Assembly (NCBI GenBank): GCA_963730265.1 | Contig: CAVSRG010000002.1 | Location: 377,884 to 441,883, forward strand | Reading direction: 5' to 3' | Length of the DNA stretch: 64,000 bases | Source of the DNA: an uncultured Actinomycetota bacterium | Lineage (GTDB): Bacteria > Actinomycetota > Actinomycetes > Streptosporangiales > Streptosporangiaceae | Part shown: piece after piece, positions 1-64,000 of the stretch | Layout of the letters: every line of letters starts with the position of its first letter | Numbering within the stretch: position 1 is the stretch's first letter | Notes under the pieces: model-generated | Database searches by the model: none | What the model was told of the DNA's origin: nothing | The model's input: the letters and a program-made list of their open reading frames with translations, nothing else | Program-made: the position numbers and the translations under genes

Positions 1-856
1 AGGACGGGATGCCGCCGCCGTCGGTCTCGGCGTTGATGTAGGGGCCCGGCCTGGCGATGACGTACAGCCCGGCGAGCTGGGCCATGTTCAGGAACTCGTT
101 CATGTCCCGGACGCCGCCGAAGTCGTAGACGCCGGGCGAGGGCGAGGTGTAGTCCCAGTCGAAGTAGACGGTGACGGCGTCGTAGCCGTCGGCCTTCATC
201 TTCTGGAGGTCATCCAGCCACAGCGAGGGCGACGGCGTCCGCCAGGGGTCGAACTCCCCGGCGGTGATGAACGCCCGCTTGCCGCCGATGAGGACCGAGT
301 ACTGGTCGTAGCTGACCTGCTGCGGCTGGCCCAGCAGCACGTGCCGGGGGGCCGCGATCTGGGCCGGGGTGACGCTGCCGGAGGCGGCGGCCGGACCGGA
401 GCCACCGGCGGTGTTGGCCGTGACCGTGAAGCTGTAGCTGGTCCCGTTGCTGAGGCCGTCGATGATGGCCCAGTCGTTGGGCACCCTGGCCGTGACGCTC
501 TGGCCGCCCGACGAGGTGACGGTGTAGCTGACCACCGAGCTGGCCCCGGTGGCAGGCGGGCACCACACGACAGTGGCCGAGGACTGCCCGCCGATCGCGT
601 GCACGTCGGCGGGAGCGCCGATGGTCCCCGAGCCGGCCCCGGCGACCGAGGCGGCCGGGCAGGAGGCGTCGCTCCCCGACGAGGTCACCGGCGGGCCGCC
701 CTGACGGCCCGTGCTCGCCGCGCTGGCCGTCTGCGCCGCGCCCGTGGTCGCCGGAGCTGCCCGGGCGGCCGGGGCAGGCAATGTGAGCGCAACCATCGCC
801 GCCGCCGCGGCACCCGCCAGCCACATGTGTCGCACCAGGGCCTGCCGTCTCATCAT
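1..856 (-). CDS. Secreted beta-galactosidase, GH35 family, with N-terminal Fn3 domain (3' end outside window)
   Basis: Absent from the ORF track because it runs off the window edge. Reverse translation from ATG 856/853 gives the signal peptide MMRRQALVRHMWLAGAAAAAMVALTLPAPAARA. An Fn3-like block follows (VVSYTVTSSGG...NGTSYSFTVTA). GH35 N-terminal motifs come next: LIGGKRAFITAGEFDPWR, LQKMKADGYDAVTVYFDW, GVYDFGG, LYVIARPGPYINAETDGGG. Confidence 0.8.
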   Translation of the reverse strand, partial: MMRRQALVRHMWLAGAAAAAMVALTLPAPAARAAPATTGAAQTASAASTGRQGGPPVTSSGSDASCPAASVAGAGSGTIGAPADVHAIGGQSSATVVWCPPATGASSVVSYTVTSSGGQSVTARVPNDWAIIDGLSNGTSYSFTVTANTAGGSGPAAASGSVTPAQIAAPRHVLLGQPQQVSYDQYSVLIGGKRAFITAGEFDPWRTPSPSLWLDDLQKMKADGYDAVTVYFDWDYTSPSPGVYDFGGVRDMNEFLNMAQLAGLYVIARPGPYINAETDGGGIPS

Positions 857-1061
857 CGGTGACCACCCGGGGTCGGCCAACAGATCTCACCCCCGAGATC
901 AGACCTTTCGGGCAATCGTGTCAAGACAATACGGTCGATTTCCCGAAATAATTACGGTCGGTGATCCCCTCGCGGATGGCGAGCGGACGAGAGCCGGGCA
1001 AGTTACCCTGAGGTGGTGCCATCCGGACTGTCGGGACCGGGCTGTCGGGACAGGAGGCGCC

Positions 1062-1973
1062 ATGACCGCGCCGCCCAGGGGAAGTGATCCCTCGAGCCCG
1101 CCCGCGCCGCCGGCCGACGAGACGGGCGGTCGGCCCAGCTGGGCGCCCGCGGGGGTCGACACCCGGCGGGCCAACGTGGCCCGGGTGTATGACTACCTGC
1201 TCGGCGGCAGCCACAATTTCCTGGCCGACCAGGACGCGGGCCGGGCCATCGCGTCGGTCGAGCCCAATATGCGCGAGGCGGCCAGGGCCAACCGAGCGTT
1301 CCTGGGCCGGGCGGTGCGGTTCCTGAGCCAGGCGGGCATCCGCCAGTTCCTGGACATCGGCTCGGGCATCCCGACCCAGGGCAACGTGCACGAGGTCGCC
1401 CAGCAGGCTGACCCCGGCGCCAGGGTCGTCTACGTCGACGTGGACCCGGTGGCCATCGCGCACAGCAAGGCCATCCTGGCCGGGCGCGAGAACGCGGCCA
1501 TCGTGGACGCCGACCTGCGTGACCCCGGGCGGATCCTGGGCCACCCCGGCACTCGCGGACTGATCGACTTCAGCCAGCCGGTCGGCTTGCTGCTCGTGGC
1601 CGTCCTGCATTTCATCGCCGACGCCGACAACCCCCGGCACCTGGTGGCCACCCTGCGCGACGCACTGGCCCCCGGCAGCTATCTCGTGCTGTGCCACGGC
1701 ACCGATGAGGCCAAGCCCGCGGTGGCGCAGGCCGCCGAGAAGGTCTACAACCGCAGCGTGGCCGCGCACGCCAAGCTCCGCTCGCGAGCGGAGATCCAGC
1801 GGTTCTTCGACGGCTTCGAGCTCGTCGAGCCGGGGCTGGCCTACCTGTCTGAGTGGCGGCCGGACTCCCCGGCCGACGTGCCCAGCGAGCCGGGCCAGGC
1901 ACTGGGGCCTGGTCGGCGTCGGGCGCAAGCCCGCCTAGCGGAAAAGTCCCATAGGAGACCTGGCCCGAAATAG
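1062..1973 (+). CDS. SAM-dependent methyltransferase, DUF574 (Methyltransf_19) family; probable 1-nt indel near the 3' end
   Basis: Lies in the frame of ORF 711..1973, starting at ATG 1062 after GGAGG. Family motifs: ANVARVYDYLLGGSHNF, FLDIGSGIPT, VVYVDVDP, LLLVAVLHF. Paralogous to 11145..11966 and 30350..31171. The family C-terminus (HWGLVGVGRKPA-stop) appears in the +1 frame ending at 1938, which implies an indel at GGG 1892-1894. Confidence 0.85.
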   Translation: MTAPPRGSDPSSPPAPPADETGGRPSWAPAGVDTRRANVARVYDYLLGGSHNFLADQDAGRAIASVEPNMREAARANRAFLGRAVRFLSQAGIRQFLDIGSGIPTQGNVHEVAQQADPGARVVYVDVDPVAIAHSKAILAGRENAAIVDADLRDPGRILGHPGTRGLIDFSQPVGLLLVAVLHFIADADNPRHLVATLRDALAPGSYLVLCHGTDEAKPAVAQAAEKVYNRSVAAHAKLRSRAEIQRFFDGFELVEPGLAYLSEWRPDSPADVPSEPGQALGPGRRRAQARLAEKSHRRPGPK

Positions 1974-2157
1974 CTAACTACGTGCTGCTCTTGGCGACAT
2001 TCAATATCTAATCCGCTGATTGGGATGATAACGTCACGCGCGGAAGCGCCATGACGCCGGCGGCGCGGGTCCGTGACCGCCGGGTGATCGCCCGAGGAGC
2101 CCGACCCTGAAACCCCGTTTCGCGCGCCCCCGACGGGGCCAGCTCACCACGCTCAGT

Positions 2158-5100
2158 ATGACCGCAGGCATGACCGCAGGCATCACCGCCGGCGTCGTCC
2201 TGATCGGCTCGCTCCTCGGGCCAGGGACGGCTGCGGCCCGGAACACCACGGCGGCGGGCGCCGCCCAGGTCGCCGATCCGGCCGCGCTGGTTAACCCGTT
2301 CATCGGCACGACCAACAACGCCAACGACTTCCCCGGGCCCGACGTCCCGTTCGGCATGGTGCAGTGGAGCCCGGACACGACCTCGAATCCGGACGGCGGG
2401 GGCTACAAGTACTCCGACGGCCGGATCACCGGCTTCGCCCTGACCCACCTGGCCGGGGTGGGCTGCAAGGCGGAGACCGACGTATCGGTGCTGCCGACGG
2501 TCGGCGCGGTGCACACCTCGGCCACCGTGGGGTTCAAGCACTCCGGCGAGTCGGCCGACGCGGGCTTCTACAAGGTGGCCCTGGGCAACGGCGTCAACAC
2601 TCAGCTCACCGCGACCACCCGGACCGGGATGGGCAGCTTCGGCTTCCCCACGGGGGCCAGGTCCAACCTGGTCTTCAAGCTGGACTCGAGCCAGAAGGGC
2701 GACAGCCGGACCAGCTTCAAGGTGGTGAGCAAGGACGAAGTCCAGGGCGCGATCAGCACCGGCGACTTCTGCTACTCCGGTAACCACTACACCCTGTACT
2801 TCGACATGCGGTTCAACCAGAAGTTCCACGGCAGCGGGACGTTCCGGGGCGGGGTGCTGCGAGCCGGGGCCAGGAACCTGCGGGCCCGCGCGACCGGCCC
2901 GGCGGTCGCCCACCACACTCCCGGCAGCGCCCCCGAGGCGGCCAACCGCCCCACCTACCATGGGCCGCTGCCCGGCGGACGGCAGGGCGGGGTGGCCCCG
3001 GCGCTGCGCGGCCCGGTCGGCGCCTACGTGACCTTCACCACCAAGCGCGGCACGCCGCTGCTGGCCAAGGTCGGGATCTCCTACGTGTCGGCCTCCGACG
3101 CAAGCCAGAACCTGACCAGGGAGAACCCCGGCTGGAACTTCGCCACCATCCAGAACCAGGCCACCGCGGCCTGGAACGCCCAGCTCAACAAGATCCAGAT
3201 CACCGGCGGGACCAGCGCGCAGCAGCAGATCTTCTACACCGCCCTGTACCACGCGCTGCTGTTCCCCAGCGTGTTCAGCGACGTGAACGGCCACTACACG
3301 GGCGTGGACGGTCGCGTCCACACGGTGGACCCGCGGCACGGGGCCTACTACACCAACCTGTCCGGCTGGGACATCTACCGGACCCAGGCCCAGCTCGAGG
3401 CGCTGCTCGATCCGTCGGTGGCCGGGGACGTGGCCCAGTCGATGGTGGACGTCTACCACCAGAGCGGCCAGCTGCCCAAGTGGATCGAGGACAACAGCGA
3501 GGCCTACATCATGGTCGGCGACCCGGCCGACTCGATCCTGGCCGACTACTACGCGTTCGGCGTGCGGAACTTCAACACCGCCCAGGCGCTGACCGCCATG
3601 GTCCACGACGCCACCAAGACGACCAGGGTCCGGCCCGGCGGGCACTACCTGGCCCGGCCCGGCTACCTGCCCGAGAACGGCAGCTATGGCTGCTGCAACT
3701 TCTACGGACCGGTGTCCAGCACGCTCGAGTACAACACGGCCGACTTCGCGCTGTCCGCCTTCGCGGGCGCGCTGGGCAACTCCGCCGACCAGCACCAGTT
3801 CGCGGACCGGGCCCAGGACTGGTGGAACATGCTGAACCCGAACAGCGGGTTCGACCAGCCGCGGGAGGCCAACGGCACCTTCGCCGGCAACTTCAGCCCG
3901 GCCAGCGCGCCGCTCGTGGCCGCCCCTGGTTTCGTCGAGGGCGACTCGTGGATCTACACCGGGATGGTGCCGTTCAACGTCGCCGGGCTGGCCGCGGCCA
4001 AGGGCGGCGACGCCGCGTTCGCCACCTACCTGAACACCGTGCTGAGCAGCTTCAAGAACGCCAACGGCTACGGCTACGTGGGCAACGAGCCCAGCATCGA
4101 GCTGCCCTGGGAGTACGACTACGTCGGGCAGCCCTGGAAGACCCAGCAGACCGTGCGGAATGTCGAGGACCAGATCTGGGCCGACAGCCCCGGCGGCCTG
4201 GCCGACGGGAACGACGACCTGGGCACGATGAGCGCCTGGTACGTCTGGTCAGCCCTGGGCATGTACCCGATGACGCCCGGCACCTCGACGCTGGCCCTGG
4301 GCTCGCCGCTGTTCACGACGGCCGTGGTCACGCTGCCGTCGGGCGGCACGCTGACTATCGACGGCAACGGCGCCGCCACCAATGCCCCCTACGTGCAGTC
4401 GGCGACCTGGAACGGCGGGGCCTGGAACGACGCCTACGCGCCCGCCGGGATGACCAGCACCGGCGGCACGCTGAGTTACACCCTGGGCACCACGCCGGAC
4501 ACCAGCTGGGCGTCGGCTCCGTCGCAGGCCCCGCCGTCCTACGGCGGCAACGTGGTGGCCCCGCCGCAGCCCGCGGTCGGGGCGGTCCCCTCCGGCCTGT
4601 CGTCGAGCCTGTGCCTGAACGTCAGGTTCCCGGTCTCCAAGAAGACCAGCGCGGTGGGCACCTGGACCTGCAACGGGACCGGGGCCGAGCAGTGGACGCG
4701 CGGCACCGACGGCACGGTGCGCGCGCTGGGCAAGTGCCTGGACGTCCACAACGGCGGCACCAAGAACGGCACCCCGGTGGACCTGTTCACCTGCAACGGC
4801 AGCCGCGCCCAGCAGTGGGCCGCCCGCAGCGGCACCCTGTACAACGCCCAGGCCAATAAGTGCCTGACCATCCCCGGCGCGTCCACCAAGCCGGGCACCG
4901 CGCTCTCGCTGCTGACCTGCGGCACGCAGAAGGCGGAGCAGTGGGCGCTGCCGGTCTCGGCCAACCCGCGCGCCGGGACCCTGGTCTCGGCCGAGACCGC
5001 GGCGCTGTGCCTGGTCGACACCGGCGGGCAGACCAAGAACGGCACGCCAGTCGAGGCCGCGACCTGCAACACCAGCTCGGCTCAGCACTGGACGGTGGCG

Positions 5101-5358
5101 CCGGACGGCACGCTGCGGGTCAACGGCCGGTGCATGGACGTGCACAACAGCGGCACCAAGAGCGGCACCGCGGTCGACCTGTACACCTGTAACGGCACCC
5201 GCGCCCAGCAGTGGCTGGCCACCACGGGCGGCCAGCTGGTCAGCCCGTACTCCGGGCTGTGCCTGGCCCTGCCGAGCGCCGCGGCCAAGCCGGGGACCAA
5301 GCTCCAGGTGTCGGGCTGCAAGAGCGAGGCCAGCGAGCACTGGACACTGCCCGCCTGA
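2158..5358 (+). CDS. Secreted GH92 alpha-mannosidase with two C-terminal ricin-B (CBM13) lectin domains
   Basis: 1066-aa ORF with a hydrophobic N-terminus. GH92 signatures: NPFIGTTNNANDFPGPDVPFGMVQWSPDT, SGWDIYRTQ, DDLGTMSAWYVWSALGMYP. The last ~270 aa form two beta-trefoils with six (Q/E/H)xW repeats: AEQW, AQQW, AEQW, AQHW, AQQW, SEHW. Confidence 0.9.
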   Translation: MTAGMTAGITAGVVLIGSLLGPGTAAARNTTAAGAAQVADPAALVNPFIGTTNNANDFPGPDVPFGMVQWSPDTTSNPDGGGYKYSDGRITGFALTHLAGVGCKAETDVSVLPTVGAVHTSATVGFKHSGESADAGFYKVALGNGVNTQLTATTRTGMGSFGFPTGARSNLVFKLDSSQKGDSRTSFKVVSKDEVQGAISTGDFCYSGNHYTLYFDMRFNQKFHGSGTFRGGVLRAGARNLRARATGPAVAHHTPGSAPEAANRPTYHGPLPGGRQGGVAPALRGPVGAYVTFTTKRGTPLLAKVGISYVSASDASQNLTRENPGWNFATIQNQATAAWNAQLNKIQITGGTSAQQQIFYTALYHALLFPSVFSDVNGHYTGVDGRVHTVDPRHGAYYTNLSGWDIYRTQAQLEALLDPSVAGDVAQSMVDVYHQSGQLPKWIEDNSEAYIMVGDPADSILADYYAFGVRNFNTAQALTAMVHDATKTTRVRPGGHYLARPGYLPENGSYGCCNFYGPVSSTLEYNTADFALSAFAGALGNSADQHQFADRAQDWWNMLNPNSGFDQPREANGTFAGNFSPASAPLVAAPGFVEGDSWIYTGMVPFNVAGLAAAKGGDAAFATYLNTVLSSFKNANGYGYVGNEPSIELPWEYDYVGQPWKTQQTVRNVEDQIWADSPGGLADGNDDLGTMSAWYVWSALGMYPMTPGTSTLALGSPLFTTAVVTLPSGGTLTIDGNGAATNAPYVQSATWNGGAWNDAYAPAGMTSTGGTLSYTLGTTPDTSWASAPSQAPPSYGGNVVAPPQPAVGAVPSGLSSSLCLNVRFPVSKKTSAVGTWTCNGTGAEQWTRGTDGTVRALGKCLDVHNGGTKNGTPVDLFTCNGSRAQQWAARSGTLYNAQANKCLTIPGASTKPGTALSLLTCGTQKAEQWALPVSANPRAGTLVSAETAALCLVDTGGQTKNGTPVEAATCNTSSAQHWTVAPDGTLRVNGRCMDVHNSGTKSGTAVDLYTCNGTRAQQWLATTGGQLVSPYSGLCLALPSAAAKPGTKLQVSGCKSEASEHWTLPA

Positions 5359-5366
5359 CCCGGCTG

Positions 5367-7019
5367 CTACGGGCGGATCCGGGCCAGGACCAGGGTGATG
5401 TCGTCCTCGCCGTGCTGGCCCATGGCCCTGGTGACCGCCTCGCAGGCGTCGTCCAGCGGCACCGCCGGGTCGGCCAGAGCGGTGCGCAGCGCCTTCTGCA
5501 GCGCCTCCAGCCCGTCGTCCAGCGGCTGGGCCCGGCTCTCCACCAGCCCGTCGGTGTACAGGGCCAGGGTGGCCCCCGGCGGCAGACTAACGAGGGTGGA
5601 CTCGAAGGTCTCGGCACCCAGGCCGAGCGGGAGGCCCGGCGGCAGCTCCAGCACCTGGGTCTCGCCGCTGGCCAGCACCAGTACCGGGGGCAGGTGCCCG
5701 GCCTGCGCGGTCACGCACGAGCTGGTGGCGGGGTCGATGACGGTATAGATGCAGGTCGCGAACGGCGAGATTAGCCCGGCCGCCATCCGGTCCAGCCGGG
5801 CCAGCACCCGCTCCGGGGCCAGCTCCAAGTCGGCCAGCGTGTGCGCGGCGGTGCGCAGCTGGACCATGACCGCCGCAGCCTCCGGGCCATGGCCCATGGC
5901 GTCGCCGACCACCAGCGCGGCCTTGCCGCTGGGCAGCGTCACGATGTCGTGCCAGTCGCCGCCGACCACGCTGCCGCCCACGCCCACGTAGCAGCGGGCG
6001 ACCTCCATGCCCGCCGGCACGTCGGGCTGGCCGGGCAGCATGCCCCGCTGGAGCGCCTGCGCGGTCCGGCGCTCCCGGTCATACAGCCGGGCGTTGTCGA
6101 TGCAGACCGCGGCTCGCGAGGCCAGCTCGCCGGCGGCGGCGATATCGGCCGGGCCGAACGGCGAGCTGCTGGAGGCCCGCCCGAACGTGGCACAGCCCAG
6201 CACCGCCCCGCGGGCGATCAGCGGCACGGCCAGCCATGAGGTAAAGCTGCCCACCAGGTCCTCGCCGCCGGGATGGCGGGCGATCCGCTCGGCGGTCTCG
6301 TCGTCCAGCTGGTCGAACAGCATCGGGGTGCTGGTCGTCATGGCCCGGTAGGACGGCGAGCCCTCGGCGAAGACCACGACCTCGCCCGGCCGCAGCAGGC
6401 CCTCGGTGACCGCCGCCGGATGCCCGGACAGGCGCGCTGCCAGCCGCCGGAGCACCGCCCCGTGCCCGGCCCGCGGCGAGGCGAACTCGTCGGCCACCAG
6501 CAGCCGCTCGGCCACGAAGATGGCGGACGCGTCGGCGAAGCCCGGCACGGCCACGTCCACCGCCTCATTGGCCGTGGTGCTGAGGTCCAGCGTCGTGCCG
6601 ATCCGGGCCGCCGCCTCGCTGAGCCAGCCGGGGTCGGGCTGCTGCGCCGCGACCTGCGCGATGACCAGCGCGCCGGGGCCGGCGCCGACCAGCGGCTCGC
6701 AGCGCAGCGCGATGGGGCCACTCTCTAATGGCAGCGTCGCGGTCCACACCCGGCCCGCCGCGACCTCGGCCAGAGCCTGGTCGGCGAGCTGGCGCTGGCC
6801 GGGACTGGTCAGCAGGACGTCGCACACGTGCCGCCCGGCCACCGCGCCCACCGGGTGCCCGAACACTCGGGTGGCGGTCAGCGACCAGGTAGCCACCCGG
6901 CCCGCTGAGTCCAGGGTGAACGTGGCGAGGCCAGCCAGGTTAGGCTCGCGCCGGCGCGGCAGCCTGGGCCTGCCGTCCCCGGAAACCTGTGACTCCGACT
7001 CCACCGGTGCCTGCACCAA
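5367..7019 (-). CDS. PAS-GAF-PP2C (SpoIIE family) protein serine/threonine phosphatase
   Basis: 550-aa ORF. The C-terminal half carries PP2C/SpoIIE motifs (GGDWHDIV, LVVGDAMGHGPEAA, LALYTDGLVE, EDDITLVLARI). A GAF-like middle domain and a PAS-like N-terminus precede it. Confidence 0.85.
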   Translation of the reverse strand: MVQAPVESESQVSGDGRPRLPRRREPNLAGLATFTLDSAGRVATWSLTATRVFGHPVGAVAGRHVCDVLLTSPGQRQLADQALAEVAAGRVWTATLPLESGPIALRCEPLVGAGPGALVIAQVAAQQPDPGWLSEAAARIGTTLDLSTTANEAVDVAVPGFADASAIFVAERLLVADEFASPRAGHGAVLRRLAARLSGHPAAVTEGLLRPGEVVVFAEGSPSYRAMTTSTPMLFDQLDDETAERIARHPGGEDLVGSFTSWLAVPLIARGAVLGCATFGRASSSSPFGPADIAAAGELASRAAVCIDNARLYDRERRTAQALQRGMLPGQPDVPAGMEVARCYVGVGGSVVGGDWHDIVTLPSGKAALVVGDAMGHGPEAAAVMVQLRTAAHTLADLELAPERVLARLDRMAAGLISPFATCIYTVIDPATSSCVTAQAGHLPPVLVLASGETQVLELPPGLPLGLGAETFESTLVSLPPGATLALYTDGLVESRAQPLDDGLEALQKALRTALADPAVPLDDACEAVTRAMGQHGEDDITLVLARIRP

Positions 7020-7123
7020 CCTCGACGACGCGGCTACGCGGGTATATCGCGCAAAAAAGAAACGTATCGCATCATGGGTGCCGAATTAAGCACTACGCCA
7101 TCCAGGTTGCTCGGAAAAGTCGG

Positions 7124-7933
7124 TTACCGGACGCCGCCCAGGCGGAACCACTGCAGCTTCATGCCCTTGCCGCCGGCCCAGATCTCGAACCCGGCGTGCA
7201 GCGAGTCGAGCCAGTAGCCCTGGTGGATGAGGTGCAGTCGCTTGAGCACCCGGAAGAACGGCAGCAGCGGCAGGTGACGGAGGTCGCCCCGGCCGGGCAC
7301 GGCCCGGAAGATGATCAGTGGCCAGGTGATCTTCGGGTCGGTCAGCGACCGGGTCCTCCAGTAGACCAGGTGCCAGCGGCGGCCATCCACCCGGATGTTG
7401 CCCGCCGGCTTACCGAACCCGTGGGCGTTCGGCCAGATCATGACCTCGGCGCCGGTGACGATGCCGGTCTTCTGCTCGCGGCGGCTCAGCCACATGTCGA
7501 TGTTGGCGTCCCACTTGCCCCTGGACGGGAGCTTGGCGAAGTAGGACACCCACGGGTGCTTCATGCGGAACACCCGGGCCGGCAGGGTGGTGCCGTGGTC
7601 GCAGGTGTTGTAGGAGCACCCGGCGAACAGGTTCGGGTAGGCGTCGGACTCGCTGCCGTAGGTGCGGGCGCGCGAGGCAGTCACCGCGAAGTCGGGGCCG
7701 GTGCGGTAGTGGGTGATGCAGATCGGCGCGGCACCCGGGTAGAAGTCGTTGTTCTTGAGTACGTACTGACCCCACGGGCCGTCCACGTGGATGTGCTGGC
7801 CGGCCTGGCACATCTTCATCTGGCCCCCGCCGCCGGGGACGATGGAGCCCACCGCCTGGGTGGCCGCCAGCGCAGGCAGCAGGCCGGCCAGCAGGCCCGC
7901 CGCCAAGATGCCCCCGAGAATCTTGCGCTTCAT
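7124..7933 (-). CDS. Secreted GH12-like endoglucanase
   Basis: Lies in ORF 7124..8026, with the ATG at 7933 preceded by GAGGAG. Signal peptide: MKRKILGGILAAGLLAGLLPALA. GH12-type motifs: DANIDMWL, AEVMIWPN (nucleophile Glu) and HAGFEIW (acid/base Glu). Confidence 0.65.
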   Translation of the reverse strand: MKRKILGGILAAGLLAGLLPALAATQAVGSIVPGGGGQMKMCQAGQHIHVDGPWGQYVLKNNDFYPGAAPICITHYRTGPDFAVTASRARTYGSESDAYPNLFAGCSYNTCDHGTTLPARVFRMKHPWVSYFAKLPSRGKWDANIDMWLSRREQKTGIVTGAEVMIWPNAHGFGKPAGNIRVDGRRWHLVYWRTRSLTDPKITWPLIIFRAVPGRGDLRHLPLLPFFRVLKRLHLIHQGYWLDSLHAGFEIWAGGKGMKLQWFRLGGVR

Positions 7934-8225
7934 TGCCCGGAATCTCCTCGTACCAGTCGCAGTGAGTGGCCCCAATACGAAACCCCGAGCCGGAGCCGCC
8001 TGCCCTGGCCGCCCCCGCTCGTCCATGTTCGGCCCGGTCGCGTAGCAACCGTCACCAGCGCCTCACATTAGTTCTGTTCCCGCCATTTCGCCCGGCGAAT
8101 ACATGGCCTAATCGTGAACTTTCGCGCGGGCAGGCAACAAGGGCGTACGAGACCCGGAATTGACCTGGGCTGATGACTCACAGTCGATCTTCCGGCATCC
8201 CGATTACCTGACTAGAGTCAGAGGT

Positions 8226-9143
8226 ATGCACGGGATGGACGCGGACATGATCACTCAGGTCAGGCGGTTCAACCGGACGGTCACGCAGCGGGCCGGCGCG
8301 CTGAGCGATGAGTTCCTGGCCCGCGAGCGCCCGCTCGGGCAGGCCCGGGTGCTGTGGGAGATCGGCCCGGACGGCTGCGACGTCCGGCGCCTGCGGGCCC
8401 GGCTGGACCTGGACTCGGGGTACCTAAGCCGGCTGCTGCGGGCCCTGGAGGGCGACGGGCTGGTCGCGGTCGAGGCGAGCCCGGCCGACCGGCGAGTGCG
8501 CACGGCCCGGCTGACCCGCGCCGGGCGGGCCGAGCGGGCGGAGCTTGACCGGCGCTCCGACGAGGTCGCCGCCGCGCTGCTCGCGCCGCTCAGCGCGGGC
8601 CAGCGCGGCAGGCTCGTCGCCGCGATGGCCGACGTGGAGCGGCTGCTGCTGGCCTCGGCCGTCCAGGTCGCGCCCTGCGACCCGCGCCACCCCGACGCCC
8701 GGTTCTGCGTGCGGGCCTATTTCAGTGAGCTAGCCCAGCGGTTCGAGAGCGGCTTCGACCCCGCGCAGAGCCTCCCGGCGGACGACGACGAGCTGACTCC
8801 GCCCGCCGGCGTGCTGCTGGTCGCCCGCCTGCACGATCAGCCCGTGGGCTGTGCCGCGCTCAAGTTCCACGACGGCCAGCCGGCCGAGATCAAGCGGATG
8901 TGGGTGGCGCCCCAGGCCCGCGGCCTCGGCCTGGGCCGGCGGCTGCTGGACGAGGTCGAGGCCGCGGCCGCCGCCCGGCGGGTGACCACCCTGCGGCTGG
9001 AGACCAACCGGGCGCTGACCGAGGCCATCGGCCTGTACCGGGCGGCCGGGTACCGCGAGGTGGCCGCGTTCAACCGCGAGCCCTACGCCCACCACTGGTT
9101 CGAGAAGAAACTCAGTCCAGCGGGCTCAGGCCCGCCGCGGTGA
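8226..9143 (+). CDS. MarR-type HTH / GNAT N-acetyltransferase fusion protein
   Basis: ORF 8160..9143, with a likely ATG at 8226. The N-terminal MarR-like winged helix reads RRFNRTVTQRAGAL...LSRLLRALEGDGLV. The C-terminal GNAT acetyl-CoA motif reads RMWVAPQARGLGLGRRLL...YRAAGY. Confidence 0.85.
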   Translation: MHGMDADMITQVRRFNRTVTQRAGALSDEFLARERPLGQARVLWEIGPDGCDVRRLRARLDLDSGYLSRLLRALEGDGLVAVEASPADRRVRTARLTRAGRAERAELDRRSDEVAAALLAPLSAGQRGRLVAAMADVERLLLASAVQVAPCDPRHPDARFCVRAYFSELAQRFESGFDPAQSLPADDDELTPPAGVLLVARLHDQPVGCAALKFHDGQPAEIKRMWVAPQARGLGLGRRLLDEVEAAAAARRVTTLRLETNRALTEAIGLYRAAGYREVAAFNREPYAHHWFEKKLSPAGSGPPR

Positions 9144-9864
9144 GCAGGTAAGAGCGCTTGTCCTGGCCTGAATCCACGACCAGGCCGGTGATCGCCTGGC
9201 CGGCGATCTCCGGGGTGACCACCGGGCCGAGGTCGCGGATGTAGCTGTCCAGGTCGGCGCCTGCCCGCCGCGCGTAGGCGGCCACCGCGGCCGCGCCGAG
9301 GTCGGTGGCCGGGGTGAGCTGCGGGAGCACGGCGGCGAACCGGATGCCCAGACCGGCGCGCTCGGCCTCCGCGGCGGCGTAGGCGCTGATGAAGGCGACC
9401 GTGGCCTTGGCCCCGGCGTAGCCGCCGGACAGCGGCGAGCCGCGCCGGGCGGCCCCGCTGGACATGGCGACCACCGTGCTGCCGGGCGGCAGCGGGCGCA
9501 GCAGCGCCTCCCTGGTCCAGTGGAAGACCTGCTGGACGTCCACCTCCCAGTTGCGGCTGAAGGTCTGCCAGGTGTGCTGGTGCAGCGGGCGGGACAGCGG
9601 TGCCGCACCGGCCGCCAGGACCAGCACGCCGGGCTGGTAGACGTCGATGAGGTGGCCGGCCACCACCGGGTCGGCCGCGTCCGCGGCGACCGGGGTGAGC
9701 CGGTCACCGAGCTGCTCGCGCAGTTCCGCCAGCCGCGCGGCGTCCCTGGCCACGCCGACGACCTGCGCGCCCGCCTCGGCCAGGGCGACCGAGATGCCGC
9801 GGCCCAGGCCCCGGCTGGCCCCGGTGACCAGCGCGGTCGTACCAGAAAGCGGTTCAGTTGACAT
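9112..9864 (-). CDS. SDR family oxidoreductase
   Basis: Lies in ORF 9112..9918, with MSTEPLSG starting at 9864. It has the Rossmann motif TALVTGASRGLGRGI and later the SGGYAGAKA (YxxxK-type) region. Its 3' end overlaps the convergent gene 8226..9143 by 32 bp. Confidence 0.85.
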   Translation of the reverse strand: MSTEPLSGTTALVTGASRGLGRGISVALAEAGAQVVGVARDAARLAELREQLGDRLTPVAADAADPVVAGHLIDVYQPGVLVLAAGAAPLSRPLHQHTWQTFSRNWEVDVQQVFHWTREALLRPLPPGSTVVAMSSGAARRGSPLSGGYAGAKATVAFISAYAAAEAERAGLGIRFAAVLPQLTPATDLGAAAVAAYARRAGADLDSYIRDLGPVVTPEIAGQAITGLVVDSGQDKRSYLLTAAGLSPLD

Positions 9865-9989
9865 CGGAAGCTCCTTCGCTGTGATCCAGTGCTCGCGGTT
9901 CCGCCCTTGGTCCCGCACCTAGTCAGATCCGGGCCGAGCACCGAAATCACCGCCGATGAGTTCTGCGGCCGGGCGGTGTCTGTACTGGT

Positions 9990-10996
9990 GTGACCGCCGT
10001 CAGTGATTCCAGGACCGCCGATTCCATGACCGCCGAGGAGTTCGCGCGCCTGACCGAGCCGTTCCGGGCCGAGCTGCTCGCGCACTGCTACCGGATGCTC
10101 GGCTCGGTGCACGACGCCGAGGACCAGGTGCAGGAGACGATGGTCCGCGCCTGGCGCTCCTACGGCCAGTTCGAGGGCCGGTCTTCGCTGCGCACCTGGC
10201 TGTACCGGATCGCCACCAATGCCTGCCTGCGGGCCATCGAGACCCCCGCCGGCGGCCGCTGCCCTCGGGCCTCGGCGCCCCGGCCGACCTAGGCGCTCCG
10301 CTGAGCGCGGAGCACTCCGAGGTCGGCTGGCTGGAGCCGATCCCCGACGCCCTGTTCGCGGTCGCGGCCGCCGACCCGGCTCAGGTGGCGGTGTCCCGGC
10401 AGAGCATGCGGCTGGCCCTGGTCGCGGCGCTCCAGTACCTGCCCGGCCGGCAGCGGGCGGTGCTGATCCTGCGCGACGTACTGGGCTGGCGGGCGGCCGA
10501 GGTGGCCGACCTGCTGGGCGTGACCACGGTGGCGGTGAACAGCCTGCTGCAGCGGGCCCGGGCTCAGCTGGGCGAGGCGGTCCCGGCCGAGAGCGAGATC
10601 CGCGAGCCGGACCACGGGCAGGAGCGGGTGCTGCTCGACCGGTACGCCGCGGCGTTCGAGACCGCGGACGTGGCCGGGCTGCTGCGGCTGCTGCGGGCGG
10701 ACGCCGGGTTCGAGATGCCGCCGCAGCCGACCTGGTTCACCGGCCGCGGCGCCATCGGCCGGTTCCTGGCCGATGTGGTCCTGACCGAGCCGGGCCGGTT
10801 CCTGATGCGGCCGGTCGCGGCCAACGGCCAGCCCGCCCTGGCCGGCTACCTGCGCGACCGCGACGGCGTCTACCGGGCCCACGCGATCCAGGTGATCACC
10901 GTGTCCGGCCCGCTCATCAGCCATGTCGTGTCGTTCAACGACCCCGGCCTGCTTGGCGTCTTCGGGCTGCCGCCGGTGCTGGGCCGGGACGGCTGA
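9990..10996 (+). pseudogene. ECF-type sigma-70 factor with SnoaL-like C-terminal domain (SigG-like), frameshifted
   Basis: Region 2 ([39 protein letters not shown]) is in ORF 9990..10292. Region 4 and the C-terminal domain (LPGRQRAVLILRDVLGWRAAEVADLLG...) are in ORF 10385..10996. Reading the second frame upstream gives [12 protein letters not shown]...WLEPIPDAL, which joins at the C5 run 10243-10247. Confidence 0.85.
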
Positions 10997-11144
10997 GCGG
11001 GGTCGGCAGAAACGGCCCCTTGTTTGCGAAGCTGTTGGCGATGCTGTTGGCGATGCGCCTTTTGGTTGTAACACCGGCGGTAAAAGGCGTGGATCTGGTC
11101 TTATAACCTGATGTTGCATGGGCGGCTGACCGAGGGGACTCAGC

Positions 11145-11966
11145 GTGGCCGAATCTGACACCGTTCCATCAGGCATTGACGTGTCGGTGCCGAACGTGGC
11201 GCGAATCTATGACTACCTGCTGGGCGGCAAGGACAACTTCGCGGCCGACCGGGAGTCCGCCGCTCTGGCGCTGCGCGCCGTTCCGCAGATGCGCTCGCTG
11301 GCGCTGGAGAACCGGCGGTTCCTGAGCCGGGCCGTGCGGTTCTGCGCCGAGGCGGGCGTGCGGCAGTTCATCGACGTCGGCGCGGGGCTGCCGACTCAGG
11401 ACAACGTGCACCAGGTGGCGCAGCGGGCCGACCCCGACGCGCGCGTGGTGTACGCGGACAACGACGCCGTGGTGGTGAGCCACGGCCGGGCGCTGCTGAC
11501 CGAGGACCGGCAGACGGCCGTGATCCGCGGCGACCTGCTGGCGCCCGAGGAGATGCTGGACAACCCGGAGCTGCGGGCGCTCATCGACCTCGACCAGCCC
11601 GTCGTGCTGCTGCTGGTGGCGTTGCTGCACTTCATTCCCGTCGAGTTCGGGCCCGAGGCCTGCGTGGCCCGGCTGCGCGATGCGGTGGCGCCGGGCAGCT
11701 ACCTGGTCGTCTCGCACTCGGAGGTGGCGCCCGAGCACGCGGTCGGAACCACGCCGCTGTCCGAGGAGACGCGCCTGCTCGGGCAGGCCTACAACCGGCC
11801 GATGGGCCCGGTGCGGAGCCGGGCGGAGATCGCCGAGTTCTTCGGTGACTGGGAAGTGCTCGAGCCCGGCGTGACGGAGGTGTGGAACTGGCGGCCCGAG
11901 GGGGAGTCGTTCGTCAGTCCCAGTTCCATCGTGTCTATGGTCGGCGCGGTCGGCCGCAAGCGCTGA
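11145..11966 (+). CDS. SAM-dependent methyltransferase, DUF574 family
   Basis: 273-aa ORF with NVARIYDYLLGGKDNF, FIDVGAGLPT, VVYADND, LLLVALLHF and C-terminal VGAVGRKR. Confidence 0.9.
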   Translation: MAESDTVPSGIDVSVPNVARIYDYLLGGKDNFAADRESAALALRAVPQMRSLALENRRFLSRAVRFCAEAGVRQFIDVGAGLPTQDNVHQVAQRADPDARVVYADNDAVVVSHGRALLTEDRQTAVIRGDLLAPEEMLDNPELRALIDLDQPVVLLLVALLHFIPVEFGPEACVARLRDAVAPGSYLVVSHSEVAPEHAVGTTPLSEETRLLGQAYNRPMGPVRSRAEIAEFFGDWEVLEPGVTEVWNWRPEGESFVSPSSIVSMVGAVGRKR

Positions 11967-12030
11967 ACGACCCGAGAGCTGAACAGCGGAAGGCCGGCCC
12001 CGCGCGGGGCAGGCCTCCGCCGCGCTCAGG

Positions 12031-13242
12031 TCAGCCGGCGATGACGTTCCAGCCGGGGCCGATGAAGATCATGCCCTGGGGCTCGAACGCCGGGCCGCTG
12101 TGCTGGACCTTGGTGATGTGGCCGGTCCACGGGTTCAGCGAGCCCAGGTAGTTGGGCGGGAAGCCGGGGCCCGGGCAGGTGGCCGGGGCGCCGTTGGCGT
12201 CGCAGGGCGTGACCGCGACGTAGATCGAGTGAGCCGGGAACTTCCCGGTGACCGTCTCGATGGTGTCGCCGCTGGTGTCGGCGCCGTAGAGCACCCCGTG
12301 CGAGCTGCGAGCCCACGCGGTGTCGTCGACAGACTGGGACAGCCGGAGCACGGACAGCCGCGGGTCGTGCCCGTGGCCGCGCCCGGCCTGGACGAAGATC
12401 TGCTCCTTGTCGCCCTGGCTGGTCAGCATGAAGTCGCCGCCGAACCGGGACGCGAAGGCCGGCACGTTCTCGTTCGAGTCGGGGTCGGTCAGGGCCAGCT
12501 TGACGACCTTGCCGTGGTCCGAGCCGAGGTTGGCCACCGTGGCCTTGGACTCGTCGTAGAACAGGGGCTTGACCGTGGCCACGTGGCTGGAGCCGTCGAA
12601 GGTCACCGCGTACACGGCGGGGTAGCTGGGCTGCGGGGCCGCCTTGCCCGTCGTGCCCGGCGCCGAGGCGCTGACCAGTACCTGGCCGTCGGTGATCGAG
12701 ATGGCGTCGGTGCCGCCCTGGCTGGGCAGCGGCACGTTGTAGGCGTAGTGCTTCACCTGCGCCGGGGCCGCGGCGCTGGGCGTGATGGTGTAGATGCTGG
12801 AGTGCGCGTCCTCGTTGACCGTGGCGATCAGCTCGTGGCGGGCGGTGTCGGCGGTGATGCCGTCGCACTTGCCCTTGATGTCCCACTGGCGGACGACGTG
12901 CCCGGTGGCGGTGAACTCGACCACCGTGCTCAGCGTGTTGCCGTCGGTGCTGGGCTGGCCCTGAGGGCCGACGCCGTTCTGGAACGCGGTGAAGATGTCG
13001 TGGCCCAGGACGGTCAGGTCGTCGGGGCTGGACAGCGCCTCGGTCTTGCGGGTCTTGCTGCCCACCGTGGTGTAGCGGTGGTGCAGCTTCGCGCCGTTCA
13101 GGATCTGCCGCACCCGGAACGCGGGTGCATGGCCATGAGCCGGTGCGGCCGTGGCCGCCGTCCCGCCGGCGATCAGGAAACTCGCCGAGACCACGGTTGC
13201 CGCGGCCAGGATCTTCGCGGCACGGCCGGTCGTCTTCCCCAT
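12031..13242 (-). CDS. Secreted hypothetical protein (repeat/propeller-like)
   Basis: Lies in ORF 12031..13344, with the ATG at 13242 preceded by GGAAGGGG. Signal peptide: MGKTTGRAAKILAAATVVSASFLIAGGTAATAAPA. Codon usage is typical of the host. I recognised no diagnostic motif. Confidence 0.7.
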   Translation of the reverse strand: MGKTTGRAAKILAAATVVSASFLIAGGTAATAAPAHGHAPAFRVRQILNGAKLHHRYTTVGSKTRKTEALSSPDDLTVLGHDIFTAFQNGVGPQGQPSTDGNTLSTVVEFTATGHVVRQWDIKGKCDGITADTARHELIATVNEDAHSSIYTITPSAAAPAQVKHYAYNVPLPSQGGTDAISITDGQVLVSASAPGTTGKAAPQPSYPAVYAVTFDGSSHVATVKPLFYDESKATVANLGSDHGKVVKLALTDPDSNENVPAFASRFGGDFMLTSQGDKEQIFVQAGRGHGHDPRLSVLRLSQSVDDTAWARSSHGVLYGADTSGDTIETVTGKFPAHSIYVAVTPCDANGAPATCPGPGFPPNYLGSLNPWTGHITKVQHSGPAFEPQGMIFIGPGWNVIAG

Positions 13243-13446
13243 GAGGCCCCTTCCGATTGCGGATACCTTTCTACAATCCAGTAGTAGTCTGAGCGGCTGG
13301 CCTGCAATCGACTGCAACCAGGCCAGCGGGTGTACTGATGGCAAAGGAAGGGTCAGGGCAGCCGGATTTACCCCGGTCAGCAGCCGCCGGCGCGGCTCAG
13401 CGGCGGTCGGGCGGGCTTAGCGGCGCTTCAGGCTGCCGATGCCGAG

Positions 13447-13962
13447 TCAGCCGGCCGCGGCCTGCTGCTCGGCGGCGCGCACGTAGGCGGCCGGGTCCTT
13501 GTCCACCACGGGCACGCCGGCGTAGTGCCGGGCCTCGAAGGCGGTGAAGGCCACGGCCAGGTCGTGCCGGAGCTGGAGGCTGGCCAGGCGCCGGAAGTCG
13601 GTCAGCCCCTCGCGCTCCTCCTCGGCCATGTGATCCCCGTTGGCCACGTTCACCGCGGCCACCGCGGCGAACCACGGCCCGCTGCCGACTTCGTCACCGG
13701 GCACCGCGAGGATGGCGTCGCGGATGTCGTTGTGGTCGTGGATGGCGTCGAGGGTCTCCGGCTCGGCCGCGGTCGAGCCCACCCGCAGCAGTTGCGGGTA
13801 GAAGATCTCCTCCTCGGCGGCGGCGTGCAGCTCCAGGAATACCGCCAGCCGCGCCCACAACGCGCCCAGCGTGCCCGTGTCGGACCGGTCGATCTGCTCC
13901 AGGATGGAGAACAGCCGGCGCTGCTCGTGATGGTCATCGAGGATCAGCTGGGTAATGTCCAC
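13447..13962 (-). CDS. Hemerythrin (HHE cation-binding) domain protein
   Basis: 171-aa ORF with His/Glu ligand motifs: LDDHHEQRRLF, HAAAEEEIFYP, HDHNDIRD, GDHMAEEE. Confidence 0.85.
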   Translation of the reverse strand: MDITQLILDDHHEQRRLFSILEQIDRSDTGTLGALWARLAVFLELHAAAEEEIFYPQLLRVGSTAAEPETLDAIHDHNDIRDAILAVPGDEVGSGPWFAAVAAVNVANGDHMAEEEREGLTDFRRLASLQLRHDLAVAFTAFEARHYAGVPVVDKDPAAYVRAAEQQAAAG

Positions 13963-13996
13963 GGTCCCTCATGCTAGGACCTGGCCCGGCTCCGCC

Positions 13997-14362
13997 TCAG
14001 GGCACCGCGGTGAAGAACTCGTAGGCGATCCCGTCGGGGTCGCGGATGTACACCCCGCGGCCGCCGCCGAGGTGGTTGATCTGCCGGTCGGACTGCCGTG
14101 GCCCGGACCCCCAGGACAGGTCGGAGCCCTCGGCCAGGCCGAGCGCGCGGTCGAAGGTGGCGTCGTCGACCAGGAAGGCGTAGTGACCGGGCCGGGCGCC
14201 GAGACGCTCGTCGAAGTCGAAGGTCAGGTCGTCGTTGATCCGCACGGGCACGAACGGCCCGGCGGGCGGGCTCACCGGCAGGCCCAGCAGGTCGGCCAGG
14301 AGCTGGGCGCCGCGGTGCGCGTCGGCGACGGGCACGATGGTGTGGTTCAGGATGATCGTCAT
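13997..14362 (-). CDS. VOC (glyoxalase/bleomycin-resistance) family protein
   Basis: 121-aa ORF. It reads LNHTIVPV...HYAFLVDD...GVYIRDPDGIAYE, a typical VOC fold. Its start overlaps the upstream MarR stop (ATGA at 14359-14362). Confidence 0.8.
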   Translation of the reverse strand: MTIILNHTIVPVADAHRGAQLLADLLGLPVSPPAGPFVPVRINDDLTFDFDERLGARPGHYAFLVDDATFDRALGLAEGSDLSWGSGPRQSDRQINHLGGGRGVYIRDPDGIAYEFFTAVP

Positions 14363-14871
14363 GGGTGGCCTCCGGCGGTCGTGGTTTCTTCGGCCAGGCG
14401 CTGCAGGTAGCCCGCCAGCCGGCGGGCGTCGGCGGCCGGCCAGCCGGCCACGAGCCGGGCGAACACCTGGTCCTGCCAGGCACGGGCGGCGGCCAGCAGG
14501 TCCCGGCCCGCTGGCGTGATGGCCAGCTCGGTGCGGCGGGCGTCGCCGGGGTGCGAGGCCTTGGTGACCAGGCCGGCCGCGACCGCGCTGGCCAGCATCC
14601 GGCTGGCGTTGGACCGGTCCAGGCCGAGCTGGATGGCCACGTCGGCGATCGCGGCCGCGGAGCCCGGAGCGGCCCCGCCCGCGGCGTCGATGGCCTCGAG
14701 CACGAGGACGTGGCCGACGCGTGCGGCGTCACCGGCGCCCCGCGGCACCTGCCGGGCGGCGTCCGCCGCCCACCGCCGGGACCAGAACCGGACCAGCCGG
14801 AACAGCGCGGGGCCGCCGCCGGTCAGCCCGGCCGGGGCGACGGCTGGAGTAGCCGGATTATCCGTGCGCAT
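14359..14871 (-). CDS. MarR family transcriptional regulator
   Basis: Lies in ORF 14359..14898, with MRTDNP starting at 14871 (14898 is an alternative start). Winged-helix region: IADVAIQLGLDRSNASRMLASAVAAGLVTKASHPGDARRTELAITPAG. Confidence 0.85.
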   Translation of the reverse strand: MRTDNPATPAVAPAGLTGGGPALFRLVRFWSRRWAADAARQVPRGAGDAARVGHVLVLEAIDAAGGAAPGSAAAIADVAIQLGLDRSNASRMLASAVAAGLVTKASHPGDARRTELAITPAGRDLLAAARAWQDQVFARLVAGWPAADARRLAGYLQRLAEETTTAGGHP

Positions 14872-14898
14872 CGCACACATAGTACATGCGATGCGCAC
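14864..14898. promoter_or_regulatory. 12-bp perfect inverted repeat GTGCGCATCGCA-N11-TGCGATGCGCAC at the marR 5' end
   Basis: Read directly from the sequence. The arms are 14864-14875 and 14887-14898. The element overlaps both candidate marR start codons and lies 30 nt downstream of the DUF899 stop. It could be an operator or an intercistronic hairpin. Confidence 0.35.
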
Positions 14899-14928
14899 GG
14901 AATTTCCACCGGGGCGGTGAGCCGCCCG

Positions 14929-15696
14929 CTACTGCGCCGGGCCGGGCTGGATCTCGACGCCCGCGCCGCTGAGCTGGTCCGCCCACCCCTCCGCCAGCTC
15001 GGCCTCGCTGTACTCGTCGTGCCAGTTCCACCATCCGTACGGCTGGGTCTGCGGGTAGCCCTCGGGCGAGTCCTCCCAGTCCTCCTGCCGCCCCAGTGCG
15101 GTGATGTCGAGGTAGCTCCAGGTGCTCCCCATCGCCTCGTCACCCCGGCTGCTGACGAAGTACGTGCGGAACACCCGGTCGCCATCGCGGATGAACGCGT
15201 TCGTGCCGTGCCACTCGTCGACCCCGAAGTCGGCGTCGAAGTCGTCGGTCATCGTGTACCAGGGCATCGTCCAGCCCATCCGCTGCTTCACCCGGGCGAT
15301 GTCCGGCTGCGGCGCGCGCGAGGCGAAGACCAGCGTGGTGTCCCTGGCGTTGAGGTGCGCGACGTGGGCGACCTGATCGGCCACCAGCGAGCAGCCGCGG
15401 CAGGCGTGGTCGGGCCAGCCGAACACGCCGGGCTCGAAGAACGCGCGGTAGACGACGAGCTGGCGCCGCCCGGCGAACAGGTCGGTCAGGCTGGCCGGAC
15501 CATCGGGCCCCTCGAACTGGTAGGCCTTCCCCACCTCGGTCCACGGCATCCGCCGGCGCTGCGCCGCCATCGCGTCCCTCGCCCTGGTCAGCTCCTTCTC
15601 CTTGACCAGCAGCTTCTCGCGCGCGGCCGCCCACTCCGCGGCCGAGACGATCGGCGGCGCTTTCATTTTGGTGCTGGTGAACGCGTGCTCAGCCAT
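14929..15696 (-). CDS. DUF899 domain (thioredoxin-like) protein
   Basis: 255-aa ORF with GGGAGGA 7 nt upstream of the ATG. Family-typical blocks: KELTRARDAMAAQRRRMPW, LVVYRAFFEPG, CRGCSL, FIRDGDRVFRTY. Confidence 0.85.
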   Translation of the reverse strand: MAEHAFTSTKMKAPPIVSAAEWAAAREKLLVKEKELTRARDAMAAQRRRMPWTEVGKAYQFEGPDGPASLTDLFAGRRQLVVYRAFFEPGVFGWPDHACRGCSLVADQVAHVAHLNARDTTLVFASRAPQPDIARVKQRMGWTMPWYTMTDDFDADFGVDEWHGTNAFIRDGDRVFRTYFVSSRGDEAMGSTWSYLDITALGRQEDWEDSPEGYPQTQPYGWWNWHDEYSEAELAEGWADQLSGAGVEIQPGPAQ

Positions 15697-15714
15697 GATG
15701 TCCTCCCGTATATA

Positions 15715-15755
15715 GCAACTAGCCAGTTGCCACTTTATGGCAACTGGCTAGTTGC
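15715..15755. promoter_or_regulatory. Tandem dyad operator candidate: 17-bp perfect inverted repeat made of two GCAACT-N4-AGTTGC sites
   Basis: GCAACTAGCCAGTTGCC (15715-15731), 7-nt spacer, then GGCAACTGGCTAGTTGC (15739-15755). Each arm is itself a 6+6 dyad. On the coding (minus) strand the spacer reads ATAAAGT, which is -10-like. The element ends 18 nt upstream of the DUF899 ATG. Confidence 0.5.
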
Positions 15756-15799
15756 GTCAACGCGGCGGCGGCAGCGGCGGCGACAGCCACGGCAAGGCG

Positions 15800-16558
15800 C
15801 TAGGCGAACTCCAGGAGCGGGCTGGTGACCGCCTCGCGCCAGCGCTCCCGGTGCCCGTCCGCCTCGAGCCGGTAGTAGACCGTCTGCCGCGGCCCGGCCT
15901 CCGCCGGACCGTCGTGCCCGCCGATGTTGTGGGCGAGCAGGTAATGGGCGAACAGCACGCTTCCCGCCGGCCCCGTCGCCTGCACCGGATCGCCCAGCTC
16001 GACGTCCGGGTACGGGCCGGGCCGCATCTCCTCGACCCGGCTGAGCGCGTCGGCGCCGCGTTCGGCCAGGTAGGCGCCGAACCGCAGGTGGGTGCCCGGC
16101 CAGATCCACAGGTTGCCCTGGTGCGGCCGGCTCTGCTCGGTCAGCCATATCCCGGCTAGCAGCGAGAACGTGCCCGGCCGCCCGTCGGGGGGCGTCGGCG
16201 TCAGCCCGTCCACGTGCGGGCCGCCGGGTCGGTGCGGCCACGGCGGGATGGTCGTGGCCAGCTGGGCGAAGTCCGGCTCCCGCACCGGCAGGTCGGGCCG
16301 CAGCAGCCCGGCGGCCAGCCGCTCGATGCCGCTCTCCCGGTAGAAGTCCAGCAGCGGATGGCCGACCGGCCCGAACCGCGGCCACAGGAAGTACGGCCCG
16401 GTCAGCTCGGCCCCCGGCGGCTCGGCCGCCAGCAGCGCGGCGACGTGCTCCCGGCCCGCCGCCAGCCGCGCGTCGTCCAGCACGCCCGGGATGACGACGA
16501 AGCCCTGCTCGCGGAACGCCGCCCGGTACTGCTCGGTGATCTCGGTGATGGTCGCCAT
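15800..16558 (-). CDS. Phytanoyl-CoA dioxygenase (PhyH) family Fe(II)/2-oxoglutarate oxygenase
   Basis: Lies in ORF 15800..16594, with MATITEITEQYR starting at 16558. It has GFVVIPGVL, an HxD motif (GGPHVDG) and a distal His (LLAHNIGGH). Confidence 0.7.
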   Translation of the reverse strand: MATITEITEQYRAAFREQGFVVIPGVLDDARLAAGREHVAALLAAEPPGAELTGPYFLWPRFGPVGHPLLDFYRESGIERLAAGLLRPDLPVREPDFAQLATTIPPWPHRPGGPHVDGLTPTPPDGRPGTFSLLAGIWLTEQSRPHQGNLWIWPGTHLRFGAYLAERGADALSRVEEMRPGPYPDVELGDPVQATGPAGSVLFAHYLLAHNIGGHDGPAEAGPRQTVYYRLEADGHRERWREAVTSPLLEFA

Positions 16559-16733
16559 GCCGCTCAGCCCAGCAGCGCCCGGCCGGCCGGGCAACCCAAT
16601 TTCCGCCCGGCCGGGATACAGTGCTGGCGTGCCGACCGTGACTCGCAGCTCGCCTGGTTCCCGGCGCCGCGACGGCGCCGGGCTGACCGCGGGTGCGGCA
16701 CGGGGCCGAAGGTCGGGTTCGAGCCACCGGTAG

Positions 16734-17561
16734 GTGGCTGGCGGTCAAGCCCGGCCGACCGGGGGCTCCTTTGTTAAGGATGCTCCTTGTCTTGCGCCTG
16801 AATCCTGCCTGCGCGCCCCGGGCCGACTGACGCCATCTGCCCCGCCCTGCTCCCCGGTCCTGGTCGGCCTGCTCGGCGCGGTCGAGGTCGTCCCGCTGGT
16901 CATCTTCGGCCTGTACGGCGGGGTGCTCGCCGACCGGCTCGACCGACGGCGGCTGGCCGTCTGGACCGAGGCCGGCCTGGGCCTGACGGCGGTGGCGCTG
17001 ACCGTGAACGCCGCCGGGCCCCGGCCGTTGCTGTGGCCGCTGTACGCCTGCGCCGCGGCCACCATGGCGCTGGCCGCGCTCCAGCGGCCCTCGCTCGACG
17101 CGGCCGTCCCGCGCCTGCTGCCCGAGGATCGGCTGGCGTCCGGGTCGGCGCTGCTGTCGCTGGGCGCCAGCACGGGGGCGATCGCCGGGCCCGCGATCGG
17201 CGGCGTGCTGGCCGCCGGGCCGGGACCGGCTACCGCCTACGGGCTCGACGCGGTCAGCTTCGGTGTCTCGGTGGCGCTGCTGCTGCGGCTGCGGCCGCTG
17301 CCCCGGCCGACCGACCAGGACCAGGCCGACCAAGAACAGGCCCGCGTGCCCCGGCTGAGCGGCATCCTGGCCGGGCTGCGCTACGCGCGCGGCCGGCCCG
17401 ACCTGCTGGGCTCTTACCTGGCCGACCTGGCCGACCTGGCCGCCATGCTGCTGGCCTACGGCCTGGCCTGCGTGGCCGCCGTCGGCCTGACCTGCCTGAC
17501 GCTGCCAGGGTTCCGCACCCAGGACGCGAAGGCGCCTACGATCCAGAACCGTGGCCGATGA
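16734..17561 (+). pseudogene. MFS transporter (EntS/MFS_3-like) remnant with degenerate N-terminus and large internal deletion
   Basis: The ORF carries VGLLGAVEVVPLVIFGLYGGVLADRLDRRRL and following TM helices, as in MFS_3 exporters. About 50-60 N-terminal codons are unrecognisable. The text jumps from the TM7 start (DLLGSYLADL) to a C-terminal-helix-like end (GLACVAAVGLTCLTLPGFR). Only ~230 of the expected ~420 aa are present. Confidence 0.6.
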
Positions 17562-18399
17562 TGACCCGTGGCCGCCGATGCTGTGGATCGGCGGCGCGCC
17601 AGGGGCGGGCAAGTCCACCCTGGCCTGGCACCTGTCCCGGACCTGGGACCTCCCGCTGCACCCAGTCGACCTGTGGTCCTACGACCACCAGGCCCGACTC
17701 CCGGCGCGGGAGTCGCTCGACGAGGAGCTGGCCCGCGGGCCCGAGGCAGCCGCGGACGCCTTCGAGGCCGTCAGCCGCGCGCGGCTGGACCTGGTGCTGG
17801 CCGACATCGCCGCCCGCGACCTGGGCCCGGTGCCCGCGCTGGTCGAGGGGCCGCAGCTGTCACCGGATCTCGCCACCCGGCTGCCGACCGGCGGCGGCGT
17901 CTGGCTGGTGCCCGACCCCGATCGGACCCGGCTGGCCCGGCGGGAACGCCTGGCCAGGGCGGAGATGCTGGCTGGCCAGGCCACCGCCAGCCAGACCCGG
18001 GCCGAGGCCGTGCTGCGCCGCGACGCCATCCTGGCCGCGCGCACTCGCCGGGCCGCGGCCCAGGCTGGGCGGCCGGTCATCGAGGTGCCCCCGGCCCCGG
18101 ACTGGCCGTCCGTCGCGGCGGCCATCGAGGCCGCACTCGGCCCCGCGCTCCGGGCCGCCCCCCGGCTCGCCGCGGGCGCCGCCCTGAGCGATCAGCGCCG
18201 CCGCGAGAACGAGGCCGCCGTCCGCCAGGGCCGGCTGTGGACGCGGGACGCCGGCCTGGTCACCCGGCCGGCGTACCCGTTCGCGTGCGAGTGCGGGACC
18301 AGCGGGTGTCCGGCCACCAGGCGGGTCACCCCCGACGAGTACGAGGCGAGGGCGGCCAGCCGGGCCATGGTCCTGCACGAAGTCGGCCGGGGCCGGTAG
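17551..18399 (+). CDS. P-loop NTPase-like hypothetical protein
   Basis: 282-aa ORF with a Walker A motif (IGGAPGAGKSTLA) near the N-terminus and a C-terminal Cys cluster (FACECGTSGC). The start overlaps the MFS remnant by 11 nt. Confidence 0.65.
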   Translation: MADDDPWPPMLWIGGAPGAGKSTLAWHLSRTWDLPLHPVDLWSYDHQARLPARESLDEELARGPEAAADAFEAVSRARLDLVLADIAARDLGPVPALVEGPQLSPDLATRLPTGGGVWLVPDPDRTRLARRERLARAEMLAGQATASQTRAEAVLRRDAILAARTRRAAAQAGRPVIEVPPAPDWPSVAAAIEAALGPALRAAPRLAAGAALSDQRRRENEAAVRQGRLWTRDAGLVTRPAYPFACECGTSGCPATRRVTPDEYEARAASRAMVLHEVGRGR

Positions 18400-18414
18400 T
18401 GGCAAAATCGAGCC

Positions 18415-20535
18415 ATGACCACTCCCCCGATCAGCTTCCCGCGCCAGCTCGCCCGTACCCAGAGGTTCTCGCTCGGAGTGCCGCACGACTTCGTGATCGC
18501 GCCCGACGGCAGCCGCGTCGCGTTCCTGCGCTCGCAGTCCGGCACCGACCCGGTGACCTGCCTGTGGGTGCGGGACACCGGCACCGGGGCCGAGCGGCGG
18601 GTCGTCGACCCCCAGGCGCTGCTGGCCGGCGGGGACGAGACGCTGCCGCCCGAGGAGCGGGCCCGCCGCGAGCGCACCCGCCAGGCGGCCAGCGGCGTGG
18701 TCGCGTTCGCCACCGACGAGGCGGTGCGGATCGCGGTCTTCGCACTGTCCGGCCGGCTGTTCGTGGCCGACCTGACCGAGGGTGCGGCGGCCGACAGTGC
18801 CGTGCGTGAGCTGCCAGCAGCCGGCCCGGTGCTCGACCCGCACCCCGACCCGACCGGGGCCCGCGTCGGCTACGTGACCGGCGGGGCGCTGCACGTCGTC
18901 GACATCGACGGCACCGGCGACCGGGTCCTGGGCTCGCCCGAGGCCGAGAACGTGACCTACGGACTGGCCGAGTTCGTCGCCGCCGAGGAGATGTACCGCA
19001 CCCGCGGGTTCTGGTGGTCGCCCGACGGGCAGCGGCTGCTCGTGGCCCGGGTCGACACCTCCCCGGTGCTGCGCTGGCATATCTCCGACCCGGCCAACCC
19101 CGAGCGGCCGCCCACCGTCGTCGCCTACCCCCAGGCCGGCACCGACAACGCCATTGTCAGCGTCGTGCTGGCCGACCTGGCCGGGGCGCACACCCCCGTC
19201 GCCTGGGACGCGGCCGACGCGCCGTACCTGATCTCCGTCCACTGGTCGGCCGCCGGGCCCGCGCTGCTCCGGGTATGCCGCCGCGACCAGCAGACCATGC
19301 GGGTGCTGGCCGTGGCCGACGACGGCAGCGTGAGCGTGGTGGCCGAGGACACCGACCCCGACTGGGTCGACGTGGTGCCCGGCACTCCGGCCTGGACCAC
19401 CTCCGGCGAGCTGGTCCGGGTGGCGGTCCGCGACGGCGCCTACCGGCTGCTGATCGGGGACACTGCGGTCACCGGCGACGAGCTGAACGTGCGCAACGTG
19501 CACGACGTCGGCGACGACGTGCTGTTCACCGCCCATGTGCCCGACCAGGCCCAGCTCCACGTCTTCACGGCCAGCGCCGCCGCGGTGACCCAGCTGAGCA
19601 CCGAGCCTGGCGTCCACCAGGCGGCGCGGGGCGGCGACCTGACCGTTCTGACGTCACGGTCCCTGGACTGGTTCGGCTCGCGAGTCCGCGTCCACTCCGC
19701 CGCCAACCCCGGCACCGAGCCCGGAGCCGAGATCCCGTCCCTGGCCGACACCCCCGTGCTCACCCCCGAGGTGACGTTCTTCGAGGCCGGCCCGCACCGC
19801 GTGCCCTGCGCGCTGGTGCTGCCCCGCGGCCACGTGCCCGGCTCGGCCCGGCTGCCCGTGCTCTGCGACCCCTACGGCGGCCCGGCCGCCCAGATGGTGG
19901 TGGCCGCGCGGAACGCCTACCTCAGCTCGCAGTGGTTCGCCGACCAGGGCTTCGCCGTGCTGATCGCCGACGGGCGCGGCACCCCCGGCCGCGGCCCGGA
20001 ATGGGACCGCAGCATCCACTACGACGAGGCCACCCCGAACGTCGAGGACCAGGTGGCCGCGCTGGAGGCGGCCGCGGCCGCTAACCCCGACCTGGACCTG
20101 TCCCGGGTCGGCATCCGCGGCTGGTCCCACGGCGGCTACCTGGCCGCGCTGGCCGTGCTGCGCCGTCCCGACGTCTTCCATGCCGGCGTGGCGGGCGCGC
20201 CGGTCACCGACCTGCGGCTGTACGACACCTTCTACAACGAGCGCTACCTCGGCCACCCCGACGAGCATCCCGAGGCCTACGACCACAACTCGATCATCGC
20301 GGACGCGCCCAAGCTCGAGCGCCCGCTGATGTTCATCCACGGCCTGGCCGACGACAACGTGGTCGTGGCCCACACCCTGCGCATGTCGTCGGCGCTGCTG
20401 GCCGCCGGCCGCCCGCACACCGTGCTGCCGCTGTCCGGGGTCACCCACATGGCCTCGCAGGAGGAGGTGGCGGAGAACATCCTGCTCCTCCAGGTCGACT
20501 TCCTGCACCGCGCCCTGGCCAGCCCCCAGGTATAG
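18415..20535 (+). CDS. S9 family serine peptidase (dipeptidyl-peptidase IV / prolyl oligopeptidase type)
   Basis: 706-aa ORF with an N-terminal propeller-like region. The C-terminal alpha/beta hydrolase has the nucleophile motif GWSHGGY, then HGLADDNV (Asp) and GVTHM (His). Confidence 0.9.
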   Translation: MTTPPISFPRQLARTQRFSLGVPHDFVIAPDGSRVAFLRSQSGTDPVTCLWVRDTGTGAERRVVDPQALLAGGDETLPPEERARRERTRQAASGVVAFATDEAVRIAVFALSGRLFVADLTEGAAADSAVRELPAAGPVLDPHPDPTGARVGYVTGGALHVVDIDGTGDRVLGSPEAENVTYGLAEFVAAEEMYRTRGFWWSPDGQRLLVARVDTSPVLRWHISDPANPERPPTVVAYPQAGTDNAIVSVVLADLAGAHTPVAWDAADAPYLISVHWSAAGPALLRVCRRDQQTMRVLAVADDGSVSVVAEDTDPDWVDVVPGTPAWTTSGELVRVAVRDGAYRLLIGDTAVTGDELNVRNVHDVGDDVLFTAHVPDQAQLHVFTASAAAVTQLSTEPGVHQAARGGDLTVLTSRSLDWFGSRVRVHSAANPGTEPGAEIPSLADTPVLTPEVTFFEAGPHRVPCALVLPRGHVPGSARLPVLCDPYGGPAAQMVVAARNAYLSSQWFADQGFAVLIADGRGTPGRGPEWDRSIHYDEATPNVEDQVAALEAAAAANPDLDLSRVGIRGWSHGGYLAALAVLRRPDVFHAGVAGAPVTDLRLYDTFYNERYLGHPDEHPEAYDHNSIIADAPKLERPLMFIHGLADDNVVVAHTLRMSSALLAAGRPHTVLPLSGVTHMASQEEVAENILLLQVDFLHRALASPQV

Positions 20536-20624
20536 GAGGACTGCGCGTACTCCCCGGGTACCCCAGCCGAGCGTACATTCGGAATCTAGCGTCGCAGCGT
20601 CGCGGCGCTGGGGAGGGGGCACCG

Positions 20625-21983
20625 ATGTACGAGGTCGTGACCATCGAGACGACGGGGCTCGGCGATCGCAGCTACCTGGCCCACGACGGCACCGGCGCCG
20701 TCGTGGTCGACCCGCAGCGGGACATCGACCGGGTGCGCGCCGCCGCCGACGCCGCCGGGGTCACCATCAGCCACGTGCTCGAGACCCACATCCACAACGA
20801 CTACGTCACCGGCGGGCTCGCCCTGGCCCGCGCGGCCGGGGCGGCCTACGTGGTGGCGGGCAGCGAGGAGGTCGGCTTCGACCGGATGGCCGTCGCCGAC
20901 GGGACCGAGATCGCCGCGGGTGACCTGGGCGTGCGGGTGGTGGCCACGCCCGGGCACACCCCAGGCCACCTGTCCTATGTGCTCAGCGACGGCAGCGACG
21001 GCCCGGTCGCCGTCTTCACCGGCGGCTCCATGCTGTTCGGCGCGGTGGGCCGCACCGACCTGATCAGCCCGGCCGACACCGAGCCGCTGACCAGGGCCCA
21101 GTACCGCTCGGTGCGGCGGCTGGCCGCCGAGCTCCCCGACCAGGTCGCGGTCTACCCCACGCACGGCTTCGGCAGCTTCTGCTCGGCCACGCCGACCACC
21201 GGCGGCGCGTCCACTATCGGCGCCCAGCGCCGGTCCAACATGGCGCTGACCAGCGACGAGGACGAGTTCGTTAAGGGCCTGCTGGCCGGCCTGACCGCCT
21301 ACCCGCGCTACTACGCGCACATGGGCCCGGCCAACCGCAGCGGGCCCGCCGCCCCCGACCTGACCGCCCCCCGCCGGGCCGACCCGGCCGAGCTGCGCCG
21401 CCGCATCGACGCCGGCGAGTGGGTGGTCGACCTGCGCCAGCGGCGCGCGTTCGCGGCGGGCCACATCAGCGGGACCATCTCCGTGGAGCTCGGCGACCCG
21501 TTCGCCACCTACCTCGGCTGGACCATGCCCTGGGGCCAGCCGCTGACGCTGATCGGCGACACCGAGGACCAGGTCGCCGACGCCTGCCGCCAGCTCGTCC
21601 GCATCGGCGTCGACCAGCTGGCCGCGGCCGCCGCGGGCCCGACCGGCGAGCTGGCCAACGGCCGGATGGGCCGTTACGAGGTCCGCGACTTCCCCGCGCT
21701 GGCCGACGGGTGGCCCCGGGCCGGGCGGGTCGTGCTGGATGTGCGCCGCCCCGACGAGTGGCGCGCCGGGCACCTGCCCGGCGCGGTGCACATCCCGTTC
21801 TGGGAGCTGGAGCGGCGGGCCGCCGAGGTCCCGGCGGGCGAGGTCTGGGTGCACTGCGCCAGCGGCTTCCGGGCCTCCATCGGCGCCTCGCTCCTGGACC
21901 GGGCCGGCCTGCAGGTGGTCCACGTCGACGACGACTGGGACCGCGCCGCGCCGTCGGGCCTGCCGATCACCATCGCGGACTAA
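20625..21983 (+). CDS. MBL-fold hydrolase (persulfide-dioxygenase-like) fused to two rhodanese domains
   Basis: 452-aa ORF with the metallo-beta-lactamase motif ETHIHNDYV and ATPGHTPGH. The C-terminal rhodanese has the active-site loop HCASGFRAS. The middle rhodanese-like domain lacks the Cys. Confidence 0.85.
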   Translation: MYEVVTIETTGLGDRSYLAHDGTGAVVVDPQRDIDRVRAAADAAGVTISHVLETHIHNDYVTGGLALARAAGAAYVVAGSEEVGFDRMAVADGTEIAAGDLGVRVVATPGHTPGHLSYVLSDGSDGPVAVFTGGSMLFGAVGRTDLISPADTEPLTRAQYRSVRRLAAELPDQVAVYPTHGFGSFCSATPTTGGASTIGAQRRSNMALTSDEDEFVKGLLAGLTAYPRYYAHMGPANRSGPAAPDLTAPRRADPAELRRRIDAGEWVVDLRQRRAFAAGHISGTISVELGDPFATYLGWTMPWGQPLTLIGDTEDQVADACRQLVRIGVDQLAAAAAGPTGELANGRMGRYEVRDFPALADGWPRAGRVVLDVRRPDEWRAGHLPGAVHIPFWELERRAAEVPAGEVWVHCASGFRASIGASLLDRAGLQVVHVDDDWDRAAPSGLPITIAD

Positions 21984-22062
21984 CCGCCGTCCGAACCTTC
22001 TGGCATTGTGTCCGGCAAGCCGGACATGACCGGCACGCCGATGCCGGAGGGGCCCGGACACG

Positions 22063-23340
22063 ATGCTGCGCAGGCCCAGAAATATCCCTAACAAGGTCCT
22101 TATCGCCGCAGCGGCACTATCGCTGACCGCGGTGACCAGCGGCTTCTCGCCTGCGGCCAGCGCCGCCGGTCGGCCACCCGCGCCCGGCGCCGGTGCCGAC
22201 GCCGGTCAGGTCAGCCCGCGCTCGGCCGTGCCGTGGCGACAGGTGGGACCCGGCTGGGTGCTGGCCCAGTACTGGCCCGGCCGGTTCGCCGACCCCGGCA
22301 AGGCCATCGCCGCGCCCGAGACGCTGTACCTCATCAGCCCGGCCGGCCACCGGTACCAGCTCCACCGGTGGGCCGCCACCAAGAACCCGCTGTACCTGAT
22401 CGACTGGTCCGGCGACAAGACCCGGGCCCTGCTCTATGACCAGGCCAGCAACCGGATGGAGCAGCTGACCCTGGCCACCGGCCGGGTCAGCCACATCAGC
22501 CTGCCCTCGCGGGCACTAGGGTTCACCGTCAGCTATACCCGGCCCACCGGGCAGGGCCTGCTGGCCTTCCTGTCGGTCCGGGGCGGCAGCCAGCTGGTGC
22601 GGCTCAGCCTGACCGGCCGGCTGGTGAAGGTGCTGGCCAGCGGCCCGCATGACGGCACGGCCGTCTACTCCAGCTCGGGCCGGACCATCGCGGTAGCCGG
22701 CGGCGCTGGTCTCCAGCTGGTCAGCACCAACGGCGGCGTCATCCGCAGGCTGCCGGTACCGCGCACCGGGTCGTCCGGGTGCCGCCCGGCGCGGTGGTGG
22801 AACGCGCGGACCGTCCTGGCCTCCTGCGTCGCGCGGGGGGCCCGCCGCAGCCGGCTCTGGCTGGTGCCCGCCAGCGGAGCCCGGCCCAGGCCACTGACCC
22901 CGCAGCACGGCCCGCACAGTCCCGATCCAGGTGACTTCAACGCCTGGGCGACGCCGGGCGGCCTCTACCTCCAGGCCGCGACCCGCAGCGGCCACGTGCT
23001 GATCTTCCAGCAGCGCGCGAACGGAGCGGTCCGGGCCATCAAGGTGCCCGGCTCGGCCAACTTCAACTGGATCATGACCACCCACGGCTCACGGCTGCTG
23101 GTCAACCAGGAAGCACCGTGCGCCGGGACCGACTCGCTGCTGTGGTTCAACCCGGCCACCGGGCGGGAGCAATCGCTGATCAAGCACCCGCGCGGCCGGG
23201 CGGGCGCGATCGGATTCGTGCCCTACGGACCGCCCAATGCGGACATCATCATCTTCGTGGCCTGCCCGGCCGGCCCCGCCGCCGGCGTGCTGGGCCGCCC
23301 CGGCGCGGTGGAGGTCACGCCGGGACAGCCCAGGACCTGA
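22063..23340 (+). CDS. Secreted hypothetical protein (TolB-like repeat architecture)
   Basis: 425-aa ORF with signal peptide MLRRPRNIPNKVLIAAAALSLTAVTSGFSPAASA. It contains repeated short beta-strand-like blocks. No diagnostic motif was recognised. Confidence 0.7.
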   Translation: MLRRPRNIPNKVLIAAAALSLTAVTSGFSPAASAAGRPPAPGAGADAGQVSPRSAVPWRQVGPGWVLAQYWPGRFADPGKAIAAPETLYLISPAGHRYQLHRWAATKNPLYLIDWSGDKTRALLYDQASNRMEQLTLATGRVSHISLPSRALGFTVSYTRPTGQGLLAFLSVRGGSQLVRLSLTGRLVKVLASGPHDGTAVYSSSGRTIAVAGGAGLQLVSTNGGVIRRLPVPRTGSSGCRPARWWNARTVLASCVARGARRSRLWLVPASGARPRPLTPQHGPHSPDPGDFNAWATPGGLYLQAATRSGHVLIFQQRANGAVRAIKVPGSANFNWIMTTHGSRLLVNQEAPCAGTDSLLWFNPATGREQSLIKHPRGRAGAIGFVPYGPPNADIIIFVACPAGPAAGVLGRPGAVEVTPGQPRT

Positions 23341-23359
23341 TGAGCGGGTGCGCTAGCGG

Positions 23360-24586
23360 TTAGCGACCGGGGCCCCAGCCACCGCCACCCGAGCTGGCGT
23401 GCGGGGTGAGGATGCCGACGACGCCGTTGTTGTAGGCGTTCGGGCCGGCACTGAACACCAGGGACTTCGCCCCGCCGAAGGCGGAGTTGCCGACCCTGAT
23501 CCCCCACAGGCCGGAGATCGCGATCGGGGTGCCCTTGGTGGTGTCGAGCGCGCCCTTGTACTTGCCCGTGGTGGCGTTGAACGCGTTGATCCAGCCATTC
23601 CCCAGGTTCCCGACCAGCAGGTCACCGGCGAAAGGACCGAACCCCTTGGGGGCAATGGCCAGGCCCCACGGCTCGTCCAGCGGGCTGGAGGCGCCGTTCC
23701 TGACCAGGTGGTGAAGCAGCTTGCCGTTGACGTTGTACACGTCCACGACGCCCAGGCCCGCGCCCTCGACCACGTCGGTCTTCTGCTTGTTCTGCTTCCC
23801 GTAGGCGACGTAGATCTTGCCGCCCAGCTCCTGGATGCCGAACGGCGCGTAGCCCTTCGGGAGCTTCGGGTCGCGGAACTCGGCCGGCGTCTTCACCGGC
23901 GCGAAGTTGCCGTTGAACACGTCGACCCTGGCGTTGGCCACGTCCGCGGCGAACAGCTCCGGGCCGGCCTTGGGCGTGGTCGCCTCGGCCAGGCCCTTGA
24001 ACACCGCCTTGGCCGGGGTCTTGCCGCCCGCCCCGCCCTTGGGGCTGTCCTCGACCACGAACTTGGCCCCGCCGTTCCAGGCCTCGATCTGGCCGGGCGA
24101 CTGCTTGGACCCGGTCGAGTCGGTGGCCACGATGAAGTCCGCCGCGGCGCCCTTGGCGACGTGGAAGGCGCTCGGGTCAGAGTTGAACACCTGGCCGGTG
24201 GGGTTGCCGCCCGGCACCGGCACGGTCAGGTCCAGCGTGACCTTGCTGCCGTTGACGCCGCCGCCGTACACCGAGGCGAACCCCGAGTTGTTATCCGAGA
24301 CCCAGATCGGCGTCGTCGGGCCGGCCGCGAGGCCCCAGGCGTTGGTGAGGTGCTTGTCGACGAGCTTGGCGCCGAACGAAGCCTTGTTAGCGATCAGGTT
24401 GGTCTGGGCGAAACTGTTCGGCTGTGCGGCGCTGCCGGCGGGCGCCGACACGGCGCCGGCCGGTCCCCCGACGGCCACCAGTCCGGCCGTCGCCATGAAC
24501 ACGGTGAGAGCGTACGGCCACCGGCGGGCGGCGTGCGAGCCGTCCGTACCGGGCTGCCGGGTCTCACTGGGTGGTACGTGGCGCAT
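23360..24586 (-). CDS. TIGR03118 family secreted protein (NHL/propeller-like)
   Basis: 408-aa ORF. After the signal peptide it reads FAQTNLIANKA...LTNAWGLAAGPTTPIWVSDNNSGFASVYGG, and it ends with GDLLVGNLGNGWINAF...GLWGI. These match my memory of the TIGR03118 family pattern. Confidence 0.75.
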   Translation of the reverse strand: MRHVPPSETRQPGTDGSHAARRWPYALTVFMATAGLVAVGGPAGAVSAPAGSAAQPNSFAQTNLIANKASFGAKLVDKHLTNAWGLAAGPTTPIWVSDNNSGFASVYGGGVNGSKVTLDLTVPVPGGNPTGQVFNSDPSAFHVAKGAAADFIVATDSTGSKQSPGQIEAWNGGAKFVVEDSPKGGAGGKTPAKAVFKGLAEATTPKAGPELFAADVANARVDVFNGNFAPVKTPAEFRDPKLPKGYAPFGIQELGGKIYVAYGKQNKQKTDVVEGAGLGVVDVYNVNGKLLHHLVRNGASSPLDEPWGLAIAPKGFGPFAGDLLVGNLGNGWINAFNATTGKYKGALDTTKGTPIAISGLWGIRVGNSAFGGAKSLVFSAGPNAYNNGVVGILTPHASSGGGGWGPGR

Positions 24587-24748
24587 TGACGGATCCCTTC
24601 GTCGTCTGGCCCCGTGGCCGGGGCCACGTCGGCCCGGCCACTGGTAGCACGGCCGGTCACGCGAAGGGGTTCAGCGGATGCCCAGCAAAAATGGACGGCC
24701 GTGGCCCGCCGATGCGGGCCACGGCCGTCTTTGAACCGTGCTAGGTGC

Positions 24749-25615
24749 TTAGGCCTTGGGGCCGAGCGTAATGGGCACTGTGTTGCCCGACCGGTCCCAG
24801 GTCGCGGTGAATGCCGAGCCGTTGAGCGGGGCCACCGTGGCCAGCGAGTCGAACCCGCCGCTCTTCAGCGGGTCGATCATGTAGATCGGGATGTTGTCGA
24901 ACTTGGCCAGGCTGCTGACTGCCCCGCCGGCGGTCTGCGCCGTGTTGGAGCTCATGGTCGTGGTGTGGAAGTCAGCCAGCTCGGTCAGGAAGCACTTGGT
25001 GCCCGCGTTGTTGCACAGGGCGGGCCGCTCAACGATGTACTCGGCCGAGGTCCGCGCGCAGGAGCCGCACTTGGCGCTGTGCGTGACCTTCTTGCCCGAG
25101 GTGAGGTCGTCGACGACGAGCGTGAACTTGCCGCTCGCGAACTTCACCGAGATGTCCATCTTGTCACCGGCGTGCACCGCGAACACGTTGACCGAGTTGG
25201 CCGGGAACAGCTCGTACCAGGCCTCGTACTGGGGCGTCTTGCTGTTCGCCCCGCCGCACATGGCGAAGGTGCCGTCCTGCTCCACCGTCTGGTCGGTGAA
25301 CCCGTCCAGGCCGACCCAGTTCGAGGTCCACTGGTTCTTGACGCCCGGGCAGGTGATCTTGGGCTCGACGAACGTGCTGTGCACGAAGGTGAACTTCTTG
25401 GCCGCGACGGCCGCGTATCCGGACCAGTTCTCGCTGATCGTCGGCAGGCCGGTGCCGGCCTGCGCCACGCCACTCCTGATGATCAGCCCGCCGGGCTGCG
25501 TGACATGACCACTGGTCTTGGCCGTGTTGGCGCCTACCGCGGTGCCGGCCATGGCGCCAGCACATAGCAGGCCCGCCACAGTCCCAGCGGTAACGATCGT
25601 GAACAGACGTCTCAT
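24749..25615 (-). CDS. Peptidase G1 (eqolisin / former A4) family glutamic endopeptidase, secreted
   Basis: Lies in ORF 24749..25621, with the ATG at 25615 after GGGGAAGGAA. It has a signal peptide. Family blocks: SENWSGYAA, WVGLDGF, VEQDGT (catalytic Gln), YEAWYELFP, SAEYIVERP (catalytic Glu). Confidence 0.8.
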   Translation of the reverse strand: MRRLFTIVTAGTVAGLLCAGAMAGTAVGANTAKTSGHVTQPGGLIIRSGVAQAGTGLPTISENWSGYAAVAAKKFTFVHSTFVEPKITCPGVKNQWTSNWVGLDGFTDQTVEQDGTFAMCGGANSKTPQYEAWYELFPANSVNVFAVHAGDKMDISVKFASGKFTLVVDDLTSGKKVTHSAKCGSCARTSAEYIVERPALCNNAGTKCFLTELADFHTTTMSSNTAQTAGGAVSSLAKFDNIPIYMIDPLKSGGFDSLATVAPLNGSAFTATWDRSGNTVPITLGPKA

Positions 25616-25984
25616 GTACACCAGTTCCTTCCCCGGATCATTCCGGAAACTGTCGTCCTGTGCCCCTAAAAACGATACGCCGTGAATTTCGGTTCAGCCG
25701 GGAAACGGACCAGCGGGGTCAAACCGGTCCCGATGGTCCCGCAGATCCCGGGACGGCCCTCTGCGCGCTCGCCCGGCCGCCCGAGCCGACCTCTCGGTGG
25801 GACGTGCACCGGATTCGGGTCTGGCGCGTCAGTTATTCATTGGATCATAATTGTGATGCTTAGCCGAGCCGGGGGGGCTTATGACGAAGCGCGCGCTTGG
25901 TCGGGGCGGGGTGGCCTCGAACCAGATTTCCACGAAATCATCCGCCGAATTGGCGTGCTTTGAGCGCGCGCGTAGTGACACGGG

Positions 25985-28138
25985 GTGGGCGGCATGAGCG
26001 ACGAGCCGGCGTCATCGGCCAGCGACAACGGGCAGGCCAGGCCGAGTGGGCCAGTCAGCCCGAGCACGCCGGGTGAGGACGGCCCGCCCGCGCGCCCCGC
26101 GAAGAAGCCCGCGCGGACCCCGCGCCAGCCCGCCGCCTCGCGCAGTCAGTCCACTCCGAAGCCGGCCAGGAAGCCAGCGCCGCCCCGCAAGAAGCCGGCG
26201 CCAGCGTCGACCCCGCCGTCGGCCGGCGCCCCGGCATCCGCCGCCCCGGCACCTGCCGCCCCGGCACCCGCCGCCGGCGCCGGATCGGCGCGGGCCATCG
26301 CCGGGTACCTGCTGGAGGAGCAGATCGGCGAGGGCGGAATGGCCGTGGTCTACCGCGCCCGCGACGAGCGCCTGGACCGCCACGTGGCGCTCAAGCTGCT
26401 GGCGCCCGGCCTTAACCGCTGACCCCGGCTTCCGGCAGCGGTTCATCCGCGAGTCGCGCTCGGCCGCCGCCGTTGACCACCCCAACATCATCCCGATCTA
26501 CGAGGCCGGGGACGCCGGCGACTCGTTGTTCATCGCCATGCGCTACGTGCAGGGCGGTGACGTCCGGAAGCTGCTGGAGCAGGGCGGCCCGCTGCCCCCG
26601 GCCCGGGCCTGGAGCATCATCAGCCAGGTCGCCTCGGCGCTCGACGCGGCCCACGCCCATGGCCTGATCCACCGCGACGTCAAGCCGGCCAACATGCTCC
26701 TCGACCGCCGCCCCGGCAGCACCGGGCCGGGCGGGAGCAGCCCGGCTGGGGACGAGGCCCAGCACGTCTACCTGTCCGACTTCGGGATCAGCAAGCAGTC
26801 GCTGGCCGCCAGCAGCCTGACCATGACCGGCCAGTTCGTGGGCACCCTGGACTACATTGCGCCGGAGCAGATCGACGGCAGCGACGTGGACGGGCGCACC
26901 GACCTGTACTCGCTGGGCTGCGCCGCCTACGAGCTGCTCAGCGGCGTTCCGCCGTTCAGCAAGTCGCAGGGCCTGGCCCTGGTCCGCGCGCATATCACCG
27001 AGCCGCCGCCGGCCGTCACCGCCCACCGCCGCGAGCTGCCGCCCGCGGCCAACGGCGTGCTCGCCGCGGCGATGGCCAAGCAGCCGTCCGAGCGCTACGA
27101 CACCTGCGCCCGCTTCGCGATCAACCTCGGGCGGGCCCTGGGCCTGGTGCCCGGCACTCCCGAGCTGCCGCGCGGCCTTCCCGGCGGGCCGGGCCTCGGC
27201 GGGCCGGCCCGGCCGGGCCCGTGCACCCGCCCACCGAGCTGGCGGCCGCGGCGGCCGGCTGGGAGCAGCAGGCCACGATGGCGCCAGTCGGATACCCGGG
27301 CCCAGTGGGATACCCCGACCCGTCCGGGTACTCAGGGCCGTCCGGGTACTCAGGCCAGGGCGGATACCCGGGCCAGGTCGGCGGCACGGGCTCGGGCGGA
27401 TACCCGGGCCCCGGCGGGACTGGCTGGCCGCCGCAGGGTCCCCGGCCCCGCTCGCGCGGCGTGATCATCGGCTCCATCGGCGCGGTCGCCGCCGTGGCCG
27501 CGGCGGCGGTAGCGGCCTTCCTGTTGATCGGTCACGGCAACCACGCCGCGCAGGCCAACGACTTCGGGCACCGGACGTCCGCGTCCACCGCCACCGCGCC
27601 CAGGTCGTCTGCCGCCACGTCACCCTCGCCTGGCACCAGCTCGACGGCGTCGCTGCCGTCGACGTCAACCTCAGCCAACCCGGCCACGGCCGCCCCGGAC
27701 CCGGCGGCGAGCGCCCAGGCGAGCACCGTCAGCACCCTGCTCAACAGCGGCAGCGGCAGCGCCGACGCGCTGAACAACGCGGTCAATGACGTCATGAACT
27801 GCGGCGACATCACCAGCGACATCTCGGAGATCCAGTCCGTCGAGAACCAGCGGCAGGACGAGTACGCCCAGGCCCAGAGCACGCCGATGAACGACCTGCC
27901 CAACGGGGCGCAAGTCAAGTCCGACCTCATCCAGGCGCTGCACTACTCGCTCGTGGCCGACCAGGGCTACCTGAACTACGCCAACCAGATGGAGACCTCG
28001 AGCTGCCAGTCCGGCAGCCAGGCCGCCGCGCAGGCCGCGGACGGCCAGGCCGTGACCTACAAGAACGAGTTCCTCAGCCTGTGGAATCCGATCGCCAGTG
28101 AGTACGGCCTGCCCCAGCTGACCGTCAGCAGCATCTAG
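25985..28138 (+). pseudogene. Transmembrane Ser/Thr protein kinase (Hanks type) interrupted by two frameshifts
   Basis: Piece 1 (25985..26422) holds the Gly-rich loop and VAxK ([12 protein letters not shown]...RHVALKLL). Piece 2, in the frame of ORF 26046..27464, has HPNIIPIYEAG, LIHRDVKPANML, LSDFGISK and DYIAPEQ. Piece 3 (27221..28138) has a GY(P/S)-rich linker, the TM helix IIGSIGAVAAVAAAAVAAFLLIG and an extracellular domain. Pieces 1 and 3 share one frame. Confidence 0.85.
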
Positions 28139-29091
28139 CCGCGGGAGCGGTAAATGTGGCTGGCAATGCCCTCGATGGTGTCGATGCCGTAAGCCTCGCT
28201 CGGATTGCCGGCGGTCAGTACGGCGAGCACGTAATTGCGCCCGTGCCCGTCGATCCAGCCAATGCTGTCGATCTGCCAGTTCGATGGTCCGAGCGGGAGC
28301 CAGCCGTTCTTGAGCGCGATTGTCGTGCCCGGCGGAACACCGCCGGACACGCCCCAGCCCTGGTCGGACTCGATGTTTTCCATCAGGGACAGGCCGTACT
28401 GGCGGGAGGCGCTGGACAGCACCGTGTTCGGGTAGGCGAACCGCGCCACCAGGACGACCTCGTCCAGCGCGGTGGTCGTGGTCAGGCCCCAGCCGGGCCA
28501 CGGCGTGCCGGGGATGAGGGCCAGGGTGGACGGCTGCGTGTCGGTCATGCCCGCCGACCGGTCGAACCGGCCCATGGCACTCGGGCCGCCCACGTCGCGC
28601 AGCAGCGCGGTGGCCGAGTCGTTGTCGCTGTTCTCGATCATCGAGGGCATCAGGCCCGCCTCGGCCGACGGCAGGCTCTGCCCGGATTGCTGCGCTTCTT
28701 GCAGCGCCGTGCCCATGATCTCGACCTTCACGATGCTGGCCGTGTACTCGCGCACGCCGGGGTGGAACAGCCAGACGCGGCGGGTACGCGGGTCGTACAC
28801 GGCCGCGGTCACGTTGCCCGACCGGCTGGCCAGGAACGCCCGCAGGCCGGGGCGGTCGAACGGGGACCGGGCCGGCCTCGCCCGACGGGACCGCGCCGGC
28901 GTGGCCGGCGGAGGACTGCCGGACGCCGCCGGGGTGCTCGACGCTACCGCGGGCCGGGGATGCGCCGCCGCCCGCGCCCGGGCCGTGGCCGCCGGGCTGG
29001 CCGGGCCGCCGGCCGCGCCCAGGCGAGAGCAGCCCATGACGATTAACGAGATTACCGAGAGCGCGGCCAGGCGCCGAAGTTTGTCCCCCAT
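28135..29091 (-). CDS. Class A beta-lactamase-related serine hydrolase, lipoprotein
   Basis: Lies in ORF 28135..29115, with the likely start MGDKLRRL at 29091. It has a lipobox (LIVMGCS), SxxK (ASIVK), SDN (ENSDND) and a KTG-like motif (LKNGW). Confidence 0.75.
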   Translation of the reverse strand: MGDKLRRLAALSVISLIVMGCSRLGAAGGPASPAATARARAAAHPRPAVASSTPAASGSPPPATPARSRRARPARSPFDRPGLRAFLASRSGNVTAAVYDPRTRRVWLFHPGVREYTASIVKVEIMGTALQEAQQSGQSLPSAEAGLMPSMIENSDNDSATALLRDVGGPSAMGRFDRSAGMTDTQPSTLALIPGTPWPGWGLTTTTALDEVVLVARFAYPNTVLSSASRQYGLSLMENIESDQGWGVSGGVPPGTTIALKNGWLPLGPSNWQIDSIGWIDGHGRNYVLAVLTAGNPSEAYGIDTIEGIASHIYRSRG

Positions 29092-29288
29092 TCGCACGCC
29101 TCTATTAAACGCCATTTGGCCAAACAGATCAGCAACTATCTTGCTCTAGCGTCCTATCCGATCATCCTATATCGCGGCCAGAATGTGGCAGCAGATGATG
29201 ATTATTCCGGCATTTGCCGCGAGTCGGCGCCACGCCCGGCCGACCCGAGTCGCGGCCACGATGGCCCGGCCATCCCTAGGCTGGGCAG

Positions 29289-29690
29289 ATGGACTGGAAA
29301 CTGGAAGTAGTAGTCGTGCCCGTCACCGACGTCGAGCGGGCCAAGAGCTTCTACATCGATCGCCTCGGCTTCCGGCTGGATGCCGACACTCAGCCCACTC
29401 CGGCCATGCGGGTGGTGCACATGACCCCGCCGGGTTCGGGGTGCTCGCTGGTCATCGGGCCCAAGGTCGTCCCGGCCGGCACCGACCTCGGGGCGTCGGC
29501 CAGCCTCCAGCTCGTGGTCAGCGACATCGAGGCGGCCCGCGCCCATCTGACTGACCGCGGCGTACCCGTCTCCGACGTTCAGGTCCTGGACCCCCGCGAC
29601 GGCGGCAAGTACCTCTTCTTCGCCGATCCCGACGGCAATAACTGGGCCATCCAGGAGGTCCGCGAGTACGTCGGCGCCACGCTCGGCTAG
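29289..29690 (+). CDS. VOC (glyoxalase) family protein
   Basis: 133-aa ORF reading [24 protein letters not shown]...[15 protein letters not shown]. Confidence 0.8.
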
Positions 29691-30208
29691 CGGCGCAGGC
29701 TGGCCCCAGCGCCCGCCCGGTCTAGAGACGCGCCCTGACGGGCCTCCTGCGACCCCTGCACGGCCAGCGCGTCGGCCCGCTCGTTCTCGGGGTGACCGGC
29801 GTGGCCCTTGACCCAGAACCACTGCACGTCGTGCCGCTGGGCGGCCGTGTCCAGGCGCCGCCACAAGTCGGCGTTCTTGACCGGCTTCTTGTCGGTGGTC
29901 ACCCAGCCATTGCGCTTCCAGCCGACCAGCCACTTGGTGATGCCCTGGCGCAGGTACTGACTGTCGGTGTACACGTGCACGCTGGAAGGCCGGGTCAGGC
30001 TCTCCAGGCCCTGAATGGCGGCGGTCATCTCCATGCGGTTGTTCGTGGTGGCCGGGTCGCCGCCGTGGATCTCCCTGGTATGACGGCCGTAGCGCAGGAT
30101 GGCGCCCCAGCCGCCGGGACCGGGATTGGGCGAGCACGCGCCATCGGTGAAGATCTCGACCAGCTCATCGGGGGCTGTCCTATCCGGCGCTGTCCCAGCC
30201 TGTGCCAT
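29687..30208 (-). CDS. rnhA: Ribonuclease HI
   Basis: Lies in ORF 29687..30247, with the likely start MAQAGT at 30208. RNase H motifs: [54 protein letters not shown]. Confidence 0.9.
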
Positions 30209-30349
30209 GCGGTCCTCCGTTCCGGGGCGTACGACAGTATCCGGCATCCGCCCGCCGCCGTTCCGGGATCTCCGCCGGCCCGGCAGTAACGCTGGGAGGT
30301 CTTACGGTGTTCTGTAGGGTAAAAGCCCCTCACGCCGGGAGGATGCGGA

Positions 30350-31171
30350 ATGTCGGGAGACCTGGGCTTAGCAGACGCGGGAAATGGCGGGCCGCCGGCC
30401 ATCGATACGAGCGTGGCCCACATCGCGCGGGTCTACAACTACTGGCTGGGCGGTACGACGAACTACCCCGCCGACCGCGAGGCGGCCCAGCAGGCCATGG
30501 CCGCCTACCCGGACCTGGCCCTGTCGGCCCGGGCCAACCGGGCCTTCCTGGCCCGGACGGTGCGCTGGCTGGCCGGCCAGGGCATCCGGCAGTTCCTCGA
30601 CATCGGCACCGGCATCCCGGTCAAGAACAACACCCACGAGGTCGCTCAGGCCATCGCGCCGGACAGCCGGGTGGTCTACGCCGACCACGACCCGATCGTG
30701 CTGGCCCACGCCCGGTCCCTGCTCACCAGCAGCGCGGCGGGCGCCACCGACTACCTGGACGCGGACCTGCGCGAGCCCGGCAAGATCCTCACCGCGGCGG
30801 CCCGGACCCTGGACCTCAGCCAGCCGGTGGCGATCGTGCTGATGGCGGTGCTGCAGTTCATCGTCGACGAGGAGCAGCCGGTTGACATCGTGGCCGAGCT
30901 GCTGGACGCCGTGCCGAGCGGTAGCTACCTGGTGGTGTCGCACCCGGCCAGCGACATCGACGCCGCCGCCATGCGCGAGCTGGCCAAGCGGCTCAACCGG
31001 CTGATGGTCCAGCGGGTCGCGCTGCGCAGCCGGGCCGAGGTGACGCGGTTCTTTGACGGCCAGTCCCTGATAGAGCCGGGCGTGGTCCGGATCCCCGAGT
31101 GGCGGCCCGACGCTCCGGCCGACCGGGGCATTCCGTCCACGATGTGGGGTGGCGTGGGACGCAAGCCCTGA
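30350..31171 (+). CDS. SAM-dependent methyltransferase, DUF574 family
   Basis: 273-aa ORF with IARVYNYWLGGTTNY, FLDIGTGIP, VVYADHDP, VLMAVLQF and C-terminal WGGVGRKP. Confidence 0.9.
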   Translation: MSGDLGLADAGNGGPPAIDTSVAHIARVYNYWLGGTTNYPADREAAQQAMAAYPDLALSARANRAFLARTVRWLAGQGIRQFLDIGTGIPVKNNTHEVAQAIAPDSRVVYADHDPIVLAHARSLLTSSAAGATDYLDADLREPGKILTAAARTLDLSQPVAIVLMAVLQFIVDEEQPVDIVAELLDAVPSGSYLVVSHPASDIDAAAMRELAKRLNRLMVQRVALRSRAEVTRFFDGQSLIEPGVVRIPEWRPDAPADRGIPSTMWGGVGRKP

Positions 31172-31190
31172 CCGCGAGTACAACTGGGGA

Positions 31191-32063
31191 GTGCCCGAGC
31201 TTCCCGAGGTTGAGACCGCCCGCCGGGTGATCGCCGATCAGGCGCTGCACCGGCGGATCGCAGACGTGAACGACACCGATACGTACATCTCCCGGCCACA
31301 CGCGCCGGGCCAGATCAAGGCGGCGCTGGCCGGGCGCTCGCTGACCGCGGCCCACCGGCGCGGCAAGACGATGTGGCTCGAGACCTCCGGCGCGGACGGG
31401 TCGCCGGCGCCCGGCCCGGACCTGGGCATCCACCTGGGCATGAGCGGCAGCATCATCGTCGTCACCGGCGGCCAGGCGGCCGAGGGCGGCGAGCCGCACT
31501 GGCAGGGAACCTGGCCCCGCAACCCGCGGTGGGAGCGGTTCTCGCTGGAGTTCGCCGACGGCGGGCGACTGGTGCTGTCCGACCCCCGCCGCCTGGGGCG
31601 GGTCCGGCTGAACCCGGACATCGACACGCTCGGCCCGGACGCGCTGACGGTCAGCCGGGAGGAGTTCCGGAAGCTGATCATGAAGGGCCGGATCGCGGTC
31701 AAGGCCCGCCTGCTGGACCAGTCCAGGATCGCCGGGGTGGGGAACCTGCTCGCCGACGAGGCGTTGTGGCAGGCCAAGCTGTCGCCGAGCGCGCCGGTGG
31801 ACAGCCTGACCGCCGCCCGGGTCGACCGGCTCTACGCGGCGTTGCGGTCGACCCTGGAGGCGGCCATCGCCAGCGGCGGCGCACACACCGGCGATGTGAT
31901 CTCCGCCCGGCACCCCGGCGGCCGGTGCCCGCGCTGCGGGGCCGAGATGCGCCACAGCGTGGTCGGCGGCCGGTCGACGTGGTGGTGCTCGCGCGAGCAG
32001 GCACTACGCCGACCGGCCCGACCCCGCTCGGCGGTGCGGAAGGCCGCGGTTCGAAAGGCCTAG
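31191..32063 (+). CDS. Fpg/Nei family DNA glycosylase / AP lyase
   Basis: Lies in ORF 31149..32063. GTG 31191 gives (M)PELPEVETARR, with the catalytic N-terminal Pro. It has an H2TH region (LLDQSRIAGVGNLLADEALW) and a C-terminal zinc finger (CPRCG...WWC). Confidence 0.85.
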   Translation: MPELPEVETARRVIADQALHRRIADVNDTDTYISRPHAPGQIKAALAGRSLTAAHRRGKTMWLETSGADGSPAPGPDLGIHLGMSGSIIVVTGGQAAEGGEPHWQGTWPRNPRWERFSLEFADGGRLVLSDPRRLGRVRLNPDIDTLGPDALTVSREEFRKLIMKGRIAVKARLLDQSRIAGVGNLLADEALWQAKLSPSAPVDSLTAARVDRLYAALRSTLEAAIASGGAHTGDVISARHPGGRCPRCGAEMRHSVVGGRSTWWCSREQALRRPARPRSAVRKAAVRKA

Positions 32064-32842
32064 GCCGCCGGGGCGCTCTTGATCACCGAGAACAGCGCGC
32101 CCGCCGGGTCGGCGAACGCCGCCATCCGGCCCACGCCCTCCAGGTCCATGGCCGGGGCGATCACCGTGCCGCCGTGCTCGGTCACCCTGGCCACCACCGC
32201 GTCGGGGTCGGCCACCTCAAAGTACGGCAGCCACCGGCTGCCTCCCGCGGCCATCTCGGGTACCAGCCCCATGATCCCGCCCTGGCTGGTCTCCTGGCCG
32301 CCGCCGGCCGGGGTGACGACCGTGTAGGTGAAGTCGCCCATCGGCATGTCCTGGCTGCCCCAGCCGAACACCGACTGGTAGAACGCCTTGGCCCCGGCCG
32401 GGTCGGTGGTGTGCAGCTCGGTCCAGCACAGCGTGTTCGGGTCGGTGACGGCGTCCAGGCCCACGGTGTCCCCCGGCTGCCAGACGGCGAAGTCCGCCCC
32501 CGACGGGTCGGAGAACTGGGCCATCCGCCCGGCCGTGAACACGTCCATGGGCGCGGCGCGCACCGCGCCGCCGGCCCGGGTGACCGCGTCGGCCGCCGCG
32601 TTGGCGTCCGGCGTGTTGAAGTACAGCGTCCAGGCCGCAGGCGAGGCCGGGTCGCCCATGGGGCCGACCGCCCCGACGGTCTTGCCGCCCATCGTGAACA
32701 TGCCGTAGCCGCCCGCGTCCGGGCCGGCGGACTGGAACTCCCAGCCGAAGACCGGCGCGTAGAAGGCCACGGCCGCGTCGACATCCGGGGTGCCCAGATC
32801 GACCCAGTTGGGTGCGCCGGGCACGTAGTTGGTAGTGAGCAT
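32060..32842 (-). CDS. VOC family protein, two-domain
   Basis: Lies in ORF 32060..32917, with MLTTNYVPGAPNWVDLGT starting at 32842. It has two glyoxalase-like halves (FYAPVFGWEF... and FYQSVFGWGS...). Confidence 0.8.
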   Translation of the reverse strand: MLTTNYVPGAPNWVDLGTPDVDAAVAFYAPVFGWEFQSAGPDAGGYGMFTMGGKTVGAVGPMGDPASPAAWTLYFNTPDANAAADAVTRAGGAVRAAPMDVFTAGRMAQFSDPSGADFAVWQPGDTVGLDAVTDPNTLCWTELHTTDPAGAKAFYQSVFGWGSQDMPMGDFTYTVVTPAGGGQETSQGGIMGLVPEMAAGGSRWLPYFEVADPDAVVARVTEHGGTVIAPAMDLEGVGRMAAFADPAGALFSVIKSAPAA

Positions 32843-33044
32843 GGTGTTCCCTCCCGTAGCTGACGTGACGAAGCCCGCCGCCGCCCCCGGCCGTGGCTCC
32901 GCGGTAAACCCCAGCATGGCACCGCCCGCCGACAGCCCAGCGGCAATCCAGCGGTCAGCCGAGGAGCACTCAGGCCGAAAGCGGCGCGAAGGCCAGCAAA
33001 CCCTTGTTATGGCTCCGGCGCATCATCGGCGGGCCCAGGGCGGT

Positions 33045-34237
33045 CTACAGGCCGGCGCCCACCGGGTTGACGATGTCGGCCAGGATCAGCACCAGGCTGA
33101 ACGCCACCAGGACCGCGAAGACGGCCAGGCTGACCGGGACCAGCCGGCTCAGGTCGGCCAGGCCGGGGTCGGCCCGGCCGCGCAGCCGGGCCAGCCACGC
33201 GCGCAGCCGCTCGAAGCCGATGACGATCAGGTGGCCGCCGTCCAGCGGGAGCAGCGGCAGCAGGTTGAACGCGCCCAGGAAGATGTTCAGCGAGGCGATG
33301 ATCAGCAGCACGTAGGCCGTCTTGAGCTGCCAGCCCACGTGTGCGGAGACCACCGAGCTGGTCACCTCGCCCGCGCCGACCAGGCTAGTCAGCTGGCCGC
33401 CGGCGGTGTGGGCCCGGTTCGCGGCGAACAGGTCGGGAATGGCGGCCGGAATGGACTCCACCACCCGGGCCGAGCCGACCAGGATCCCCAGAACGTCCGG
33501 CCCGCGTACTCGGCCGCGCCGACCGGGCCGACGGCCTGGAACACCGCCGTCGGCGAGACGCCCAGGTAGCCGCCGGGGCGCCCCGCGACGGTGGCCAGCA
33601 CCGCGTGCAGGGTCACCCGCCGGCCACCGCGCAGGACCTGGATCGACACCGCGCGGCCAGCCGGGGCCCGCTGGATGGCCCGGCTCAGCTGGGTCCAGGT
33701 GTGCACCGCTCGGCCGTCAAACGCCACGACCTGGTCCCCGGCCCTGAGCCCGGCCCGCTGCGCCGGGGAGGCCGCGGCTCCCGCGGCGCACGTCCCGTGG
33801 TCCAGCGCCCTGGCGCTGGCCGGCACGCAGCGGCCGATCGCCCCGAGCTGCGCGGTGTTGTCATTCTCCAGGCCGACGCCCAGGGCCAGGCCCGCCAGCA
33901 GCGCGAAGGCCAGCACGAACTGCATGATCGAGCCGCCGGCCATGACCACCGCCCGCTGCCAGCGCGGCTGGCGGCGCATGGAGCGCGGCTCGTCGGCCGG
34001 GTCCACCTCGTCCAGCGAGGTCATCCCGACCACCTTGACGAAGGCGCCGAACGGGATGGCCTTGACGCCGTACTCGGTCTCGCCGCGCCGCATCGACCAC
34101 ACCGTCGGCCCGATGCCGATGAAGAACCGCGTCGCCTTCATCCCGAACGCCTTGGCGGTCAGGAAGTGCCCGGCCTCGTGCACGCTCAGTGAGATCGCTA
34201 CCGCCAGGACGAAGATGCCCCAGCCCAGTACGCTCAT
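33045..34237 (-). pseudogene. Site-2 protease (M50, RseP/Rip1-like, with PDZ domain), frameshifted
   Basis: ORF 33389..34237 carries HEAGHFLTAKAFG (HExxH) and a PDZ-like region. ORF 33045..33464 carries NIFLGAFNLLPLLPLDGGH (the LDG motif). The two frames join if one G is added to the minus-strand G4 run (plus-strand CCCC 33486-33489), giving FWGILVGSARVVESIP. Confidence 0.85.
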
Positions 34238-34298
34238 CAGTTGCCTCCCAGTGCCGCCTTCGACAATACAAACGCGCCGAGGGCCGCCGTCCTGCCAT

Positions 34299-34625
34299 TC
34301 AGGGGATGTGCAGCCAGCGCAGCAGTGCCGTGCAGGCGGCCGCGGCCAGCACGACCACGAAGAACGGTGCCCCGCGGGCCGCGAGCACCCCGCCCGTCAC
34401 CACCCCGGCCGGCCGGGCGACCCCGGCGAAGCCGTGCCCGGAGGTCAGCCCGGTGATCACGACCAGCGCGGCCAGCACCACCACCGCCGCGGTCTCCAGC
34501 AGCGCCACCACCCGGGGCGAGAACTCGATCCTGGCCCGCAGCAACGGGCCGGCCAGCCGGATCGCGAACGTGCCGCCGGCCAGGACCGCGATGGCCACGA
34601 CCAGGCCGACCGTGCTGCCGGTCAT
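34299..34625 (-). CDS. azlD: AzlD family branched-chain amino acid transport protein
   Basis: 108-aa hydrophobic ORF (AIRLAGPLL...). It lies immediately downstream of azlC, with an ATGA overlap once the azlC reading is restored. Confidence 0.8.
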   Translation of the reverse strand: MTGSTVGLVVAIAVLAGGTFAIRLAGPLLRARIEFSPRVVALLETAAVVVLAALVVITGLTSGHGFAGVARPAGVVTGGVLAARGAPFFVVVLAAAACTALLRWLHIP

Positions 34626-35310
34626 GCCGCCACCCGCCGTCGCGCGGTCAGCGCCAGGCCGCCCAGCGCCAGCATCTCGGGCAGCCCCGGCGGCAGGAAC
34701 GGCGCGGTGGCCAGCGCGATGGCCGCCCCCGCGATGGCGGCGTGCCGCACACCGCGATCGCCGGCATCTTCCCGCGCAGCGCCGGGAGGATCAGGGCCAG
34801 GATCGCGGCCGGGAACATCGCGTCCAGGCCCAGCGCGTCGGGGTTGCGCAGCGCGCCGCCCGCCAGCGCCCCGGCCAGCGCGCCCGCCGGCCAGCAGACC
34901 AGGAGCCCGGCGCCGGACAGCCAGTAGGCGGCCCGCCGGCGGGCCGGGTCGCCCTGGGCCAGGGCCAGGACCACGCTCTCGTCGTTCATCAGGTGCGTCC
35001 CGGCCAGCCGGCGCCAGCCCGACCCGACCACGTCGGAGACGGCCAGCCCGTAGGTGATGTGCCGCGCGTTGACCAGCAGCCCGGCCAGCACCGCCGCCAC
35101 CGGGCTGCCGCCCGCCGCGATGATGCCGACGAACAGGAACTCCGACGAGCCCGCCAGCACCAGCACCGCCGTTGCCACCGGCACCCAGAGCGGGAACCCC
35201 GAGGTCACGGCGACCGCGCCATAGGACACCCCGATGACGGCCACGGACAGCCAGATGACCGCGATGCCGCGGATCACGTTGCGATCCAGTGTTCTCCACA
35301 TCGAACGCAT
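34622..35310 (-). pseudogene. azlC: AzlC family amino acid exporter permease, 1-nt frameshift near the 3' end
   Basis: ORF 34648..35310 has AzlC-like text (VSYGAVAVTSGFPLWVPVATAVLVLAGSSEFLFVG...NARHITYGL). After LILPALRG it turns Arg/Cys-rich. The family-like end (AAIAGAAIALATAPFLPPGLP...) is in the frame of ORF 34622..35386. The frames join at plus-strand CCC 34771-34773. Confidence 0.8.
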
Positions 35311-35376
35311 GGACGTTATAGTGGAACGACGACCCGGCGTTCGTCAAGGCGAACGTATGGACGATGGAGCGAACAG

Positions 35377-35946
35377 ATGACGACACCAGGGGCGCAAGCC
35401 CGGGCCTCCATGGAGGTGATCGCGGCGTCGCTGCGCCGTGAGCGGCGCCGTACCGGCCTCAGCCTGAGCGAGCTCGCCCGGAAAGCCGACCTGTCCAAGT
35501 CCACGCTGTCCCAGCTCGAGGCGGGCATCGGCAACCCCAGCCTGGAGACCCTGTGGGCGCTGTGCATCGCGCTGGACGCGCCGTTCTCCCGGCTGGTCGA
35601 CCCGCCCGCACCGCGGCCCCGGCTGATCCGGGCCGGCGAGGGGCCGGCCGTGGCCTCGTCCCAGGCCGAGTACCGGGCCACCCTGCTGGCCGCGTGCCCG
35701 CCCGGAGCCCGGCCGGAAATCTACTTCATCGCCGCCGAGCCCGGCCGCCAGCGCACCTCCGAGCCGCACCAGCCCGGCGTGGTCGAGCACGTCGTGCTCA
35801 GCACCGGCCGGGCCCTGGTCGGCCTGGCCGATGAGCCGCTCGAGCTCAGCCCGGGCGACTACACCGCCTACCCGGCCGACGTGCCGCACCTGTTCCGGGC
35901 CCTGGAGCCTGGTACTACCGCCGTCCTGATCAGCGAGAATGCCTAG
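35377..35946 (+). CDS. XRE family HTH regulator with C-terminal cupin domain
   Basis: This is the C-terminal part of ORF 34189..35946, with ATG 35377 giving MTTPGAQ. HTH_3 region: LRRERRRTGLSLSELARKADLSKSTLSQLEAG. The cupin region includes GDYTAYPADVPH. It is divergent from azlCD. Confidence 0.85.
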   Translation: MTTPGAQARASMEVIAASLRRERRRTGLSLSELARKADLSKSTLSQLEAGIGNPSLETLWALCIALDAPFSRLVDPPAPRPRLIRAGEGPAVASSQAEYRATLLAACPPGARPEIYFIAAEPGRQRTSEPHQPGVVEHVVLSTGRALVGLADEPLELSPGDYTAYPADVPHLFRALEPGTTAVLISENA

Positions 35947-36458
35947 CGGTCAAGGGCCAGGATCAGCCGCCGCAGCCCGTTCTCCAGCGCGGTGACCTCT
36001 TCGTCGTCCAGCGGCGCGATCAGCCGGGCCAGGGTCGCCGCGTGCTCGGTCAGCGTGGCGTCGATCAGCGCCCGGCCGGTTTCGGTCAGCGTGATGCGCA
36101 GGCTCCGGCGGTCCGCCGGGTCCAGGCGCCGCTCGATCCAGCCCATCCGCTCCAGCCGGTCCAGCCGGGAGGTCATCCCGGCCCGCGACATCATCAGCTG
36201 ATCCGAGAGCTGCGAGGGCTTGCACGGCGCCCCGGCCCGGCGCAGCGCTGTCAGCACGTCGAACTCGCCCGCGCCGAGCCCGTGCCGGGCCAGCACCGCC
36301 TCGACCGGCGGCCCGAGCAGCCCGGCCAGCTGGCCGATCCGCCCGAGTACCCCGATCGGCGACAGGTCCAGGTCGGGCCGCTCGCGGCGCCATTGCTCCA
36401 GGATCATGTCCATCTGATCCCGCGGACCCTCGTCCCGCTCATCCGCCCGGCTCGCCAT
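35943..36458 (-). CDS. MarR family transcriptional regulator
   Basis: Lies in ORF 35943..36662, with MASRADE starting at 36458. It reads GEFDVLTALRRAG...PSQLSDQLMMSRAGMTSRLDRLERMGWIERRLDPADRRSLRITLT. Confidence 0.85.
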   Translation of the reverse strand: MASRADERDEGPRDQMDMILEQWRRERPDLDLSPIGVLGRIGQLAGLLGPPVEAVLARHGLGAGEFDVLTALRRAGAPCKPSQLSDQLMMSRAGMTSRLDRLERMGWIERRLDPADRRSLRITLTETGRALIDATLTEHAATLARLIAPLDDEEVTALENGLRRLILALDR

Positions 36459-36534
36459 GTGCCAGATTCTAGTTTGCTTGAAAATAATTCGCTGACGTAC
36501 TATCAGACCACGAACTAGTTGCTGGGAGGCACCG

Positions 36535-37017
36535 ATGGAGGAGGCACAGATGACCGTGCCAGCGCTGGTCCGGGCCGCGGACGCCGAGGAACTCGGCGGC
36601 GGGCCGTCCCGGATCACCCTGCTCGCCGACTTCGCCACCACCGATGGCGCCGTCAGCGCCAACCGGACCCGGCTCGGCCCCGGCGCCGGCGGGCCGCCGC
36701 CGCACTACCACCGCGACTCGGCCGAGATCTTCTTCGTCCTGGGCGGGGCGCTCCGGGCCCTGGCCGGCAACCAGGTCATCACCCTGGCCCAGGGCGACTT
36801 CATGGCCGTGCCGCGGCTGATGCCGCACGCGTTCGCCGCGACGCCGGACACCGGGGCCGACGTGCTGATCACCTTCGCGCCCGCCGCGCGGGATCGCTTC
36901 GGGTACTTCCGGCTGGTCGACCGGGTCATCAAGGGCCAGGCCAGCCCGCAGGAGATTCTCGACAGCCAGGATCGCTTCGACAACCACTTCGTGGACGTCG
37001 CGGCCTGGACTTGCTGA
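36535..37017 (+). CDS. Cupin domain protein
   Basis: 160-aa ORF with cupin metal motifs PPPHYHRDSAEIFFVLGG and GDFMAVPRLMPHAF. It is divergent from the MarR gene. Confidence 0.75.
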   Translation: MEEAQMTVPALVRAADAEELGGGPSRITLLADFATTDGAVSANRTRLGPGAGGPPPHYHRDSAEIFFVLGGALRALAGNQVITLAQGDFMAVPRLMPHAFAATPDTGADVLITFAPAARDRFGYFRLVDRVIKGQASPQEILDSQDRFDNHFVDVAAWTC

Positions 37018-37057
37018 TCGCTCAGTAAGTTCATAGGATCACACTTACTGAGCGATC
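37016..37057. terminator. 15-bp perfect inverted repeat (hairpin or operator) between the cupin and MFS genes
   Basis: GATCGCTCAGTAAGT (37016-37030), 12-nt spacer, then ACTTACTGAGCGATC (37043-37057). It begins inside the cupin stop codon and ends 3 nt before the AGGAGG RBS of the MFS gene. There is no U-tract. Confidence 0.4.
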
Positions 37058-37072
37058 AGTAGGAGGATCCTC

Positions 37073-38542
37073 GTGACTTCAACGGCTCCACCGGCCCCGT
37101 TCATCTGGACGCGGCGGCATGTCATCGCGCTGGTCGTGCTCTGCCTGGCCGCGCTGCTGGACACCATCGACGTCACCGTCGTCAACGTCGCGATGCCGAC
37201 CATCCGGACGGCCCTGCACTTCTCCGAGGGCGGCCTGGCCTGGATGGTGAACGCCTACATGGTCCCGTTCGGCGGTTTCCTGCTGCTGGCGGGCCGGGCC
37301 GGGGACCTGCTGGGCCGCCGCCGCGTGCTGCTGGCCGGAACGGCCCTGTTCACCGCCGCCTCGCTGGCCTCGGCGCTGGCCCCGAACGAGACCGTCATGA
37401 TCATCACCAGGGCGGCCGAGGGGCTGGGCGCCGCGTTCGTGGTCCCGATGACGCTGGCCATGCTGAGCTCCGTCTTCCCGGCCGGGCCGGCCCGCAACCG
37501 GGCCTTCGCGGTCTGGGGCGGCGTCTCCGCGGTGGCGGGAACGCTCGGCCTGATAGCGGGCGGCCTGCTGGTCTCGGCCGCCGGCTGGCGGTGGATCTTC
37601 TTCATCAACATCCCGGTCGGCGCGGTGGTCGTCGCCGCTGCGCTGCGGTATTTGCCTACTGATCGGCCTGGCCGGGCAGGAAGCTTCGATCTGCTCGGGG
37701 CACTGACCGCCACCGGGGCGGCCAGCCTGCTGGCCTACGGCGTGGTGCAAACCGAGACCCATCCGTGGGGGTCGGCCCGCACCATCGCGCTGCTGGCCGG
37801 GGCCGCCATCCTGCTGGGCGGCTTCCTCGCGCACGAGCGCTTCACCGCCCGCGACCCGCTGATGCCGCTGGCCCTGTGGCGGAACCGCTCGGTAGCCGGC
37901 TCCAACCTGGTCTCCGCCCTGCTGAGCAGCGCGATCTTCGCCATGTTCTACTCGACCACGCTCTACCAGCAGCAGGTGCTCGGCTACTCCGCGCTGCGCA
38001 CCGGCCTGGCCTACATTCCGCTGGGCTTGTCCATCCTCGTCTCGGCCGGAGCCGGGCCGGCCGTGGTGTCGCGGATCGGGGTCCGGCTCACCACGGCGGC
38101 CGGGTCGCTGGTCGCGTTCGGCGGCATGGTCCTGCTGGCCCGGCTGCCGGTCGCCGGGCACCTGCTCGCCAACCTCATCGGGCCTGAGGTCATCGTCGGC
38201 CTCGGGGCCGGGCTGGTGCTCATCCCGACCTCGGTGGCCGCCATGTCCGGCGTGCCCGCCGAGCGCGGCGGCATCGCCTCGGCCCTGCTCAACGTCAGCC
38301 GCCAGCTCGGCGGCGCGCTCGGCCTGGCCGTCATCTCCACGGTCGTCACCACCCGGGCCGCCCGCGCGCTGGTCGCCGACCACTCCGCGGCCGCCGCCCT
38401 GACCGGCGGCTTCCGGGCTGGGTTCGCGGTCAGCGCCGGGCTGATGATCGCGACGGTCGTGACCGCGCTGCTGTTCCTGCGCGAGGACGGCCGCGGCAGC
38501 AGCGTCAACCTGGTCGAGCTCCAGACCGCGGGAGCGTCCTAG
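37073..38542 (+). CDS. MFS transporter, DHA2 (EmrB/QacA, 14-TMS) family
   Basis: 489-aa ORF starting at a GTG after AGGAGG. It has DTIDVTVVNVAMPTI, the motif-A-like GRAGDLLGRRRV and about 14 hydrophobic segments. Confidence 0.9.
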   Translation: MTSTAPPAPFIWTRRHVIALVVLCLAALLDTIDVTVVNVAMPTIRTALHFSEGGLAWMVNAYMVPFGGFLLLAGRAGDLLGRRRVLLAGTALFTAASLASALAPNETVMIITRAAEGLGAAFVVPMTLAMLSSVFPAGPARNRAFAVWGGVSAVAGTLGLIAGGLLVSAAGWRWIFFINIPVGAVVVAAALRYLPTDRPGRAGSFDLLGALTATGAASLLAYGVVQTETHPWGSARTIALLAGAAILLGGFLAHERFTARDPLMPLALWRNRSVAGSNLVSALLSSAIFAMFYSTTLYQQQVLGYSALRTGLAYIPLGLSILVSAGAGPAVVSRIGVRLTTAAGSLVAFGGMVLLARLPVAGHLLANLIGPEVIVGLGAGLVLIPTSVAAMSGVPAERGGIASALLNVSRQLGGALGLAVISTVVTTRAARALVADHSAAAALTGGFRAGFAVSAGLMIATVVTALLFLREDGRGSSVNLVELQTAGAS

Positions 38543-38785
38543 GATCCAAGGGCAGGCCAGAAGGACCCTTGTTAATTATTGTCCGCATCGCGAACGAATC
38601 TGGGGCATGACGCGAAAAGCGCCATTTCGCCGCCGCGGTGCCAGAATGGCGGGGGCACGGTAGGGATCGTGAGCGCGCTCGCGCCCCGAACTGCCGCGCC
38701 CCACGCATCGATAGCGTAATGGACGACGACGTTTCCGCTTTGACAGCGGAAATTCGGTAACCGGAGCGAGCCGATGCCGCCCCTG

Positions 38786-38989
38786 TTACCAGCGCCGCAG
38801 CCGCTGGACGTTAGCCCAGCGTGTGCGGAACTCTGCTTCCCCCAGGTGCCTTAGTCCGGCCCTTCTCCCCCACAGCCGCCCCACGATCGCTCCGACCACG
38901 AACACAACCAGGTATGGAAGAAGACCGCCCGCGCCACCCGTATGGTGCTGAAGCACCACTGCGAGCTGTTCGTGCATGTATCCCAGCAT
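38786..38989 (-). CDS. Small hypothetical membrane protein
   Basis: Lies in ORF 38786..39025, and the start is uncertain (38989 or 38977). It has one TM helix (LLPYLVVFVVGAIVGRLW) and a basic tail. GC3 is moderate, and it sits in an AT-richer intergenic stretch. Confidence 0.3.
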   Translation of the reverse strand: MLGYMHEQLAVVLQHHTGGAGGLLPYLVVFVVGAIVGRLWGRRAGLRHLGEAEFRTRWANVQRLRRW

Positions 38990-39229
38990 GCGCCGAGTTT
39001 TGTGGCCTTGCAATGGATTTTGCACAGACAGCCCGCTCTATGCTGCCGTTTTCGCCCGGAAATAACGGTTTATAAGATCAGCTTATTAACAAGGATCCGG
39101 AGCCGCTGGCCCGGCGCCGAAGCTGGCCCGGGGCCCCGCCGCCCCGCCGACGCCCGGCCGACCCAGAAAAACCGTTTCGACCGGACGCGGGTCTAATGAG
39201 ATGTAGGACCAAGAGAGAGGAACCAACCG

Positions 39230-39670
39230 ATGCGCAAGGCCCGCGTCAGTACCGAGACCACCGTCCGCGATGTCACCAAGCCGGACGAGCAGTGGCGCGA
39301 GGAGCTGACCCCGATGCAGTTCAGCGTGCTGCGTCAGGCGCACACCGAGCACCCCTTCACCGGCGAGTACGTCCACAACCACGAGGACGGCTATTACCGG
39401 TGCGCCGGCTGTGGCGCTCAGCTGTTCCGCTCGGACGCCAAGTTCGACTCCGGCACCGGGTGGCCCAGCTTCACCGAGCCCGCGGTCGCCGAGGCAGTCG
39501 AGCTGCGGCCCGACAACAGCCTGTTCATGCACCGCACCGAGGTCGTCTGCCGTCGCTGTGGCGGTCACCTGGGGCACGTCTTCAACGACGGACCGTCCCC
39601 CACGGGCGACCGGTACTGCATCAACTCCTGCTCGCTGGCCTTCGAGCCCGCCGAGCCGGACGCCGGCTGA
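39230..39670 (+). CDS. msrB: Peptide-methionine (R)-S-oxide reductase
   Basis: 146-aa ORF with two CxxC zinc motifs (CAGCG, CRRCGGHLGHVF), GTGWPSF and RYCINS (catalytic Cys). Confidence 0.95.
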   Translation: MRKARVSTETTVRDVTKPDEQWREELTPMQFSVLRQAHTEHPFTGEYVHNHEDGYYRCAGCGAQLFRSDAKFDSGTGWPSFTEPAVAEAVELRPDNSLFMHRTEVVCRRCGGHLGHVFNDGPSPTGDRYCINSCSLAFEPAEPDAG

Positions 39671-39725
39671 CCGGCGGACCACTGGCCCGCTACCGTGGCT
39701 GCCACAGCCCGGTACGGGAGGCGTG

Positions 39726-39980
39726 ATGAGCGACTTCATCGCTGACCATCAATGGTCGCAACGGCATCTCTCGCACTACGTCGAGGGAGACCTAACGCCC
39801 CGCGCCCGCCGCCGCCTGGACCGCCACGCGCGGGACTGTGCGGACTGCGGGCGCGGCATCCGCGCCATGCGCGCGCTTTTGTACGCGGTCCAGGGGCTCG
39901 ACGGGCTGGCGGGCGTGCGCGCGCCCGCCACCATCTTTGACCGCGTCCGGCGGGCCGCGGCCGCCCGCCCGACCGCGTGA
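39726..39980 (+). CDS. zf-HC2 (ZAS-type) anti-sigma factor, soluble
   Basis: 84 codons in the frame of ORF 39411..39980, starting at ATG 39726. It has the H-x3-C-x2-C motif (RHARDCADCG) and no TM segment. Its stop overlaps the sigma factor start (GTGA at 39977-39980). Confidence 0.7.
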   Translation: MSDFIADHQWSQRHLSHYVEGDLTPRARRRLDRHARDCADCGRGIRAMRALLYAVQGLDGLAGVRAPATIFDRVRRAAAARPTA

Positions 39981-40606
39981 TGCCATCGCGGCGCGGCCGG
40001 CGCGCCGCACCGCCCAGGGTTTCGGCCGGGTCGGGTACTACCGCTACCGAGGCCGCCCTGCTGGCCAGGGCCAAGGCCGGTGATGTCGGCGCTTTCGAGC
40101 AGCTCTCGGCGGCCTACGCCGACCGGCTGTACATGTTGCTGTTGCGCCTGCTTGGCGACCGCGCCGAGGCCGAGGACGTGGCCCAGGAGGTCATGCTGCG
40201 CGCCTGGCTGGGCATCTCCCGCTTCCAGGGCCGGTCCAGTTACTTCACCTGGCTCTACCGCATCGCCGTGAACGAGGCCAACCGTGCCCTGGACAGGCGT
40301 TCCCGCCGCCCGCCGGGCGCCTCCCTCGGCCCCGAGGAACTCCAGCTCCCCGGCGCGGCCGCGCTCGAGCCCGCCCGGCAGGCTGAGGCCAGCGAGCTGC
40401 GCCAGGCCCTGGCCCGCGCCCTGGCCGAGCTGCCGCCGCCGCTGCGCACTGCGATCGTGCTGCGCGACGTCGAAGGGCTGTCCACCCAGGAAGCGGCCCA
40501 GATCGCCGGTGTTGGCCAGGCCGCCTTCAAGAGCCGCCTGCACCAGGCCCGCCTCCGCGTCCGGGACGCCATCGGCGACCAGGCGCTGGTCACCGCGGGC
40601 GGCTGA
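39977..40606 (+). CDS. ECF subfamily RNA polymerase sigma-70 factor
   Basis: 209-aa ORF. Region 2: AFEQLSAAYADRLYMLLLRLLGDRAEAEDVAQEVMLRAW and FTWLYRIAVNEA. Region 4: LPPPLRTAIVLRDVEGLSTQEAAQIAGV. Confidence 0.9.
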   Translation: MMPSRRGRRAAPPRVSAGSGTTATEAALLARAKAGDVGAFEQLSAAYADRLYMLLLRLLGDRAEAEDVAQEVMLRAWLGISRFQGRSSYFTWLYRIAVNEANRALDRRSRRPPGASLGPEELQLPGAAALEPARQAEASELRQALARALAELPPPLRTAIVLRDVEGLSTQEAAQIAGVGQAAFKSRLHQARLRVRDAIGDQALVTAGG

Positions 40607-40723
40607 AGAACCCGGTCCAGCCTCTCCGTTCGATAATAGATGGAGACTGTCGTAGGCGTTCGATATTATTATCCATAACAAAGGCTCTTCCAGCCCAGAC
40701 GATCCCCGCACAGCGGAGGGGAG

Positions 40724-42494
40724 GTGGCGCGGATGCCAGGAACGCCGTCCGGCAACTGCCGCGAAGACGACGACCCGTTCCTGGACGAGCTGTTTGATCC
40801 GCGCACGCTCCTGGTCGATGATCCCAGCGATTTCGATGAGCCCTGGCCCGGCTACCCGTTCAGCCCGGACAACGCTCCGCCCGACGAGGACGACCCTGTT
40901 GCGGGAGTGCCGTGGACTGGGGACGGCGAGGCCATCCCGGCCGGGTTCGTGCACCATGACGGCGGGCGCCCGGGCACGGGGTTCGCGGCGGGCGGGGTGC
41001 TGGATGAGCTGGCGCCCGGACCGGTGCTGGCGGGGTTCGTCCGCGACGCCGCTGAGGACGGGGCCGGGCTGCCGGGCCTGGGCGAGAGCGAGCTGATCGG
41101 CTTGCTGTGCGCCGCCGAGCGGATGGCGTCGTGGGCCGCGGCACAGAAGGCCGAGGCGGTCATCACGCTGTGCCGCCGCCGGGCCCGGCAGTCCCGCGAG
41201 CGTAAGAACAAGCACCTGATCGAGCACGTGGCCGGCGAGGTCGCCGCCGCGCTGACCCTGACCGGCCAGGCCGCGAACCGGCTGGTCGACATCTGCAGCT
41301 GGCTGGAGCGGCTGCCCGGGGTCCGGGCCGCGCTCGCGGCCGGGGTCATCGACTGGGCCCGGGCGGTGGTGTTCGCCGACGAGCTGGCCGGCCTGGACGA
41401 CGAGGCCGCCCGCAAGATCACCGGGCGGGTCCTGCCCCGCGCCGGCGGCATGACCACCGGACAGCTGCGCCGTGCCCTGCGCCGCGAGCGGGAGCTCGCC
41501 GACCCCGACGCCGCCCGCCGCCGCCGCGAGCGAGGCCGTAAGGACGCCGCCGTGCACCGGTGGGACGAGCCCTCAGGCAACAGCGCTCTGGCCGGGCGGG
41601 AGATGAACCCGGCCGACGCGACTGGCGCGGACGCCCGGCTCACCGCCCAGGCCAGGTGGCTCCAGGCCCGCGGCGCTACAGGCACGCTGGGCCAGCTCCG
41701 CGAGGCGGTGTTCGCCGCCGTGCTCAACGGCCGCGACATCACCACCCTGCTGCCCGCCAGCCCGGAACCCGACCGCACCGAACCCGGCGGCGACGGCAGC
41801 GCCGACGCCACACCGTCGATCACCGGCAGCGTGCACCTGACCATGCCCCTGTCGGCCTGGCTATGGCTGACCGACCGGCCCGGCGAAATCGCCGGATCCG
41901 GCACCGCCGACGCCGACACCTGCCGCGACCTGGCCGACCGGCTGGCCGCCGACCCCGCCACCAAGTGGTGCCTCACCCTCACCGACCCCGACGGCCGCGC
42001 CGTCGCCCACGCCTGCGCCCGCCACCCACCGCCCAGACCCACCGGACCGCCAGGACCGCCAAGATCCACCGGACCGCCGAGATCGACGGGGCCGCCGGGG
42101 CCCGCCACGCCGACCCGGACCCGCCGGACCCATCACCGACTGGCTCGCCCGCCTGCGCCCCGTGCACCTCCAGACGGGGCCCTGCACCCACCCCCGCGAG
42201 ACACCCGGCTACCGGCCGCCGCCCTCGCTGCGCCACCTCATCACCATCCGCCAGCGCACCTGCGCCGAGCCCGGCTGCCAGCGCCCCGCCCACCGCGCCG
42301 ACCTCGACCACACCATCCCGTACCACCAGGGCGGCCGCACCTGCGAATGCAACCTGGGCCCCCTCTGCCGCCACGGCCACCGGGCCAAGCAAGCCCCCGG
42401 CTGGCATCTCGACCAGCCCGAGCCAGGCGTCATGATCTGGACCCTCCCCAGCGGGCGCCAGTACACCACCCGCCCCGACCCCTACCCGATCTAG
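40724..42494 (+). pseudogene. DUF222-domain HNH endonuclease (REP13E12-like), frameshifted
   Basis: ORF 40724..42607 has DUF222-like text (LIGLLCAAERMASWAAAQKAEAV...AALAAGVIDWARAVVFADE). After about 42000 it becomes Pro/Arg junk. The HNH end (YRPPPSLRHLITIRQRTCAEPGCQRPAHRADLDHTIPYHQGGRTCECNLGPLCRHGHRAKQ) is in ORF 42162..42494. Confidence 0.8.
42035..42100. repeat. Imperfect ~18-bp tandem repeat (AGAyCCACCGGACCGCC units) inside the HNH gene
   Basis: Read directly: agacccaccggaccgcc / aggaccgcca / agatccaccggaccgcc / gagatcgacggggccgcc. These encode PTGPPGPPRSTGPPRSTGPPG. The repeat lies in the interval where the frame is lost. Confidence 0.6.
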
Positions 42495-42512
42495 GCCAGG
42501 CCCCGTACCGAG

Positions 42513-44188
42513 CTACTGCGTCACCAGCTCGGGCTCGGCAGCGAGGTACTCGTGCACCAGCCGTATCGCGGTCGCGCCGTCGCCGACCGCGGAGGCCACC
42601 CGCTTGATCGACCGGTACCGGGCGTCGCCTGCCGCGAAGACCCCCGGCATGGAGGTCTCCAGCGGCAGCGGCACCCGCTCGCACGGCCAGCGCAGCCGGT
42701 CCGGGCCGTCCGCCGTGACGTCGCGTCCGGTCCGCAGGTAGCCCCGCTCCAGCTGAAGCGCGCCGGCCAGCCACTGGGTGCGCGGCTCGCCGCCGATCAG
42801 CACGAACAACGCGGTGGCCGGCACGGTGATGGTCCGGCCGCGTCCCCGGTCGCACACGGTGAGGGCCTCGAGCTGCTCGGATCCGTGGCCGTCGATGATC
42901 TCGGTGCGCGGGCAGACGGTGATGCTGGCGGTGGCCTCGATCTCCTGGATCAGGTAGTCGGACATGGAGCGGCCCAGGCTGTCCCCGCGCACCAGCATGG
43001 TCACGTGCCGGGCGTACCGCGCCAGGTGCAGGGCGGTCTGCCCGGCAGAGTTCCCGGCGCCGACCACGAACACGTCCTGACCGGTCATGGCCCGCGCCTC
43101 GGTCCCGGCCGCGCCATAGAACACGCCGGAGCCGACCAGCGCCTCCAGGCACGGTACGCCGAGGCGGCGCCAGGCGATGCCGGTGGCCACGATCAGGGCC
43201 CTGGCCGCGACCTGGTGCCCGTCGGCCAGGTGCACGACGCGGCGGTCGCCGCGCCGCTCCAGGCCGATGGCGAGCTGCGAGAACACCATGTGCGCCCCGA
43301 ACATCCAGGCTTGCTCGCAGGCCCGGCGGGTGAGCTCGTGACCGCTGACGCCGTGCGCGAAGCCGGGGTAGTTGCGGATCATCGGGCTGTTCCCGGCCTG
43401 GCCGCCGGAGACGGTCTCCTCGAGCACCACGGTCTGGAAGCCCTCAGACGCGGCGTAGACCGCGGCGGCCAGGCCAGCCGGCAGGCGCCGACGACAGCGA
43501 CGTCGCACTCGCGGACGTCGTCGCGGACGGTGCCGCCCACGGCACCGATGATCTGTTCCAGGGCCGGCTGGACCATCGCGTAGTGGTCGTGCCGCACCAT
43601 GACGGGCAGGCGCGCGTCGTCCAGGCCGTGTTCGGCCAGCAGCCGGGCCCCGGGATCGGCGTCGGCCTCGTAGAAGCCGAACGGAACGTTGAAGCGGCTC
43701 AGCAGCTCGCGCAGTTCGTGTGTGCCGCGGTCGTGCGGCCGGCCGATGACGCGGAAGAGCTCGAAGCCGGCCTGCTGATCCTTGGCCCAGTCGGCCAGGA
43801 ACTCGCTCAGCTCCCGGTACAGGTCCAGCTCGAGCAGCCATGGCTTGGTGATGTGGTAGTCCGCCTGGCCGAGTGTCATGGCCTGCACGACCGGGCTATG
43901 CGCGGAGTAGTCGCGCTCGACCAGGAGCACCCGGCGGGCAGCGGGATGCAGCTCGTGGGCGCGTTGGAGGAACTCGACGCCCGCCATCTCGGCCATCTGG
44001 TGGTCCACGATGAGCAGGGCGACGGTCTCGCGCCCGTCGGCCAGCGCGCGCAGGCGGGCCAGGCCGGCGGTCGCGGACGTCTCGCCGACGACCTGGAAGT
44101 CGCGGCCGAACCGCAGGCCGATGTCCTCGCGCAGGGCGTGCATGACGCCGGGGTCGTCATCGATCACGAACAGGACGGGCCGGGTCAT
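42513..44188 (-). pseudogene. Response-regulator receiver / thioredoxin-fold / TrxR-like FAD oxidoreductase fusion, frameshifted in the FAD GxGxxG motif
   Basis: ORF 43379..44188 has a REC domain (FVIDDDP, LLIVDHQMAEM, ITKPW). ORF 42513..43841 has TrxR-like text (PAGLAAAVYAASEGF, GGQAGNSPMIRNYPGF, FVVGAGNSAGQTA, VFAAGDAR). The frames meet at DVAVVGA/PAGL around 43481-43486. Confidence 0.8.
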
Positions 44189-44343
44189 CTGGATCCCCTG
44201 AGGTCGGCGGCTGGTCAGCCCGACGCTAGGGGGCGGGGCGTTCGCGGAGCGTTCGCGTCGCGCTGGCCGCGCCGGTCAGCATTAACGCAGATAACGGGCG
44301 GGCTAGAATCGCCGCGGGGCCCCCGGCAGAAGGCAGGCAGTCC

Positions 44344-44820
44344 ATGGCACGTGGTGTTCAGGTCGGGGACAAGGCGCCCGACTTCAGCCTCCCGTCGCAG
44401 TCCGGTGACCAGATCCGGCTCTCAGACCGGCTGGGCGAGCGGGTCGTCGTCCTGTACTTCTACCCCAAGGACAACACCCGCGGGTGCACGGCCGAAGCCT
44501 GCGCCTTCCGCGACAGCCACGAGGTCTTCACCGATGCCGGCGCCGAGGTGATCGGGGTCAGCTCGGACTCCGCCGACAAGCACGCGGCCTTCGCCGGCCA
44601 GCACAAGCTGCCGTTCACGCTGCTCAGCGACGCGGGCGGCCAGGTACGCAAGAGTTACGGCGTCCCGGCGGTACTCGGCGTGGTGCCCGGCCGGGTGACC
44701 TACGTGATCGACCGCACCGGCACGGTCCGGCACGTCTTCAACTCGATGACCAATATCGGCGGGCACGTTAGCGACGCACTGACGGTGGTCAGGCAGATCC
44801 AGGCCGAGCAGCCCGCCTGA
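44344..44820 (+). CDS. bcp: Peroxiredoxin, Bcp/PrxQ type
   Basis: 158-aa ORF with VVLYFYPKDNTRGCTAEAC (peroxidatic and resolving Cys, CxxxxC) and VIGVSSDS. Confidence 0.9.
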   Translation: MARGVQVGDKAPDFSLPSQSGDQIRLSDRLGERVVVLYFYPKDNTRGCTAEACAFRDSHEVFTDAGAEVIGVSSDSADKHAAFAGQHKLPFTLLSDAGGQVRKSYGVPAVLGVVPGRVTYVIDRTGTVRHVFNSMTNIGGHVSDALTVVRQIQAEQPA

Positions 44821-44927
44821 GGCCGTGCTCAGGCCGTGCTGAGGTCGTGCGCAGGCCCGGTTCAGCCGCGCGAACCCCGGACAACAGTCGTCGTGAACGG
44901 CCGGCCGCGCGGATAGGAACTTTCCTG

Positions 44928-44947
44928 TTAGCGGAGATCTCCGCTAA
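44928..44947. terminator. Perfect 20-bp palindrome TTAGCGGAGATCTCCGCTAA between convergent bcp and lsr2
   Basis: Read directly. It lies about 107 nt from each of the two convergent stop codons. It could form an 8-bp stem with a GATC loop on either strand. There is no U-tract. Confidence 0.35.
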
Positions 44948-45053
44948 AGCGAATGGCCGTCGCTTCCCGGGCCTGGAGCAAACACAACCGCCGGCGTGGC
45001 GGCGGTATGGAAGCGCAGGAACCGGTTATCGACGGCCAGGGTCGCCAGGACCG

Positions 45054-45395
45054 CTATGCGTCCGCGGCGGCCTTGAACTTCACCACCAATTCAGCCGGGA
45101 CGCGACCGCGGTCTTTGACCTCGATGCCCTGGCTCTTGGCCCACTCGCGTACCTCGGAGGGGTTCGGACCGCTGTTCGGGCTCTTGCGAGCGCTACTGCG
45201 ACCGGCCCGCCGAACGACGCCGTTGAGCTTACGGCCAGCCCCGATGTACTTCTCCAGTGCATTCCGTAGCTCGCTGGCGTGCGCGGCATTCAGGTCGATC
45301 TCATAGTCGCTGCCGTCCAGCCCGAAGCGGACGGTACTTTCTGCCTCGCTCCCATCGAGATCGTCGATGAAGACGGTCTCAACCTTCTGGGCCAT
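45054..45395 (-). CDS. lsr2: Lsr2 family nucleoid-associated protein
   Basis: Lies in ORF 45054..45467, with MAQKVETVFIDDLDGSEAESTVRFGLDGSDYEIDLN starting at 45395. The C-terminal AT-hook-like DNA-binding part reads EVREWAKSQGIEVKDRGRVPAELVVKF. Confidence 0.95.
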   Translation of the reverse strand: MAQKVETVFIDDLDGSEAESTVRFGLDGSDYEIDLNAAHASELRNALEKYIGAGRKLNGVVRRAGRSSARKSPNSGPNPSEVREWAKSQGIEVKDRGRVPAELVVKFKAAADA

Positions 45396-45626
45396 GCGTA
45401 CTCCGTTCTCGAACGAATCGAGGTCACTATAGCTGGTTGAGCACGCAGCGTGCTTACCGGATCGCATGAGATCATCGGCGGCTGCCTAACTGCGCGGCGA
45501 ACGCTGATGAGAAATGCAAAATGCGAGATGCAAACGAACAGAACGGTGCCGTTAACTCGGTCTATTTCCGGCGGCCGTTCCAAGTGTGCTGGTGAACGGA
45601 TGTGCACTCATGGGTCGCTGACGGGA

Positions 45627-47525
45627 TTAGCCATGCTGCACGAGCCGCAGGAACCGGGCCACGACCGGGCCGTCGGTGGGGCCGCCCTCGCCGCCGTCAT
45701 GGACCACCATCGCGAACGCGATTTCGCCGTTGAAGCCGATCAGCCAGGCGTCGGTGGGCAGCGGGTGGCCGGAGCCGTACTGGGCCGTGCCGGTCTTGGC
45801 GTAGGTGCCCGGCGGCAGCCCCCGCCCGGCCGCGGTGCCGGTCGCGACGACCTGGGCCATCATCTGATGCAGGTAGCGGACGACCCGCCGGGGCAGCGCG
45901 TGGGTCGAGGCCTCGTCGTCCGCCGCGCCGTCCACCAGCCGGGGTGCGTGCACCGTCCCGGTGTCCACGCCGGCCGCGACCATGGCCATGGCCAGCGGCG
46001 ACACCAGCACGCGGGCCTGGCCGATGGTGGTGGCGGCCAGGTCGGCCTCGTTGCGCGGCCTGGGCACCTGGCCGCCGAACGCGGGCACGCCCATCCGCGG
46101 GTCCGAGCCGAGCCCGTACTCCGCGGCCGCGGCAGGGAAGTCCGACGGCGTGAGGTGACGGACGGCCAGCCCGATGAATGCGGTGTTGCAGGACTCGGCG
46201 AAGGCGTGCAGCAGGTCGCTGACCGGGGCCGTGCCCTCGGCGTTGTGGAAGCGCTCGCCGTCCACCGTGATGCCGGGCGGGCAGCTGGCCGCCGACGCCG
46301 GGGTAAGCCCGTGGTCGATCAGCGCGGTCGAGGTGATCACCTTGAACGAGGAGCCGGGCGGGAAGGCGCCGCCCAGCGCCTGGTCGAACGGGTTGGAGGC
46401 GGGCACGCTGACCGCGGCCAGGACCGAGCCGGTGGTGGCGTTCACGGCGACCAGGGCCGCGTTCTTGTGGACGCGGGACAGGGCGGTCTCCGCGGCCCGC
46501 TGGACTCGCGGCTCGATGGTCGTGCGGACTGGCCGCCCTGGCTTCGGCGCGATCCGGGCGATGGTGGCCTGGACCGTGCCGTTGACCCGCAGCACGGTCA
46601 CCGCGGCGCCGGGGGACCCGGCTAGCTGCCGCTCGTAGGCCTGCTCCAGCCCGGTCTGGCCGACGACGCTGGCCGCGGTGTACGGCGCGCCCAGGGTGTG
46701 CAGTTCCTGGGCGGTGATCGGGCCGACGCCGCCGACCAGGTGCGCGGCGAGGCCAGCGGTGACGGCGGTCCGCGCGCTGGTGTTCTGGAAGACCGTGCCG
46801 GGGATCGGGTACAGCGTCGGCTTCAGCTTGCGGTACCGGGCCTGGCTGATCGTGAACACCGGCTCGAACCAGGCCGGCTTGGCCCTGGCCGCGGTCAGCG
46901 CGGCCTTCACCTGCGCCTCCGGCGCACCCGAGGCGATCAGGGTGCGGGCCAGCGAGGCGGCGTGCTTGACCCGCTGGCCCTCCACGCCGACGGTGACCTG
47001 GGGCGCCTGGGTGGTCAGCGGCGCGCCGCCCGTGCCCAGGATCGCGGCCCGCGCGGGCCAGGTCGTCTGGAGCGCCAGCCGGCCGCCCGGCTTGAGCTGC
47101 GGCGCGATGGTGGCCGGCGTCCAGCTCACCCGCCACTGGCCGCTGCGCTGCACCAGGCGCAGCCTGGTCCTGAGCGTGACCGTGCCGATGCCCGCGATGG
47201 CCAGCCGCTGGGTCACCGGCTCGGCGGCCGTGCTGCCGCTGGCCGTGAGCCGACCCGCGGTGTAGCTGGCCTGCCGGACGCCCAGGTCGGTCAGCGCCGC
47301 CGCGTTGACCGCGGCGAAGTCGGCCGGCGGGGCGGCGACCAGGCCGCGCATCCCGGCCCAGTCCCGCCGGGCCCAGTCCGCGAGGTAGCGGCTCGCCGTG
47401 GGCTGCGGCGACGCCGGGCTGCTGCACGCGCTCAGCAGCGCGCCGGCTACCACCAGGCCCGCGCCAGCGGCGAGTGCCGGGCGGGCTACGGACAGGGAAG
47501 CAGCCATGGCACCGAGGCTACGCAT
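45627..47525 (-). CDS. Penicillin-binding protein (class B-like transpeptidase with NTF2-like N-terminal domain), lipoprotein
   Basis: Lies in ORF 45627..47597, with MRSLGAMAAS starting at 47525. It has a lipobox (LLSAC), SxxK (GSSFKV), SxN (ESCNTAF) and KTG (AKTGTA). Confidence 0.9.
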   Translation of the reverse strand: MRSLGAMAASLSVARPALAAGAGLVVAGALLSACSSPASPQPTASRYLADWARRDWAGMRGLVAAPPADFAAVNAAALTDLGVRQASYTAGRLTASGSTAAEPVTQRLAIAGIGTVTLRTRLRLVQRSGQWRVSWTPATIAPQLKPGGRLALQTTWPARAAILGTGGAPLTTQAPQVTVGVEGQRVKHAASLARTLIASGAPEAQVKAALTAARAKPAWFEPVFTISQARYRKLKPTLYPIPGTVFQNTSARTAVTAGLAAHLVGGVGPITAQELHTLGAPYTAASVVGQTGLEQAYERQLAGSPGAAVTVLRVNGTVQATIARIAPKPGRPVRTTIEPRVQRAAETALSRVHKNAALVAVNATTGSVLAAVSVPASNPFDQALGGAFPPGSSFKVITSTALIDHGLTPASAASCPPGITVDGERFHNAEGTAPVSDLLHAFAESCNTAFIGLAVRHLTPSDFPAAAAEYGLGSDPRMGVPAFGGQVPRPRNEADLAATTIGQARVLVSPLAMAMVAAGVDTGTVHAPRLVDGAADDEASTHALPRRVVRYLHQMMAQVVATGTAAGRGLPPGTYAKTGTAQYGSGHPLPTDAWLIGFNGEIAFAMVVHDGGEGGPTDGPVVARFLRLVQHG

Positions 47526-47752
47526 CGAGACGCCGTCGCAGGGCTGATCCGACCCGCACAGCCCTGTTTCTTCACGATCGTGACTGTTTGCCCGCAAAAC
47601 GCCGCCGCAAAACGCCGCCGGAACTCGGCCGCGATCATGGAGCTACCCGATCCCGCCCGGGCCTTGCCTGGCTCGCTGCGCGCCGCTATCTTAACGGCTA
47701 TCAGTTAATCTGAAAGTAATTAAGATTAACAGGGTGGTGCGAGGTGGCGGCG

Positions 47753-48716
47753 ATGAGGAAACTGTCGGCCCGGACCGGCCGGTGGACGGCGAGTGACACT
47801 GGCGACCTGACCGGTCGCACGGCACTGGTAACCGGGGGCAGCGCCGGGCATCGGGCGGGAAATCGCCAGGGTGCTGGCCGGCCATGGCGCGCTGGTCGTC
47901 CTGGCCTGCCGCAACGTCGGCAAGGCCGAGCGGGCGGCCGCGCAGATCCGGGCCGGGAACCCGGCCGCCCGGCTGGACGTCGTCGGCCTGGACCTGGCCC
48001 GCCAGGCCTCGGTCAGGGCCGCGGCCGCGGAGATCAGCGTCCGGTACCCGCGGCTGGACCTGCTGATCAACAACGCCGGGGTGATGGAACCGCCCTACGA
48101 GCGGACCGAGGACGGTTTCGAGCTGACGCTGGCCACCAACCACCTCGGCCACTTCGCGCTCACCGGGCTGCTGCTGGACCGGCTGCTGGCCACACCCGGC
48201 TCGCGGGTGGTGACCATGAGCAGCCAGGGCCACTGGGAGGGCGTGATGAACTTCGACGACCTCCAGTCCGAGCACGGTTACCGACCCGACACCGCCTACT
48301 TCCAGTCCAAGCTGGCCAACCTGCTGTTCACCTATGAGCTGGACCGCCGCCTCCGCGGGGCCGGGGCGCCGGTGAGCGCGCTCGGCGCCCACCCCGGCGT
48401 GGTCGCCACTGACCTGTTCCGGACCCGGTCCCGGCTGAACCAGGCGCTGATCAGCCCGCGGCTGCGGGTGCTCAACTTCTGGTTCGCGCAGAGCGTGCAG
48501 ATGGGCGCGCTGCCCGCGCTGCGCGCCGCGGCCGACCCGCGGGCCCAGAGCGGGGAGTTCTACGGGCCGCGGCGGCGGTACGACACGGGCTACCCGGTCG
48601 TCGTCCCGTCGAGTGCCCGGTCCCGCGAGGTCGCCGAACAGGCCCGGCTGTGGGCGGTGTCGGAGGAGCTGACCGGGGTCCGCTTCGACCTGGGGGCCGC
48701 CAGGCGCCCGCTCTAG
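47753..48716 (+). pseudogene. SDR family oxidoreductase (WW-domain-oxidoreductase/retinol-dehydrogenase-like), frameshift in the NAD-binding motif
   Basis: ORF 47744..48337 gives ...DLTGRTALVTGGSAG and then junk. ORF 47871..48716 read upstream gives GIGREIARVLAGHGALVVLACRN, followed by NNAG and YFQSKLAN. The frames join at GGG 47846-47848. Confidence 0.85.
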
Positions 48717-48973
48717 TGCCGCAGCACCATCGCGAAGGCGACCACCAGGACCACCACGACCAGGGCCACGCCCATGATCACCGCGCCGTCGCGGCTCAGG
48801 TTCACGGCCGACAGCGGCCCCGTGCTGGGCCGGCGCGAGGGCTTCTTGTCCTTGTCCTTCTTGTCCTTGTCCTTCTTGTCCCGCTGCGGCGGTCCGGGTG
48901 GCGGGTCATGGAGCCGGATCGGCTGGGGTCCGTAGGACGACGGCCTTCTGCGAGGTCCACCGAGAAAGGCCAT
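48713..48973 (-). CDS. Small tail-anchored membrane protein with (KDKDKK)2 repeat
   Basis: 86-aa ORF with a Pro-rich N-terminus and KKDKDKKDKDKK encoded by a 15-bp tandem duplication (about 48840-48880). C-terminal TM helix: VIMGVALVVVVLVVAFAMVL. Confidence 0.5.
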   Translation of the reverse strand: MAFLGGPRRRPSSYGPQPIRLHDPPPGPPQRDKKDKDKKDKDKKPSRRPSTGPLSAVNLSRDGAVIMGVALVVVVLVVAFAMVLRH

Positions 48974-49020
48974 GGCCGCCTCCGCATGCGCTAACTGAAC
49001 AGCGCTAACTGAACTGCATG

Positions 49021-49869
49021 CTACGCCTGCCGGGGGCGGTACTGGAGGCGCTTGCGGGCCAGGTCACAGACGCCGCGGCGCTCGTTGTCGGCCACGGCCT
49101 GCCGGGCCTGGTCCAGGTCGGCCGGGGTGAGCAGGGCACTGGCGAGCAGGAAGTCGGCCAGGTCGCGGGCGTGCCCGCGCTCGGACCAGATCAGGCCCTG
49201 GAGCAGCTTCTTCAGGTCGGACACCGCGCCCTCGCCGCTCAGGTTCAGCCCGATGACCACGTCCATCATGGGCACGGTCTGCGGGGCGGGCAGGCCGAGG
49301 ATGTACTCCTGGTAGTAGAAGGCCAGCGCCATCCGCGCGGTGCCGTTGCGCTCGAGGTAAGCGCGCACCCGCGGCACCGCGTCGGGCCGGGGCGGGCTGA
49401 CCCGGCGGCCGGACGCGCCCGCCTTGAGCGTGGCGGTGGCCGCCCCGGCCTGGGTGGGCTGGCCCAGGCTGGCCGGGCCGTCGGTATGGGGCCGCGGCCG
49501 GGAGGTGGGCTCCAGCCGCATCGGGAGAGTCCGGGTGCCGATGCTGATCACCCAGCTGCCCTCCTCGAGCGAGATGGCCAGGGCCTCGTAGCGGGCGGCG
49601 GTCACCGGCAGCACGTGCTGGGCGGCGTGCCGTACGGCCTCGAGGCTGAGCGGCTTGTCGCTGGCGGCCAGAAACACCCGGTGCGTCGGGTCCCGGCTGA
49701 ACAGCTCCCAGCGGTGGTGCACGTAGCGCAGGCCCGCGCAGCGCGGCGCCCGGTGCAGGGCCAGGTCCTGGCCGCCGCTCAGGAGATCCCGGTCCAGCCA
49801 GGTGATCTCGTCGGGGGGGCAGCGCGCCCACTCACCGCGCGCGGCCGACCAGAGGTAGAGCTGGCCCAT
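49021..49869 (-). CDS. Hypothetical protein (possible degenerate FHA-like N-terminus)
   Basis: 282-aa ORF with GAGAGG upstream of the ATG and normal host codon usage. It lies immediately downstream of the FHA-domain gene on the same strand. No diagnostic motif was recognised. Confidence 0.65.
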   Translation of the reverse strand: MGQLYLWSAARGEWARCPPDEITWLDRDLLSGGQDLALHRAPRCAGLRYVHHRWELFSRDPTHRVFLAASDKPLSLEAVRHAAQHVLPVTAARYEALAISLEEGSWVISIGTRTLPMRLEPTSRPRPHTDGPASLGQPTQAGAATATLKAGASGRRVSPPRPDAVPRVRAYLERNGTARMALAFYYQEYILGLPAPQTVPMMDVVIGLNLSGEGAVSDLKKLLQGLIWSERGHARDLADFLLASALLTPADLDQARQAVADNERRGVCDLARKRLQYRPRQA

Positions 49870-49943
49870 CGCCTCTCAAAATACCCCGCGTCACGCCGCC
49901 CCGCGTCAAACTGCGCCGCAGTCGGGCCCGGCCGGGACCGATT

Positions 49944-51050
49944 TCAGCTGACCTCGACCCAGGACTGGAGCGCGTCCGGCCGCGATCCCCAGCGGATCAG
50001 GTCGCCGGTGCTCAGCGGGCGCTCGCCAGCCAGCGGGACGCCGTTGATGGTGAGCCCGTTGCGGCCCAGGTTGGTGATCCACCACTGGCCGCTGGCGAAT
50101 GTGAACCGGGCGTGCTCCCGTGAGACCGTCGGCACCTGCGGCAGGGCCAGCTCGACCTCGCCCCGGCCGGCCACGGCGCCGGACGTCGTGGTCTGCGCCA
50201 TCGAGTCGCCGGTCACCAGGCGCAGGGTCGGTATTCGCGGCTTGCCCTGCTCAACGGCGGTCGGCTCGCTGCGGGCCAGCGCGGGCTCGGCCTCGGAGCG
50301 GGTGTTCCCGTCGCGGGGCGAGAAGTTGGGGTACACGGGCCCGGTGTAGTCGCGGGCGCCGGCGTAAGCGGCCCGCGGGGCGTCGTAGACCGGGGCCGCA
50401 TCGTAGACCGGCGCCGCGCTGTAGCCCGGCGCCGCCTCGTAGCCGGGCGCCGCGTCGTAGCCGGGCGCCGCCGCGTAAGCGAGTTCGGGCTGGCCGGCGT
50501 TAAGGGGCTGGCCCTGGCGCAGCCGGTAGCGGCCGGGCGGCAGCGCCGAGCTGGCCGTGACCTGCACCTGCGGCGGGCCGGGCCGGGAGAACCGGGCCGA
50601 GTGCGCGGCGACCTGCTCCTCGTAGACCTCGGCCGCGCTGCTGGTGACCAGGTCCAGGTCCATCCGCTCGAGCAGCGAGTGGAGGTCATCCGGGTTGAGC
50701 TGAAGCTCGATGCTGCTGGGCGCCAGCAGGGAGCCGGTCGGCGTGACCACGAACACCTCGGGCAGGTGCCGCAGCGCGACCTGGAGCACCTCCTGACCGT
50801 CGCGCCAGGGCCGGGAGTAGAGCTGCTGCACCCACGGGTGCTCCCTGGTGATCCCCAGGGCCCGCAGGCCCATCACGCCGATCACCCCGATCGCGGCCAG
50901 CGCCGCGAGCAGCACGGCCGCTCCGATGGCGGAGCCGGTCACGATGAGCAGCACGACCCAGCTGGCAACGACGCCGCCCGCCACGGCCCAGCGCCTGCGG
51001 CTGCGGGGCGGCACCGGCGGCCGCCGGCCCGCGTCCCTGCTCTTGGTCAT
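49944..51050 (-). CDS. Membrane-anchored FhaA-like protein (DUF3662-like domain plus C-terminal FHA domain)
   Basis: 368-aa ORF with a basic N-terminus followed by about two TM helices (aa 21-62). The DUF3662-like block reads PSSIELQLNPDDLHSL...GRYRLRQG. An (AAPGY)x5 linker follows. The C-terminal FHA reads GRGEVELALP...VSREHARFTF..WWITNLGRNGLTINGVPL. Confidence 0.8.
   Translation of the reverse strand: MTKSRDAGRRPPVPPRSRRRWAVAGGVVASWVVLLIVTGSAIGAAVLLAALAAIGVIGVMGLRALGITREHPWVQQLYSRPWRDGQEVLQVALRHLPEVFVVTPTGSLLAPSSIELQLNPDDLHSLLERMDLDLVTSSAAEVYEEQVAAHSARFSRPGPPQVQVTASSALPPGRYRLRQGQPLNAGQPELAYAAAPGYDAAPGYEAAPGYSAAPVYDAAPVYDAPRAAYAGARDYTGPVYPNFSPRDGNTRSEAEPALARSEPTAVEQGKPRIPTLRLVTGDSMAQTTTSGAVAGRGEVELALPQVPTVSREHARFTFASGQWWITNLGRNGLTINGVPLAGERPLSTGDLIRWGSRPDALQSWVEVS
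50382..50474. repeat. Five tandem 15-bp coding repeats (AAPGY/AAPVY pentapeptides) in the FHA gene
   Basis: Read directly on the plus strand: tcgtagaccggggccgca / tcgtagaccggcgccgcg / ctgtagcccggcgccgcc / tcgtagccgggcgccgcg / tcgtagccgggcgccgcc. Confidence 0.85.
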
Positions 51051-51503
51051 CGCACCATCCTGATCTGGCCACCCCGAGTGGACGGCCTATGTCGTCAGAC
51101 GACGAGAATGCGTGCCCCGCGCGCGCGAGTCAACGGATCCCGGCCAGCTTCCAGACATCTGGAAATTGCCGCCGCTCCGGGGCGGGCGCGTGGTGGCCCG
51201 CCGGGCCGCTGCGGCGGCCGCGCCGGGCCTGCCGGGCGGATCATTACCCCTCGCGCAGGCCTTAGCCGACCACGTCCGGAACGGGGTTCAAATCGCCTTA
51301 ATTCACCATCCGAATTAGGCTCGATGCACGGTGAATTCCAGGGAGATCTCAGCTGAACGGGATATTACCGGGCCAGTTCTCGCACGTCGGAGGGCTGCCG
51401 ACGGCGGTGCGGCGGGTCCGGGGATAGACGCCGGGGTACTCCTATAGCCCGGTTAGGACTCCAGTTCACTTCGCGAAGTTCAACGGTCTACTACCCTGTT
51501 GGT

Positions 51504-52328
51504 ATGGCTTCGGGGGAAAAGTGGCGCCAGTCGCGTCCGATGAAGATCGCTCGCCTAATGGGCTCATTCGCGCGCGACCCGGTGACCGTCGGCCGGGCCC
51601 TGCCCGGCGAGTACCGCCAGCGGCACGGCAGCGAGCAGTACGGAGCCGACGACGTCGACGAGGCCTGGGACGAGCACCTGCACGGCCTGCTCGGGGTGCC
51701 CTGGCCCTGCCCGCAGCACCAGCGGCTGGACGAGATCATGACCGATATCGCCCGCCGGCTGGACGAGAACGGGCTCGGCACCGGCCGGCGCACCTACGGC
51801 TGGTATAGCGACGCGGAGAGCTTCCTGAGCCGCGCGGTGTGGTGCACGGCCGTGCACCGTCAGCCCGAGGTGGTCATCGAGACCGGCGTGGCGCACGGCG
51901 TGACCAGCCGGATCGTGCTGGAGGCGCTGAGCCAGAACGACCGCGGCCACCTGTGGAGCATCGACCTGCCGCACCCGTTCGACCACCGGCTGCACGTGGA
52001 CACCGGCGTGGCCGTGACCGACGACTGCCGCTCGCGGTGGTCGTACCTGGAGGGATCCAGCCGACAGCGGCTGCCGCTGCTGGTCCCCGAGGTGGGGCAC
52101 GTGGAGATGTTCATCCACGACAGCCTGCACACGGCCAAGAACACGCTGTTCGAGATGGAGCAGGCCGGCTCGGTCATGTCACCGGGCGGGGTCATGCTGG
52201 TCGACGACATCGGCGCCCACGACGGCTTCGCCATGTTCGCCCGGCGTCACCCGGGCTACGAGACCATCATCTGCCCGTCCGATGACCGGATCGGGATCTT
52301 CGGCATCGCCGTGAACACGGGCCGCTAA
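51504..52328 (+). CDS. Class I SAM-dependent methyltransferase (Methyltransf_24-like)
   Basis: 274-aa ORF. The start is uncertain (51504, 51540 or 51558) and no clear RBS was found. The methyltransferase fold text reads VVIETGVAHGVTSRIVLEAL...LWSIDL...FIHDSLHT...GGVMLVDDI. AT-richer non-coding DNA flanks it on both sides. Confidence 0.65.
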   Translation: MASGEKWRQSRPMKIARLMGSFARDPVTVGRALPGEYRQRHGSEQYGADDVDEAWDEHLHGLLGVPWPCPQHQRLDEIMTDIARRLDENGLGTGRRTYGWYSDAESFLSRAVWCTAVHRQPEVVIETGVAHGVTSRIVLEALSQNDRGHLWSIDLPHPFDHRLHVDTGVAVTDDCRSRWSYLEGSSRQRLPLLVPEVGHVEMFIHDSLHTAKNTLFEMEQAGSVMSPGGVMLVDDIGAHDGFAMFARRHPGYETIICPSDDRIGIFGIAVNTGR

Positions 52329-52958
52329 AGTCCTGCTCGCCTCGGCAACCGTCGGGTGGCTGTCCAGCGTCGCCGCCGGGCATTGCATTAAGCCCACGGG
52401 TTAACGCCGGGGAATTCCCGCGACCGGGAATAACTCCGCACCGGAATACCTGACCGGGGACGCGCTTTCATGAGTGGCGGCCCGCGTGCCGCGCGGAAGG
52501 CATGGCCGACCGTAAGCGGCTGCATTCCGGTCGGCCACGGCTCCGGCGACCGGTTCCGGATGCTCTCGGCTGAACCGCGTAAAAGCGATATTTCATAGAT
52601 CAGTAGTATCGATCGTAGCGTCCTGACCTGCAGATACGGGCCATACGGGGTCACCGCGCCAGGCCCGCTCCGGCCCGGGTTACTCGCTGGTAATAAACCC
52701 ATCAAATAGGGACAGGACGCTGACCTGTGATCCGGGTCATAGTTTCTGATTAGGTTTACCGGGCATAGCCAGCCGGTTTTTAGGGTTCTTACTCCGAAGC
52801 ATGTCCGAAGCACCCAGGTGCAGTTGATGGTTGCCCCCGAAGCAACGCGCCGCCCTGACCCGTGTCACATCCGTGCACCCCTGCCGCAGCTATGCGCCGG
52901 CAGTGTCCTGGGTGAGAACTGAGCGCTTTCCCCCGCGCCCCGAACCCCAAGGTATGCC

Positions 52959-53948
52959 TTGCATCCCGCTCTGACTAACACGCTGTCTCTGATCAGCAAT
53001 ACCTACCGTTCTGCTAAACAAAAGCCTCTGACCACCGGAGCCGCTGCGCTGACCGCGGCGGCGGTTACCGGCGTGTCCCTCGGCGCCGCCTTCGGCCCCA
53101 CCGCCAGCGTCGGTGCCGCCAGCCACCTGAACCTCGCCGCCCACCCGGCCGCGGTCACCGCCGCTGGTCAGGCCGGCGGTCCGCTCTACGCCGCGGCCGC
53201 CGGGCTGGCGCCGTCCCGGCACCCGTCCCCCGCGGACCTGCCGCGCCACCCGGCCGTCAGCGCCCGGCTGGACACCCGGCCCGAGCACCAGGCCGCCCCG
53301 GCGCCCAAGCACCCGGCCCCGGCCAAGCACCAGCCCGCGACCAGGCACGTCGCGGCCAAGGCGGTGACCAAGACCGCCGTGGCCAAGCACCCCGCGGTCC
53401 GGCACGCCCCGGCCAAGCCCGCCCGGCACCAGGCCGCGCGGAAGCACCAGGCGCCGGGGCACCCGGCCGCGGTCCGGCGGGCCAAGCCGGTCCAGCCGGC
53501 CAGGCCGTTCCAGATCTATGACTCGGTGACGCCGGGCCAGATCCCGGCCCACCACATGATCGCGACCTACGCCACCGGCAACTACGCGGCCTCCCCCGCC
53601 GAGGTGGCCGGGCGCGGGCCAGTCATGTGGATCGACACCACGGGGTCGGACTACGCGGCCTCGGTCCTGGACGTGGAGCCGGGTGACGCCACGCCGACGG
53701 TGGCCGCGAACTGGGCCTTCCACCGGCTGAGCCAGCACCGCACGGGCCTGGCCCGGATCTACACGATGATCTCGGAGTGGTCGGCCGTGAAGTCGGCGGT
53801 CGCCACGCTGCCGTCATGGATGCAGTCCCACATCCGCTGGTGGATCGCCGACCCCACGGGCTCCCCGCACATCGTGCCCGGGGCCAGCGCGACCCAGTGG
53901 TACTGGGGCTCGCACTACGACATCACCTCAGCGTCGCCGGGCTTTTAA
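52959..53948 (+). CDS. Secreted hypothetical protein with His/Lys/Pro/Ala-rich linker and conserved-looking C-terminal domain
   Basis: 329-aa ORF, and a TTG is the only in-frame start. Signal-like segment: LTTGAAALTAAAVTGVSLGAAFG. The linker has KHPA/RHxA repeats. The C-terminal ~150 aa read IYDSVTPGQIP...VLDVEPGDATP...WWIADPTG...QWYWGSHYDI. Confidence 0.6.
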   Translation: MHPALTNTLSLISNTYRSAKQKPLTTGAAALTAAAVTGVSLGAAFGPTASVGAASHLNLAAHPAAVTAAGQAGGPLYAAAAGLAPSRHPSPADLPRHPAVSARLDTRPEHQAAPAPKHPAPAKHQPATRHVAAKAVTKTAVAKHPAVRHAPAKPARHQAARKHQAPGHPAAVRRAKPVQPARPFQIYDSVTPGQIPAHHMIATYATGNYAASPAEVAGRGPVMWIDTTGSDYAASVLDVEPGDATPTVAANWAFHRLSQHRTGLARIYTMISEWSAVKSAVATLPSWMQSHIRWWIADPTGSPHIVPGASATQWYWGSHYDITSASPGF

Positions 53949-54033
53949 CGGCCCGCCCGCTGGTCACGCCCGGCACCGCCGTGCCGCCCCGTCCGGGCCG
54001 GCCGGCGGTGCCGGGCGTTCCGCGTCTAAGACA

Positions 54034-54627
54034 TCACCGGCGACGGGTCCACTGCGGGCCGATGGCGGTCCAGGCCGACTCCCACTGGGCCAGGCGATGC
54101 CGTTCCAGGATCATGCGGCACACGCCGTAGCAGAGGATCAGCAGCACCGCGGCGGCCGCGATGACGCAGACCGCCACAAACACCGCGTTGAGCATCATGT
54201 CGACCGGACCCGGCGGGGCCAGCAGCGGCTGGCCAGAATGGTCGAGCCACACCGGCACCGACGCCCCGCGCGGGGCGTAGGAGATGTCCGGCGCGGTCAG
54301 GGTGCTGAGCAGGCCGGTCCGCCGGGTCCCGTTGGGCAGCTTCCAGCTGGCCCGGGTGGTGGCGGTAGGAACCAGGACGGCGCTGACGTCCGGTCCCGGC
54401 TGGGACAGCACCGCGACGGTGGGCCGCAGCCGGGCGCCGGCGGCGCGCTGGGACTGATAGGTGCGCACGGCGAGGATCCCGGCCGTGACCGTGGCGGTCA
54501 GGAAGGCCACCAGCAGCACCGCGACGACGCACCCCTCGATACGGTCCGACGACCGCCGCAGCTCGTTCCGGCCCAGCAGCAGCCGCGCCAGGCGGGCTAG
54601 CGGGCGGGCTCGGCTGCTCATGACCAC
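54034..54627 (-). CDS. Rv1733c family membrane protein
   Basis: 197-aa ORF with an N-terminal LLGRNELRRSSDRIEG motif, two TM helices and a C-terminal RHRLAQWESAWTAIGPQWTRR. This matches the pattern of the mycobacterial Rv1733c-like family. Confidence 0.75.
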   Translation of the reverse strand: MVMSSRARPLARLARLLLGRNELRRSSDRIEGCVVAVLLVAFLTATVTAGILAVRTYQSQRAAGARLRPTVAVLSQPGPDVSAVLVPTATTRASWKLPNGTRRTGLLSTLTAPDISYAPRGASVPVWLDHSGQPLLAPPGPVDMMLNAVFVAVCVIAAAAVLLILCYGVCRMILERHRLAQWESAWTAIGPQWTRRR

Positions 54628-54904
54628 CTCCTCGGGCCGATACCAGGCTAGCTCGCGCTAAGCCTGGTCCCGCACCAGCCACGGAGACGGTCACGCTGAT
54701 CTGGCTCTGGGAGCGCGCCCGTCGCGGGCAGCCCGCCGGAGAAACCGCCAGCTTCCAGCTGGGACTCCAGCAAGCCGCCCGCCCTGGGAACGCCCGGTGA
54801 CTGGCCTGGCCGTCGCCCGCGGCGGACGGCTCGGCCCCGGAATCCACGCTGACCACCCGGCACCCGACTAGCCGAAGGCCACTACGCGGAAGGAAGGTCC
54901 TGGA

Positions 54905-55165
54905 TTACCACATCCAGGGCATGATGATGACGGAGCCGGTCGCGTGCGATTTCGCGACGGAGACGGTACCGGCTTTAGCGGCATTGTGGCTCGCGGCGCC
55001 ATGGAATGACGATAGGGCGGCGGCAGCGGTGAGACCGAGGATGGCGAGAGCCACGACGATAATGCCGCGCGCCGCGCGGAGACGAGCCGATGAATTGCGG
55101 GGCGAATTGCGGACCGGCCGACCATCCCGGGCGATTACGGGCAGCGACCACTGACTAATCTTCAC
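54905..55165 (-). CDS. Small signal-anchored or secreted peptide ending ...VIIMPWMW
   Basis: 86-aa ORF starting at a GTG with AGAGGA 8 nt upstream. It has a basic N-region containing a 12-bp duplication (RNSP/RNSS), the hydrophobic helix GIIVVALAILGLTAAAAL, and a ~33-aa tail. It sits in AT-richer surroundings. Confidence 0.4.
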   Translation of the reverse strand: MKISQWSLPVIARDGRPVRNSPRNSSARLRAARGIIVVALAILGLTAAAALSSFHGAASHNAAKAGTVSVAKSHATGSVIIMPWMW

Positions 55166-55865
55166 AGCAAGATCCTCTCGCTACATAGAGATAGCAGAGT
55201 CTTCTACACGCCCCGCAGAGAAAGTACACCACTATCCAACTCGTGGTGTGGCATTTGGATCGATCCACGGAAAAACCCGGTCAGTCGTACCGGGACGCCA
55301 TCCCGAATGCAATCGATCGCAGATTGGGGACCGGGTTATATAGCTTGGCTTCGGCGCAGGCCACGAGGGATCCAGGAATCACCGGGATCGCCTCGTCGGG
55401 ACCTCCTGCGGTGACCGCGTGCGGTCGAGCGGAACCGAGCTCGATGAGTGACGCGGGCGACTGGGAATAGCGGCGACCGCACGCTGTTATGTAAATTCTT
55501 TCTCTCAGCTCACATAAGCAACGACAGCACCACGGGCAACTTCAGCACCTCGAGCTGCGCTGGACTACTGGCTATTCAAATGGCCCCAGCAACACCAGCC
55601 ACGCTGCGTGTACGCTCGGGGAGCCGCGTTCCGGGCGACCAATTCGGCTCCGCACATCCGAAATTGCACATTGCAGCGAGACTTGTGTCGGCAGCATTGG
55701 GGTAATTCCTAAAGTAAGTTCCGCTATTTCCATTCTTTAGCCTCAGGCAGTTAGAATACGCATAGGAACCCCCCGCAAGGGGCATTAAACCGGCGACTGG
55801 ATCGACAGATCTTAGACTCGTATCAGCGGCTACTGTCTGCGAGCGGCAGAAGATGCTAGGCGATC

Positions 55866-58800
55866 ATGGAATTCCGGACGCTCGGACCGATTGAGCTGTG
55901 GTCGGCTGGTCAGCCCCATGACCTCGGCTCGGCCCGGCTGCGCTGCGCGCTGGCCGTACTCCTGCTGGCGCCGGGCACGATCGTGTCGGCCGATACGTTG
56001 ATCGACCGCCTCTGGGACACCCATCCGCCGCCGAAGGCCAGGGAAAGCCTGTCGGTCTACATGGCCCGGCTCCGGGTGTCGCTGCGCCAGGCGGTCGGCG
56101 ACCACGTGCAGCTGATCGGCCGCACCAGGGGCTACGTGCTCCAGGTCGATCCCGACGCCATCGACGTGCATCAGTTCCGCCGGCTGCGCCGGCAGGCGGA
56201 CTCGCTGGCGGCCAGCGGCGACCACGCCCGCGCGGCCGAATTGCTGCACGAGGCGGACGGGCTGTGGCACGGCCAGGCGCTGACCGGGATCCGGGGCGAC
56301 TGGGTCGAGCGGATGCGCGACAGCCTGGAGGAAGAGCGCCGGGCGGCGCTCCTGGAGCGGGTGGAGTGCGAGCTGGCGCTGGGCCTGGCACGCCGACCTG
56401 GTCGGCGAGCTGCACCACCTGCTGGCCCAGTACCCGCTGGACGAGACGTTCATCGGCCAGCAGATGACCGCCCTGTACCGCAGCGGCCGCCCGGGTGATG
56501 CCCTGAGCCTGTACCGGGACACCCGGCACCGGCTCGTCGAGGAGCAGGGCACCGAGCCCGGATCGGCGCTGGCCGAGCTGCACCAGCGCATCCTGGGCCG
56601 GGATCCGGCGCTGGCCGTGCACGGGGCCGTCCAGCGCCCGGTCCGGGCGGCGCCGACCGACACGCTGCCGCCCGAGACGGCGCCGTTCGTGGGCCGGGGC
56701 GAGGAACTGGCTCAGCTCCTGGGACCGCCCGGCCCGGGCCCCCGGGTCGTCGTCATCGAGGGCATGCCGGGCGTCGGCAAGACCGCGCTGGCCGTGCACG
56801 CCGCCCGTCAGCTCGGCGACGAGTACCCGGACGGGCGGCTCTACCTCAATCTGCGGGCCCAGGAAACCGGCCGCCCCTCGCTCGACGCGGCCGAGGCGCT
56901 GCACCGCCTGCTGCGCATGCTGGCGGTGCCGGCCGAGCAGATACCGGACCTGCTCAGCGACCGGGTCGCGCTGTGGCGGGCTCAGCTCAGCCGCCGCCAG
57001 GCCGTGGTGATCCTCGACGACGTGACCCAGCATGACCAGATCCGCCCGCTGCTGCCGGCGACCGGCCAGAGCCTGATCCTGGTCACCACCCGGCGGCTGC
57101 TCGGCCTGGGCGAGGCCCGCACGCTGACCCTGGACGTGCTATCCCGCGACGACGCCGTGGCGCTGTTCCGGCGGGACGCGGGCGGCGAGCGCGCCGGGGA
57201 CTCTGACCAGGTCGCCGAGGTGGTGAACCTGTGCGGGCGGCTGCCGCTGGCCATCCAGCTCGCGGCCGGGCGGGCCGCGCACGACCAGGCGCTGCGGCTG
57301 GGCGACCTGATCGCGGAATTGTCGCAGTCCCCGACCCGGCTGGGCGGAACGGGCGCCGCCAGCCCGGAGGTCATCTCGGCCTTTGACCTGTCCTACGGCG
57401 CGCTGGAGCCGGATCACCAGCGGTTCTTCCGGCGGCTGGGGGTCAGCCCGTGCACGAGCTTCGGCCTGCCGGCCGCGGCCGCGCTGAGCGGTGCCACCCC
57501 GGCCGAGGCGGAGAAGGCCCTGACCACCCTGCTCGATCATCACCTGCTGGCCAGGGCCGCGGACGACCAGTACCGCTTCCACGACCTCATCCGCGGCTAC
57601 GCGGCCGTGCGGGCGGCCCGCGACGATCCCGAGGCCGAGCAGCGTCAGGCCGTCGGCCGGCTGCTCGGCTACTACCTGGACGCGACCGCACGCGCGCAGG
57701 AGGGCCTGGGGCACCGGGAGGACGCGACCGCCTGGCTGGAGGCGGAGTGGCGGAACATCCTGCAGGCCGCCCGGCACGCGGGGCAGTTCGACTGGAAGCG
57801 CAACTGCGCCGACCTGACCCACCTGCTGGCCGAGTTCCTGGAGATCAAGGCGTGCTGGGACGAGGCCATGTCGGCCCATTCCCTGGCCCTCAAGGCCGCC
57901 CGCGACCTGGCCGACCCGGGCCGGATCGCGCTGGCGTCCCTGGACCTCAGCGCGGTGTACCAGCAGCTCGGACGGCACGATGCTTCCCGGCCGCCAGCCG
58001 AGGAGGCGGCGGGAATCTACCGCTCGCTGGCCGACCGGGGCGGAGAGGCCAAGGCCGTCGACCGGATTGGCATGGCCCACCAGCGCGTGGCCCGCTCCCG
58101 CGAGGCCCTGGCCTATTTCCATGAGGCCCAGAATCTCTACGAGGAGGCCGACGACCAGCTCGGCGTGGCGGGCGCACTTGGTCACGCCGGAATCGCCTGC
58201 TGGCATCTGGGCCGCGGTTCCGAGGCCCAGGAACACCTGAAAGAAGCGGTGCGGCTGTACCGCGAGGAGGGCGACCAGCGCGGTGAGGCCAAGGCGCTGA
58301 ACAACCTCGGGCGGATTTACCTGTATTGCGGATATCACCGGGACGCGCTCGAGTCCTACGAGCGGTCGCTGCAGATATTCAAGGAGATAGGCGGAAAGCA
58401 GAACCAGGCGATCCTGCATCACAATATCGGCAGCGTCTACCACTACAAGGGCAGCTACGAGGAAGGTCTCGCGCACTGCCGCCAGGCGCTGGCGATATAC
58501 CGCGAGATCGGCGATCTGCCCGACGAGGCCGACGTGCTCAATGACATCGGCGCCATCTACCAGAGCGCGGCCTGCTACGAAGAGGCGCTTGTTCATCACG
58601 AGAACGCGCAGCGGATCGCCGAGCAGACCGGAAACCTGGCCCAGCGGCTGGTCGCGCTGCGCCGCATCGCCGACATCCATCGCGGGTCCGGCCGGTACGA
58701 GCAGGCGGTCGAGCACTACCGGACCGCGCTCACGCTGGTCCGGGAGCTCGGGGACGCCTACGAGGAAGGCAAGATCCTCGAGGGCATCGCCGAGTGCACC

Positions 58801-58947
58801 CTCAGCACCCAGCGCCCCGACGCGGCGCGAATCGTCTTCCGCCAGGCGCTCGACATCTTCGACCGGCTCGGCGTGCCCGAGGCGGAGTCGGCGCGGATCC
58901 GCATCGACACCCTGGATCCGTCGTACGGACTGCGCATCTCCTCCTGA
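55866..58947 (+). pseudogene. AfsR-like SARP regulator (OmpR-type wHTH + BTAD + NB-ARC ATPase + TPR), frameshifted in the BTAD domain
   Basis: ORF 55866..56498 reads MEFRTLGPIELW...RGYVLQVDPDAIDVHQFRRL...ECELALG and then junk. The frame of ORF 56464..58947 read upstream gives HADLVGELHHLLAQYPLDETFIGQQMTALYRSGRPGDAL. P-loop GMPGVGKTALA and about 8 TPRs follow. The break is at about 56384-56388. Confidence 0.85.
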
Positions 58948-59080
58948 GATCCCCCGGCGGTCTCCCGGAGCCCCCGGCCGTGTGAGCTGGACGGCAAGGC
59001 AGGCGTCAAGGCGAGTGCAACCCGGCGCGACCAGGCTGTTAGTCGAGCCGCCCAGCCCGTCCTGACCCCAGGGAGTCGCC

Positions 59081-60346
59081 ATGGGCCTGAACCAAGGCCG
59101 GTCCGCATCGGATTTCCGCCGCTGGATCCCTGGCCGGGTCCGGCCGCGCGGCCGGGCCCGCGAGCAGGCGCCGGATGCGGAGGCGGCGCCCCGCCCGGCC
59201 TTCCTGGCCTGCCCGGTGGACGACGATGGGGACGACTTCACGGCCAGCTTCGCCGCGGACCTGCGGCTGCTGTGCGCCGGGCGGTCGCTGGGGGTGGACG
59301 ACCGCTTCGCCCTGGACAGCCTGCTGGTGAGCGCCGAGCGGTTCATCACCCTGTTCCACAGCGAGACGCGCGCCGGGGCGCCCGACCGGCGGCTGTGGCA
59401 GGTGCGGCGGGAGGTGGAGCGCACGGGGACCTACCGTCACACGGCCGCCGAGCTGGCCTTCGGGGCCCGGGTGGCCTGGCGCAACAGCTCCCGCTGCGGC
59501 GGGCGGCCGATCTGGCGGAGCCTGCGGGTGCGGGACCGCCGCGAGGTGACGGCGGCGCCGGACATCGCGGCCGAGTCCGTCGCGCACCTGCGCGAGGCGA
59601 CCAACGGCGGCCGGATCCGGCCGGTGATCACCATCTTCGCGCCCGACGCGCCGGGCCTGCCGGGCCCGCGGATCGTCAGCCCCCAGCTCGTCCGCTACGC
59701 CTGCCACCAGGCCGCCGGCGGACCGGTCACCGGGGATCCGGTGAACGCCGACCTCACCCGGCTGGCCCGCGAGGTCGGCTGGCCGGGCGGCCGTACGGGC
59801 GGCCCGTTCGACATCCTGCCGCTGCTGGTGGCCGAGCCCGGCGGCCAGATCACGTGGCATGAGCTGCCCCGCGACGCGGTGCTGGAGGTGGGCATCCGGC
59901 ACCCGGACTTCGGCTGGTTCGCCGATCTGGGCCTGCGCTGGTACGCGGTTCCGGTGACCAGCGACATGTACCTGGACATCGGCGGCGTCTGCTATCCGGC
60001 GGTGCCGTTCAACGGCTGGTACGTGTGCACCGAGATCGGCTCGCAGGACCTGGGCGGCACCGCGCGCTACGACCAGCTGCCGGTGATCGCCGAGCGCATG
60101 GGCCTGTCCACCGGCAGCGACCAGACGCTGTGGAAGGACAAGGCCATGACCGAGCTCAACCTGGCCGTGCTGCACTCGTTCAACGCCGACGGAGTCACGA
60201 TCACCGATCACCATGCCGAGTCGGTCCGCTCCTGGTCGGCGACGCCGGTCTTCCCCCGTTACTACGAGGACTTCAGCCAGACGCCGAACTTCTACCAGCA
60301 CCCGGTGTCGCTGCGGCTGAAGTCGGCGGGCCTGCCGCTGGAGTAG
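59081..60346 (+). CDS. Nitric oxide synthase oxygenase-domain homologue (divergent)
   Basis: 421-aa ORF with GGGAG upstream of the ATG. It is collinear with bacterial NOS: TGTYRHTAAELAFGARVAWRNSSRCGGRPIW (heme Cys at 59495-59497), RIRPVITIF, FDILPLLV, WYAVPVTSDM, PFNGWYVCTEIG, LWKDKA, ITDHH, TPVF...PNFYQ. Confidence 0.85.
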   Translation: MGLNQGRSASDFRRWIPGRVRPRGRAREQAPDAEAAPRPAFLACPVDDDGDDFTASFAADLRLLCAGRSLGVDDRFALDSLLVSAERFITLFHSETRAGAPDRRLWQVRREVERTGTYRHTAAELAFGARVAWRNSSRCGGRPIWRSLRVRDRREVTAAPDIAAESVAHLREATNGGRIRPVITIFAPDAPGLPGPRIVSPQLVRYACHQAAGGPVTGDPVNADLTRLAREVGWPGGRTGGPFDILPLLVAEPGGQITWHELPRDAVLEVGIRHPDFGWFADLGLRWYAVPVTSDMYLDIGGVCYPAVPFNGWYVCTEIGSQDLGGTARYDQLPVIAERMGLSTGSDQTLWKDKAMTELNLAVLHSFNADGVTITDHHAESVRSWSATPVFPRYYEDFSQTPNFYQHPVSLRLKSAGLPLE

Positions 60347-60391
60347 CCGCCGGGCCTGACGGGCCCGCCGCTTGCTGCGGGCGGCCGGGGT

Positions 60392-60925
60392 CTAGGCGGG
60401 CGGCGGGTCCGGCCAGGGCCGGGCCAGCGGGAGGGGCTCGTCGGAGCGCCAGGTCCGGATCCAGGCCTCCTCGTCCCTGGTGACGGTCGCGCCGCAGGCG
60501 GCGCAGGTCCGGCCCGTGCGGATCTCGCCGCCACAGCCGGCGTGCACGCTGACCAGCGGCGAGTTGGGGGCGGCACCCTGGGTGTACTGGTGCCCCCAGT
60601 CCGCCAGCGCGCGCAGCATCGGGGCCAGGTCGGCGCCCGCCTGGGTCAGCCGGTACTCCTGCCGCTGCCGCCGCCCGTCGTGGTAGGGCACCTTGACCAG
60701 GACGCCGTGCTCGGTCAGCCGCCGCAGGCGGTCGGCCAGGATGTTGTCCGCGATCCCCAGGCGGTCGCGGAACTCATCGAACCGTCGCACCCCCACGGTG
60801 GCCTCGCGCAGGATCAGCAGAACCCAGCGATCGCCGAGCAGCCAGCCCGCCCGGCCGATGGGGCATCCCCGGCTCTCGTGTCCCCCCGGCGCCGGCCGGG
60901 CCGGGGCGTCATTTTCGGCTTTCAT
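60392..60925 (-). CDS. HxlR family winged-helix transcriptional regulator
   Basis: 177-aa ORF reading CPIGRAGWLLGDRWVLLILREATVGVRRFDEFRDRLGIADNILADRLRRLTEHGVL. It has a C-terminal Cys-rich extension (HAGCGG...CAACG). Confidence 0.85.
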   Translation of the reverse strand: MKAENDAPARPAPGGHESRGCPIGRAGWLLGDRWVLLILREATVGVRRFDEFRDRLGIADNILADRLRRLTEHGVLVKVPYHDGRRQRQEYRLTQAGADLAPMLRALADWGHQYTQGAAPNSPLVSVHAGCGGEIRTGRTCAACGATVTRDEEAWIRTWRSDEPLPLARPWPDPPPA

Positions 60926-60990
60926 ATTGCAAGTCTAGCTCGATCTGCGCTAGCTTGTCATCTGAAAGTCAGCAGCCTCTGGAGGTTCAG

Positions 60991-61857
60991 GTGACCACCA
61001 CCGTCATAGGCGCCACCGGCCGCACCGGCAGCGCCGTCGTCCATCGCCTGCTCGACGCCGACCAGGCCGTGCGCGTCCTGGTGCGCGACCCCGGTAAGGC
61101 CCGCCAGCTGTTCGGCGAGGCCCCCCGGCTGGAGGTCGTCGCGGCCCGGCTCGACGACCCCGCGGCGGTCGCCGCCGGGCTCAAGGGCGCCGACACGACA
61201 TTCATCGCGATGGGCTCCGTCGGGCTCGAGGCCAACTTGCAGCGGGTCGCGATCCAGGCCGCCGCGACCGTCCCGGACCTGCGCCAGCTTGTCCGGCTGT
61301 CCGTGCTGAACGCCGGGCCCGACTCGCTCGGCATCAACCAGCGCGGCCACTGGAGCATCGACTTCGCGGCCCAGGTGGCCGGCGTCCCCTACACCACCAT
61401 CCGGCCCGCCATCTACTCGGCGTCGCTGCTGGTGGCCGCCCCCGAGATCAAGGCCAGCCGGACCTGGACCGGGCTGGCCGACGCCGGCCGCGTCGCCCTC
61501 AGCGACTACCGCGACGTGGCCGACGTCGCCGTCCGCGTCCTGGCTGACCCGGCCACCTGGGGACGGCACCACGACCTCACCGGACCGCGGCTGGTGAGCT
61601 GGCCCGAGGCCCTGGAGGTGCTGTCCGCCGAGCTCGGCGAGACAGTGACGTTCCGCACCACGGACGCCTTCGGGCTGGTCCGCGGGCTGACCCGGGCCGG
61701 CGTGCCCGCCGGGCAGGCGGAGCTGCTCGTCACCCGGGAGTGGGCGATCCTGGCCGGCGAGAACGAGCGCATCACGACCGCGGTGCGCGACCTGGCCGGC
61801 CATGAGCCGCGGACCCTCGAGGCCTTCCTGCACGAGAACCATGACCTGTTCCGCTGA
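60991..61857 (+). CDS. NmrA-like / atypical SDR NAD(P)H-binding protein
   Basis: Lies in ORF 60955..61857, with GTG 60991 five nt after GGAGG. N-terminal Rossmann motif: VIGATGRTGSAVVHRLL. It is divergent from the HxlR gene. Confidence 0.8.
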   Translation: MTTTVIGATGRTGSAVVHRLLDADQAVRVLVRDPGKARQLFGEAPRLEVVAARLDDPAAVAAGLKGADTTFIAMGSVGLEANLQRVAIQAAATVPDLRQLVRLSVLNAGPDSLGINQRGHWSIDFAAQVAGVPYTTIRPAIYSASLLVAAPEIKASRTWTGLADAGRVALSDYRDVADVAVRVLADPATWGRHHDLTGPRLVSWPEALEVLSAELGETVTFRTTDAFGLVRGLTRAGVPAGQAELLVTREWAILAGENERITTAVRDLAGHEPRTLEAFLHENHDLFR

Positions 61858-61892
61858 CGAAACCGGCTGTCGGTCTCGGCCACCGGTCCCGG

Positions 61893-62111
61893 CTAACGAC
61901 CCGGCTTTGTCCCGGCCGTGGCGATGATGTCGAGGGTCGGGAAGTAGGTCCGGTACCGGCGGGCATAGCGGGTCAGCAACCGGTAGCGCGCCACCGCGGC
62001 GTGCGCGCCGATGTAGAAATCCGGCATCGGGGATCGCTTGTCACCGCCGCCGCGCCGGTACCGCAGGAATGCCTTGCCGGCCGCGAAGCCCACCGCATAG
62101 GGCAGTGGCTC
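61893..62111 (-). pseudogene. PIN-domain (VapC-type) toxin gene remnant, C-terminal half only
   Basis: The frame reads EPLPYAVGFAAGKAFLRYRRGGGDKRSPMPDFYIGAHAAVARYRLLTRYARRYRTYFPTLDII, which matches the VapC C-terminal pattern (YRR.GG....DF.IGAHA....LLTRD..RY.TYFP). The N-terminal half is missing, cut off by an in-frame TAG at 62112-62114. The TRD Asp is replaced by Tyr. Confidence 0.6.
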
Positions 62112-62114
62112 CTA

Positions 62115-64000
62115 CTACGTAATACTACGGGGCAGGCCCAGCACGCGCTCGCCGATCACGTTGAGCTGGATCTCGGCGGTGCCGCCGCCGAGCAGCATGG
62201 CCGGGACGGACAGGTACTTCTGTGCGGCCGCGCCGCCCGGCCCGGCGCCGGCCGCCGCCCCGGGCCCGTGCCAGCCGAGCACGGTGCGTGAGACGTCCAG
62301 CGCGTTGGCCGCCGCGATCAGCTTCAGCACGCTGCCCTCGGCGCCCGGCTGAAGGCCGGACAGGCGGCGGATCAGGGCGCGGGCGGCGAGGGCCTCTTGC
62401 GCGCCCTGCCGGGCGACCAGCCGGGCCAGGTCGGCCAGTACCGCCGGGTCGCCGTCGGCCCCGGCCGCCCGGGCCAGGTCGGCCAGGCGGGGCGGGTGAC
62501 CGGACAGCCCGGTGCCCAGGCTGACGCGCTCGCTGCCCAGCGTCGTCCGGGCCAGCCGCCAGCCGTCGCCCGGCTGGCCGACGATCAGGTCGCCGGGCAC
62601 GAACACGTCGGTGAAGAAGACCTCGTTGAACAGGTAGCCGCCGTTCGCCTCGCGCAGCGGCCGGATCTCCAGGCCGGGCGAGCGGGTGTCGACCAGGAAG
62701 TAGCTCAGCCCCCGGTGCTTGGCCGCGACGGGGTCGGTCCGGGCCAGGCAGATGCCCCAGTCCGCCTCGCGTGCGCCGGAGGTCCACACCTTCTGCCCGT
62801 TGAGCAGCCAGCCCTCGTCGGTCCGCTCGGCGCGGGTGGCCAGCGAGGCCAGGTCGGAGCCGGCGCCCGGCTCGCTGAAGAACTGGCACCAGGTGAGGTC
62901 GCCGCGCAGGGTGGGCAGCACGAACCGGTCGCGCTGGGCGTCGGTGCCGTGGGCCAGGATGGTGGGCAGGGCCCACTCGCCGACCGTGGTCGAGATCATG
63001 TCCAGCCCAGCCCTGGCGAACTCCTGCGCGATCACGACCTGGGCCGCGGCGTCGGCGCCGCGCCCGTAGGGGCGCCGATAGTGCGGTGCCACCAGCCCGT
63101 GGCCGGCCAGGAAGGCCTGGCGCTCGCCGGGCGCCAGCGCGACGGCCTCGGCCAGCAGCGCCGCGACCTCCGCGCGCAGGCCGTCCGGCTCGCTGCTCAG
63201 CCGGACCTGCGCCCGCCGGGTCGTGGTCCGGGCCAGCTCGCCCAGCCGCTGCTCGCGGCGGCGGGCGGGCCCGAGCAGGCTGGCCAGGCTGATGGCCCGC
63301 CGCCAGTACAGGTGGACGTCGTGTTCCCAGGTGTAGCCGATGCCGCCCAGCAGCGTGATCGTCTCCAGCGCCAGGTCCACGGCGCCGGTCAGGGTCAGCA
63401 CGCTCGCGCAGGCCGCCGCCAGCGCGAACTGGTCCTCGTCCGGCCCGGCCGTCACCGCGGCGTCCCAGACGCTGGCGGTCATCAGCTCCAGATCGGCGAA
63501 CAGCCGGGCGCACTTGTGCTTGATGGCCTGAAACGAGCCGATGGTCTGGCCGAACTGCTCCCGCACCTTGGCGTAGGCCAGGCCGGTCTCCTGGCACCAC
63601 CGGGCCAGCCCGGCCGCCTCGGCCCCGAACAGCACGGCCGCGATGGCGCGCACCGTCTCCTCGTCGCCGCGCAGCACCTGCTCGTCGCCGACCGGCAGGT
63701 CGTCCAGTGCCAGCACGCCGAGGTCGCGGGTCAGGTCGACGCCGTCGCGGCGGTCCCGCCGGAGGGCGGCTAGCTGGTCCCCGGCCACGGTGAACCACAC
63801 GGTGCCGCCGGGAGCGCCGGGCCCGGTGGCGCCCAGCCCATTCGCCCCGGCCACCGCCGCGCCGAGCACCGCCACCTGGGCCGACAGTGCGCCGAGCACC
63901 GGCACGGTAGTCCCGCTGACCAGCCAGCCCGACCCGGCCGCCCCGTCTCCTTCCGCCCGCCGGGCGGCGAGGCCGTCGGCCGTAGTGGCACAGGCCCCGG
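62115..64000 (-). CDS. Acyl-CoA dehydrogenase family protein, two fused ACAD units (5' end outside window)
   Basis: ORF 62115..63905 stays open upstream to the window edge (...AARRAEGDGAAGSGWLVSGTT). The first unit has C-terminal domain text (REQFGQTIGSFQAIKHKCA, GGIGYTWEHDVHLYWRR). A complete second unit follows (WCQFFSEPGAGSDLASL, GWLLNGQKVWTSGA, GGGTAEIQLNVIGERVLGLPR). Confidence 0.85.
   Translation of the reverse strand, partial: GACATTADGLAARRAEGDGAAGSGWLVSGTTVPVLGALSAQVAVLGAAVAGANGLGATGPGAPGGTVWFTVAGDQLAALRRDRRDGVDLTRDLGVLALDDLPVGDEQVLRGDEETVRAIAAVLFGAEAAGLARWCQETGLAYAKVREQFGQTIGSFQAIKHKCARLFADLELMTASVWDAAVTAGPDEDQFALAAACASVLTLTGAVDLALETITLLGGIGYTWEHDVHLYWRRAISLASLLGPARRREQRLGELARTTTRRAQVRLSSEPDGLRAEVAALLAEAVALAPGERQAFLAGHGLVAPHYRRPYGRGADAAAQVVIAQEFARAGLDMISTTVGEWALPTILAHGTDAQRDRFVLPTLRGDLTWCQFFSEPGAGSDLASLATRAERTDEGWLLNGQKVWTSGAREADWGICLARTDPVAAKHRGLSYFLVDTRSPGLEIRPLREANGGYLFNEVFFTDVFVPGDLIVGQPGDGWRLARTTLGSERVSLGTGLSGHPPRLADLARAAGADGDPAVLADLARLVARQGAQEALAARALIRRLSGLQPGAEGSVLKLIAAANALDVSRTVLGWHGPGAAAGAGPGGAAAQKYLSVPAMLLGGGTAEIQLNVIGERVLGLPRSIT

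Follow-up and report, generated by a model that had tools for sequence, protein, structure and literature searches.

The window analysed here, a stretch of 64,000 nucleotides of DNA from an uncultured member of the Streptosporangiaceae, contains an open reading frame (59081..60346, + strand) that encodes a 421 aa protein related to the oxygenase domain of nitric-oxide synthase (NOS) and identical to database protein P0133. Comparison with its relatives leads us to propose that this protein is an orthologue of NOS that has probably ceased to be a NO synthase and has been retained as a protein, in other words a NOS-derived pseudoenzyme. Two kinds of observation carry this reading. Residues and segments that are essential in NOS have been lost, and purifying selection has continued after the loss. 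At minimum, the gene appears to encode a NOS-fold protein that does not make NO, and its new role is probably independent of NO making.

NOS are among the most intensively studied heme enzymes, and their Cys loop, pterin site and dimer are regarded as invariant. A wild lineage that has lost the pterin and dimer segment and is still constrained would mean that the NOS fold can be selected for a role besides NO synthesis. Its members would also be natural "minimal" variants, with a NOS fold lacking either the pterin or the thiolate. To our knowledge, neither a NOS-derived pseudoenzyme nor a SARP-NOS regulatory module has been described before, and literature searches on NOS pseudoenzymes, on Cys-less or pterin-less bacterial NOS, and on links between SARP regulators and NOS returned nothing relevant. 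If correct, the proposal would therefore supply the first of each. The automatic label "nitric-oxide synthase", which all of these proteins receive, is probably wrong for the clade described below.

The NOS-like gene and its neighborhood

The protein matched the Pfam family PF02898 (NO_synthase) with an E-value of 1.5e-113 and a score of 379.9 bits, where the cutoff is 22.7. This alignment, which an earlier note on the same DNA had proposed, spans residues 80-381 of the protein and positions 4-305 of the 362 in the HMM, leaving the C-terminal part of the model unmatched. No NCBIfam family matched the protein. Its top relatives of solved structure are the NOS of Geobacillus and Bacillus and the oxygenase domains of mammalian NOS, with E-values on the order of 1e-89 to 1e-76 and the lowest at 4e-89. 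The protein is collinear with these to residue 380 and the alignment resumes weakly at residues 386-406, equivalent to chain residues 342-362, with approximately 26 residues absent. Foldseek structural alignments with bsNOS and gsNOS (PDB 1M7V, 2FLQ) gave the same fold, with 41-46% identity over about 300 collinear residues. A Shine-Dalgarno sequence (GGGAG, 59071..59075, + strand) that is conserved in orthologues precedes the start codon (ATG, 59081) by 5 nt. The third codon positions of this frame have a GC content (GC3) of 0.96, and on that basis an antisense ORF at 59039-60301 was rejected as an artefact of GC bias.

We used AlphaFold2 models, all of them monomers, solely to confirm the fold. 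The model of the window protein had a target-normalised TM-score of approximately 0.73 to NOS structures. Its mean pLDDT, from an alignment of 90 sequences, was 60.8, and confidence was low in the Cys and substrate loops and at the C-terminus. The intact orthologue P0003, modelled from the identical alignment as a control, gave 58.4 and a similar pattern of low confidence. Because this control was equally low, the models are uninformative about the effect of the sequence changes.

The N-terminal extension of about 75 aa pointed out in the earlier note (residues 1-75; 59081..59305, + strand) is real. It is Arg-rich, predicted to be disordered, and contains the conserved motifs MGLNQGR, RIPGRxRPRGR and F-L-A-C-P-V. 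The extension, with MGLNQGR as its start, is common to all SARP-linked NOS relatives and is a property of this subfamily as a whole. Model confidence here is very low (pLDDT <40), estimates of ω are noisy (0.3-1.3), and one sublineage, B, has lost 31 aa of the extension by an in-frame deletion.

An intact NOS gene occurs in uncultured soil Streptosporangiaceae, and the window gene is its orthologue by synteny. At almost every locus of this subfamily the NOS gene is directly preceded by a SARP regulator gene, and this synteny is identical at loci with intact and with degenerate NOS. For matching pairs of loci, dS of the NOS gene resembles dS of the regulator gene. In the window, the regulator gene (55866..58947, + strand) is of the AfsR type, with a winged-helix DNA-binding domain, BTAD, NB-ARC and TPR as identified with Pfam. 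The regulator is about 1029 aa long in relatives. The window copy is divided into ORFs at 55866-56498 and 56464-58947 by a 1-nt insertion near 56389, which we saw both by two-frame tblastn and by DNA alignment against locus L062. This frameshift may be an assembly error since several long-read MAG loci in our set show frameshifts; if it is real, the SARP-NOS module of the window strain may be inactive. At other degenerate loci the regulator is intact and constrained, and its ω is 0.24-0.30 both within and outside the degenerate clade.

Alignment across orthologous intergenic regions revealed a conserved 26-nt element upstream of the NOS-like gene, CAAGGCAGGCGTCAAGGCGAGTGCAA (58995..59020, + strand), that is unique in the window. 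It contains CAAGGC twice, 12 nt apart, and CAACCC 11 nt further on. The element precedes nearly all SARP-linked NOS genes with 0-8 mismatches, and with 0-1 within the degenerate clade, compared with 10-13 mismatches (background) at other NOS loci. We regard it as a candidate operator, to which the SARP regulator encoded next to it might bind. No Rfam family matched the region upstream of the NOS gene, a promoter scan gave no usable -35/-10 for this gene, and a terminator scan found none between the two genes.

In Streptomyces, the AfsR-type SARP of the afsR-afsS pair activates the gene immediately downstream. The window resembles this arrangement in having a large SARP directly 5' of its putative target and, in the promoter region of that target, conserved direct repeats about one helical turn apart. 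It differs in that the target is a NOS-fold protein and not a small AfsS-like peptide. The CAAGGC repeats and their spacing to a -10 box are also unlike published SARP boxes, and the site is best described as a candidate. With its candidate operator, the conserved pairing of an AfsR-type regulator with NOS points to NO production in uncultured soil actinobacteria as a regulated signalling output.

The genes flanking the NOS-like gene encode the SARP regulator, an HxlR protein, an NmrA-like protein and an acyl-CoA dehydrogenase. HxlR was considered as a clade-specific partner and rejected; its gene is paired with that of the NmrA-like protein, and the loci fetched show it distributed differently from the SARP-NOS pair. 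The earlier note had found no P450 or NRPS partner nearby, and a Pfam scan agreed: of the window's 49 likely coding ORFs, 40 were scanned, including nearly all of those of at least 250 aa, and none had a P450 or NRPS domain. TxtD (thaxtomin) and RufN (rufomycin/ilamycin) are catalytically intact NOS encoded beside P450 and NRPS genes. The window gene is like theirs in being an actinobacterial stand-alone NOS oxygenase gene outside core metabolism, but in the 40 ORFs scanned it has no such partner and its catalytic apparatus is degenerate.

Changes in the pterin segment and the active-site loops

The earlier note described a short segment between DHH and TPVF that lacks the GDW-x-W-L-x-PP block and placed the junction at about 60227-60232. 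DNA alignment with intact orthologues accounts for this by a single contiguous in-frame deletion of 78 nt. Translation together with DNA and protein alignments puts the junction, R383-S384-W385 (HAESVR/SW/SATPV), at 60227..60235 (+ strand). The lost segment, FLQH...CPADWxWIVPP, comprises the pterin-stacking Trp pair and the dimer-interface segment. Here the intact orthologue P0003 reads FLQHLDKEERQGRACPADWSWIVPP, which aligns residue-for-residue with eNOS and with the ...GDWTWLIPP of Geobacillus; the corresponding ...GDWTWLIPP... of bsNOS serves the pterin/THF site and the dimer. The Trp of the window's SW is encoded by a junction codon, and its homology with either of the pterin Trp is improbable.

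Human eNOS W447A/F and mouse iNOS W457A/F (PDB 1JWJ, 1JWK) have, like the window protein, lost a pterin-stacking Trp. In the eNOS pterin-Trp mutants NO synthesis is abolished or reduced, the enzyme is uncoupled and the dimer weakened; W447A is by itself enough to abolish NO synthesis and to weaken the dimer (PMC3795282). These are single-residue changes made in the laboratory, whereas the clade of the window carries a natural deletion of 26 residues that has been fixed under purifying selection.

The heme-thiolate loop, R138-W145 (59492..59515, + strand), reads RCGGRPIW by translation, as the earlier note had it, and departs from the canonical C-[I/V]-G-R-[L/I]-x-W. Intact relatives have RCIGRLYW and the aligned NOS of solved structure RC[I/V]GR. 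Codon comparison showed that Cys139 is retained and that the loop carries I140G, L143P and Y144I, with several codons changed at two nucleotides. The substrate/pterin loop reads TEIGSQD (60029..60049, + strand). It keeps the substrate Glu (Glu318) and, in agreement with the earlier note, has Gln322 in place of an Arg (CGC to CAG) that is invariant in intact relatives and corresponds to bsNOS R247 and iNOS R375. With the W-x-W segment deleted and this Arg replaced by Gln, the canonical pterin site is lost at the level of sequence, and at that level the loss of canonical pterin dependence that the earlier note had suggested is supported.

Further departures in the window protein are D326G, shortly after TEIGSQD, and T379A. 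Thr293 (VPVTSD; 59957..59959, + strand) aligns with Ile218 of Bacillus subtilis NOS, the position being counted from the alignment. This residue is Ile in bacterial bsNOS compared with valine in eukaryotic NOS (PMC7658456). I293T is strain-specific, the other members of the window's sublineage (A1, see below) having Ile. The changes L143P, Y144I, D326G, T379A and I293T had not been listed in the earlier note.

Much else is kept. The window protein retains Cys139, Trp133, Glu318, Trp313 and Asn311, and the proximal Trp/Cys pair of W-R-N-x-x-R-C is present as W133 and C139. Translation and alignment also confirmed that the TEIG, WYAVP and PFNGWY blocks are all present, so that proximal Trp, Cys, substrate Glu, WYAVP and PFNGWY are shared with bsNOS and gsNOS. 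Besides the missing pterin segment, the window protein differs from bsNOS by Gln at R247, Thr at I218, CGGRPI for CIGRLF/Y and the extra disordered N-terminus of 75 aa.

All 49 intact relatives, from genome and metagenome loci, have the loop RC[I/V]GRLYW, 35 residues from DHH to PVF, and Arg after TEIG[S/A]. Departures at the loop, the spacing and the Arg are restricted to the small clade that includes the window. A close comparison is with intact SARP-linked NOS such as P0003-P0006, which are 78-80% identical to the window protein and have the same locus, regulator, 26-nt element and N-terminal extension. They differ in having RCIGRLYW, TEIGSRD, the full 35-residue DHH-PVF segment, and a catalytic ω of about 0.012 compared with 0.20.

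The degenerate clade is monophyletic (NJ bootstrap 95), its members share the deletion region, and it comprises 26 or more distinct full-length sequences, obtained from many samples and with many assemblers. The deletion and the substitutions recur in independent short-read and long-read assemblies, and we therefore rejected a sequencing artefact. Three sublineages can be told apart by the thiolate loop, which is hypervariable in the clade, positions 138, 139, 140, 143 and 144 all varying. Sublineage A1, which includes the window, has CGGRP; in A2 RC has become AR, and in B it has become GS. The proximal Cys is thus absent from A2 and B by different mutations, which sets these sisters apart from bsNOS and gsNOS as well. 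Within A1, RCGGRP is fixed in the 14 distinct sequences analysed (14/14).

Selection on the degenerate clade

We compared the degenerate clade with intact lineages in a branch model (GY94/F3x4, 11 taxa, fixed NJ-derived topology, home-written code). The foreground ω was 0.099 compared with a background of 0.067 (p = 0.04). A foreground ω fixed at 1 was rejected (2ΔlnL = 185); this neutrality test rests on the fit to the whole core. In the active-site segments, ω was 0.012 in intact lineages versus 0.199 in the clade, a 16-fold rise (p = 1.6e-7). In the remaining 275 codons it was 0.079 in intact lineages versus 0.082 in the clade (p = 0.83). The clade's active-site ω of 0.20 is still below 1 (p = 1.7e-5). 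Between the window gene and L062, a pair whose entire divergence is later than the changes, ω was 0.19 (p = 2e-6).

No stop codon was seen in the clade versus 6-13 expected under neutrality, no frameshift occurred in at least 26 clade sequences, and the 4-5 indels are all multiples of three. At columns that are otherwise invariant, each degenerate sequence has 4-8 substitutions versus 0-2 in close intact relatives, and 10-15 invariant columns are deleted besides. Of the 62 active-site positions, 25 are variable within the clade, versus 59 of 271 elsewhere (OR 2.4, p = 0.0035).

The active-site segments go on drifting inside each of the three sublineages. Within A1 there is no sign that conservation of the active-site segments has been re-imposed. 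Positions 144 (I/S), 293 (I/T), 315, 384 and 386 still vary, and the active-site segments vary at the rate of the rest of the protein; intact NOS are approximately 6-fold more constrained there. Between the two A1 DNA sequences compared, these segments differ at 2 nonsynonymous and 4 synonymous sites, numbers so small that a new, stable active site in A1 is conceivable.

Alternative explanations and the retained role

The most serious competitor of the pseudoenzyme reading is a repurposed heme-thiolate enzyme, in which A1 kept the Cys, remodelled the loop and the pterin site, and carries out a pterin-independent heme reaction. Reactions of the peroxygenase type or the binding or sensing of NO or O2 are conceivable, with the Cys-less sisters doing something else. 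The five retained residues (Cys139, Trp133, Glu318, Trp313, Asn311), the fixation of RCGGRP in A1 and an active-site ω that is still below 1 are consistent with this, and the two-nucleotide changes in loop codons make fast or possibly directional change conceivable. However, sisters with the same deletion and an equally constrained remainder have no Cys there, and the function selected in common across the clade therefore cannot need the thiolate. Positions 144, 293, 315, 384 and 386 of A1 also vary at the whole-protein rate. We consider this explanation unlikely. The description of the window protein as a heme protein in the earlier note is likewise insecure, given that A2 and B lost the proximal Cys in different ways and that the A1 loops are still drifting. 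Loop drift and Cys losses fit a loss of catalysis better than a re-optimised heme chemistry.

A young pseudogene, that is, an inactivated NOS drifting to loss whose frame is open by chance, would explain why catalytic motifs were lost repeatedly and in different ways, and it agrees with the slight overall rise in ω, with the frameshift in the neighbouring window regulator and with the intact paralogue in a related genome, which could render this copy redundant. Yet neutrality of the foreground was strongly rejected, ω outside the catalytic segments is as in intact lineages, and neither the stops expected under neutrality nor any frameshift or out-of-frame indel was found. Elsewhere in the degenerate clade the regulator is intact and constrained, and the upstream element has been kept. 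Together these results make simple decay improbable. The earlier note had offered a degenerate NOS or a repurposed NOS-fold enzyme; this choice is partly resolved, in that a decaying pseudogene is disfavoured by the rejection of neutrality and the unchanged constraint outside these segments. Slightly more improbable still, in our judgement, is an enzyme that goes on making NO in spite of the missing pterin segment, perhaps through another electron donor or a partner acting in trans. In its favour, the window protein has the substrate Glu, the heme Cys and most of the residues that contact Arg, and gene, regulator and upstream element are conserved. Against this, the protein has lost both pterin-stacking Trp together with the dimer-interface segment around them, and also the pterin/propionate Arg. 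These features are constant in about 50 relatives and in alignments of solved NOS, and W447A by itself abolishes eNOS activity (PMC3795282). Close relatives with the same deletion lack the Cys ligand, and ω has risen 16-fold in the catalytic segments.

The comparisons trace the following history. The pterin-binding/dimer-interface segment was lost by the in-frame deletion in the ancestor of a small group of soil Streptosporangiaceae. The thiolate and substrate/pterin loops, apparently later, lost most of their constraint and diverged differently in the three sublineages, and the remaining fold, the SARP regulator gene and the 26-nt element were kept under unchanged purifying selection. As a NOS-derived pseudoenzyme, the window protein would be unable to bind H4B or THF in the canonical manner and a canonical tight dimer is improbable, and for that reason coupled chemistry from Arg to NO would not be expected. 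The SARP regulator would still control expression of the degenerate protein, and the role that this protein retains would stem from the fold or surface conserved from NOS, for instance by binding a ligand or a partner protein in the regulatory module, and not from catalysis. A more specific version, which we offer tentatively and rate below the pseudoenzyme reading itself, assigns it to an AfsR-type SARP circuit that originally controlled NO production in soil Streptosporangiaceae, as a non-catalytic part that might sense a ligand or act as an adaptor or decoy subunit. Some function of the pocket, such as binding of heme or Arg, may persist in the window protein, since the five residues named above are retained and active-site ω is below 1.

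NO synthesis may have been left to a second, intact NOS, as a genome from a sister degenerate sublineage suggests. A search by tblastn found no second NOS within the 64,000-nt window. MAG MFD02671.bin.1.57, from that sister sublineage, carries both a degenerate copy (L007) and an intact copy (L045). Neither this second NOS nor the orthology with the SARP-linked NOS had figured in the earlier note. L045 has RCVGRLYW, TEIGSRN and the full segment, and it adjoins a flavohaemoglobin gene.

A NOS orthologue without the pterin segment

The forward-strand open reading frame at 59081-60346 encodes a protein of 421 aa that, judged by homology, is a member of the nitric oxide synthase (NOS) oxygenase family. 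The Pfam alignment that the earlier note had proposed gave a strong match to NO_synthase (PF02898; E 1.5e-113), but one that covers the model only from position 4 to position 305 of 362. The top solved-structure matches were Geobacillus NOS, Bacillus NOS and mammalian NOS oxygenase domains; residues 79-380 are collinear with these, followed by a gap and then a weak alignment of residues 386-406 to chain positions 342-362. AlphaFold2 models of the window protein and of an intact control were equally poor and say nothing about the changes described here. The G+C content of the window is about 72% and the GC3 of the sense frame is 0.96, so a 420-aa antisense frame across the whole NOS gene (59039-60301, reverse strand) was rejected as a gene and attributed to composition.

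Translation bears out the deviations listed in the earlier note. The thiolate loop reads RCGGRPIW (59492-59515), the substrate loop reads TEIGSQD with Gln in place of Arg (60029-60049), and the DHH-PVF junction is shortened to HAESVR-SW-SATPV (around 60227-60235). Counting residues along the B. subtilis chain (bsNOS) in the structure-hit alignment, Gln322 corresponds to bsNOS Arg247, Glu318 to Glu243 and Thr293 to Ile218, a position where the bacterial enzyme has Ile but eukaryotic NOS has Val (PMC7658456). The intact orthologue P0003 contains FLQHLDKEERQGRACPADWSWIVPP where the window has nothing. This stretch aligns with eNOS and with GDWTWLIPP of Geobacillus, which places the pterin-binding Trp pair inside the deleted segment, as had been suspected. 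In human eNOS, changing the single equivalent Trp to Ala abolished NO production and weakened the dimer (PMC3795282). At the DNA level the loss is one contiguous deletion of 78 nt. The window gene encodes a NOS orthologue that lacks the pterin/dimer segment and the pterin Arg. It is like laboratory pterin-site NOS mutants in the damage to this site; unlike them, it is natural, fixed and selected.

The homologue search returned 2500 sequences at E ≤ 1e-20, and 56 loci came from scanning a single genome for each species. The loop RC[I/V]GRLYW, the 35-residue DHH-PVF spacing and the Arg after TEIG[S/A] were all invariant in 49 full-length relatives derived from loci, in line with the near-invariance that the earlier note ascribed to these sites. 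Deviants at these three features comprised only two small groups, one formed by the window protein, P0001 (96% identical) and P0002 (89%), the other by P0008-P0011 (about 80% identical). In leave-one-out counts over columns at least 98% conserved, each deviant had 4-8 substitutions and 10-15 deleted columns, compared with 0-2 substitutions and no gaps in near intact relatives. Since the window protein has neither the pterin site nor the canonical context of the thiolate loop, both of which define a competent NOS, it should not, on its predicted sequence, carry an NO synthase annotation.

The 75-aa N-terminal extension (59081-59305, forward strand) is Arg-rich and predicted by AlphaFold2 to be disordered. 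A Shine-Dalgarno sequence, GGGAG, lies 5 nt before a conserved ATG, which supports translation of the extension. Across the subfamily the extension carries the short conserved motifs MGLNQGR, RIPGRGRPRGR and FxACPV.

The SARP regulator and the upstream element

All close loci have the NOS gene directly downstream of a gene for an AfsR-type SARP regulator of roughly 1029 aa with winged-helix DNA-binding, BTAD, NB-ARC and TPR domains. By tblastn, almost every NOS gene in the subfamily has this regulator upstream, with identity down to 59%, and none was found beside a second NOS type that is without the N-terminal extension. The locus is thus conserved, and the window gene is orthologous to the others there rather than a stray paralogue. 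The gene arrangement is similar to that of afsR-afsS, with the difference that the target in the window is a NOS-fold protein.

Alignment of orthologous loci revealed a conserved 26-nt element, CAAGGCAGGCGTCAAGGCGAGTGCAA, between the regulator and NOS genes (58995-59020). Almost all NOS genes linked to the regulator are preceded by a copy with 0-8 mismatches, and the best matches at other NOS loci have 10-13 mismatches, which is background. Because it contains direct repeats (CAAGGC, CAAGGC and CAACCC) at spacings of 12 and 11 nt, its sequence suggests a candidate operator of the adjacent regulator. No Rfam family matched the upstream region and a simple promoter scan was unhelpful.

The window regulator gene (55866-58947) is split into ORFs of 210 aa and 827 aa by a 1-nt insertion near 56389, inside the BTAD domain (GGGCC-T-GGCACG compared with GGGCCGGCACG in locus L062). 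The regulator is unbroken (1026-1032 aa) in L001, L002, L003, L062 and L063. The frameshift may have truly inactivated the gene in this strain, or it may be an assembly error, the latter because several long-read MAG loci have frameshifts in NOS or the regulator. In many long-read MFD-series contigs, NOS or the regulator lies in two or three frames (L047, L049, L055, L056, L057, L059, L061), and the regulator is broken in MAG contigs L004, L020, L026, L047 and L061. These broken MFD genes suggest a high assembly indel error rate or else frequent real pseudogenisation, and call for caution on any frameshift call in these loci.

The degenerate clade and its selective constraint

The deviants form one clade (bootstrap 95; NJ tree of 367 codon columns) nested among the intact orthologues P0003, P0005 and P0006. 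Sublineage A1 comprises the window protein, the identical P0133 and the P0001 cluster (14 distinct sequences analysed), with RCGGRP[I/S]W, TEIGSQD, DLGGT and the 78-nt deletion. Sublineage A2, the P0002 cluster (3 sequences), has the same deletion, ARIGRPCW without the Cys, NGWH, and ASPV for ACPV in the extension. Sublineage B (P0008-P0011; about 10 sequences) has GSIGR[L/S/R]YW, also without the Cys, NGWH, a deletion of 93 nt where A1 and A2 lack 78 nt and an in-frame deletion of 31 aa of the extension; in one subgroup NGWH gives way to PYNGWY, accompanied by AEVG and an extra 8-aa deletion. The sublineages have in common the deletion region and T379A, and the clade ancestor must still have had RCIGRLYW, so the simplest order would be loss of the pterin segment followed by three independent decays of the thiolate loop. 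Both deletions are flanked by GTCGG direct repeats (window 60215-60245; L002, L003 and L065 DNA). Slippage between repeats could have produced the 93-nt deletion in either of two ways, directly in an intact sequence or in the 78-nt form, the second requiring a further 15-nt loss between the repeats. Three sequences in alignment A4 are mosaics, which are either genuine recombinants or chimeras created in metagenome assembly: P0007 and P0147 join an A1-type N-terminal half (RCGGRPSW) at the conserved stretch WRSLRVRDRR to an intact P0144-type C-terminal half, and P0140 has an A1-type N-terminus and a B-type body.

Pairwise NG86 estimates of ω, the nonsynonymous/synonymous rate ratio, for the NOS core were 0.19-0.44 inside the clade versus 0.15-0.34 between intact pairs. 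On the path between the window and L062, which lies wholly after all the changes, ω was 0.19 (13 nonsynonymous, 23 synonymous; p 2e-6 against neutrality). Our own implementation of a GY94/F3x4 branch model (11 taxa including five clade DNA sequences, 320 codons, fixed topology) gave ω of 0.067 for the background and 0.099 for the clade, a marginal difference (2ΔlnL 4.3). In the 45 codons of the catalytic segments (thiolate loop, P306-Y330 loop and deletion flanks), ω was 0.012 in intact lineages and 0.199 in the clade (p 1.6e-7), compared with 0.079 and 0.082 in the remaining 275 codons (p 0.83); NG86 gave the same split. Among 26 degenerate sequences, 25/62 catalytic positions were variable versus 59/271 elsewhere (OR 2.4, p 0.0035). 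Catalytic segments were at least as variable as the rest inside each sublineage, and less variable than the rest in intact lineages. The thiolate and substrate loops have lost most of their constraint, while the rest of the fold, the regulator and the upstream element are conserved as before.

Possible roles, a second NOS and flanking genes

We infer that the window protein is probably a pseudoenzyme derived from NOS that would play a non-catalytic part in a SARP-controlled module. By its sequence it would no longer perform coupled NO synthesis, and the function under selection across the clade would need no heme thiolate; these two points rank this reading ahead of a remodelled heme enzyme confined to A1, a young pseudogene and a still-active NOS, in that order. 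Cys139 and the substrate Glu are kept in the window protein, so it may retain residual heme or arginine binding. This retention would also fit the remodelled heme enzyme, which we nonetheless consider unlikely because the Cys is lost in A2 and B and even in A1 itself the catalytic segments show no less variation than the rest. That NOS activity persists is the least probable reading, given the loss of the pterin/dimer segment and pterin Arg and the rise of ω in the catalytic segments.

The earlier note had left open whether the gene is degenerate or repurposed. Its catalytic features are indeed lost by sequence, but neutral decay is contradicted by rejection of ω fixed at 1 for the clade (2ΔlnL = 185). 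A young pseudogene, to which the split window regulator would point if it is a real inactivation, is accordingly quite improbable: 2.5% of random substitutions in the ORF make a stop, yet none was seen in the clade where 6-13 are expected, and all 4-5 clade indels are in frame. The regulator is also unbroken in the other degenerate loci, with ω of 0.24-0.30 inside and outside the clade alike, and the 26-nt element is intact in the clade. Literature text searches found no description of a NOS pseudoenzyme or of a SARP-NOS module.

MAG MFD02671.bin.1.57 contains both a degenerate SARP-linked NOS (L007) and an intact NOS without a SARP neighbour (L045). The latter is convergent with a flavohaemoglobin gene with globin, FAD and NAD domains. 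This pair of genes (L045 5686-7071 and 7174-8313) is set in a housekeeping region, among ffh, rpsP, trmD and ftsY. Another three MAGs likewise carry two copies of NOS (L028 and L046, L041 and L056, L049 and L057). Redundancy with a second NOS may have permitted the loss of catalytic features.

Outside the SARP-NOS pair the flanks are lineage-specific. Immediately 3' of the NOS gene is a divergent pair predicted to encode an HxlR-family regulator (60392-60925, reverse strand) and an NmrA-like NAD(P)-binding protein (60955-61857, forward strand). Among the fetched loci, HxlR accompanies NOS only where the NOS is degenerate, and the nearest intact loci lack it; we rejected HxlR as part of the NOS module, as it pairs with the NmrA-like gene and is probably lineage-specific content. 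A Pfam scan of 40 of the 49 likely coding ORFs in the window detected no P450 or NRPS, consistent with the earlier note. Unrelated to NOS, the window also contains, 19 kb apart, a pair of paralogues that encode S-adenosyl methyltransferases of the Methyltransf_19 family (PF04672; 11145-11966 and 30350-31171).
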